The notes: a model not told the origin generated them from the letters alone. A DNA stretch of 41,055 nt from Nitrosopumilaceae archaeon (GCA_052389415.1 JBQTHX010000019.1:1-41055), one strand, 5' to 3'. Counted from the first letter of the stretch, positions 1 through 41,055 are shown. Numbers and translations: made by a program.

Positions 1-129
1 TTTTTAGATATTTAATTAGAAAGTAAAAATACTGATTAGATGCTTTTTATTTTAGAATTGTTTAGCAAAAATTAGATTAAATTCAAATTTAATCAAAGCC
101 TATTAACGCTGTAAACTATACCTGCAGTA

Positions 130-918
130 ATGACGACAAATGCAAGCAAAATCATGATAGTGACAATTGCAGCTATCGCAATCATTGCAAGCTCAGCTGT
201 TGCTAACATGCAGACATCTGAAAATCAGGCTTTTGCTCAACAAGTCATACCAGCTTCAAGAGAAAAAACAATCTCTGTAACTGGTATGGCATCAACATCA
301 GTCGATCCTGATCTCTTAAACATACAATTTGGCGTAGAAACACAAGCAAAAACTGCAAGTGAAGCAATTAATGCAAACAATGAATTAATGAATCAAGTTG
401 TTGAAGCAATCAAAATGCTGGGAATTACAGACGATGAGATACACACCTCCAGCTTTAGCATATATCCTATCTACGACAGCATAACTGATCCAAAAACAGG
501 AATATACATTAGATCAGATCTGACAGGTTATAGGGTTTCTAACATCTTATCAGTAAAAACTGATAACCTGACCATGGGCGGTGACCTCATAGATGCAGCC
601 GTTCAAGCTGGCGCAAATAGGGTGGACAGTGTGCACTTCTCACTTTCGCCTGATAGACAACTATCTGTGCAAGATGAACTTATTGGAAAAGCAGTAACTA
701 ACGCAAAATCAAAGGCTGAATTAGCTCTGCAACCTCTAGGGCAGAAGATAATCGGAGTAAAGTTGGTATCGCTAACAGACTTTGGTTTTCCTCCTCCGCC
801 GATTCCTTACTATTCGTATGGAGATGCGGTTCTTGAAAAGTCAGCAGCGCCTATTTTCCAGTCTACACAAGATGTGACAACTACAGCAAACGTAATCTTT
901 TTGATTGGAGAAAATTAG
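130..918 (+). CDS. SIMPL (DUF541) domain secreted protein
   Basis: N-terminal hydrophobic signal segment; SIMPL-typical motifs ISVTG..S.DPD, GYRVSNILSV, IDAAVQAGAN.V, AV.NAK.KAE. Confidence 0.88.
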   Translation: MTTNASKIMIVTIAAIAIIASSAVANMQTSENQAFAQQVIPASREKTISVTGMASTSVDPDLLNIQFGVETQAKTASEAINANNELMNQVVEAIKMLGITDDEIHTSSFSIYPIYDSITDPKTGIYIRSDLTGYRVSNILSVKTDNLTMGGDLIDAAVQAGANRVDSVHFSLSPDRQLSVQDELIGKAVTNAKSKAELALQPLGQKIIGVKLVSLTDFGFPPPPIPYYSYGDAVLEKSAAPIFQSTQDVTTTANVIFLIGEN

Positions 919-1062
919 CTCCATTCCATCTTTTTTATTTTTACTAGATAACTATTGATAAATGAAATTATTTCGAGTGCTGGGAACATAAAAGATGCCT
1001 CGTATCCCCGGCCATAATTTTTGTTAGGTATTTTAACTGAGTGTGTTATTAACAATGTTAAA

Positions 1063-1317
1063 TTGGATGCAATGCTTGAAGAAGAAATGATAGATCTGTT
1101 GACATTTTGTATACAAAATGATCCTGATGCAAAAAAGAACCCTGAAAAGAAGTTGCGCGTAAATGAAATAGGAAGGGAATTATTTGCAGATGGCGGAGTA
1201 GACGCTATGGAAAACATGTACTTTGCGATAGAACAGAGAATCACTGAAGAAATAAAAAAGGATCCAACACCTTATCGTGCTTGGTGGAATGATATTACAA
1301 GCGCTTGGAAATACTAG
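1063..1317 (+). CDS. hypothetical small helical protein
   Basis: ORF 1021-1317; in-frame TTG at 1063 lies about 26 nt after a TTTTAA TATA-like box (1031-1036), so taken as the likely start; protein-like composition ending in WW...W.Y. Confidence 0.7.
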   Translation: MDAMLEEEMIDLLTFCIQNDPDAKKNPEKKLRVNEIGRELFADGGVDAMENMYFAIEQRITEEIKKDPTPYRAWWNDITSAWKY

Positions 1318-1382
1318 CCTTTAATCCCATTTATTCAAGATACAATCTCTAGATATGACTAAAGTCCATTAGTTGAACTTGC

Positions 1383-1652
1383 TTATAATTTTTCTACTAT
1401 TTGCTTCAAATGATCTGGCAAGTCTTGAAGCTCTCCAGTATGGCTTGTATTATTCTGCAAAACATCTGTACCAATTCTGCGAACTTGTTGTGTGGCAATC
1501 AAAGTATCTAACATCCTGTCAATCTCTTTTTGTGTAAGGACTCCCTTGAGCTTCTCAATTAAGATGTTCTCTATCTCGAATTTGTTTATTGCGTATTGCA
1601 GCAGGATCATCTTGTCACTTGTAGAGAGTTCTACCATTGAATTCTGAACCAT
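1383..1652 (-). CDS. hypothetical protein (possible winged-helix-like)
   Basis: ORF 1383-1718; the first 22 codons look like translated AT-rich intergenic DNA, so ATG at 1652 (or 1637) is the more likely start; EIDRMLDTLIATQQVRR resembles a wHTH recognition helix/wing (weak). Confidence 0.65.
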   Translation of the reverse strand: MVQNSMVELSTSDKMILLQYAINKFEIENILIEKLKGVLTQKEIDRMLDTLIATQQVRRIGTDVLQNNTSHTGELQDLPDHLKQIVEKL

Positions 1653-1746
1653 TCGTGAAATAAAAAATATTACTAAATTACAAACAAAGTATATACATAA
1701 TATGGGAGATTTCCTCAATCTAAATAGAAATTGAGGTTATTGATGT

Positions 1747-3048
1747 TTGGAACCACTAGTATATTGTGATGCATGTTTTTTCAAGGGAACCCCTAAGCTA
1801 TGTGAAACATACAAAGGAACTTTTACAAAGATATGTTCTGTTCATTTTTCGCAGCAAACTAAAATAGATCGTATCTTAAACAAGGTAAACGCGCGACCAA
1901 AATTAGTAAATCGACGATGGACCTGCATTTTAAACAGATCAGATCGCAAATATTTCCTTGATTCTCTTTGGGGTATAGGAGTTACTGTTCATACTTTAGA
2001 AGATCACGTCAAAGTCTTGAAAAACCTATACAAACCTGAGGTTAGAAAACTAGGCAAATTATCCGAAATAGAGATAGATCCCAATGAAACGTGGCAAGAA
2101 TTTGATCCTCAAAAGCGTGTTTGGAAATCACTTGATGCATCTAACAAAATAACAAAAATTAAACTGGGCACAGTACTAAAAACAACTGATCTTGGAACTG
2201 AAAAATACTTTCGTACAATTACAAGCGATGGAAAAATAATTTTAGTACCAATGGAAAGACGAGCTGCATATAATATAATAGTGACACAACTTGAGCCAAC
2301 AAAAGTAGTATGGCAAACCGAAGCAAAAAACCAATTTGGATTTATTAATCTTGATTATTTGGAAAACCTTCCAGAGGAAATTTTCACTACTCTACTTAGA
2401 TTTCGATCGGACAAAAAAATAATAAAGCACATGAGTTTTGAAGAGGAGGATTATGAATTAATAAGGACGATTCTTGAATCTGCCAAAATTGAACTACAAC
2501 GCACAAATGAAACAATAGATTTGGAAGATGAGAAAAAACCAGAAAATCTAACTATTGATATGGGAAAAATAGAGAAGGATCGAATAGACGCATTTTCTAA
2601 AATGATCATAGAGCTTGGTGGAAAATTGGAGCATGATAATAACTATTTACAGATTACAGGTAAAGTGGATTCGGTTAAGCTGAGTTTCATTCAGGGAGAA
2701 AAAAGTAATCAAGAGGGCCGAGTAATTTCAGTGCCACTAAGTGCGTTAGAGGATCCTTTCCGAATAACTGATCTTCTAGCATTGCTAAGAAAACGACTTG
2801 GGTTATTACCGATGTCTATTGAAAACCTCGTTTGCCGACATTGGCCCATTCTCAAAGACACTGATTTGCAATATACAATACAATCTTTAATAGAATATTG
2901 GAAAATAGACAAGAACTTAGCCTTGAGTGTTATTAATGATACGAAGAAATTTGACAAGATAAATGAATGGAACAATCAGATTAAAACAGGAAAAATAAGG
3001 TCCAATCTTGATACAGTTGTGTTAGGTAAGATCCTAAAAGCCAAATAA
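1747..3048 (+). CDS. hypothetical protein with N-terminal Cys cluster (CDAC-x8-C-x10-C-x2-H)
   Basis: 433-codon ORF; no family recognised. Confidence 0.8.
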   Translation: MEPLVYCDACFFKGTPKLCETYKGTFTKICSVHFSQQTKIDRILNKVNARPKLVNRRWTCILNRSDRKYFLDSLWGIGVTVHTLEDHVKVLKNLYKPEVRKLGKLSEIEIDPNETWQEFDPQKRVWKSLDASNKITKIKLGTVLKTTDLGTEKYFRTITSDGKIILVPMERRAAYNIIVTQLEPTKVVWQTEAKNQFGFINLDYLENLPEEIFTTLLRFRSDKKIIKHMSFEEEDYELIRTILESAKIELQRTNETIDLEDEKKPENLTIDMGKIEKDRIDAFSKMIIELGGKLEHDNNYLQITGKVDSVKLSFIQGEKSNQEGRVISVPLSALEDPFRITDLLALLRKRLGLLPMSIENLVCRHWPILKDTDLQYTIQSLIEYWKIDKNLALSVINDTKKFDKINEWNNQIKTGKIRSNLDTVVLGKILKAK

Positions 3049-3148
3049 CAGTGCTCTGATTCTGGAATAAAATGAGATTTTCATTACTTGGAATCCATTA
3101 GATTTACATCAATTGATTATTATTGATATGTATATCAATATTTGATAG

Positions 3149-3604
3149 TTGGAAAAAGGTAATGTGTTTAATATGAAATCAGATAAAAAACTAATGCAAA
3201 GGACAAAAAATTACTTTGTTGGACAGGTCATGATTAAAGACATTTCCAAAATTATTCGATCAAAGGAAGAGAAAATATACCACGTGACTTTCAAAAAAGG
3301 TGCAAGGACAAAAATTCATTATCATCAAGCAGGTCAGACCCTAATTCCTACAGGTGGTAGGGGCGTGCTTGAGATATTTTCTACTAAAAATAATGGTTCT
3401 ACTATTAAAATCAATAAAACACAAAAACTCGATCTTGTACAAGGCGATGCTGTATACATATCTGCACATAAACTTCATTGGCATGGTGCTAAAGGAAAAA
3501 AAGATTTTTCTCACATTGCTATTAATGCAAAATTACCTGGATACAAAGAATCAAAAACAATTTGGTACGATTCGGATTTTAAAACATTTGCTAAAAAAAT
3601 ATAG
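3149..3604 (+). CDS. cupin domain protein
   Basis: Cupin motifs VTFKKGARTKIHYH..GQTL and GDAVYI.A...HWHGA. Confidence 0.88.
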   Translation: MEKGNVFNMKSDKKLMQRTKNYFVGQVMIKDISKIIRSKEEKIYHVTFKKGARTKIHYHQAGQTLIPTGGRGVLEIFSTKNNGSTIKINKTQKLDLVQGDAVYISAHKLHWHGAKGKKDFSHIAINAKLPGYKESKTIWYDSDFKTFAKKI

Positions 3605-3641
3605 TTAGGTATAAGTAGTCTGCTAAAACCAGTTCATATTG

Positions 3642-4058
3642 ATGGCTGAAGCTAAATTTAGAGAAAACAAGCTGCATGATATTGTTCATCTTGGAGTCCG
3701 AGCAGTTGTTGGAACTATATTTATTGCTCATAGCTTAGGAAAATTTAATCCTGGATTTGTTGGATTTTTGAACCAAATTGGAATTCCGGCAGAAATGCAG
3801 TTTTTACTTGCATTGGCCGAATTTGTACCTGGAATTCTCTTAATTATAGGAATCCTAACAAGAATTTCTTCTTCTATACTATCTATAGTCATGCTTGGTG
3901 CTATCTTTCATGTAAAACATGCTACAAACTTGACAGGGCAAGGAGGTTTTGAACTAGAACTCTTGTTATTGGTTAGTGTTCTTTCGATCATTGTTGCAGG
4001 ACCAGGAAGAGTTTCAGTATCACATGTTATTAAAAAAGTTCCTAGATTCCTACACTAA
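3642..4058 (+). CDS. DoxX family membrane protein
   Basis: R.VVG.IFIAH...K, AEFVPGILLIIGILTR, GFELELLL...GPG..S motifs; about four TM segments. Confidence 0.9.
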   Translation: MAEAKFRENKLHDIVHLGVRAVVGTIFIAHSLGKFNPGFVGFLNQIGIPAEMQFLLALAEFVPGILLIIGILTRISSSILSIVMLGAIFHVKHATNLTGQGGFELELLLLVSVLSIIVAGPGRVSVSHVIKKVPRFLH

Positions 4059-4061
4059 TTC

Positions 4062-4193
4062 TCAAGGAAGATCGGAGTTTGTTGTGACGCAATATTTGTG
4101 GACCCATTTTCCTTTTTGATCTTTAGCAATTTCCTTTCCAATCTTTATCTGATCTCCACACGATGTACATGAAGTGTTAAATTTTGCTTTCAT
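4062..4193 (-). CDS. 43-aa putative zinc-finger microprotein (not in ORF track)
   Basis: Manual translation MKAKFNTSCTSCGDQIKIGKEIAKDQKEKWVHKYCVTTNSDLP*; CxxC...HxxC; fills the gap convergent with DoxX. Confidence 0.75.
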   Translation of the reverse strand: MKAKFNTSCTSCGDQIKIGKEIAKDQKGKWVHKYCVTTNSDLP

Positions 4194-4367
4194 AGCATAT
4201 TGAGTACAAAACAATGTAAAAATACTTGGATTTAATTGACATTAACCATTGGTTAGCTCTTGATATTCTAAATGATTGTAATTCTTTACCGACACAAGGT
4301 TTCAACCAAAGATTTTTTCATATATGCCTATTCTTGAATCTAAATGCATGAATCTAATTTAAGGTAT

Positions 4368-4886
4368 CTAAGATGTGTTAATTTCAAAAAAATCCTTGAC
4401 TGATTTTGAATCATGATCTTCCACATTTTCTTCAATTGTTTCTATGACGGAATGATACGATTTTCCAAATAATTCTTTTAACGCATCAACTAGATACTCG
4501 CGATTGTCATAACAGTCTATTAAATAACAATTGTATTTTGAATAAATGTTATAACATACTTGTTCTAAGACAGGCTTACCCATTCTTTCTAAAGCCTTTG
4601 CAATAGAAATAATTACGTCATTTTTTTCAGATTCCGATGTCACTTTATTTTTTATTATTGATGTTGGCTTTGGATTTTTGTTTATTTTTCTATATTTTTC
4701 AAACCATGTATCAGGAGGAGTTGGAAAAAGTCGTAAAATATCTAATTCATACTTACAATTCTGATGTATGATTTCTTCTGTTGTATTTTTACATGTTTTA
4801 CATACTAGTTGAGTGGGTTCTCTACAAATGATACAGTTTACATTACTTAGTAAAAATTCCCCGCATTTTCTACACAATTCAGTCAT
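4368..4886 (-). CDS. Cys-rich Zn-binding N-terminus fused to a NitrOD5-like (Nitrosopumilus output domain) C-terminus
   Basis: Three CxxC pairs plus HxxC at the N-terminus; C-terminal SI.KAL..MG.PV...V...YNCYL.DC....EYL..ALKELFG..Y..VI..I matches my recollection of NitrOD5. Confidence 0.65.
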   Translation of the reverse strand: MTELCRKCGEFLLSNVNCIICREPTQLVCKTCKNTTEEIIHQNCKYELDILRLFPTPPDTWFEKYRKINKNPKPTSIIKNKVTSESEKNDVIISIAKALERMGKPVLEQVCYNIYSKYNCYLIDCYDNREYLVDALKELFGKSYHSVIETIEENVEDHDSKSVKDFFEINTS

Positions 4887-5234
4887 TTGTTAATCTTGTT
4901 TTCTATTCTACATTTCATAAAGCCAACTTTCCCAAAATGCAAATATTCAGCTTGTTTATAGAATTGGATTATTATCACTTCGTTGTATTATCTATGTTGA
5001 TGAAAATAGGTGGTGTAATGCATGCACAAAATTGAGATTGAAGGCGGAAGTGGTGGAACTGTTATTTGAAAAAATAACCCGAATGACATGTATCATTTTT
5101 TCAATGAACCATTAGATAGCCGGACGATTGAACTCCAAACGGTATTAATTTTATTGTATTCACTTATCTATTAGTGTAAACTATTAGCTAGGTTGCTAAC
5201 TAATACTAATAACTGCACTTGTGTGAATGAAAAC

Positions 5235-5360
5235 ATGAGCAAGAGAATGATAGAATGTGAGAGCTGTGGCTCTAAAAATGCATATGTTATCCTTGATCAA
5301 AAATATCACGGCTATCGTGGTGTGTGTCCTGATTGCGAAACAAACTGGCCTGAATCGTAG
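5235..5360 (+). CDS. 41-aa zinc-ribbon microprotein (not in ORF track)
   Basis: Manual translation MSKRMIECESCGSKNAYVILDQKYHGYRGVCPDCETNWPES*; two CxxC knuckles; directly upstream of the HTH regulator. Confidence 0.78.
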   Translation: MSKRMIECESCGSKNAYVILDQKYHGYRGVCPDCETNWPES

Positions 5361-5400
5361 TTTACATAATCTTTAGATTCACTGCTTTCAATACTAGCAT

Positions 5401-6195
5401 GTGCGTCCCAAGGAAATAGCACACGATTTTTTGGAGTTTGCAGGCGAACAAAGACTCGAAATAATGCTTCGGCTTTACATAAAAAAATACAAAATTTCTG
5501 TTATTGCTAAAGAGTTAGACGCTACTGTACCTGAGGTATTTAGAAATTTTGATAGGCTTGTAAAAGCAGATTTGATTGAGAAGGAAGCAGATGGAAGCTA
5601 TCGTCTTACGACATATGGTAGAACAATATGTACACAAATCTCATCTTTTGCATTTGTATCGGAAAATAAACAGTATTTCAAAAATCATGATTTTGGTGAT
5701 TTGCCACAAAAATATATTCATAGAATTGGCGCGTTAGAAAAAAGTCAATACATCAAAGGATACACCAAAGTTTTGGAACTTTGGAAAAATATCATTACAA
5801 ATGCAACTGAATACATTTATGGCATCTTGTTAGAGGAACCACTCGATCTTATTGAACCAATTGCTAGTAAAGCGAAAAAGGGCGTTAAAATAAATTCTAT
5901 TTTCTCTGAATCTACAATTGTTCCAAAAGGAAGAAAACAACTAATTGAAAAACTTGATTTTAAAACATTGACCAAAAATGGTCTAGTTGAGAAAAAAATG
6001 AGAAAAGATGTTAAAATAGGTGTATTTTTGAACGAAATTGAGGCATGTGTAATGTTTCCTACAGTAGCTGGTGAAACCGATATTGGTTCCATGTTTTATA
6101 GTGATGATGATTCCTTTCATGAATGGTGCCTTGATTATTTTAGATATTCTTGGTATGGTTCAGACGTCTTCAAGGAAAACAAACTCAAAGAATAG
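5401..6195 (+). CDS. wHTH transcriptional regulator (ArsR-like N-terminus, DUF1724/FilR1-like C-terminus)
   Basis: RLEIM..L......IS.IAKELD.T..EV.R...RL..ADLIEK..DG.Y.LT.YG; HDF..LP...I.RIG.L; C-terminal F..WC.DYF...W. Confidence 0.85.
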   Translation: MRPKEIAHDFLEFAGEQRLEIMLRLYIKKYKISVIAKELDATVPEVFRNFDRLVKADLIEKEADGSYRLTTYGRTICTQISSFAFVSENKQYFKNHDFGDLPQKYIHRIGALEKSQYIKGYTKVLELWKNIITNATEYIYGILLEEPLDLIEPIASKAKKGVKINSIFSESTIVPKGRKQLIEKLDFKTLTKNGLVEKKMRKDVKIGVFLNEIEACVMFPTVAGETDIGSMFYSDDDSFHEWCLDYFRYSWYGSDVFKENKLKE

Positions 6196-6245
6196 AACAA
6201 AGATTTTTTAGAGTAAACTTTTGATGAATTCACACTCAAAGAAAA

Positions 6246-7163
6246 ATGAAATCCATAAACTTCACTCTGCTTGGAGATGAATCAATTGCAAAAGAATTTG
6301 GTAAAAAAGGAACAACCACAGACATCACGATATATGATAAAAAAGACCCACAATTTGTCAAGACTTGGACATTGCCTACTGGGTTTCCAGAAAAAATTCA
6401 ACCGCTTTTTCAAGCCATAAACATAGGAGAATATGTCATATTTCATGTGACAAAGTTAGACAAATTCACAGGAGAACAAATAGTTGCATTAGACAGTTTA
6501 AAAAAAAATCAGGGTTTGTTGAGTCATTCCTATGAAGTTGATAGAAATAAACTTCTTACTATGATAAAAGGAACTGTAGTAGATCAATACAAACTAGTTG
6601 AATTGACAAATTTAAAAAAAGAATTAGAATTATTGCAACCAATATCAAAAGATGGTAATGTCAAGATTGTAATAGATCATTGTTTTGATGTAAAGGGCGT
6701 TGGAACTGTAATTCTTGGAAAAGTAGTTCAAGGTAAAGTAAAGACATATGATAATCTCAAATTGCTGCCAGAAGGTTTGGATGTTGTCGTAAAATCAATT
6801 CAAATGCATGATGATACTGTGGACCAAGCCATGTCTCCTGCTCGGGTGGGTCTTTCAGTAAAAGGAATAACTCCCGATGATGTTCAAAGAGGGGACGTTT
6901 TATGCGTGCCTGATTCTATTGAAACTGGTCAAGAAATAGCTCTGGATTATCGTCAAAGTTCTTTTTTCAAAGCAGATCTTGCTGTAAACCAAATGTTTCT
7001 GATAAATATAGGAATGCAAATCAGACCCGCAAAGATAATCTCATTAAGTCCATTCAAACTGTCATTAGGAAAATCTGTTGTATTTGAAAAAGGTGAGATC
7101 TGTGTTATTCTTAAACCAGAATCACAAACAATTAGAATAGTTGGTAGTGGCAAAATAATCTAG
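6246..7163 (+). CDS. archaeal SelB-like / EF-Tu domain-2 protein with degenerate G-domain
   Basis: IDHCFDVKGVGTVILG, VKSIQMHD, RVGLSVKG, V.RGDVL and C-terminal RIVGSG; no intact GxxxxGK[ST] P-loop. Confidence 0.85.
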   Translation: MKSINFTLLGDESIAKEFGKKGTTTDITIYDKKDPQFVKTWTLPTGFPEKIQPLFQAINIGEYVIFHVTKLDKFTGEQIVALDSLKKNQGLLSHSYEVDRNKLLTMIKGTVVDQYKLVELTNLKKELELLQPISKDGNVKIVIDHCFDVKGVGTVILGKVVQGKVKTYDNLKLLPEGLDVVVKSIQMHDDTVDQAMSPARVGLSVKGITPDDVQRGDVLCVPDSIETGQEIALDYRQSSFFKADLAVNQMFLINIGMQIRPAKIISLSPFKLSLGKSVVFEKGEICVILKPESQTIRIVGSGKII

Positions 7164-7207
7164 GTTAAATTGGAGCATCTTTCTTTCATTTTTATGGTAA
7201 GATCTTA

Positions 7208-7765
7208 ATGAGACTTGTTATTGGAATTACAGGAAGTACTGGAATAATATACGGGGTAAAAATGCTCGAGGCACTAAAGGGATTGAGAATTGAAACTCAC
7301 TTGATCATTTCAGAATGGGCAAAAAAATGTCTAGTCTTAGAAACAAAATATGATCTAAAATACTTAAAATCACTAGTAGAAAGTTATTCAGATGATTCTA
7401 ACTTGGCGGCAAGCGTATCTAGTGGCACATACAAAACTGATGGAATGATTGTCATACCTTGCAGCATGAAGACTCTATCTGCTGTAGCAAATGGTTATGA
7501 TGAAACTCTTGTGGCAAGAGCCGCAGATGTGACAATAAAAGAATCAAGAAAACTAGTTCTAGTCACAAGAGAGACTCCATTTAGTAGTATTCACTTGGAG
7601 AATATGTTAAAACTTGCAAGACTAGGAGTTACAATCCTTCCTCCCATTCCAGGTTTTTATAATAAACCAAAAACAATAGATGACTTGGTAGACCATACTG
7701 TAGGAAAATGTCTTGACCAATTCAACATCGAGCATAATCTATTCAAGAGATGGAAAACCACATAA
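7208..7765 (+). CDS. ubiX: flavin prenyltransferase UbiX
   Basis: VIGITGSTGIIYG, ASVSSG, IPCSMKTLS, RAADVTIKE.RKLVLV.RETP, PGFY.KP. Confidence 0.95.
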   Translation: MRLVIGITGSTGIIYGVKMLEALKGLRIETHLIISEWAKKCLVLETKYDLKYLKSLVESYSDDSNLAASVSSGTYKTDGMIVIPCSMKTLSAVANGYDETLVARAADVTIKESRKLVLVTRETPFSSIHLENMLKLARLGVTILPPIPGFYNKPKTIDDLVDHTVGKCLDQFNIEHNLFKRWKTT

Positions 7766-7794
7766 CAAAAATAAATACATGATGGATTAAAAAC

Positions 7795-7917
7795 ATGGCA
7801 AATCTAGACATTACGGCATTTGTTGTTTGGTCTGCAATAACTTCAATATTTCTTACGGTTGTATTTCTGGTTTATAGAAAATTCAAGATGAAAAAAAATG
7901 CAACACCTTCACATTGA
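7795..7917 (+). CDS. 40-aa single-pass membrane microprotein (not in ORF track)
   Basis: Manual translation MANLDITAFVVWSAITSIFLTVVFLVYRKFKMKKNATPSH*; one TM helix followed by a basic cluster; overlaps the DUF99 start. Confidence 0.6.
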   Translation: MANLDITAFVVWSAITSIFLTVVFLVYRKFKMKKNATPSH

Positions 7918-8458
7918 AAAAAAAGGACTAAGAGGCCTGGCTATCGCAGAGAGTTTCAAGGAAAACGAAAAGATGTCTCATCTAGCTGGGGTCGTGATGC
8001 GACGGGATTTCATTATAGATGGTTTTGTATTTGGGTATAGTACGATAGAAGGAAATGATGCAACTGAAGCCATTTTACTAATGCATCAAAAATTGAATCG
8101 TGATGATATTAGCTTTGTAATGATTTCGGGTCTTATAATTTCGATGTACAATATTGTTGATATAAAGAAAATCTGGGATAAATTAAGAATTCCGATAATT
8201 GGAGTTACGTATGAAGATTCGAAAGGAATTGAAGATTCCATAAAACGTCATTTTCCTGATTCTTATATATCAAAACTTGAAGAATATCATAAATTGGGAG
8301 AAAGAACTAGAATTACTCTTAATACAAAATATGACGTATTTGTAAGAATGGAAGGGTGCACGATTCTAGAAACAAAAAATCTTTTAAATGCTCTGACCCT
8401 TCAAGGTGGTGTCCCAGAACCTCTCAGAGTGGCACAAATGTTGGCAAAAACCAAATAA
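7898..8458 (+). CDS. DUF99 family (endonuclease V-like fold) protein
   Basis: AGVVMR.D..IDG, G.DAT..I, YNIVDI..I...L.IP.I.V, VPEPLRVA. Confidence 0.88.
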   Translation: MQHLHIEKKGLRGLAIAESFKENEKMSHLAGVVMRRDFIIDGFVFGYSTIEGNDATEAILLMHQKLNRDDISFVMISGLIISMYNIVDIKKIWDKLRIPIIGVTYEDSKGIEDSIKRHFPDSYISKLEEYHKLGERTRITLNTKYDVFVRMEGCTILETKNLLNALTLQGGVPEPLRVAQMLAKTK

Positions 8459-8461
8459 TGA

Positions 8462-8848
8462 CTATCTTCTTTCTTCTTGCTTTAACATCCATTTTGTATT
8501 TTTTATTCGTGGTGCAGCAAATTCTAGATGACCAATTATTCTGTCGCCTTTTCTAACTAAGGCAAATTCTGATTTCTCAGCTCTTAGCAAGATAAGTTTT
8601 GATTTGTAAGCGCCTTCGATTACTCTAATTTTGAAACGTTTACTTGCTTTAACGACAAGCTCTCGTGCTGCCTTGACATCACCAATCCATGAAAACATTT
8701 CAAATGGACCAAAGTTTTTAGTTTCTATTTCATAATCATATAGTCTTGCTTCAAATTTCCAGTTTTTCTTTCTAGCCTCCTCATTAATGAATTCAATAAC
8801 CTGCACTCCATATCCTTTTTCTATGCCAAAAGTTTCAGAGCTTGCCAT
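8462..8848 (-). CDS. hypothetical protein
   Basis: 128-codon ATG ORF filling the gap between DUF99 and nre; no family recognised. Confidence 0.75.
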   Translation of the reverse strand: MASSETFGIEKGYGVQVIEFINEEARKKNWKFEARLYDYEIETKNFGPFEMFSWIGDVKAARELVVKASKRFKIRVIEGAYKSKLILLRAEKSEFALVRKGDRIIGHLEFAAPRIKNTKWMLKQEERR

Positions 8849-8998
8849 CGGTATTTCTTTTCATATGTGTGAACCTATTAAATTAATTTGAATCTTAATT
8901 CAATGTTGCATGTGATTCTTCATCATAAAGGAAATAACCCCGAGGTTAATGCTGAATAATTCTACAAGATTATTACACACGATAGAGTATGGATATTG

Positions 8999-10156
8999 AT
9001 GGCTAGATCTGCATCTGAAATCAGAAAAGCAATAGAATCTAACTGGAACGAATATCTGTCAAGATATGGTAATCTTTTTTCTTCTAACTTTATTAGCGGT
9101 TCAACTCCGCCTTCTGTTTTTGTAGGATCCTATGGGTACCCTAAAGTTGCTGTAGGACCAATGCTGCCTCCAATACATGGTGATACGATGATACTTGACT
9201 TGCCCGAACGTTGGTTAGGAAAAAGCCTTGAGGAAATTGTAAATTATAGATTAAATCTAGTCAGAGGAATACAACAAGTAAAAATTTCAAACATTCGCGA
9301 AAAATATATCGAAAATCTGCAAGAAGTATCTATGGCAACAAAACCAATAGATTCCGATATAGATTTTGTTAGAATGTCAAACCATACTACGATCGATGGT
9401 GAAAATCCTCCGTTTGGTCCGATTGGGGAAATAAAGAAAGTACAATTTTCAAACTCATCATCAGATAAGAATATTCAAAGAGTTTTTTACGACAAAGATT
9501 TGATGGCTCAGGAATCTGTATTACAATTATATAATAATGGTATTGAGATATCTAGAATTCAAAAATGCTTTAGCATTGGAATGTTTGGTAAAAACAGAAA
9601 ACTTGTTCCCACACGTTGGAGCATAACTGCAACTGATGACATTATTTCAAAATCTTTGGTTTCAGAAATAACTGAGTTTGACATAATAGACAGCTGTAGA
9701 GTTTTTACTTTTCAGCATCTTGGAAACTTTTTCTCCATCGTTTTATTTCCAAGTAGATGGATGTTTGAGATGCAAGAGGCGTGGTATGATTTACAAGGTA
9801 ATGTTGGATTTGGTTCAGATTTTGAAGATGCAAGAGGACTTGATCATTATCCTAATACTGCAGGAGCGCATTTTGCATCAAGATTAGGAGTAGCTGAGTA
9901 TCTTTTCAAAAACAAAGTACAAGCAGGAGTGATAGTATTACGTGAAATTAGACCAGAATATGCTATACCTCTTGGTGTATGGCAAATTAGAGAAGGAATT
10001 CGTATGGCCATGAAACAAATTCCAATTATTGCTTCAAGTTTTGAAGAAGGATTTGTCTTGGCATGTAGGACTCTTAGCATAGACAAAAAAGAATGGCTTG
10101 CTAATAGTAATTTGCAAAGAGCTCGAAGACAAAAATCAATATCTGATTTTTTCTAG
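8999..10156 (+). CDS. nreA: Nre family DNA repair protein
   Basis: GSTPPSVFVGSYGYPKV.VGP, RKLVPTRWSITATDD, REIRPEYAIPLGVWQIRE; C-terminal PIP box QKSISDFF. Confidence 0.92.
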   Translation: MARSASEIRKAIESNWNEYLSRYGNLFSSNFISGSTPPSVFVGSYGYPKVAVGPMLPPIHGDTMILDLPERWLGKSLEEIVNYRLNLVRGIQQVKISNIREKYIENLQEVSMATKPIDSDIDFVRMSNHTTIDGENPPFGPIGEIKKVQFSNSSSDKNIQRVFYDKDLMAQESVLQLYNNGIEISRIQKCFSIGMFGKNRKLVPTRWSITATDDIISKSLVSEITEFDIIDSCRVFTFQHLGNFFSIVLFPSRWMFEMQEAWYDLQGNVGFGSDFEDARGLDHYPNTAGAHFASRLGVAEYLFKNKVQAGVIVLREIRPEYAIPLGVWQIREGIRMAMKQIPIIASSFEEGFVLACRTLSIDKKEWLANSNLQRARRQKSISDFF

Positions 10157-10196
10157 CTCCTAGAGTTTTTATTTGCCAGTAATTGCTCAGTAAATA

Positions 10197-11147
10197 ATGC
10201 AAGAAAGAACAACAACTTATGCAATTATATTGCTTGCATGTCCTACAATATTCGCACTTGCAGCGTTTCCAGATTCTTTTAGTCTAAGCTGGAATCAAGG
10301 AAGGGGAGGATTTCTCTTTGGACTTGCATTTATGGTTGCTGAGCTTGTTGGATTTAGACTTGGTATTGCTAAAAAGAAATTGCTTGCAGTAATACCACTT
10401 GCCGTTCTTACAATGATTTATCTTATTGGTCTTGAATTCGGTTTACGAGACTATATAGTTTCCATTGCTCCACAATTTAATGTACAACTGATACACTCAT
10501 GGACATGGTTGTGGGACTTCGTAGTTATGGCGTTATTTCTTATTTCAGCTATGAGTATTCTGTTTGGTAAAAAATGGATTAGAATCTCTCCTGCAGGACC
10601 AATATTCATTGCTGGTACTGCTGCAATTTTATCGCTTGACGCTTTCTTTCCATATGATACATTAGGCCCGTTGCAATATGTAGTACCTTATTTAGTTAAA
10701 ACGAATGCGTGGATAATTGATGTTTTGAATTTGGGTGTTGCAAGTGCACGTGATAATGTTATGTTTCTAAAAGGAGATCATGGTCCGTTCGCTTTACAAG
10801 TCTTCTGGCCATCTGCAGGCGTTCACAGTGTAATAATCTATTCGCTAGTTATGATGGCCTTTCTGTTCAAGATGAACATTCCTACAAAAAGAAAAGTGGT
10901 CTATTTTATTCTTGGAATTGTAGGCACAATATGTGTAAATATGATAAGGATATTTTCATTATCTCTTTTTGCATTAAAAATATCAACAAATGTTGCAGAA
11001 TTTGAAGAATTTCATTCTGTGGCAGGTGAGATAATGTTCTTGCCATGGCTCTTCATCTTTTTAGTTGTAGTAACATACATAGAAACAAAACGAATTAAAA
11101 AATTCGAAATTGCAAAAGAACATGATAAAAATAAACAGGAACATTAA
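10197..11147 (+). CDS. thaumarchaeosortase (exosortase/archaeosortase family)
   Basis: Multi-TM protein; VFWPSAGVHS (Ser where other exosortases have Cys), VN.IRI (Arg) and FH..AG (His). Confidence 0.88.
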   Translation: MQERTTTYAIILLACPTIFALAAFPDSFSLSWNQGRGGFLFGLAFMVAELVGFRLGIAKKKLLAVIPLAVLTMIYLIGLEFGLRDYIVSIAPQFNVQLIHSWTWLWDFVVMALFLISAMSILFGKKWIRISPAGPIFIAGTAAILSLDAFFPYDTLGPLQYVVPYLVKTNAWIIDVLNLGVASARDNVMFLKGDHGPFALQVFWPSAGVHSVIIYSLVMMAFLFKMNIPTKRKVVYFILGIVGTICVNMIRIFSLSLFALKISTNVAEFEEFHSVAGEIMFLPWLFIFLVVVTYIETKRIKKFEIAKEHDKNKQEH

Positions 11148-11607
11148 ACCAGGAACATATCTACTTCACGATATCTTCGATGGATTGAAACAATCCGCAG
11201 TTTTGATGGAAATATTCAAAACAAAAAATGAGCTTGATGATGTTTTTACAAAAACTAATGTGATTGTGGAAGATAGTGATCATTACATGTTCGTAAAAAA
11301 TGATGACGCAACAATTGTAATAGGATTTAATCATTTAAAAAACTCTGATTCCAGGATATTGTACCTTGATATTGTGCATGAACTTGTACATGTAAAACAA
11401 CAACGGGCTGGTCTTGATCTTTACAACAAGTCATATGCATATGTTGATAGACCAACAGAAATTGAAGCTTATGAAATAGCAGTAAAGGAAGCAAAAAACC
11501 TTGGAATGAACGACGATGAAATCATGAATTATCTATTTGTGGAATGGATAACTCCTCAAGAACATGAGAGACTGGCCTCTCATGTTGGACTTTTCAGAAA
11601 TACCTAG
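11122..11607 (+). CDS. small HExxH zincin-like protein
   Basis: IVHELVHVKQ followed by RPTEIEAY (candidate third ligand Glu); ATG at 11122 preferred over TTG at 11110. Confidence 0.75.
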   Translation: MIKINRNIKPGTYLLHDIFDGLKQSAVLMEIFKTKNELDDVFTKTNVIVEDSDHYMFVKNDDATIVIGFNHLKNSDSRILYLDIVHELVHVKQQRAGLDLYNKSYAYVDRPTEIEAYEIAVKEAKNLGMNDDEIMNYLFVEWITPQEHERLASHVGLFRNT

Positions 11608-12688
11608 TTATGCTATCTTGACCTGATATCTCAGAAAGATCGGAGACTCTAACCCCTATCCGACGTACCAATATTTTTTGATCTTCTAGAGATTCTACAA
11701 GAAGTTGCAAAACTATTTTTTTTAGTTCGTCAAGACTAGTAGTAGAATTTCTAAGAGTTCTAGATTTTGTTTTGTTTGATAAATCTGATTGTACAAACTG
11801 AATTCCTATAGATTTAAACATTAAATCGTCTTTTAGAATTGCAGCATGTACATCTTCACATAATTTCACTAACTCTTTTGCAAGAAAGTGGTATTCCTTT
11901 GAATCCTCCTTTAAGGTAATTATTCTACTGTATTGTGTGGCTTCTTGTCTAGGAGCAACTGGTTCATCATCAATTCCTCTTGCCGCGTTGTAAATATACG
12001 TACCAATTTTTCTGCCAAACATACTGTTAAGTGAGAATACATCAACTTTTTTTAATTCTGATATAGTCTCCAAACCCATCTCTGAGAATTTCTCTTCTGA
12101 TTTTTTACCAATTCCAGGAATCACTCGAATCGGAAGTGTATCCAAGAATGTTTCGACTTTTTCAGGTGGTACAATCGTAAGCCCATCAGGTTTCTTAAAA
12201 TCTGAAGCAATTTTTGAAACAAGTTTGTTGGTAGAAACTCCTACAGTACATGACAGTTTAACAGAATTGCGTATGGCATTTTTTAATTGTTGGGCCAGGT
12301 GACCTGCATTGACGAAACTTCCCTCTGTTCTTTTTGAGACATCCAAATATGCCTCATCTCTTCCTACGTACTCAAAAATGTCTGCAAACTCTTTAATCAC
12401 GTTCATAGAATTTTGTGAGATCTCTGAATAATAATCAAAGTCTGTGGGAAGAAAAACCGCTTCAATTGAGCTTTCTAGTTTTTTTTTGGCAAATCTAATT
12501 GGCATCCCTGATTTCACTCCATATTTTCTAGCAAGGTAATTTGCAGTAGCTATGGCACCACTATCGCCCCCACGATCCGAAAAAACACACACAGCAACGG
12601 GTTTTGTCTTTAGATCTGGATTGCGTAGTTCTTCGCATTGAGCAAAGAAGTAATCAAAATCAACATGAAAAATAATTCTTTGTTCCAT
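11594..12688 (-). CDS. dinB: Y-family DNA polymerase IV
   Basis: HVDFDYFFAQCE, ATANY.AR.YGVKSGMP, DEAYLD, KIASDFKKPDG, IPGIG; C-terminal PIP-like QDSITRYF. Confidence 0.95.
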   Translation of the reverse strand: MEQRIIFHVDFDYFFAQCEELRNPDLKTKPVAVCVFSDRGGDSGAIATANYLARKYGVKSGMPIRFAKKKLESSIEAVFLPTDFDYYSEISQNSMNVIKEFADIFEYVGRDEAYLDVSKRTEGSFVNAGHLAQQLKNAIRNSVKLSCTVGVSTNKLVSKIASDFKKPDGLTIVPPEKVETFLDTLPIRVIPGIGKKSEEKFSEMGLETISELKKVDVFSLNSMFGRKIGTYIYNAARGIDDEPVAPRQEATQYSRIITLKEDSKEYHFLAKELVKLCEDVHAAILKDDLMFKSIGIQFVQSDLSNKTKSRTLRNSTTSLDELKKIVLQLLVESLEDQKILVRRIGVRVSDLSEISGQDSITRYF

Positions 12689-12765
12689 AATATTCTAGAT
12701 TAGAAAATGTTTATTACATTATCGAATCAAATCATCTAAATATCTTTCAAAAACATGCTAAGACT

Positions 12766-13014
12766 ATGGATTATCCTGTAGTCGCCCAGCCAGAAGGAGT
12801 GAAGATAAATCCTGAAAAAATGGAAATCGATAAACTTTATCACTGCATATTCAAAGATAAAGTTCTACTTTTTTTCAAAGATCAAAGTGATATGTTAAAC
12901 TGTTATGAAATAGACGAACATGATTTAGTAGATTCTATCAAAAGATGTTCGTTTCCTGAGGAATTAGAAACCATCCTACAAAAATTTATACAAAAAGAAA
13001 ATCTCAACCATTAA
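12766..13014 (+). CDS. hypothetical protein
   Basis: 82-codon ATG ORF upstream of alba, same strand. Confidence 0.7.
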   Translation: MDYPVVAQPEGVKINPEKMEIDKLYHCIFKDKVLLFFKDQSDMLNCYEIDEHDLVDSIKRCSFPEELETILQKFIQKENLNH

Positions 13015-13039
13015 ATAAAACACAACTTGAGATGGGGCT

Positions 13040-13324
13040 GTGAGTCGGCCGCCAAATATTATTTTTATCGGCAAGAAGCCTATTATGACATACGTAAACG
13101 CTACTCTTACGCTTCTTGCAAATGAGCCTACCGTGACCATAAAGGCAAGAGGGAAAAGTATAACGACGGCTGTAGATGTTTCACAGATGATAGTAAAAAG
13201 ACTAGATGCGATGGGTTACAAGATCACTGGTGTAAGGATATTCTCAGACCGTATGACATCATTGGATGGAAGAGAACGAAACGTCTCTACCATGGAGATA
13301 GATGTATCGAGTACCCAAAAATGA
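13040..13324 (+). CDS. albA: Alba DNA/RNA-binding protein
   Basis: IFIGKKP.M.YV, IKARGK.I..AVDV, RNVSTMEI. Confidence 0.93.
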   Translation: MSRPPNIIFIGKKPIMTYVNATLTLLANEPTVTIKARGKSITTAVDVSQMIVKRLDAMGYKITGVRIFSDRMTSLDGRERNVSTMEIDVSSTQK

Positions 13325-13554
13325 AAAATTTTTCAAAATATGGCATTATTGCTGCAGTGACAATATTTAGTGCAATTCTATTTTATAATTTTGGGTTTGC
13401 AAATAGCTGCCAAATCAAACATTTGACAACTGTAAATGAAATAAAAGAATATCAGAAATTGTTAGAACCAGAGCTTTGCGACAATCTTGTGAATAAAATT
13501 ATTGAATTAAATGAAGAATGTGATATTGAAATCGAACCCATTGATTGTGGTTAG
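13321..13554 (+). CDS. small secreted/membrane-anchored Cys-containing hypothetical protein
   Basis: ATGA overlap with the alba stop; N-terminal TM/signal; four Cys, ending DCG. Confidence 0.65.
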   Translation: MKNFSKYGIIAAVTIFSAILFYNFGFANSCQIKHLTTVNEIKEYQKLLEPELCDNLVNKIIELNEECDIEIEPIDCG

Positions 13555-14165
13555 CTTAAAGATTCTATTAGAAAAACCATACCAAAGTATATCAAAATAC
13601 CGCTAATTCCAATCATAAACATTGTGTAGCTTCTATTTGATAGGATTTTTTTTCCTTTTGAGGACATAAATGCTACGGCACAAAGCCACGCATAATCCAT
13701 CCATATGTGAAAAGCAAACATTATGGCAATTCCTGTAAATGATGCAATAAGTAGAGCATCAGAAATCAGCTTGAACCCGATTGTGAACCACCAGATAAGA
13801 AAGAATGGATTTAATGCACAAAGTATTATCCCTGCAAGAAATGGTCCGTACTTTCTTTCAAAAACGACATTTGGTTTTAGAACTGATCTGATTTGAATTG
13901 CCGCAAATACAAAAAGACTGATCGCACCAAGCAAGGAAATTGTTTCCCTAAATTGAGGTATGTTCTCTAATGAGATTGCTCCAAATCCTAGCAAAATTAC
14001 AAGGGGTAACTCTACTACTGTGTGACCATGTGCCATCTTTAGGCCTGCTTTAGTGCCTTCCCTTATGCCATAAGCTATGTTTGCTGCAAAAAGAGGACCC
14101 GGAGACATAACCCCAGAGACAGAAATTATTATTACTGCAACTGCAAACTCCACAAGTTGCGTCAT
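13551..14165 (-). CDS. LysE family transporter
   Basis: SGVMSPGPL, G..AGL..A.GH..VE, LNPFF..WW.T.G; hydrophobic. Confidence 0.9.
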   Translation of the reverse strand: MTQLVEFAVAVIIISVSGVMSPGPLFAANIAYGIREGTKAGLKMAHGHTVVELPLVILLGFGAISLENIPQFRETISLLGAISLFVFAAIQIRSVLKPNVVFERKYGPFLAGIILCALNPFFLIWWFTIGFKLISDALLIASFTGIAIMFAFHIWMDYAWLCAVAFMSSKGKKILSNRSYTMFMIGISGILIYFGMVFLIESLS

Positions 14166-14198
14166 TTTAATTTAGAGATAGAGTTTTGATATAAGGAT

Positions 14199-14447
14199 TT
14201 AATATGAAAAGATCTTACAATCTTTCTCTGTATTTGATCTCAGGAAATTAAGAACTTCTTCTGCATTTATAAAATATGAAAATTCTTCTTTGTTGTTTGT
14301 AGATGTGTTTACACAATACCGTTTTGCAGATTTGTTTACAAAGATCATATTTGATTTATTTTCTATTCTTATTCCTTCATCTAGGTCAAGCACTTTGATT
14401 GCCTTCTCCAAACTGTCTTTTGTTATTTCTTTTTCTTGATATGTCAT
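14199..14447 (-). CDS. hypothetical protein
   Basis: 82-codon ORF with a 4-nt overlap to the PAC2 gene stop. Confidence 0.65.
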   Translation of the reverse strand: MTYQEKEITKDSLEKAIKVLDLDEGIRIENKSNMIFVNKSAKRYCVNTSTNNKEEFSYFINAEEVLNFLRSNTEKDCKIFSY

Positions 14448-15157
14448 CCATACATTGCATCCTTTAGTGGTTCTGCGTCCTCTTCAGTTTTTTTGATACT
14501 CTGTTCCACAACCTCAGCTTCTTGCAAAAGAGATCTTAAATCACAAGCCGTCCCTGGAACAATCTTTGACATTGCCATACAAATTTGTGCACCGGCTTTG
14601 AAATCTGGGCCCTTCTCTCTTGAGTTAGATAAGAGGACTATCACATTTGTGTCTGATAGCGTACCTTCATTTAACAAGATTCCTGGAATTCCTGGAATTG
14701 TCCCATTAGATAATAGAGGTATGCCAGCGTCTGTCAGCTTCTTTTTTGCTTCTTTAGTACTACCTACTCCAATAATAAAAGATTCTTGTTCATCACTCCG
14801 AATCGCAGAGCTGCTTACAATATACGCACACTTGTGTTTATTTGCCCAGTTCAACATGGTTTTTGCAACTTGTCTATGAAGAGATTCGTGTGGAGTAAGA
14901 TATGATGAAAAAATTGCTACCTTGAGATTGTTGTTTACAAAAATCCTTGTAGGAAAATTAGGTAGACCATCTTTTATTATGGAAAGAGGCGGAAAAAGAT
15001 CAGAATCGATTACGCCTGCCATTTCAAACTGTACTGTACTTATCATCGATTCCGTGGCTATGGCACTGGCTAATCCTGCATAAGGAAATCCATCGAGTAA
15101 ATATCCTCCTTGGATCTCAATTGGTTTAATCTCTCTCACGGTGATATCATGAGACAT
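14444..15157 (-). CDS. proteasome assembly chaperone PAC2 family protein
   Basis: LLDGFP.AGLAS.IA, IDSDLFPP.S, G.I.GI.G.LL, GPD..A.A, C-terminal MYG (HbYX motif). Confidence 0.9.
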   Translation of the reverse strand: MSHDITVREIKPIEIQGGYLLDGFPYAGLASAIATESMISTVQFEMAGVIDSDLFPPLSIIKDGLPNFPTRIFVNNNLKVAIFSSYLTPHESLHRQVAKTMLNWANKHKCAYIVSSSAIRSDEQESFIIGVGSTKEAKKKLTDAGIPLLSNGTIPGIPGILLNEGTLSDTNVIVLLSNSREKGPDFKAGAQICMAMSKIVPGTACDLRSLLQEAEVVEQSIKKTEEDAEPLKDAMYG

Positions 15158-15339
15158 ATTTTTTCTACAATTCGCATCCTATTAAATCAGGATGTATCAA
15201 TCAGTATCCAACTTTGATAACGAAAATCCTTTAATTGAATAAATTAGTTCCATGATTCCATAATAAAGATATGTATTCCTTTTTGTTACGTTCTAATCCT
15301 AAAGAATAATTTGCACTCGAATGATTACAAACTTGATAA

Positions 15340-15804
15340 TTAGGGAGTATCTGATTGATCTAATATGGCAGAAGTTATCAGATTTTGTGTTCCCATAAAT
15401 GCCATGCTGGCAACCGGGCTTTCTAACAATCTATTTATTGCGTTTAAAAGATCATCAAAATCAAAGGTTTTATCAATTATCTCTACTGAGGGCGTGCCTG
15501 ATAATCGTTCAACAACGTCACTTCTTAGTACTGCCGTTACCATCAATATCTTTGCGCTTCCATTTACTAGTCTAATGTTTTGTAGAGCGTAAAACCCATC
15601 ATAGAAAGGCATCATTATATCCAAAAAGACAACATCTGGTCTTAGCTTCTGGTACAATTCAACTGCCTCTTTTCCATTATAACCTACTCCGATGACATTT
15701 ATGCCGCAGAAATGAAGACGTTCAGAAAGCATCCTTACAATGACCTTATCATCATCAATGACGATAGCTGAGATTGTTTTCTTCTTTTTTGTAATATTTT
15801 CCAC
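15340..15804 (-). CDS. stand-alone response regulator receiver
   Basis: IVIDDD, PDVVFLDIMMP..DG, ILMVTA, K(T)F; no output domain; no kinase in the window. Confidence 0.9.
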   Translation of the reverse strand: MENITKKKKTISAIVIDDDKVIVRMLSERLHFCGINVIGVGYNGKEAVELYQKLRPDVVFLDIMMPFYDGFYALQNIRLVNGSAKILMVTAVLRSDVVERLSGTPSVEIIDKTFDFDDLLNAINRLLESPVASMAFMGTQNLITSAILDQSDTP

Positions 15805-15910
15805 AGGGGAGAATTATTTTATTTTGATATGATGATTGGTATGTCTTATTAAGAAATAACAAACATAATTTTTTCAAGAATGACCAAAAAGTGTTTGCAT
15901 ATATAAAAAT

Positions 15911-15949
15911 ATTACAAAAAATTATACAAAAAACTATACAAAAACTATT
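15911..15949. repeat. short imperfect tandem repeat TACAAAAA(A), three copies
   Basis: attacaaaaaa-ttatacaaaaaa-ctatacaaaaa-ctatt in the intergenic region between the divergent receiver and Lrp genes. Confidence 0.5.
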
Positions 15950-16034
15950 AATTTTCTAATCAATTGAATCTGTTTATTAAGCAAAATTTGTAATGCACGG
16001 ATATGATTTTATTTAGTGAAAACATACCCACCTT

Positions 16035-16280
16035 GTGGAAACGTTATACATCCTCATAAACTGTGACTTAGGTTCAGAAGTTGATATAATAAACGAGTTT
16101 ATGAAAATCTCAGAAGTAAAAGAAGTACGTGGAACCTATGGGGTTTATGATATCTTTGTTAAACTTCAAGGTGACACAAGAGAATCTTTGGAAAAAATAA
16201 TTACACATAAGATTCGTAGAATTCCAAAAATCCGTTCAACTGTAACCTTGGCTCCAATCATGGCTCAGGGTGGACGATAA
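16035..16280 (+). CDS. Lrp/AsnC ligand-binding domain protein (no HTH)
   Basis: YILINC..G, V.EV.GTYG.YDI.VK, IR.IP.IRST.TL; 81 aa. Confidence 0.9.
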   Translation: METLYILINCDLGSEVDIINEFMKISEVKEVRGTYGVYDIFVKLQGDTRESLEKIITHKIRRIPKIRSTVTLAPIMAQGGR

Positions 16281-16290
16281 ACTAAAAAAA

Positions 16291-17451
16291 ATGGTTAAAC
16301 TGTTCAATTCTTTTTCCTCTGAAAAAGAAAACTTTGAACCTTTTGACAAATTAAATATTAAGATATTCATATGTGGACCTACATTATACGATTATACCCA
16401 TCTTGGTCATGCAAGAATTTTTCTGATATGTGATTTTCTATGCAGATTTCTGGCAAGTAAAGGCTACAAAACAGACGTTCTAGTAAACATGACTGACATC
16501 AATCAAAGTGTCTTTAACAAGGCATTAGATCAGCAAACTGATTATAACACATTAACTAGATTCTATTCAAACGAATTCATCAAAGACCTGAATCTATTAA
16601 ACATACACAACATAACAAGATTTGCTCATGTTTCTGACTACGTTCATTGTATTGTAAAACACATCTCATACCTAAAACAAAACAACTTTGCATACTCGGC
16701 CAACGGAAATATCTATTTTGATACTCAAAAGATAAAGAACTATGGAGAGATCTCAAAGCAGACTAGAAAACAACTAGGATTGCATCGGCTAGATATCGGT
16801 CCAAATAAGAAAAATCCAGAAGATTTTATGCTCTGGAACTGTTCTGAAGATTTTGGTTTTTCTTGGAACGGAGAATTTGGTAAAGGCGTACCATGGTGGC
16901 ATATACAAGACACCACGGTGGCTCTTGAAAATTTTGGTCAGCACTATGATATTCACGGAGGAGCAAAGGAACTTGCATATCCCCATCATGATGCACATCT
17001 TGCTCAATACAAAGCTATGACTGGGATAGAAAATCCAGTCAAAAGGTGGATGTATATTGGATTGGTTTTATCCAAAAGAGAAAAAATGTCAAAATCTCTT
17101 GGGAATATGGTCTTAGCTCGTGATCTAGTAGACAAATACGGTCAAAATTTGATAAGATTATACTTGTTCTCGACACATTACAGAGACGACGTAGATTACT
17201 CAGAAGAAGGACTATCTGATAAAAAGAAATTTTTAAAAAAAATACTTTATGTCAAAAATAAAAAATCCCCCAAATCATCATCTATGATTTCTGGTCTTAT
17301 TGAGGACTTTTTTAAGAACCTTGAGGATGATCTCAACTCACCAAAAGCCTTAGAAGTTTTTGAAAAGATATGTGATTTGTCACTAAAAGATGAGGCTATT
17401 AGTGAACAAGACCTGGAAAAAATCATAAACATTCTTGGATTGTCACTATGA
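16291..17451 (+). CDS. truncated cysteinyl-tRNA synthetase paralog (MshC-like architecture)
   Basis: CGPT.YD..HLGHAR (HIGH), DF.LW, DIHGG...L.YPHH, KMSKSLGN, DDLNSP.AL; ends with no anticodon-binding domain; altered WWHIQDT and PHHDAH motifs. Start is ATG 16291 or GTG 16270. Confidence 0.85.
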   Translation: MVKLFNSFSSEKENFEPFDKLNIKIFICGPTLYDYTHLGHARIFLICDFLCRFLASKGYKTDVLVNMTDINQSVFNKALDQQTDYNTLTRFYSNEFIKDLNLLNIHNITRFAHVSDYVHCIVKHISYLKQNNFAYSANGNIYFDTQKIKNYGEISKQTRKQLGLHRLDIGPNKKNPEDFMLWNCSEDFGFSWNGEFGKGVPWWHIQDTTVALENFGQHYDIHGGAKELAYPHHDAHLAQYKAMTGIENPVKRWMYIGLVLSKREKMSKSLGNMVLARDLVDKYGQNLIRLYLFSTHYRDDVDYSEEGLSDKKKFLKKILYVKNKKSPKSSSMISGLIEDFFKNLEDDLNSPKALEVFEKICDLSLKDEAISEQDLEKIINILGLSL

Positions 17452-18155
17452 TCTCGAAAATAGAAGAAAATGAATATGGATTCACAAGTGTTTGGAGCAA
17501 CATGACAAAACTGGATTGTGGACTATTTTTTGTAAACCCAAATCTACCAAATGACATTTTTTTTAATAAATTAACAAACATTACTTGTTTAAATGAAAAA
17601 ATGATAGATGATGCACTTGTTTTATTTAAAAAAAACAATACGCAGCCATTTGTATATGTGTTAAATAACGAAAAACTTGAAAAATTGTTACAAAAAAAAA
17701 ATTTCAGGCTGTATGACACTCATCATATAATGAAAAAAACCATATCTCATCCAATAAATCACGATCCAGTTCATCATATTGCAAGAAAAGATTCATTATT
17801 GTGGACTGAAGTTTTCTGCAAATCTTATGACTGTCTTGACTGGGCTGAAGAAGTCAATTCAATTGTCCGAAATTCGATTTCTAACGTAGATTATTTGGTG
17901 GATTCTGAATACAACTCCTCATGTGTGGCATTATATGAAAAAAATTCTGTGTTGGGGTTATACTGTCTTGGAACTATTCCTGAATCTAGGAATAAAGGGT
18001 TGGCAAGATCATTAATTTATTATGCATTAAATCAAGTAAGAGAAAAAAATTTAGATTTTTTGATACTTGAAACATATGCTCGTGATAATTTACTACAATT
18101 TTATTCAAATTTAGGATTTAAACAGATTTACGAAAAAAAAGTATACACTATTTGA
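17448..18155 (+). CDS. GNAT family N-acetyltransferase
   Basis: LGTIPESRNKGLARSLI (acetyl-CoA motif A), FY..LGF; ATGA overlap with the upstream gene. Confidence 0.9.
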   Translation: MISKIEENEYGFTSVWSNMTKLDCGLFFVNPNLPNDIFFNKLTNITCLNEKMIDDALVLFKKNNTQPFVYVLNNEKLEKLLQKKNFRLYDTHHIMKKTISHPINHDPVHHIARKDSLLWTEVFCKSYDCLDWAEEVNSIVRNSISNVDYLVDSEYNSSCVALYEKNSVLGLYCLGTIPESRNKGLARSLIYYALNQVREKNLDFLILETYARDNLLQFYSNLGFKQIYEKKVYTI

Positions 18156-18260
18156 GTTTAGAAAGTAGTACAGAATAAAGAAACGGAAGTATTGTTATAG
18201 CTTCGGCAGAATCACAAGTAATTAATATGATGGAATAAGTTGCGTAATTATCGATATAAT

Positions 18261-19328
18261 TTGGGTAAAAAGATTAGAATAGCAATAGCTGGTGTTGGGA
18301 ATTGCGCTTCTGCTCTGATTCAGGGAGCTCATTATTACTCAAAAAATCCACAAGACACTGTGGGTTTGACTGCTTACAATATTGGGGGATATGAGCCTGG
18401 CGATATTGAAGTAGTTGCAGCGTTTGATGTTGGTGACACTAAGGTGGGAAAGGATCTTTCTGAAGCTATTTACGCAAGACCAAATAATACAGTTACTGTA
18501 GCAGAGGTTCCAAAGATTGGTGTTACTGTTCAAAAAGGCCCAACTCTTGATGGAGTAGGACGTCATCTTAGCCAGATTGTAACTGTATCTAAAGAACCTG
18601 ATGTTGATGTAAAAAAAGTACTTCAAGACACTGGTGCGGAGATGCTCGTTAACTATCTGCCTGTGGGAAGTACAAACGCAGTAAGAAATTATGCTGCGAA
18701 AGCTCTAGAAGCAGGAATTGGATTTTTAAATGCTATTCCAGTCTTTATCGCATCAGAATCAAAATGGCAGCAAACCTTTGCTGATAAAAAACTCCCACTT
18801 GCAGGAGATGATGTTATGAGTCAGCTTGGTGCTACTGTAGTACACAAAACTCTTGTGAAGCTCTTTGTCGACAGGGGAGTTTTGGTTGATGGAACATATC
18901 AGCTTAACATAGGTGGTGACATGGACTTTTACAATATGCTTGATGAAGAAAGACTAGAAGACAAAAGAATCAGCAAGACAAGCGCAGTAAAGGCAATGGC
19001 TGATTATGATATTCCAATGAGAATTGGCCCAAGTGATTATGTTGATTTTATTGACAATGAAAAGATTTGTTACATAAACATAGAAGGAAAATACTTTGGA
19101 AAGATTCCCATTAAACTTGATCTCAAACTCAAAGTTATAGACGCATACAACAGTGCTGGAATCATGATTGATGCTATTCGTGGCCTCAAGATTGCACTTG
19201 ACAGGAAACTATCAGGTCCAATGACTAGCATCTCCTCATATTGCTTTAAACATCCTCCTATACAAATGCCCTATACCGAAGCTAAGAAGGCATTTCTGGA
19301 GTTTGTAGAAGGAAAGCGAGACAGGTAA
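18261..19328 (+). CDS. ino1: myo-inositol-3-phosphate synthase
   Basis: IAIAGVGNCASALIQG, KVGKDLSEAI, NYLPVGS, GDD..SQLGAT..H, QLNIGG..DF.NM, IGPSDYV, NSAG..IDAIR, FKHPP; TTG 18261 likely start. Confidence 0.95.
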   Translation: MGKKIRIAIAGVGNCASALIQGAHYYSKNPQDTVGLTAYNIGGYEPGDIEVVAAFDVGDTKVGKDLSEAIYARPNNTVTVAEVPKIGVTVQKGPTLDGVGRHLSQIVTVSKEPDVDVKKVLQDTGAEMLVNYLPVGSTNAVRNYAAKALEAGIGFLNAIPVFIASESKWQQTFADKKLPLAGDDVMSQLGATVVHKTLVKLFVDRGVLVDGTYQLNIGGDMDFYNMLDEERLEDKRISKTSAVKAMADYDIPMRIGPSDYVDFIDNEKICYINIEGKYFGKIPIKLDLKLKVIDAYNSAGIMIDAIRGLKIALDRKLSGPMTSISSYCFKHPPIQMPYTEAKKAFLEFVEGKRDR

Positions 19329-19444
19329 AACCAAAGTGTAGATTAAATCAACAATGAATTTGAAGCCGCATTGCAATAATTGTTAGCCTAGTCAATGAAA
19401 CTTGTCAATATTTGGTTATTTCATATATGCTGGCATCGATTTTA

Positions 19445-22400
19445 TTGGTTCATATAAAAAAGGTAGAGATATTTGGATTCAAGTCTTTTGGATATAAAAA
19501 TACCATAGTGAACTTAGAACCAGGCCTTGTCGCAATCTCTGGACCAAACGGGTCAGGAAAGAGTAACATTCTTGATGCTATAACATTTGCGCTAGGAGAA
19601 AACTCACCAAAAATAATGAGAGTGGACAAATTACGTTCTTTACTTCATGACGTTGAAAACAAACATCATGGAACAAAGATTGCTCGTGTAAGTTGTCACT
19701 TTGATAATGTCGACAGAAAAATTCCTGTAGATGCCAATACCGTTACAATAACTAGAGAAATGGATGAGGGAGGAGAAAACATCTATTATTTGAATCAAAA
19801 AAAGATGCAACGAAATCATATACTTGATCTTCTCGAGGTTGCAAATGCAGGTATCCACAAGCTAAACATTGTACAACAAGGCACCATTACAAGAATTTCC
19901 GAGTTTAATGCTGAAGAACGTCGAAAGATAATTGAGGATATCATTGGACTGGCATATTTTGACGAAAAAAAGACAGAATCCCTAAAACAGCTTGATGAAG
20001 CAGACAGAAGATTGGAAATTGCGCTTGCTAGAATGGATGAAATAAAAAAGCGCATAGATGAACTGGAAGCGGAAAGGAATCATCAATTGAGATATGTCTA
20101 TCTAGATCGTGAGCTAGGCAGATTTCATGCTATTCAGGCTTCAAACAAGTTGCGTGAGATAGAATCGCAAAAAGTATCAAAAGAAAGGAATCTGCATGCT
20201 ATCATATCTGACACCAAGAAACTGGAAGAACAACGAGACCAGATAAAAGAGGAGATCAAAAAACTTGAAGAGGAAAAGCAAAAGTTCATGGAGGAAGTAA
20301 ATGCATATAATATTGCAAAAGCTGCGATCGATTCCGAGCTTACAGTCGCCATGCAATCATCTGAACAAGCAAATAGTAAGATGATTACAAACACGCGAAG
20401 ACTGGGTCAAATAGATGGAAGATTACCAGAGATTGAAACTGAATTGACATCATTACATGAAAAACGAACTCTATTAGAATCACAAATCATGCAACTAAAA
20501 GAATCCATCAAATTAATTGATGAAACAAAAAGATCTACTAATTCGGAGCTAGCCTTGGTTGACTCAGAAATTCATCAAGTTCTGAAACAACAGTCACAAG
20601 CTGCAACAAACAGAATAAAAGTAGACGATAAAATAAAAAATCTAACAAAGACACTCAATGATGCAAAACTTTCATTATCAAAAATAGAGTCAGAAAGGAC
20701 AGACATTGAAAGCAAAATTAACCAAAACGAAGAAAAAATTAAATCATTTGCAACAGAAAAAGAAAAACTATTAGATCTAGAGCAAAAACTACGAATTGTA
20801 AGAGCTGGACATGAAGCAACAATTAACGAACTAAAATCAAGACTAGCAAGCATGACAGAAAAGTATTCAAAGACCGAGAAAGACATTGAAGAAAACTCTT
20901 TAATTTTAGAAAAAGCCAGCAAGACTGCTGCGGAACACGAGACAAAAATTCGTGTTGTAAAAGATGTAATGCACGAAGACTATTCTATAGCAAAGCTCAA
21001 GGAAGATTCTAAACGATTGGGAATTCAGGGACTTGTCTATGAGGTTCTATCTTGGGATAAACAATACGAAAGACCCATCTTGGCTGTAGGCTCTGAATGG
21101 TTAAAGGCGCTAGTAGTAAATGATTTTGGTACCTTGCTTGGACTGGCTGAATTTACTCAAGAAAGGAAGCTGCCAAAGATTAAGATAATTCCGCTGGATG
21201 CAATTCCGAATTCCAAGATTGATCCTCCAAGTGAGGTAGGAGTTGTAGGTGTAATGTCTGATTACATTAAATGTGATGACAAATTTGTTGCACTCAAAAA
21301 CTTTGTCTTTGGAAACATCATTCTTGTTGATTCTAAAGAATCTGCCTACATCCTGTCAAAAAAGGGCTACAAAGCAGTAACTACGGATGGCCAATTTTTT
21401 GAAGCAGACGCAAACGCTGTAGTTGTGGATATTAACTCAAAGATATCAAAACTTACCAAAATAATTTTACTTAGCACATCAGTTGATGAAATAATCCAAG
21501 CCTTGGGGTTACTTAAAAAATTCATCCAAGAGAAAAAATCAAAACTCAAAAAAATCGAACGAATCAAAAAAAATCTCGAGGAAAGATATCATGCTTCAGA
21601 AAGTGGTCTGACCAATGTTGACTTGCATTTAACTGACATCAGAGCCAAAACAAAATCAATTACTATTACTGAATCTCAATTATTATCAAGAATTTCACAA
21701 CTCAAACGGCATGATCAAAGTCTTATGACTAATGCAGCAAAGATAGAATCGTATGTTTCTTCATTAGAAGAGCGCATTACAGTTACAAAAGAGAACTATG
21801 CAGAAGAAGAGCAATCTAGAATTGCAAACAAACTTGCAACGCTAAATGACAGAAAATCCAACCTTTTGAGTGAACAAACCTCGATTCTAAGTCAGATTAG
21901 AGAATATACTGCTAATCTGACAGAACTTGCAAACAATGAAAATACTGTAAAATCAAACATGAGGACTCTTCATGAAGAACAATCTAGATTAAATCATGAA
22001 AAAAACGATCTTGAAGTAGAACTTCGCGCAATGTCAAAAGAAAAGGAAACGGCAGATACTATTCTTGTATCTCTGAGGGAAAAGGAACAACAACTAATCT
22101 CTACATCAGGAACCTCAGTTTCTACACTGAAAGAATACGACATTAAGCTAAAGGAGCTATATGATAGTGAAAAATCTCTTACAAAAGAAATCAATACTCT
22201 GGAAAGGCAATCAGATTCACTTTCTCGTGATGTGCACGACCTTACAGAGAACGAAGTTAAGATTAGGACTACCCTAAGATCCTATGGTTATGATGAACTT
22301 TTGGAAACATTTGATGTAGATCAAATACTGGTAAGGCTCGAGGCAGAAAAAAAGGGTTTGAGCGGAACCTTGAATACAAAAGCTCCAGAAGCGTATGTTG

Positions 22401-22969
22401 AGATATCAAATGGTTACAGATCCATGTCAACAAGAAAAAATGAACTTGAAGAAGAAAGGAATTCAATTGTAAAATTCATCGAAGAAATCGACAAAGACAA
22501 ACGACAAACATTCTTGGAAGCATACGACAGAGTTGATCAAGACATACGAAAAGTTTTCAATACAATGACAGGTGGCAATGCATGGCTTGAAATTCAAAAT
22601 GAAGACGACATATTCAATTCAGGAATATCGTATTTGATACAATTTCCAAATAAGCAAAAAAGAGAATCAACTTCAATTAGCGGCGGTGAAAAGACTCTTG
22701 CTGCAATCACATTCCTCTTGGCATTGCAGACATTAAAACCATCGCCGTTTTATCTGCTTGATGAAGTAGATGCACATCTTGATGCACTAAATACAGAACG
22801 CCTCTCAAAAATACTTGTAGAGCGTTCTATTGGTAACCAGATTATAATGGTCACCTTGAAGGACTCTACTGTACAAAAGGCTCAGCTAATTTATGGCGTT
22901 TATCCAAAGAACGGTGTTTCCCAAGTTGTCGTCTACAAACATTCTGACGCACAACAAGTTGCTAATTAG
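19445..22969 (+). CDS. smc: chromosome segregation protein SMC
   Basis: GFKSF, GPNGSGKSNI.DAI, Q-loop VQQG, coiled coils with central hinge, SGGEK, LLDEVDAHLD; TTG 19445 likely start. Confidence 0.97.
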   Translation: MVHIKKVEIFGFKSFGYKNTIVNLEPGLVAISGPNGSGKSNILDAITFALGENSPKIMRVDKLRSLLHDVENKHHGTKIARVSCHFDNVDRKIPVDANTVTITREMDEGGENIYYLNQKKMQRNHILDLLEVANAGIHKLNIVQQGTITRISEFNAEERRKIIEDIIGLAYFDEKKTESLKQLDEADRRLEIALARMDEIKKRIDELEAERNHQLRYVYLDRELGRFHAIQASNKLREIESQKVSKERNLHAIISDTKKLEEQRDQIKEEIKKLEEEKQKFMEEVNAYNIAKAAIDSELTVAMQSSEQANSKMITNTRRLGQIDGRLPEIETELTSLHEKRTLLESQIMQLKESIKLIDETKRSTNSELALVDSEIHQVLKQQSQAATNRIKVDDKIKNLTKTLNDAKLSLSKIESERTDIESKINQNEEKIKSFATEKEKLLDLEQKLRIVRAGHEATINELKSRLASMTEKYSKTEKDIEENSLILEKASKTAAEHETKIRVVKDVMHEDYSIAKLKEDSKRLGIQGLVYEVLSWDKQYERPILAVGSEWLKALVVNDFGTLLGLAEFTQERKLPKIKIIPLDAIPNSKIDPPSEVGVVGVMSDYIKCDDKFVALKNFVFGNIILVDSKESAYILSKKGYKAVTTDGQFFEADANAVVVDINSKISKLTKIILLSTSVDEIIQALGLLKKFIQEKKSKLKKIERIKKNLEERYHASESGLTNVDLHLTDIRAKTKSITITESQLLSRISQLKRHDQSLMTNAAKIESYVSSLEERITVTKENYAEEEQSRIANKLATLNDRKSNLLSEQTSILSQIREYTANLTELANNENTVKSNMRTLHEEQSRLNHEKNDLEVELRAMSKEKETADTILVSLREKEQQLISTSGTSVSTLKEYDIKLKELYDSEKSLTKEINTLERQSDSLSRDVHDLTENEVKIRTTLRSYGYDELLETFDVDQILVRLEAEKKGLSGTLNTKAPEAYVEISNGYRSMSTRKNELEEERNSIVKFIEEIDKDKRQTFLEAYDRVDQDIRKVFNTMTGGNAWLEIQNEDDIFNSGISYLIQFPNKQKRESTSISGGEKTLAAITFLLALQTLKPSPFYLLDEVDAHLDALNTERLSKILVERSIGNQIIMVTLKDSTVQKAQLIYGVYPKNGVSQVVVYKHSDAQQVAN

Positions 22970-23055
22970 ATGATCTGAAATGATTATTCTCATGCATTTG
23001 ACTTGATGGTATTGCCTCACAAGGAATAAAATACAAGCCGACGAAAACCTACAAC

Positions 23056-23883
23056 TCAGTGCATTCTAATTTCCTTATCTTTGTATAGATTATTTGGATC
23101 TGGATCAGATATGGCATCAATCAAAGCTTGGGTGTATGGATGTTTAGGAAGCAAAAGCACATCTTCTATAGGCCCATCTTCTACAATCTTTCCTAAATGC
23201 ATGATGGCAATATTTTGTCCAAGATACCTAGCAGTCGATAAATCATGTGTTATGTAAAGATAAGAGATGCCGTGTTTTTGTTGCAGTTCACGCATCAGCT
23301 CCAACACTTCCACTCTAATTGAAACGTCAAGCATAGATACCGGCTCATCTGCAATTATCAACTTTGGTTTTAAAACAAGAGCTCTGGCTAGTACCACTCT
23401 TTGTCGTTGTCCTCCTGACAGCATGTGTGGATATTTGTTAAAAATGTCTTCAGCTGGTTCTAGCTTTACTTCATGTAATGCCTCCAAAACCATCTTCTTT
23501 CTTTCATCTTTTGTTCCGATTTTATGAATCTCAAGAGGCTCCATTATGATGTCTGATACCTTCATTCTAGGATCTATTGATGCATAAGGATCCTGATGTA
23601 TCATTTGACACTGTGTTCTTATCTTTTCTAGACTTTTAACATCTTTACTTATCTCTTCACCATCAAAAAAAATTCTGCCAGAATCTGGTTCTATTGCTCT
23701 TAGAATGAGTCTTGCCGTTGTTGATTTTCCAGAACCTGATTCCCCTGCCAACACAAGAACCTCTCCTTTTCTCAATGAAAATGAAATATTGTCTACAGCT
23801 TTGTCAACCCTGCCTGAAGAAGAAAAAATTCCCTTTTTGGTAAAGTGTTTTGTCAAGTTTTGTACTGATAGAATTTCGTCCAA
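23056..23883 (-). CDS. oligopeptide/dipeptide ABC transporter ATPase (OppF/DppF-like)
   Basis: GESGSGKST, QDPYAS, LSGGQRQR, ADEPVSMLD, HPYT.AL. Confidence 0.93.
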   Translation of the reverse strand: MDEILSVQNLTKHFTKKGIFSSSGRVDKAVDNISFSLRKGEVLVLAGESGSGKSTTARLILRAIEPDSGRIFFDGEEISKDVKSLEKIRTQCQMIHQDPYASIDPRMKVSDIIMEPLEIHKIGTKDERKKMVLEALHEVKLEPAEDIFNKYPHMLSGGQRQRVVLARALVLKPKLIIADEPVSMLDVSIRVEVLELMRELQQKHGISYLYITHDLSTARYLGQNIAIMHLGKIVEDGPIEDVLLLPKHPYTQALIDAISDPDPNNLYKDKEIRMH

Positions 23884-23933
23884 TAATAGTAATTGAAGTA
23901 TAAACTATATCAAGAAATCTCTTTGTTTTTCAA

Positions 23934-24869
23934 TTATTCATAAAGGAAACACTTCACGTAACCAGAATCTGTTTTATAATTTGGCACATCTTTTTTGCAT
24001 TTCTCCATAGCTTGGGAACATCTTTCAAGGAATCTGCATCCTTTAGGTGGGTTTATCAAACTTGGGGGAGTACCTTTGATGTAATTTGTTACCTTGTCCC
24101 CTCTTAATCTAGGAATTGACTTCAAAAGACCTTGTGTATATGGATGCTTTGGGTTTTTGTAAATTTCAGATGCAGTTCCAAATTCAATCATCTCCCCAGC
24201 ATACATTATCCCAATTTTTTCTGCAATTTCAGAAATTATGGCAAGATCATGAGTGATCAGCATTACTGACATGCCATTTTTTTTCAATTTTTTTAACAAA
24301 TTGATTATCTGTGCCTGAACAAGGACGTCAAGCGCAGTTGTTGGCTCATCAGCTATGACAAATTTTGGTTTTAAGATTAATGCCATGGCAATTACAATTC
24401 TTTGTTTCATACCTCCACTTAGCTCGTGTGGATATCTTTTGAGGACATCTTGCGGTAGCCCTACTGAATCTATCATTTCTGATATTTTTTGTTTATAATC
24501 TCCTTCAAAATGATGTTGTTTTAGAACCTCAACAAATTGTTCTTCAATGGTAAAAACTGGATCCAAAGAATTCATGGCCCCTTGGAAAACCATTGAGATG
24601 TCTTTCCATCTGATATTTTTTGCAAATTCTAATTTTGACATTTTTAAAATTGATTTTCCATCTAGTTTGATATCGCCAGACATCGTGCTGTGTTCAGGAA
24701 TTGTTCTCATGATCGAAAGTCCAAGTGTGCTCTTTCCACAGGCACTTTCACCTGCTATGCCGATAGATTCACCACATTCTAAAGAAAAACTTACGCCATC
24801 AACAGCTTGAACTGTTCCCCTTGACGTATAATAAGTAGTTTTTAGATTTTCAACAGAGATCAAAGTCAT
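23934..24869 (-). CDS. oligopeptide/dipeptide ABC transporter ATPase (OppD/DppD-like)
   Basis: GESACGKST, YPHELSGGMKQR, ADEPTTALD, HPYT.GL, C-terminal GC.F..RC...C...C. Confidence 0.93.
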   Translation of the reverse strand: MTLISVENLKTTYYTSRGTVQAVDGVSFSLECGESIGIAGESACGKSTLGLSIMRTIPEHSTMSGDIKLDGKSILKMSKLEFAKNIRWKDISMVFQGAMNSLDPVFTIEEQFVEVLKQHHFEGDYKQKISEMIDSVGLPQDVLKRYPHELSGGMKQRIVIAMALILKPKFVIADEPTTALDVLVQAQIINLLKKLKKNGMSVMLITHDLAIISEIAEKIGIMYAGEMIEFGTASEIYKNPKHPYTQGLLKSIPRLRGDKVTNYIKGTPPSLINPPKGCRFLERCSQAMEKCKKDVPNYKTDSGYVKCFLYE

Positions 24870-25026
24870 GGATAATTTTAGAACGCTGAACTAAATGTAG
24901 GTTTTGGAGGAAGGGGTTATATTCTAGTTTTAGTAAGCTAAAAAAACTGATTTACATGAACCCAATCAATATTTTTGATGCAAAGAATGATCTTGTATGG
25001 AGTTTGAATAGATAACTTGTGATTTT

Positions 25027-26316
25027 ATGGATTTCAAAAGAACCCACTACATTGGACAGCTTGATTCATCGATGGAAGGAAAGAAGATACAGGTCGGAGG
25101 TTGGGTCGAGGATATCAGAGAACTAGGAAAACTGACATTTCTCACACTTCGTGATGTGACAGGTGTGGCACAAATAGTTCTTGTTGGGGAAGAATCTCTC
25201 AAGCAGATAAAAGGATTGACAAGACAAAGCGTCATAAGGGTGTCTGGTATAATTCAACAATCAAAGGCACGAGACTTTCCTTTTGAAATAAAATCTGATA
25301 AAGTAGATATTCTCACTATGGCAATACAGCCTCTTCCCATTGATCCAATAGGGCGCCTTGAAAGTAATATTGATAATAGATTAAATGCACGTGCCCTTGA
25401 TTTACGAAACCAAAAAACAGCGGCAATATTCAAGATTCGACATCACGCACTTGCTTCAATTAGGAAAACTCTAACAGAGAAGAACTTTCTTGAAGTGAAT
25501 ACTCCCAAACTTATTGGAAGCGCAAGCGAGGGTGGTGCAAATCTTTTCTCACTTAAATATTTTGAAAAACAAGCCTATCTTGCACAGAGTCCACAATTGT
25601 ACAAGGAACAGCTTACAATCGGTCTTGAAAGGGTTTTTGAAATTGCTTCATATTATAGAGCTGAAAAATCACATACAGTAAGACACCTAACTGAATTTAC
25701 TAGCGTGGATATTGAGGCAGCCTTTATGGATTATTCTGACGTCATGGATGTTTTGGAATCGGTCATTACTAATGTCTTTGTGGATACATCAAAAAATTGT
25801 ACAGTTGAACAAAAAACCCTTGATATTGAGAGCAAAAAACCTTCTACACCTTTTGAAAGAATTACTTACAGCAAAGCAATTGAAGAGCTAGTACGAGATG
25901 ACATTAAACTCGAATCAGGAGATGATTTGCAAGACGCCCACCTTCGAAAATTGGGAGAAAGACATCCTGGATTTTATTTTCTGACTGATTGGCCTATGAA
26001 ACTAAAACCATTTTACATTCATGAAAAAGACGATGATCACACACTGTCACGTTCATTTGATCTTCAATTTGGATACCTTGAACTGTCATCAGGTGGCACG
26101 CGTCTGCATGATCCTGCAAAGCTAAGATCAAGGTTGATAGAACAGGGTCTAAATCCCGCCCAATTTGAAGATCATCTTAAAGCGTTTGATTGGGGTATGC
26201 CACCGCACTCTGGTTGGGGTTTGGGTCTAGATAGGTTGATGTCAGTACTTACAAATATTGATAATGTAAGAGAAGTTGTCTTGTATCCGCGTGATCCGGA
26301 GAGGCTCTTTCCATAA
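25027..26316 (+). CDS. aspS: archaeal-type aspartate--tRNA ligase (probably non-discriminating Asp/Asn)
   Basis: OB-fold GWV..R..G..FL.LRD.TG, SEGGA..F, LAQSPQLYK, RAE.S.T.RHL.EF, ELSSG..R, GMPPH.GWGLG.DR. Confidence 0.96.
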   Translation: MDFKRTHYIGQLDSSMEGKKIQVGGWVEDIRELGKLTFLTLRDVTGVAQIVLVGEESLKQIKGLTRQSVIRVSGIIQQSKARDFPFEIKSDKVDILTMAIQPLPIDPIGRLESNIDNRLNARALDLRNQKTAAIFKIRHHALASIRKTLTEKNFLEVNTPKLIGSASEGGANLFSLKYFEKQAYLAQSPQLYKEQLTIGLERVFEIASYYRAEKSHTVRHLTEFTSVDIEAAFMDYSDVMDVLESVITNVFVDTSKNCTVEQKTLDIESKKPSTPFERITYSKAIEELVRDDIKLESGDDLQDAHLRKLGERHPGFYFLTDWPMKLKPFYIHEKDDDHTLSRSFDLQFGYLELSSGGTRLHDPAKLRSRLIEQGLNPAQFEDHLKAFDWGMPPHSGWGLGLDRLMSVLTNIDNVREVVLYPRDPERLFP

Positions 26317-26349
26317 AAGGATAAATCAAATTTTACCTCTATCAATTTA

Positions 26350-26688
26350 TTGCAAAAATGTGAGTTTTGTGGATCACAGTTTGGAGAACGCAGGTGTTAT
26401 TTTTGTGGTAAACAATGCTGTACTTCATGTATGACAGATGACAGAAGCAGATGCAAACGTTGCTATGTAAACAAGAGAAAGCTTGGTTGGAAAGTTTTAA
26501 GGCGAAACAAAATTTTGCTTGGATTCATTGCGTTTGTATGGATTTATGCAGTGTATCCTATCCCATTAGTTCCTGGATTAGATCCAACATTTTACTGGAT
26601 TACACTTTTTGCAGCAATCTTGTTTATGATTCCCGCAGGATTGATGATATTTTTTTGGTCTCGAAATCCGCCTGCATCAGACATTTAG
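26350..26688 (+). CDS. Cys-rich Zn-finger membrane protein
   Basis: Four CxxC pairs followed by two TM helices. Confidence 0.78.
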   Translation: MQKCEFCGSQFGERRCYFCGKQCCTSCMTDDRSRCKRCYVNKRKLGWKVLRRNKILLGFIAFVWIYAVYPIPLVPGLDPTFYWITLFAAILFMIPAGLMIFFWSRNPPASDI

Positions 26689-27701
26689 CCAAGTCTAGAA
26701 ATAACTTCTTGTGTAAATTCCTGCGTAGTCCTATCTCCACCGATGTCTTTTGTTTTTATCCCTTGTTTTACGACACCGTATACAGAAGATTCTAGTTTAT
26801 TTGATATTTCAGCACATCTCTTATCGTTATTTTTTTGTCCTAACCAATCAAACATCATCTTTGCTGAAAGAATGAAAGAGGAAGGATTTGCAGCTTGTTT
26901 TCCAGCGATATCAAACGCCGCTCCATGAACTGGTTCAAATAAAGCAAAATCATCCCCAATGTTTGCAGCTGGTGCCATCCCAAGTCCTCCTACCACTTGA
27001 GCTGCTTCATCAGATAAAATATCTCCAAACAAGTTTGTTGTTACTATGACGTCAAAATATTCTGGTTGTCTAATGAGATTCATTGCACAAGCATCCACGT
27101 ACATTTGTTCAAAACTTATCAGGGGAAATTGTTTTGCAACCTCACTACACGATCGTGCAAAAAGACCATCTGTCTTTCTCATCACGTTTGATTTGTGTAC
27201 ACAAGTAACTCTCATCTTCTGATTCCGTTGTGTTGCAGTCAATAATGCGTATCTTGCTATCCTTTTTGATGCACTTTCAGAGATTGTACGTAAAGCAATA
27301 GCTGTATCTTCGATCTCAAACTCTCTGCCAGTATAGAGATCCTCTGTGTTTTCTCTTACTATGACTAGGTCTATGTTGTCCTTTAGTGCAGGCATGTTTG
27401 GATAAGATTTGGCAGGCCTAATGTTTGCATATAGATTAAGAATCCTTCTTAAAACAACAATTACATCTGCTGCACTTTCTCCGACTGGTGCCTTCAAGCA
27501 CGCGTCTGATCTTCTGATGGTATCTAATGTTTCTTCTGGTAAAGCTTTTCCTGTTTTTGCTAATGCTTTGTCACCAGCTTCAAGTTTTTTTATCTCGATT
27601 TTTAGATTAAGTTTATCATTTATTGTTTCTAAAACTTTAATGATTGATTCTGATATCTCAGGCCCTATGCCATCTCCTGTTATGAGAGAAATTTTATACA
27701 T
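26685..27701 (-). CDS. leuB: 3-isopropylmalate dehydrogenase (IDH/IPMDH family)
   Basis: GDGIGPEI, LYANIRP, RENTEDLY, HKSNV, NLFGDILSD, EPVHGAAFDIAG; downstream of leuA. Confidence 0.88.
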   Translation of the reverse strand: MYKISLITGDGIGPEISESIIKVLETINDKLNLKIEIKKLEAGDKALAKTGKALPEETLDTIRRSDACLKAPVGESAADVIVVLRRILNLYANIRPAKSYPNMPALKDNIDLVIVRENTEDLYTGREFEIEDTAIALRTISESASKRIARYALLTATQRNQKMRVTCVHKSNVMRKTDGLFARSCSEVAKQFPLISFEQMYVDACAMNLIRQPEYFDVIVTTNLFGDILSDEAAQVVGGLGMAPAANIGDDFALFEPVHGAAFDIAGKQAANPSSFILSAKMMFDWLGQKNNDKRCAEISNKLESSVYGVVKQGIKTKDIGGDRTTQEFTQEVISRLG

Positions 27702-29219
27702 CTAACTTCCCAATTTTTTTTGTTTTAGAATATTCTTTAACATTATTCTGTTTATTCCATCAATCATTGCTTGTACGCTTGTGATTACGATATCTTCACC
27801 AATTGATTTTGCTGAGGCAAGATTGCCATATACATCTTCAACTTTTATTGTTACTTCACAAAGAGCATCAGATCCGCCTGCGATAGAATCAAGTCGGTAA
27901 TCTTTTATTCGTACTTTCGCAATCTCTCCAGTTATCTTCTGTATTGCATTAATTGATGCATCTACAGGGCCAACACCATAATCGGTTGCGATAAAGTCCT
28001 TTCCTTCTATGTTTAGTTTCACAAATGCATATGGCATGTTGCCAACGCCGGTAGAAACAGAAAACCCTGTTAAATGAACCAGTCTTCTAAGACCAGATTG
28101 TTTCATTACCTCGCCTGCAATGGAAAGTAATTCAACATCTGTAACATGTTTTCCTTGATCTCCGAGTTTTTTCACTGCCTCAAGAATTTCGTGAATCTGT
28201 TCTTTAGCGGGCTGGATCCCATATTCCTCTAGCATGGCAGCGACCCCATGCGCTCCTGCGTGCTTTCCAACTTGGAACCATCTTGTCCTTCCTACTAGTT
28301 CGGGACTGATTGGTTCATAGGTCAAAGGATTACTCAAGACTCCATGTGTGTGGATTCCGGATTCGTGACCAAATGCATTTTCTCCGACAATGGCTTTGTT
28401 TGGTTGTACGTGCACTCCTACTACACTTGAAACATACCTTGATGTCTCGTAGAGTAGTCGTGTGTTTATGTTAGTTTCATATTTCTTATCAAACTGTAAG
28501 CATTGTAATGCCATTACAAATTCTTCAAGTGACGCATTTCCAGCTCTTTCGCCAATTCCATTAATTGTTACGTGCGCACACTGTGCACCTGCTTGAATTC
28601 CGGAAATTGCATTTGCTACTGCTAATCCAAAGTCATTGTGACAATGAACACTTATCGGTAGTTTAGAAGCCTCTAGGGCATCTCTAGTAATCTCTGCCAT
28701 GTATCCTGGAGTGGAATATCCTACAGTGTCTGGAATGTCTATCCTATCTGCACCAGCATCAGCAACTTCCTTGAAGACTTTGCGCAAAAATTCTCTATCG
28801 GTTCTTGTTGCATCTTCGGCGGAGAATTCTACTTGTAATCCTCTTGATTTTCCATATTGAACCGCTTCTATTGCCTTCTCTAATGCTTCCTCTCTCGAAA
28901 GTTTTAATTTGTATTTTAGGTGAATGTCAGAAGTCGCAATGAATGTGTGAATATATTTAAGACCTGCTGTAACAGCCGCATCAATATCTTTTTTGTCAGT
29001 TCTTGCCAATCCACAAATTTCCGCTTTCAAATTAGCACTAGTTATCATCTTTATTCCACTCATCTCACCTTCCGAAATTATTGGAAATCCTGCTTCGATT
29101 GCATCAACGCCAAGCTCATCCAGTCTTTTTCCGATGTTTAGCTTTTGTTCTGGTGTTAAAGCAACTCCTGGAGTTTGTTCGCCATCTCTTAATGTGGTAT
29201 CGAAAATTCTAACTTTCAT
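27702..29219 (-). CDS. leuA: 2-isopropylmalate synthase (LeuA/CimA family)
   Basis: IFDTTLRDGEQTPG, HCHNDFGLAVAN, GERAGNA, NAFGHESGIH, C-terminal regulatory domain G.GPVDA. Confidence 0.92.
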   Translation of the reverse strand: MKVRIFDTTLRDGEQTPGVALTPEQKLNIGKRLDELGVDAIEAGFPIISEGEMSGIKMITSANLKAEICGLARTDKKDIDAAVTAGLKYIHTFIATSDIHLKYKLKLSREEALEKAIEAVQYGKSRGLQVEFSAEDATRTDREFLRKVFKEVADAGADRIDIPDTVGYSTPGYMAEITRDALEASKLPISVHCHNDFGLAVANAISGIQAGAQCAHVTINGIGERAGNASLEEFVMALQCLQFDKKYETNINTRLLYETSRYVSSVVGVHVQPNKAIVGENAFGHESGIHTHGVLSNPLTYEPISPELVGRTRWFQVGKHAGAHGVAAMLEEYGIQPAKEQIHEILEAVKKLGDQGKHVTDVELLSIAGEVMKQSGLRRLVHLTGFSVSTGVGNMPYAFVKLNIEGKDFIATDYGVGPVDASINAIQKITGEIAKVRIKDYRLDSIAGGSDALCEVTIKVEDVYGNLASAKSIGEDIVITSVQAMIDGINRIMLKNILKQKKLGS

Positions 29220-29700
29220 CTGCTCCACCTCGTGCTAATGCACATATTCCAGTTCTAGCAATGTCGATGATTCCAAAACCTCTTACAAGGTCTTCAAACG
29301 CATTTATTCTATCTGGCGTTGCAGTCAATTCTACCATAATCGAGGTTTTTCTTACGTCATGTACTTTACACTCGAATGCTTTTGCTATGTTCATAATCTC
29401 CATACTGTCTGAGGGTTTTCCTACTTTTATCTTCATCAGTACAAGTTCTCTGTATACGCTCATCTTTTCATCTAAGCGTTTTACCTCTATGGTATCAATC
29501 ATCTTGTCAAGTTGCTTAATTATTTGAGCCACCTGTTTTTCGTCTCCTAGTGTTGTTATTGTCATCCTTGAAAATTCTGGATTTTCAGTTACGCCCACTG
29601 AAATGCTATCTATGTTAAAATTTCTGGATCTAAATAGATTTGTAACCTTAAACAATATTCCTGGTTTGTTCTCTACAAGTAGTGAAATTATACTCCACAT
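29209..29700 (-). CDS. ilvN: acetolactate synthase small (regulatory) subunit
   Basis: LLVENKPG.L.....F..R.FNIDS..VG, SRMTI, RELVL.K, ARTG..AL.RG. Confidence 0.95.
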   Translation of the reverse strand: MWSIISLLVENKPGILFKVTNLFRSRNFNIDSISVGVTENPEFSRMTITTLGDEKQVAQIIKQLDKMIDTIEVKRLDEKMSVYRELVLMKIKVGKPSDSMEIMNIAKAFECKVHDVRKTSIMVELTATPDRINAFEDLVRGFGIIDIARTGICALARGGADES

Positions 29701-29709
29701 TATGAACCA

Positions 29710-31398
29710 CTATGAAGGAAGAATCATATCCGTTAGAGGAGTCCCAGGAGCAACAAATGGTAAGACATCCTCTTCTGGATCTATTGGGATGTCTATTACT
29801 GTAGCTACATCGCTTTTTAACGCAGTTTTTATTGCATTACCTATCTCATCAAGTGATTGCGCTCTAATTCCTTGAGCTCCATAAGCTTGGGCAATTTTTA
29901 CATAATCAGGGCAATTCTTAAGATCAATGGCCATCATTCTTCTATCATAAAAAGTTCTCTGCCACTGTGCAACCATTCCAAGAGAAAAGTTATTCATGAT
30001 AAAAACAATCACAGGCAAGTTATCTAGAACTGATACTGCAAGGGAATTTTCTGTCATGTTAAAGCTTCCTTCTCCAGCGATATCGACAACCGGCACACTG
30101 GGTTTTGCTGCTTTTGCACCTATAGAAGCTGGAAATCCCCAACCCATTGTACCAAGACCAGTAGAGCTAAAGAATGTTCCAGGATGTATTACATCAAAAA
30201 ACAATGATGCCCACATTTGATGCTGACCCACTTCGGTTGTTACAATAGATTGATGTGGAAGTACTTCTCTGAGTTTACGTAATACTTTGGCAGCAGCAAG
30301 TGGATGATCGTGTAGTTTCAAGTTTTCTCTATAGTAATCTTTTGTTTCCTTCATTCTTTTTAACCATGGATAGTCTTCATTGCGTTTGATTGCTTTTTGG
30401 ACCAGCATCTTTACCATTATTCTTAACGACGCTTTTACATCCCCGACTATTGCCACTGTTGTTGTTTGGTTCTTGCCAATCTCTGCGGGATCCACATCCA
30501 TGTGAATAATTTTTAGTCTTTTTTCAAACTCTTCAAAAGTCCCAACGGATCTATCTGAAAATCTTGAACCGGCAGCAAGAACGCAGTCTGCCTCAGTCAT
30601 CATCTTATTTGCTTCTGCATGGCCATGCATTCCAATCGGTCCTAATGAGAGAGGGTGGTTTTCTGGAAAGGAACCTTTGCCCTTGAAAGTAGTAACTACA
30701 GGAATCATAAGAAGCTCAGCTAATGATTGGATTTCAGCAAATGCACTTGAGATAATGACGCCTCCGCCTGCAAGAATTATTGGTCTTTCTGCAGAAAGTA
30801 GCATATCTATTGCACGCTCTATCTGAGTGATATCTGGATCAACCCACGGATGATATCCTCTGATTTTCACTTCCGATGGAAATGGAATTTCGGCTTCATT
30901 TTGTTGCACATCTTTTGGTATGTCAATGAGTACAGGACCTGGCCTGCCAGTAGAGGAAATGTAAAATGCCTTCTTTACTACCTCGGGTATTTCAGTTGCA
31001 CTTGTAGGTTGAAATGCATATTTGACAATTGGATTTGAAATTCCAATAATGTCGCTTTCCTGAAATGCATCACGTCCTATCATTTTGAGTGGAACTTGAC
31101 CTGTTATAGCTACCATGGGTGCAGAATCAGCTTGAGCTGTTGCTATTCCAGTTACAATATTTGTCGCACCGGGACCAGATGTGGCAAAGCAAACTCCCGG
31201 TCTTCTGCTTACTCTACCGTAACCATCTGCCATGTGGGCTGCTGATTGTTCATGTCTTGCAAGTATGTGTCGAATGTTACTTTTGTAAAGCTCGTCATAT
31301 ATTGGCAAGTTTGCACCACCTGGAAGCCCAAAGGCTATGTCCACGCCCTCCTTTTCAAGGGCGACCATTAAAGATCTAGCACCTGATATTTTTTCCAT
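29710..31398 (-). CDS. ilvB: acetolactate synthase large subunit
   Basis: FGLPGGA, RHEQ.A.HMADGY.R, TSGPGATN, GRPGPVLIDIPKD, VGQHQMW, GLGTMG.G.P, LGMV.QWQ. Confidence 0.96.
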   Translation of the reverse strand: MEKISGARSLMVALEKEGVDIAFGLPGGANLPIYDELYKSNIRHILARHEQSAAHMADGYGRVSRRPGVCFATSGPGATNIVTGIATAQADSAPMVAITGQVPLKMIGRDAFQESDIIGISNPIVKYAFQPTSATEIPEVVKKAFYISSTGRPGPVLIDIPKDVQQNEAEIPFPSEVKIRGYHPWVDPDITQIERAIDMLLSAERPIILAGGGVIISSAFAEIQSLAELLMIPVVTTFKGKGSFPENHPLSLGPIGMHGHAEANKMMTEADCVLAAGSRFSDRSVGTFEEFEKRLKIIHMDVDPAEIGKNQTTTVAIVGDVKASLRIMVKMLVQKAIKRNEDYPWLKRMKETKDYYRENLKLHDHPLAAAKVLRKLREVLPHQSIVTTEVGQHQMWASLFFDVIHPGTFFSSTGLGTMGWGFPASIGAKAAKPSVPVVDIAGEGSFNMTENSLAVSVLDNLPVIVFIMNNFSLGMVAQWQRTFYDRRMMAIDLKNCPDYVKIAQAYGAQGIRAQSLDEIGNAIKTALKSDVATVIDIPIDPEEDVLPFVAPGTPLTDMILPS

Positions 31399-31403
31399 TT
31401 TTA

Positions 31404-31410
31404 TTCACCA
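31404..31410 (-). promoter_or_regulatory. Shine-Dalgarno-like GGTGA upstream of ilvB
   Basis: Minus strand reads ...CTTTTGGTGAATAAAA-ATG. Confidence 0.6.
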
Positions 31411-31426
31411 AAAGTAAAACTAAAAA
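31410..31426 (-). terminator. U-rich tract between leader ORF and ilvB (candidate archaeal terminator/attenuation site)
   Basis: Minus strand after the leader stop: A-TTTTTAGTTTTACTTTT (three runs of 4 or more U). Confidence 0.5.
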
Positions 31427-31427
31427 T

Positions 31428-31487
31428 CTACAGTATCAGGTCGACTAGCAAGATACTAGAAATGCCCGTCGATCCTCCTAACTTCAT
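31428..31487 (-). CDS. putative ilv/leu leader peptide, 19 aa MKLGGSTGISSILLVDLIL (not in ORF track)
   Basis: ATG AAG TTA GGA GGA TCG ACG GGC ATT TCT AGT ATC TTG CTA GTC GAC CTG ATA CTG TAG; 7 of the last 8 codons are Leu/Ile/Val; ends 29 nt before the ilvB ATG. Confidence 0.72.
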   Translation of the reverse strand: MKLGGSTGISSILLVDLIL

Positions 31488-31517
31488 TTTGAGTCTATAA
31501 TTTGTCATCAAATATAA

Positions 31518-31533
31518 TTTATAAATATTTCTA
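31518..31533 (-). promoter_or_regulatory. BRE/TATA promoter for the leader-ilvB operon
   Basis: Minus strand AGAAATAT-TTATAAA; TTTATAAA at 31518-31525, about 30 nt upstream of the leader ATG. Confidence 0.6.
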
Positions 31534-31676
31534 GAAAAATCACTTAATATTATCAAAAATATGCAATCCTTTTCATAATTATTTTAAAATCGACTAGACG
31601 TCAAGTGTTAGAAACTTTACATTTTGAGAATCTTTTCATAAGGCTTAAACGGCAAATCAGATAAGCAAGAACAATT

Positions 31677-32081
31677 TTGCCTGATACATCAGAAATAATT
31701 GAAATAATTGGCCATTTTTTTGAAGTCGGAAAAACAAAGAATCTTGCGCCGCTTCGAGCCATCCAGCTTGACGATCCTAGATTTTCAAGTTATAGCGATA
31801 TTCCTCCACTTGATTTGAAGGATTATTCAACTACAATAGCATTACAAGAACTGCGATTTGTTAGTGTTTCTGACTATAATTATGAGATCAAGAATCTGCG
31901 AGTGGATCTCTTTGGTGACACTGCTGTAGTAACTTTTGGGATAATTCAAACTGGTGTTCTTGTGGATAACTATAGCTTTCGTGGACAGCATTTATCCATG
32001 GAAAGCAGAGGAACGTTTGTTTTAGTAAAATCTCAAAAATGGAAGATAGTGCATATACATTTAACAAAAATTTCTGATTAA
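31677..32081 (+). CDS. NTF2/SnoaL-like family protein
   Basis: V.LFGDTAVV, RGTFVLVK...WKIVHIH. Confidence 0.85.
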   Translation: MPDTSEIIEIIGHFFEVGKTKNLAPLRAIQLDDPRFSSYSDIPPLDLKDYSTTIALQELRFVSVSDYNYEIKNLRVDLFGDTAVVTFGIIQTGVLVDNYSFRGQHLSMESRGTFVLVKSQKWKIVHIHLTKISD

Positions 32082-32899
32082 ACAGATGTTGCAGTCTTTG
32101 TTCTTTGTTCCGCAGTTTTGAGTTTATTAAATAAATCGTGTGCTTCCTTGACAGATGTATTTTCATGTACAATCGCTCGTACGGCCTTGATCATAGAAAC
32201 GGGATAATCTGATTGCCAGATGTTTCTTCCCATGTCTACCCCCACGGCTCCAGCTTGAAGCGCGTCATATGTTAATTGTAATGCATCAAGCTCAGTAGCA
32301 AGCTTTGGTCCACCAGCTATAATCACCGGAACGGGGCAACTATCTACAACTTTTTCAAAATTTTCACAATAATACGTTTTGACTAGATGTGCGCCAAATT
32401 CTGCTGCAATCCTACAAGCAAGAGAAAGATATCGTGCATCACGTTTCTCAAGTTCTTTTCCTACAGCAGTTACTGCAAGAACTGGTATCCCGTGTTCTTC
32501 TCCTTCATCTACTAGTTTGGCTAGACTTACAAGAGATTCATGTTCATACTGAGCTCCAACAAAGATTGATAGTGCAAGAGCAGTTACATTGAGTCTAATT
32601 GCCTCCTTTATTGAAGTAGTAATTTTTTCATTTGAAAGATCTTTTCCAATTATGCTAGCGCCTCCTGAAACTCTTAGTACCACTGGTACAGGAAAATTTG
32701 GATCAACTGAGGTACGCAAGACTCCACGTGTGAGCATAAGAGAATCAGCATAAGGCAGTAATGGTTGTATTGTTTTGCGAGGTACTTCTAATCTTTCTGT
32801 TGGCCCCAAGAAATATCCATGATCCACTGCAAGCATTACACCTCGTCCAGTCTCTGATCTAATTATCCTTGCAAGACGGTTTTTCATCCCCCAGTCCAT
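32078..32899 (-). CDS. lsrF: LsrF-like class I aldolase/thiolase (DhnA family)
   Basis: MDWGMKNRL, MLAVDHGYFLGPT, RIAAE.GA..VKTYY, PVP.IIAGGPK, GVDMGRNIWQ. Confidence 0.88.
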   Translation of the reverse strand: MDWGMKNRLARIIRSETGRGVMLAVDHGYFLGPTERLEVPRKTIQPLLPYADSLMLTRGVLRTSVDPNFPVPVVLRVSGGASIIGKDLSNEKITTSIKEAIRLNVTALALSIFVGAQYEHESLVSLAKLVDEGEEHGIPVLAVTAVGKELEKRDARYLSLACRIAAEFGAHLVKTYYCENFEKVVDSCPVPVIIAGGPKLATELDALQLTYDALQAGAVGVDMGRNIWQSDYPVSMIKAVRAIVHENTSVKEAHDLFNKLKTAEQRTKTATSV

Positions 32900-32932
32900 A
32901 TTGTTCCTTGATTTTCAAAATGAAAGTTTGCC

Positions 32933-33976
32933 TTAGTTAAGCGTTTCTGAATTTACAATAATAATTTTCATCGAATCGTTTCCATTGTGTGCATATTCAA
33001 ATGCGTTGTGAGAGTCTATAAGATCAAATTTGTGTGTAATGATTTTTTTGACATCGGTCTTGCCTTCTAGAATTAGCTTGAGAGCATTCTGAGTATCGGT
33101 ATCGGAGGCTGCATAGCTTGGCGTTATCGTTATCTCTTTAGAGTACACTTTGCTCATGTCTATAGAAAGTTTTGCATCTTTTGTTGGTACTCCAAACAAA
33201 ACAATAGTACCTCCCTTTCTAACAAACTCTATTGCTTGAGTAACTGCATCTAGATTTCCTGTTGCAATGATTGCTAAATCGACGCCACGATTTTCCGTTT
33301 TGGATAGGATCTTGTTTTGAGCTTCGGGATCGCTTGACTTAATGGATTCAGTAACTCCAAATTTTTTTGCAAAATTTAATCTAAAATCATTAATATCAAA
33401 GCAGAAAATATCAGATACTCCAAAGAGCTTGCTTAACATTACATGCATCATTCCTGTAGGTCCCATGCCAAAGATAGCTACAGCGTCGCCCTTGCTGAAT
33501 CTGATCTTATTCCATGATCTAAGGCAACAAGCCAGCGGTTCTATCATTGCTCCCTCTTCAAAACTAAGTGTATCTGGAATTTTTATCACTCCTCCATGCA
33601 ATACATTCCACTCGGGAACAATAAATTCTTCAGCTAATCCACATGGGAAAAGATTCGTTTCGGAATATTTCTTACACATTGTCTCATTTCCATGCAAACA
33701 GTAGTGACATGCATAGCATGGAACATGATGATGCACAAAAACACGCTCTCCTTTTTTGAAATCTGCGACATCTTTGCCTACCTCCATGATAATTCCGGAA
33801 GGCTCATGTCCTAACTTCATTGAAGACTGTGTATATTTTCCGTAGATTTTTTCCAAGTCAGAGCCACAAACGCCACAAGCTTGCATTTTTACTAAAATAT
33901 CGCCTTTGCCAACTTGAGGCTTTTCTATTGCTCTAATTTCAACTTGAGATGGACCTTTTACAAATGCTGCTTTCAT
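32933..33976 (-). CDS. zinc-dependent alcohol/polyol dehydrogenase (MDR family)
   Basis: CGVCGSD, GHE.SG, C..C..C...C structural Zn site, EPLAC, G.GP.G. Confidence 0.92.
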   Translation of the reverse strand: MKAAFVKGPSQVEIRAIEKPQVGKGDILVKMQACGVCGSDLEKIYGKYTQSSMKLGHEPSGIIMEVGKDVADFKKGERVFVHHHVPCYACHYCLHGNETMCKKYSETNLFPCGLAEEFIVPEWNVLHGGVIKIPDTLSFEEGAMIEPLACCLRSWNKIRFSKGDAVAIFGMGPTGMMHVMLSKLFGVSDIFCFDINDFRLNFAKKFGVTESIKSSDPEAQNKILSKTENRGVDLAIIATGNLDAVTQAIEFVRKGGTIVLFGVPTKDAKLSIDMSKVYSKEITITPSYAASDTDTQNALKLILEGKTDVKKIITHKFDLIDSHNAFEYAHNGNDSMKIIIVNSETLN

Positions 33977-34008
33977 AGTTAATTTCTAGAAATTCAAGTA
34001 TATGTGGC

Positions 34009-34305
34009 TTAAACTCCAAGTATCTGTTTTAACAACAATCTGTAGTCCACTTCTCCCTTTTGACTTCCAGGTGCAGGCAACTCAAATACTAGGGGTGTTG
34101 ATTTTTTTGAACGCAACTCAGTTAATTTGTTGCCAATATTTTTTGAAATATCATCACTAACAAGTACTAATCCAACTGAGGAGTCGTTCATGAGTCTAGT
34201 AATTTCTACAAGCGCTTTCTCAGGCGATTCTACTATTACTCCTTGTACTCCTGCAAGTTGAAAACTAGTTACAAAAACTCTGCTGCCAACAGTAACTATC
34301 TGCAC
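34009..34305 (-). CDS. atpF: A/V-type ATP synthase subunit F
   Basis: VG....V..F.LAGV.G, VGLVLV, P.V.ELP, ILGV. Confidence 0.88.
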   Translation of the reverse strand: MQIVTVGSRVFVTSFQLAGVQGVIVESPEKALVEITRLMNDSSVGLVLVSDDISKNIGNKLTELRSKKSTPLVFELPAPGSQKGEVDYRLLLKQILGV

Positions 34306-34386
34306 AAATCGCGTTTTCTTATATGTACATTTAACTTTTGTTATTTTCTGTCAATCTTTAATAGTGTCAAAAAATAGCAACGTTTC

Positions 34387-34581
34387 ATGAAACGTGATCC
34401 TCCTAGGAAAATAAAACTAATGATGACAATTATTCTCTTGTTTACTGGTTCGGGAGGACTTATTATTGGAAGTATCCTCAACGAATCATTCATCATTTTA
34501 TTAGGTTCAATTAACTTGGCATTTGCAAGCTTTATTGGAATTCGTTACATTCAATCAAAACCACATAATGAAAAAAAATAA
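34387..34581 (+). CDS. small two-TM membrane protein
   Basis: 64-codon ATG ORF with two hydrophobic segments. Confidence 0.6.
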   Translation: MKRDPPRKIKLMMTIILLFTGSGGLIIGSILNESFIILLGSINLAFASFIGIRYIQSKPHNEKK

Positions 34582-34631
34582 TATCTAATAAATGAAAATG
34601 GTCTTAAGTTACTAGTTAAAACAGTATTTGT

Positions 34632-35087
34632 ATGCAAGAAGGAGACCTGGCACCTGATTTTGAACTGCAAGACAATAATGGTAATGTTGTAAAACTAAGC
34701 ACCTTTAGAGGCCAGAAAAATGTTGTTCTTTGTTTTTATCCAAAAAACCACCTATTTTCTTGTCCTTCTAAACTGGTTTTTAAAAATGCACAAAGTACTA
34801 TCACTGTTTATCCTCAAATACTGGCATCAGACTCTGTTTTGTTCGCAATTTCTATAGATACAGTAGAGGATCAAAAAAAATTCGTAACAGAATACAATAT
34901 TCCATATAATCATTTGAGTGATCCGAAAAAAATTGCTTGTAAAGCGTATGCTGGTCTTAATCTAGCTGGACTAGCAAAACGCTCTACCTTTATCATAAAC
35001 AAGGAAGGTAAGATTGGAAAGATTTTCAGAAAGATAGATGTGGACTCACATGGTTCAGAAATTCTTGCAGCTTTGAAAAATCTCTAG
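34632..35087 (+). CDS. Bcp/PrxQ-like peroxiredoxin-fold protein (atypical active site)
   Basis: GD.APDFEL.D..G..V.LS.FRG, FYPK....SC, IS.D, LSD, RSTFII.K.G.I. Confidence 0.85.
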   Translation: MQEGDLAPDFELQDNNGNVVKLSTFRGQKNVVLCFYPKNHLFSCPSKLVFKNAQSTITVYPQILASDSVLFAISIDTVEDQKKFVTEYNIPYNHLSDPKKIACKAYAGLNLAGLAKRSTFIINKEGKIGKIFRKIDVDSHGSEILAALKNL

Positions 35088-35137
35088 TTTTGAATTCTAA
35101 CCATAAATATTTAAAGATCTGAAATAAGATTGGATTC

Positions 35138-35689
35138 GTGCTAGATCTAGTAGCAAAAAAAATGTTCCTTACCAGAGGTAGGGGCGTACACGAAGATCAA
35201 CTTACAAGCTTTGAATACGCATTGCGTGACGCAGGTATTGCTGGAACTAACTTGGTTTTGATTTCTAGCATATTTCCACCTAAGGCAAAAATTATTCACA
35301 GATCAGAAGGACTAAAACTAATCAAACCAGGGGCAGTTACCTTTGCGATATACGCAAGGCAGCAAAGCAACGAACCTCATAGATTGATGGCTGCTTCCGT
35401 AGGAATTGCAGAACCACGTGATAAAGAACGATACGGGTATCTTTCTGAATATCACTCCTTTGGTGAAACAGAAAAAGAAGCAGGAGATTATGCGGAAGAT
35501 ATTGCTGCACAAATGTTGGCATCGTCATTAGGGATAAAGTTTGATATTAACAAGAGCTGGGACGAACAAAGAAAACAATGGAAGATTTCTGGAGAGATAT
35601 ACAAAACACGAAACATTACCCAAAGTGCTGTTGGTGACACAAAGGGCAGATGGACTACTGTATTTGCAGCTGCAGTTTTGATTCTTTAA
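35138..35689 (+). CDS. pdaD: pyruvoyl-dependent arginine decarboxylase
   Basis: LTSFE.ALRDAGIA..NLV.ISSI.PP (Ser-Ser autocleavage site), GYLSEYH, WTTV.AAAV. Confidence 0.93.
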   Translation: MLDLVAKKMFLTRGRGVHEDQLTSFEYALRDAGIAGTNLVLISSIFPPKAKIIHRSEGLKLIKPGAVTFAIYARQQSNEPHRLMAASVGIAEPRDKERYGYLSEYHSFGETEKEAGDYAEDIAAQMLASSLGIKFDINKSWDEQRKQWKISGEIYKTRNITQSAVGDTKGRWTTVFAAAVLIL

Positions 35690-36837
35690 CTTTTAGTTTT
35701 AATATTTTTCATATACCATGCAATAGCAACTGCCGCAGCTATGCCTATTCCAATTAAGATATAAAATGAATTATCAGGTTGATTTACAACTATACTTTCT
35801 GATAAATCTCCTATTGTAACCATCAATTCGTTATCTGATGCTTTTGATGTCTGACCAAAAAGATATTTTCCTATTATTGTCTCCCCAGAATCTGGATCAA
35901 AAAACCATCCGTTTTGGGTAAGATCAGAGGGATAAGTTTCGCCATCTTTTTCTATAGTTGGTACATTCTGGCTCCCGTGTTTAGTTACCTTTATTGGCTC
36001 TGGCGATAAAACTACTACTTGTACTAGTGAATTAAGTGGATAAAATCCTGAACTGAAATATTTTGATCTCTCAAGACTTTCTACGTCAAAAAATTGTAAT
36101 GTATCTATTGATGTAATTTCTTTTGTTATTTTTTGATCACGTGAGACTTGCAGCTGAAAAAGAGAAGATCCTGTTTTGGGTATGATTGAAAAAGTCATAG
36201 AAGAGGCTGGATCGTTGGCAATTATTTTTGCAACATCTAAAAATCCTCCAGAATTTCTTATTTCTTTAGGAATTAAGAGTGTGGATAATCCTTCAAATAA
36301 AAATGACGTATCATATCTTTCAAAAGTATAAACAGCTGATACGGTTCCCCTTCCAGAAATTACTCCAGTGGTTTCTAGTTCTCTGTTTATCTTGTCATCG
36401 ACATGAATAAAAACCGAATGAAATTCTGCATCAATGTTAAATGATCTATTAATGTCATTAATCAACGCATCACCAATCTCTCTTCCTTTATCTTGTGCTT
36501 CAGCTATTCCGCCAGAAAATCCATCTCTTGAAATATTAATCAAAACACATGTTTTGTCAATCACGCCAAGTACACAAGAATCTTCATTAGTTATTACTAC
36601 GGCTGTAACATTTTTGAAGCTATGAATCTTCTCGTCAAGTTCTATTGGAACAAGAATTTCTTGATTGCTAGTACTTAAAACAGAGATTGAGGCTGATGTT
36701 TGATTTTGAAATTTTTGATCAATTACTACTTGAGCAGTCTCATGAAATGTTGCTAGTCTTGGTTGTTGCGCATATGAATCAGATGTATAAAGGATTAGAA
36801 AAAAAACCATCAATGTAAACATTATTACTTTGAACAT
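35686..36837 (-). CDS. secreted, C-terminally membrane-anchored hypothetical protein
   Basis: ATG 36837 gives a signal peptide (MFKVIMFTLMVFFLILYTSDSYA); C-terminal TM plus Lys-rich tail; the longer ORF start overlaps another small gene. Confidence 0.8.
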   Translation of the reverse strand: MFKVIMFTLMVFFLILYTSDSYAQQPRLATFHETAQVVIDQKFQNQTSASISVLSTSNQEILVPIELDEKIHSFKNVTAVVITNEDSCVLGVIDKTCVLINISRDGFSGGIAEAQDKGREIGDALINDINRSFNIDAEFHSVFIHVDDKINRELETTGVISGRGTVSAVYTFERYDTSFLFEGLSTLLIPKEIRNSGGFLDVAKIIANDPASSMTFSIIPKTGSSLFQLQVSRDQKITKEITSIDTLQFFDVESLERSKYFSSGFYPLNSLVQVVVLSPEPIKVTKHGSQNVPTIEKDGETYPSDLTQNGWFFDPDSGETIIGKYLFGQTSKASDNELMVTIGDLSESIVVNQPDNSFYILIGIGIAAAVAIAWYMKNIKTKS

Positions 36838-36869
36838 TGATGCAAAGTTTTTGTGTGTAACTATTAAGT

Positions 36870-37025
36870 CTACTCCTGCAATTTTTCTATCTTTATTGCA
36901 AATCGTTGAAAAGGCTCTTCCTTGTAATGATCTTTGCAAACTAGAATTGTTTCATTTGGTTCTGGACCACAATCATAAGTAATCAAATATACAGGATCCT
37001 TGTTGCAACATCTGGGAAATTTCAC
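36870..37025 (-). CDS. 51-aa Cys/His microprotein (not in ORF track)
   Basis: Manual translation from GTG: MKFPRCCNKDPVYLITYDCGPEPNETILVCKDHYKEEPFQRFAIKIEKLQE*; CC...C...CxxH. Confidence 0.65.
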   Translation of the reverse strand: MKFPRCCNKDPVYLITYDCGPEPNETILVCKDHYKEEPFQRFAIKIEKLQE

Positions 37026-37140
37026 CTAGTTTACCTTGACAAGATAAAATAAAATAGTTTAGCCCGATCTATTTCCAATAGTTTAAATTGTAATCATGAA
37101 TCAGCATTATTGACATCGGTTCAAACCGTAGGGGAACATT

Positions 37141-37170
37141 GCCTAACAGTGGGGGCGCCCGCTGTTAGGC
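37141..37170. other. GC-rich 13-bp stem-loop (terminator, stability element or part of an sRNA)
   Basis: GCCTAACAGTGGG-GGCG-CCCGCTGTTAGGC, one G-U pair on the + strand; ends 4 nt from the pepF stop. Confidence 0.7.
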
Positions 37171-37174
37171 GCTT

Positions 37175-38944
37175 TTATGATTTTACTAACATGTCGATTT
37201 GACTTTTAATATATGTAAACCCGCTTTGCCAGAATTTTTCAGATGTGATGTCTATATCATATTCTTTTAGAAGAGTTTCTGGTTTTTTTGATCCTCCTGC
37301 GCGAAGGATTTCAAGATAAATCGGTACAAAAGATCTTCCTTCTTCTTTATATCGTTGAAAGAAGGAAAGCGCAAGCAAGTTTCCAAATGAATATGCATAG
37401 CAGTAAAAGGGAGCATGATAAAAGTGAGGTATGCAACTCCATTCGATTCCAAAATTTTCTGAGACTTCTATTGAATTTGCAAACTGTTCTTTGAGATTTT
37501 TTTTGTACTCTAGATTGATTTCTTCGATGGTTGCACCATTACCTATCTTGTCATGGGCAGATATCTCAAAGGCAGTAAAGAAAGCCTGTCTCATTATGGT
37601 TGAATAAAGATCATCTACTTGTTCTGTAAGCATCAGTAATTTTTCGTCATCTGACACTTTGTTTAAAATTTCGTCGTACAGTAACACCTCAGAAAATGTA
37701 GATGCAGTTTCTGCTAAAGGTAAAGATGCTTCTTGAACAAATATGGATTTATCAGATGCTGATTGGCTATGTACTGCATGACCAAGTTCATGAGCTAAAG
37801 TAAAAACATCATTTGTTTTTCCTACAAAATTTACAAAAACATATGGTGAAATATCTGGCGATATTGTACTACAAAAAGCACCATTTCTTTTTCCATGTCT
37901 GACAGATGAGTCAATATGTTTTTGTGTAAATATTTTTCTTGCATATTCTGATAATTGTGGGCTAAATTCGTTTAGAGTTTTCAAAACAAGTTTTGCTGCC
38001 TGATCAAATTTGTATGTTTTTTGTTTTGATTTTGATAAAGCTGGTGCATAAATGTCGTACCTTCGGAGTTTTTTCATTCCAAGCATTTTTGCTTTGTGTT
38101 TGAAATAAGTTTGAAAAATATGTGCGTTATTTTTGCAAATTGTTAGAAGTGAATCTACTGTTTTGTTCTCTAAATCATTCCCAATATTTCTAACAGAAAT
38201 CGGCGACGAATAATTTCTAATTTCTAGACATTCATTTTTCCAGTTTAAAACTAGATTTTGATAAATTTCACCAAGTACTCCTTTATGTTCGTCGTACTTT
38301 GCTAAAAGTGACTTGTATGCAACCTCCCTGATTCTTGATTTTTGATTTTTAATTAATTGTGTAAGCTGTTCTCGATTGTATTTTTTTTCAGTACCATCAA
38401 TCTTTACCACATATTGGAAACTATTGGTAATTTTATCGTATAATTTTACTAGTGCGGCGCTTCCTGTGACATCCAAGGTATTGACTATTTTTTCCTCAGG
38501 TTCAGAGAGTGAGTACTTGGCAACTTTACGTTTATGCCCTAAAAACTCGGTCAACTGACCTGCTTGTCTCAATAACCTATCAGCGTTTTTTTGGTTAATC
38601 TTTTTCTTCCACCATTGATCAAAAAACAGTGTTTTATTTTCAACCTCAGAACTTAATTTAGTCATAGTTGTAAGTAATGTTGTTGCCTCATCAGACTGGG
38701 TGTTAGCAGAATAAAGAAGAGAGGAATAACCGCTAACTATGCTTACTTCTTTTGAAATTTCTTCTAGCTCATTTAGTATCTTAAAGAACCTCTTTGATGA
38801 AATAGATTCTTTTAGATGGGCTTTGTTTTTTTCAAAATTCGTTGCTCTGGTTTTTATCTCTTGGATTTTTTTAGCAAACTGAGGACTCTTGTAGTTTTTT
38901 ACTAACTTTGTCAAGTCCCACTCTCCAAGATCAAAACACTCCAT
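37175..38944 (-). CDS. pepF: M3B family oligoendopeptidase F
   Basis: WDL..L, GKR.GAFC, TLAHELGHAVH, AETASTF.E, W..IPHFY..PFYCYAY.FG. Confidence 0.93.
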   Translation of the reverse strand: MECFDLGEWDLTKLVKNYKSPQFAKKIQEIKTRATNFEKNKAHLKESISSKRFFKILNELEEISKEVSIVSGYSSLLYSANTQSDEATTLLTTMTKLSSEVENKTLFFDQWWKKKINQKNADRLLRQAGQLTEFLGHKRKVAKYSLSEPEEKIVNTLDVTGSAALVKLYDKITNSFQYVVKIDGTEKKYNREQLTQLIKNQKSRIREVAYKSLLAKYDEHKGVLGEIYQNLVLNWKNECLEIRNYSSPISVRNIGNDLENKTVDSLLTICKNNAHIFQTYFKHKAKMLGMKKLRRYDIYAPALSKSKQKTYKFDQAAKLVLKTLNEFSPQLSEYARKIFTQKHIDSSVRHGKRNGAFCSTISPDISPYVFVNFVGKTNDVFTLAHELGHAVHSQSASDKSIFVQEASLPLAETASTFSEVLLYDEILNKVSDDEKLLMLTEQVDDLYSTIMRQAFFTAFEISAHDKIGNGATIEEINLEYKKNLKEQFANSIEVSENFGIEWSCIPHFYHAPFYCYAYSFGNLLALSFFQRYKEEGRSFVPIYLEILRAGGSKKPETLLKEYDIDITSEKFWQSGFTYIKSQIDMLVKS

Positions 38945-39134
38945 TTTATCTAGGAATGTATTATTGTGTTAAAAACTATGTGTGATTAAGAATGAATTTA
39001 TCGATCAGATTTGTTTCTAGTAATTAACCAAAAGCTCAATAATTGATCAAAATCTGCCCTTTGCTGGAATCAGAATTAAGACATGACAATTCCCAAAATC
39101 AAAAATACGATCATAAAATGATGACCGAAATGAA

Positions 39135-39148
39135 CGAAAGCTTTTAAT
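39135..39148 (+). promoter_or_regulatory. BRE/TATA promoter of the surface-protein gene
   Basis: CGAAAG-CTTTTAAT about 25 nt upstream of TTG 39173, consistent with a near-leaderless transcript. Confidence 0.55.
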
Positions 39149-39172
39149 CATGTTATTTTATTCCCAGTAATA

Positions 39173-41055
39173 TTGCAATCCAAGTTTTATGCGCTGACTT
39201 TAGCATTTTTGCTACTTTTTAGTGCCTTACCAAATGTAATGGCTCAGGGAATAGATCGTGACAAGGACGGTATTGAAGATGATATTGATGATTGTCCTGT
39301 TTTACCAGAAGATTATGAAGGAATAATGGACGAGGATGGATGTCCTGATCTGTATCTTTCCACCCTGGACACGGACTTTGACGGAGTTTCAGACCTTTAT
39401 GATACATGTCCGGACGCAAAGGAGACAAATAACAAGTTTGAAGATGAAGATGGTTGTCCAGACGTTTCACCTGCTGAAAAATCCAAAGGAATGCTTGATG
39501 CCGATGATGATGGAATAACAGACAGACGAGATAACTGCCCTAGTCAGCCAGAGACGTATAATAAATACTTGGATAGCGATGGATGTCCCGACAAACTTGA
39601 CTCCCAAATTGATACAGATAGGGATGGATTGAAAGATACTGTAGATAAATGTCCTACCTATGGTGAGACATATAACAAATTTATAGATGAAGACGGATGT
39701 CCGGATCGCGTTGTTCCTGTCTCAAAAGATGCCATGTTAGTTGACAGTGATGATGATGGAGTTCCAGACTGGCAAGACAGATGCAAGACAGAAGCCGAAG
39801 TGTTTAATCAATTCAAAGACACAGATGGATGTCCTGATGAATATATCCCACCACGTGAATATGTTCCAGGAACACCAGACGATGACAAGGATGGATACTT
39901 TAATGATGAGGACAAATGTCCTACTGCACCTGAAACTTGGAACAAGTACAAGGACAACGACGGCTGTCCAGATGTTTATCCAAAAGAAAGATTACTTAAT
40001 GATGATACTTATCATGTTGAAGAAGGAACCAAAGTAACACTGACAGGAGAAGGAACTGATCCAAATCCTGAAGATGAATTAACTTTTTCATGGATGCAAA
40101 ATGAAGGTGAAGATATTGAATTATCATCAAACACTGCAAAAAATCCATGGTTTATTGCACCAGATGTAGATAATGGTCAGACAAAGATCCTAGGATTTGA
40201 ATTAACTGTGGAGGATGGACGTGGTGGCAAAGACACAGATGCAGTAAGAATTACAGTAGAACCAGTAAACGGTTATCCAACTGCAGATGCCGGTGAAGAT
40301 CAAGCTGTTGATCCGCTTTCAGATGTTACTCTGGCATGCTCAGGAAGTGATCCTGACGGTGACAAATTATCCTTTGTATGGAGACAAATTAACGGAGTTC
40401 CTGTAGTCCTTTCTTCAAATACTACACCTACTCCAACATTTACAGCCCCATCTAGAATTATCCAACAGCCATTAACATTCGAGTGTACAGTATTGGACGG
40501 ATTTGGTGGAAAAGCAGCAGATACTACTATGGTAACTGTAGGCAAGACAACAGTAAGCTTGCTTGACGCAGATGCTGGTCCAGACCAAACAGTTGACGAA
40601 GGCACTCCAGTAGACTTGGATGGAACTGCAAGTAGTGCTCCAAACGGTGAAGAATTGACCTTCTCATGGCTTCAAACTTTTGGTGAATCTGTATTACTAG
40701 AAGGCGACAATACGGCAACTCCTTCATTTATTGCACCAGACGTAGAAAATGGTGAGACCAAGGTTTTGATGTTTAGACTTACAGTATCAGCTGAAGGATT
40801 AGGTAGTGCTACTGATCTAGTGGCAATTAGAGTAGTGACAGGTAATAATCCACCCACTGCTGATGCCGGTCCTGACCAAACAGTAAACAAACGCTCTCTA
40901 GTCAAACTTGACGGTTCTGGTGAAGATCCTGATGGTGATAAATTAAGATATGATTGGAAACAAACAGGTGGAGAACAAGTGAAACTGTCTTCAAATATTA
41001 CTCCGGCACCAAGCTTTACTGCTCCAGCAGTACCAAATGGTGGTTCAAAGACTTT
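39173..41055 (+). CDS. large secreted TSP3-repeat and PKD-like Ig-fold surface protein, 3'-truncated by the window (not in ORF track)
   Basis: Open frame from TTG 39173 to the window end: signal MQSKFYALTLAFLLLFSALPNVMA; six units DxDxDG..D..D.CP...E......D.DGCPD; then four about 95-aa domains (PTADAG.DQ.V...V.L.G...DPDGD.L...W.Q..G..V.L.......P.F.AP), the last incomplete. Confidence 0.9.
   Translation, partial: MQSKFYALTLAFLLLFSALPNVMAQGIDRDKDGIEDDIDDCPVLPEDYEGIMDEDGCPDLYLSTLDTDFDGVSDLYDTCPDAKETNNKFEDEDGCPDVSPAEKSKGMLDADDDGITDRRDNCPSQPETYNKYLDSDGCPDKLDSQIDTDRDGLKDTVDKCPTYGETYNKFIDEDGCPDRVVPVSKDAMLVDSDDDGVPDWQDRCKTEAEVFNQFKDTDGCPDEYIPPREYVPGTPDDDKDGYFNDEDKCPTAPETWNKYKDNDGCPDVYPKERLLNDDTYHVEEGTKVTLTGEGTDPNPEDELTFSWMQNEGEDIELSSNTAKNPWFIAPDVDNGQTKILGFELTVEDGRGGKDTDAVRITVEPVNGYPTADAGEDQAVDPLSDVTLACSGSDPDGDKLSFVWRQINGVPVVLSSNTTPTPTFTAPSRIIQQPLTFECTVLDGFGGKAADTTMVTVGKTTVSLLDADAGPDQTVDEGTPVDLDGTASSAPNGEELTFSWLQTFGESVLLEGDNTATPSFIAPDVENGETKVLMFRLTVSAEGLGSATDLVAIRVVTGNNPPTADAGPDQTVNKRSLVKLDGSGEDPDGDKLRYDWKQTGGEQVKLSSNITPAPSFTAPAVPNGGSKT

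Follow-up and report, generated by a model that had tools for sequence, protein, structure and literature searches.

Can the expression of an archaeal operon for branched-chain amino acids be set by a ribosome that reads a short leader peptide? The question is raised by a short ORF ahead of the ilvB-ilvN-leuA-leuB operon in the stretch of DNA analyzed here (41,055 nucleotides from a Nitrosopumilaceae archaeon, hereafter the window), which an earlier reading of the sequence alone (the sequence-only reading) had taken for a candidate leader peptide of an attenuator. Leader-peptide attenuation is a textbook bacterial mechanism, and the transcription attenuators ahead of the enterobacterial ilvBN (ivbL), ilvGMEDA (ilvL), and leu (leuL) operons are of this type. 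To our knowledge, no archaeal case has been published, and in a literature search with supplementary files outside its scope neither a leader-peptide attenuator of archaea nor mapped transcription starts of ammonia-oxidizing archaea turned up, nor did the "leuA-Halobacteria" motif that the sequence-only reading had mentioned. Ammonia-oxidizing archaea are abundant, slow-growing autotrophs, and we are aware of almost nothing that is known about their gene regulation.

The Leader ORF and the Branched-Chain Operon

The operon occupies positions 26685..31398 on the minus strand and is the predicted target of control. The gene identities given in the sequence-only reading were borne out by Pfam, with ilvB (29710-31398) containing the TPP_enzyme N, M, and C domains, ilvN (29209-29700) the ALS_ss_C and ACT domains, leuA (27702-29228) the HMGL-like and LeuA_dimer domains, and leuB (26685-27701) the Iso_dh domain; all four are on the minus strand and abut or overlap one another. 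The upstream neighbor is a SnoaL-like gene on the plus strand (31677-32081; Pfam), and since it reads the opposite way from ilvB, the interval 31399-31676 represents a divergent promoter region. Among named organisms, Candidatus Nitrosotalea devanaterra has the closest ilvB, and the identity of 89% places the window organism within the Nitrosopumilaceae in a sister genus. The G+C content of its genome is 36%.

The leader ORF lies on the minus strand at 31428..31487 and comprises 19 codons and a TAG stop, encoding MKLGGSTGISSILLVDLIL*. It is recognized by its sequence and by its class-wide conservation as a short ORF with a tail of leucine, isoleucine, and valine (L/I/V). The codons are ATG AAG TTA GGA GGA TCG ACG GGC ATT TCT AGT ATC TTG CTA GTC GAC CTG ATA CTG TAG, with the ATG at 31487 and the TAG at 31430-31428, and 29 nt separate the leader from ilvB. 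Nine of the 19 residues and seven of the last eight are L/I/V, for which eight different codons are used, and an independent reading of the minus strand returned the same position, peptide, and counts that had been given before. The last eight codons (ATC TTG CTA GTC GAC CTG ATA CTG) are the proposed control codons. Rare codons are found in this tail, namely CTG, which occurs twice (7.8% of the Leu codons of the genome), and GTC (12.8% of the Val codons). The leader ORF is also richer in G+C than the spacer that follows it, as had been noted, with counts of 27/60 (45%) against 5/29 (17%).

The leader allele of the window is real. Identical contigs are present in three DNA runs of one study, the source of the window possibly being among them, and a near-identical piece of contig from a run of another study has 2 differences over 31357-31482. 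Moreover, a freshwater-sediment run of another study contains the window allele side by side with an allele that has a TAA stop, one extra codon, and a stronger version of the hairpin P2 described below.

The L/I/V tail before ilvB is beyond chance within the organism's own genome. This was assessed with crude gene models (ORFs of at least 100 aa), the upstream regions of which were retained if at least 60 nt long (n = 749) and scored, using ATG starts only, by the number of L/I/V among the last eight residues of the best short ORF. A score of 7/8 was reached by 1/749 upstream regions, namely that of ilvB, while scores of 6/8 and 5/8 were reached by 4 and 21 regions, respectively. The regions with at least 6/8 are those of ilvB, of ilvE, and of three genes that, as read from their translations, are unrelated to branched-chain synthesis; ilvC, ilvD, and leuC were located in the genome and are not among them.

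The same genome was surveyed for further leaders. The 6/8 ORF ahead of ilvE (MFTVVPIAILVCLIV, contig C2) was judged to be a chance occurrence, as it is unconserved even inside the genus. The best candidates for leaders matched to other amino acids precede unrelated genes and look like chance; they include MVTTTTDTA before a 405-aa ORF (by eye a TrmB-like regulator), a His-rich ORF, and a Trp-Trp ORF.

Conservation Among the Nitrososphaeria

Relatives of the locus were collected as the 250 nt upstream of ilvB from the 40 nearest genomes, from named contigs, and from 120 genomes spread evenly over the class. A locus was kept if its upstream sequence was 150 nt or longer and its IlvB identity exceeded 60%, and the duplicate L031 (identical to L010), L006 (91 nt upstream), matches lacking the N-terminus, and bacterial and Methanosarcinales loci were dropped, leaving 104 non-identical regions. 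Each was scored by the L/I/V among the last eight residues of the best short ORF ending no more than 120 nt from ilvB. At least 6/8 was found in 71/104 of the ilvB upstream regions and at least 5/8 in 80/104, as compared to 1/104 and 10/104 for the reverse complements under the same procedure, although these counts overstate the number of independent events as the relatives share ancestry. Mononucleotide shuffles gave at least 6/8 in 49/2080, and the upstream regions of ilvE from the same relatives, which serve as a matched control, gave at least 6/8 in 2/28 (the two peptides being unrelated) and at least 5/8 in 4/28. The sequence-only reading had called for a search for such L/I/V-rich ORFs ahead of ilvB in relatives, and the outcome, 71 regions against one, supports its core idea of a leader peptide matched to the products of the operon.

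The distribution is broad but not universal. Scores of at least 6/8 are found in 36/47 genomes of the Nitrosopumilaceae, in 9/15 from other families of the same order (these being single-genome samples), and in 17/27 genomes from other orders of the class, for a total of 34/50 genera and 15/23 families. The 33/104 regions that score below 6 include 8/9 genomes of one family (f23) and several Nitrosopumilaceae genera; among the misses are families f24 and f25, the GC-rich Nitrosopumilaceae genera g2 and g13, and genera g5 (small genome) and g8. In loci of the Nitrososphaeraceae type the tails are weaker and finish with FLL or FLLL. The element is present in the cultured Nitrosotalea devanaterra (L010), and strains of the Nitrosopumilus and Nitrososphaera types carry versions of their own. 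Outside the class, the six Methanosarcinales ilvB loci (L047-L049 and L051-L053) have only 2-4 of 8 L/I/V. The nucleotide and peptide sequences of the leaders are wholly different between orders and yet the L/I/V class of the tail is retained, as in ..ILLLVDLML, ..VLLVVLL, ..ALIVLLIVV, ..DIILLVLIV, and VLVVPLLVLLL. These comparisons show that conservation at the locus extends to the ORF with its L/I/V tail, to the position of this ORF, and to the pair of hairpins described below.

Several properties point to a coding sequence. The leader starts with ATG in 71/74 cases, and in the Nitrosotalea-like group TAA, TAG, and TGA are all used at one stop position, while the sole indel internal to the ORF is of 3 nt and those in the 5' UTR and spacer are of 1-2 nt. 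The in-frame indel, the varying stop, and the ATG start are signs of coding, as is a peptide that changes from family to family with the class of its tail retained.

The make-up of the tail is equally telling. It was examined in 70 distinct tails that had been chosen for having at least 5/8 L/I/V, such that only the make-up of the remaining positions is informative. The last eight residues of these tails comprise 262 L, 127 V, and 60 I (449/560), and only 14/560 are F (6), M (2), A (2), or G (4); the remaining positions are mainly S, D, P, Q, and E, with D or E at position -4 in 23/70. The frequency of L/I/V is 0.74-0.94 at positions -1, -2, -3, and -5, 0.51 at -9, and 0.24 at -10, where it has fallen to the level of the proteome (~0.245), and thus the run has a length of about eight to nine codons and always ends at the stop. 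In the tail codons of this selected set (n = 560), U is found at position 2 in 457, at position 1 in 95, and at position 3 in 132. The tail is specific for L/I/V rather than for hydrophobicity in general.

Promoter, Ribosome-Binding Site, and U-Rich Spacer

The TATA box of the operon promoter (TTTATAAA; 31518..31525, minus strand) was assigned by its sequence and starts 38 nt before the leader ATG, with 30 nt between them. In 50/74 relatives the leader ATG is preceded by a TTTAWWW motif that begins 30-40 nt away, mostly at 36-38, and 18/74 have no such motif; an A/T-rich block from -38 to -28 is seen when the 74 leaders are stacked at the ATG. Given this position and the usual archaeal distance from TATA box to transcription start, the 5' UTR is predicted to be ~5-10 nt in length, and no SD signal was seen in the predicted 5' UTR of the 74 stacked leaders. 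The leader therefore looks like a near-leaderless first cistron, with a start site deduced from the promoter, and ilvB like an SD-led internal cistron. Formation of a leader peptide without a ribosome-binding site was reportedly described by Morbach et al. in 2000 for Corynebacterium ilvBNC.

The SD-like motif of ilvB is GGUGA (31405..31409, minus strand), located 6 nt before the ilvB ATG (31398), and a similar motif precedes ilvB in 55/74 relatives. In the window, GGUGA is predicted to be paired with a probability of 0.87, as part of a weak UUUAC/GGUGA hairpin, and the mean over the relatives is 0.55. The idea that the leader tail acts as an anti-SD by pairing with the SD of ilvB was discarded as the complementarity equals that of shuffles (median z 0.08; 1/74 below -1.5). 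An internal TATA box in the loop of P2 was likewise rejected, since TAAATTTA is present in some relatives only and the loop is different in L008-L010.

Between the leader and the SD is a U-rich spacer (AUUUUUAGUUUUACUUUU; 31410..31427, minus strand) with runs of 5, 4, and 4 U, which reads A-UUUUU-AG-UUUU-AC-UUUU after the stop. The sequence-only reading had the U-tract follow the stop at once; the tract is indeed present, but it is not in immediate contact as it starts 1 nt past the stop with one A intervening. The 29 nt from 31399 to 31427 are 52% T, which is in the top 4.5% of the 749 upstream regions of the genome, and at least three runs of at least four T are found in only 3/749. Relatives of the same genus read AUUUACAGCUUUACUUUU in place of the window U-tract, and in these P2 is followed by UUUACUUUU, an arrangement that resembles a small intrinsic terminator. 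Among 75 leaders, only 25 have a run of at least four U within 12 nt past the first hairpin. The U-tract is thus unusual in the window yet unconserved among relatives, and the earlier view of it as the partner of the leader did not hold for them. No terminator-like site was found by a scan for bacterial-type terminators over 31300-31700, and an Rfam scan by E-value over 31000-32200 gave seven weak matches (lowest E-value 2.2), with scores well under the gathering thresholds and no leader family among them.

Two Hairpins Framing the L/I/V Codons

Consensus folding predicts that the L/I/V run is framed by two hairpins, P1 and P2, conserved features that were absent from the sequence-only reading. 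P1 (31435..31482, minus strand; RNAalifold) is within the leader ORF and pairs codons 2-8 with codons 13-18, its 3' arm being formed by the first L/I/V codons of the run. The RNAalifold consensus of 15 relatives contains 16 predicted pairs, three of which have changes on both sides. In 19 relatives, 91.6% of the cells are paired, against 22-48% with slid partners; both sides are changed in four pairs, and the covariation score is reached by 0/500 shuffles, with the structure in this test being derived from the same sequences. Folding internal to the ORF has a median z of -1.56 in 74 leaders of many families (54% are below -1.5), and other orders again show a P1-like fold, such as GGAGCAC...GUGCUCC. 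The window sequence adopts P1 in its predicted fold. In the Nitrosotalea-like group, the nucleotides GTCGA and CTGTA of the P1 3' arm are less variable than synonymous sites normally are.

P2 of the Nitrosotalea-like group is short and AU-rich and spans the last codon and the stop. The window contains a remnant of it (31419..31434, minus strand), in that relatives read GCUGUAAAUUUACAGC and the window reads ACUGUAGAUUUUUAGU, with one C and one codon fewer and a weak, eroded stem. In other orders P2 is a GC-rich stem that starts 1-6 nt past the stop, and in the GC-rich orders this hairpin abuts the SD with no U run between them. Folds calculated from 9 nt before the stop have a median z of -1.61 (40/75 below -1.5), and the first helix begins between -9 and +6 of the stop in 74/75, which is partly by construction as the segment starts at -9. 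The whole-leader fold of the window is modest, with a z of -1.68 that is matched by 13/200 shuffles, and in the best fold the A-rich 5' UTR is the pairing partner of the U5 run. An alternative (antiterminator) pairing was seen neither in the RNAalifold consensus, which has two separate hairpins, nor by eye.

A Proposed Ribosome-Read Sensor and Its Alternatives

We propose that the leader is a cis-acting, ribosome-read sensor of the branched-chain amino acids Leu, Ile, and Val, which from the comparative evidence is probably correct. The operon mRNA would begin a few bases before the leader ATG, with ilvB following under its own GGUGA, and a ribosome on the leader would gauge the charged Leu, Ile, and Val tRNAs. 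With the amino acids in plentiful supply, the ribosome would clear the last eight codons, terminate, and leave, upon which the leader RNA would fold back into P1, P2, and the downstream leader, with ilvB being expressed at a low level. When they are scarce, the ribosome would dwell on the terminal, partly rare L/I/V codons near the stop and hold the adjacent structure open, leading to increased expression of ilvBN-leuAB. Translation of the leader, the stalling, and the direction of the effect are what we infer from the arrangement of the locus. In lineages whose sequences are unrelated, the run is still placed strictly against the stop and a hairpin, which suggests that the adjacent structure is kept open by a ribosome on the last codons.

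Some observations fit the sensor less well. P2 is eroded in the window, no terminator was found there, the whole-leader fold is modest, and antiterminator pairing was not seen; the mean predicted pairing of the SD over the relatives is only 0.55, and about a third of the regions (those scoring below 6) do not have the tail. In addition, with the usual footprint sizes, only the last 4-5 codons would be within ribosome reach of P2, and as the earlier L/I/V codons are located in P1, P2 would not be expected to open for a ribosome that halts at the first of the hungry codons.

If the leader is a sensor, its output could take several forms. We give an almost even chance to better access of ribosomes to the ilvB start region, that is, to translational attenuation. 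In its favor, the build is that of the mycobacterial polycysteine short ORFs discussed below, the hairpin abuts the SD in the GC-rich orders, an AU-rich hairpin encloses an AUG in 30/104 loci of the Nitrosopumilus type, and no well-timed encounter of RNA polymerase and ribosome would be required. Against it, P2 in the clade of the window does not include the SD, and the complementarity of tail to SD is that of shuffles. Relief of premature termination at a hairpin and U-rich tract, either intrinsic or aided by FttA/aCPSF1, is a possible output with clearly less than an even chance, and something else, such as protection of the mRNA, would be unlikely.

Three other explanations of the locus have to be weighed against a leader that senses tRNA charging through the structure next to its stop. 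The one closest to the sequence-only reading places the event at the U-tract, where a stalled ribosome would cover the U-rich RNA, or would block the access of FttA/aCPSF1 or the terminator hairpin P2, and so allow read-through, while its quick release would lead to a stop before ilvB. The spacer of the window is suited to this by its unusual U content, as is the terminator-like order of P2 and UUUACUUUU in same-genus relatives, and in one distant genome (L153) six U come directly after a GC-rich hairpin. Moreover, aCPSF1 is reported to cooperate with U-tracts in archaeal termination (PMC8716108), and PMC11616081 puts forward the hypothesis that FttA and a coupled ribosome compete sterically. 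Yet two thirds of the leaders do not have such a U run past the hairpin, the hairpin of the GC-rich orders runs straight into the SD, the "U run" of Nitrosopumilus-type genera is an arm of another hairpin, and the scan of 31300-31700 gave no terminator-like site. The timing would also be unfavorable. With plentiful amino acids, P2 would still lie beneath a coupled ribosome that has reached the stop codon, and it would be accessible when the ribosome stalls early in the run, giving a response of the wrong sign. Hence we regard termination at the U-tract as rather doubtful. What stands of the earlier interpretation is the leader peptide with its conserved tail; the covering of the U-tract as originally stated is not supported, and it is the two hairpins and not the tract that are conserved.

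The other two explanations dispense with sensing altogether. The conservation of P1 and P2, together with the low variability of the P1 3' arm, could mean that the ORF functions as an RNA structure or as an upstream ORF for ribosome delivery, with the L/I/V codons as a by-product of what the hairpins need. This is improbable, since the hairpin sequences are wholly different across orders and the tail is still L/I/V (ALIVLLIVV, IILLVLIV, PLLVLLL), U is concentrated at codon position 2 rather than at positions 1 and 3 (in the selected set), and the amino acids of the tail are those that the operon produces. Small membrane peptides are common and often unannotated, and the tail is hydrophobic, so the ORF might encode a small hydrophobic, perhaps membrane, peptide with a function of its own that is merely co-transcribed with ilvB. 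We consider this very improbable. What the families share is only the L/I/V class of the final 8-9 residues and not the sequence, a run of this length is too short to span a membrane, the residues F, M, A, and G that are usual in membrane helices are rare in it, and its non-L/I/V positions are polar, with an acidic residue at -4 in about a third of the tails. Furthermore, the ORF is always tied to ilvB and is the sole such ORF in the genome.

We lean toward the view that the Nitrososphaeria possess a near-leaderless mini-cistron whose last eight codons, for L/I/V and abutting a stop-codon hairpin, sense tRNA charging and set the expression of ilvBN-leuAB without the terminator/antiterminator switch of bacteria, and that ribosome-read leader peptides are native to, and old in, the Archaea. 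If true, the domain Archaea would here have its first amino-acid attenuator, with a build unlike that of the textbook type. The element is conserved and easily recognized and would allow archaea to be tested for the use of ribosomes as metabolite sensors. It also bears on how translation of a leaderless first cistron affects the next cistron and on whether termination by FttA/aCPSF1 answers to the position of the ribosome, and it points to a class of short ORFs overlooked by gene callers.

Relation to Known Systems

The ivbL, ilvL, and leuL leaders of the enterobacteria resemble the element described here in having a short ORF ahead of a branched-chain operon, codons for the products of the operon, and an RNA structure that follows, with the speed of the ribosome as the signal, as is proposed here. 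They differ in their four segments, which form mutually exclusive terminator and antiterminator hairpins, in the GC-rich terminator with its U run, and in that the control codons are mid-way in a longer leader, while here they are the last eight and abut the stop. In their place we find two separate hairpins framing the control codons, and no alternative pairing, bacterial-type terminator, or match to an Rfam leader family was found in the window. Hence, of the features of a classical attenuator, the window leader has the enrichment in product codons and has neither an intrinsic terminator with U run nor a match to an Rfam leader, and we have filed it as leader-peptide-attenuator-like rather than as a member of the classical family. 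The nearest analog of the occlusion idea is tnaC-tnaA of E. coli, in which a ribosome stalled at the end of the leader ORF hides the loading site of a termination factor, and in both cases the ribosome would be located at the leader end beside RNA that such a factor needs. There, however, it is free tryptophan, through its effect on peptide release, that brings about the stall and not a lack of charged tRNA, the factor is Rho, and the operon that is induced is catabolic.

The element shares its build with a proven precedent, the polycysteine leaderless short ORFs of mycobacteria, in which stalled ribosomes are described as blocking an mRNA structure that limits the following gene's ribosome-binding site (Canestrari et al., bioRxiv 10.1101/834739). 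In both, a leaderless first cistron (predicted in the present case) of a biosynthetic operon has a run of cognate codons and is followed by an SD-led gene (10.1101/834739). As presented in that source, the mycobacterial system needs no terminator, has a demonstrated duplex that sequesters the SD, senses cysteine, and is bacterial (10.1101/834739), whereas the present element is from an archaeon and the complementarity of its tail to the SD equals that of shuffles. In Corynebacterium, a short leader or upstream ORF before ilvB is reported to control the ilvBNC operon (PMC11857589, PMC10272879). According to the same sources this bacterial system is a three-hairpin transcription attenuator (PMC11857589, PMC10272879). 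The window is without such a set of hairpins.

One lineage-specific variation concerns the region next to ilvB. The further AU-rich hairpin of the Nitrosopumilus-type loci encloses an AUG that, in 11 of the 30 loci, opens a short ORF (5-7 codons) whose end is 0-5 nt ahead of the AUG of ilvB; in 12 of the 30 this AUG opens an in-frame extension of ilvB.

Variation in the ilvB Leader and Its Flanks

The leader upstream of ilvB is known in two natural alleles over positions 31405-31460 of the window, as judged from contigs of the DNA sequencing runs X1, X3, X4, and X5. The window-type allele has 19 codons, ends in TAG and has a weak P2, the hairpin at the leader stop codon (31419-31434), while the allele common in the genus ends in TAA, is one codon longer, carries ATG in place of ATA and has an intact P2. 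Both alleles were found as contigs within one freshwater-sediment run from a separate study. Codons 3-5 of the leader (31474-31482) read UAGGAGGAU, a strong SD-like string that lies in the 5' arm of P1, the hairpin within the leader ORF, and that is conserved across the genus of the window and in the loci L011 and L034; it is not kept in the leader of Nitrosotalea devanaterra. The ORFs upstream of ilvB in Nitrososphaeraceae-type loci (L024, L044, L045, and L023) have shorter terminal runs (..RRFLL*, ..KGFLLL*, ..RMLLI*, and ..LLSILVRG*) and may represent a weaker or leucine-only form of the leader.

In Nitrosopumilus-type genera a further element, TTAAAATTATGG, which is absent from the window, is located between the leader and ilvB in 30 of the 104 ilvB loci (L012-L017, L035-L043, and L120-L142). 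This element supplies the 3' arm of a hairpin rich in A and U, which reads AAUUUUAA-CACA-UUAAAAUU and covaries at its base (CUC/GAG, GUCCAU/AUGGAC, and AUCUC/GAGAU). The AUG of TTAAAATTATGG starts an ORF of 5-7 codons in 11 loci, ending 0-5 nt upstream of the ilvB AUG, and in 12 loci it extends ilvB in frame by approximately eight codons.

Other Upstream Regions

No conserved leader was found upstream of ilvE, either in the genome of the window (contig C2, 3150-3370) or in its relatives (L178-L207). Nearly all of these relatives have TTAATTCTTTAAATTACC some 20 nt upstream of the ilvE ATG, as seen in the same regions, and this is probably the ilvE BRE/TATA, serving a leaderless mRNA. On contig C21 of the same genome, a 9-codon ORF, MVTTTTDTA, lies 22 nt upstream of a 405-residue ORF (434-1651, minus strand) whose translation, judged by eye, looks like that of a TrmB-like regulator. 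Since no tie to threonine synthesis was found, the short ORF is probably a chance occurrence. Within the ilvB operon, the longest leuA ORF, beginning with GTG at 29228, shares 20 nt with the end of ilvN (29209-29228), and the true leuA start may lie further inside.
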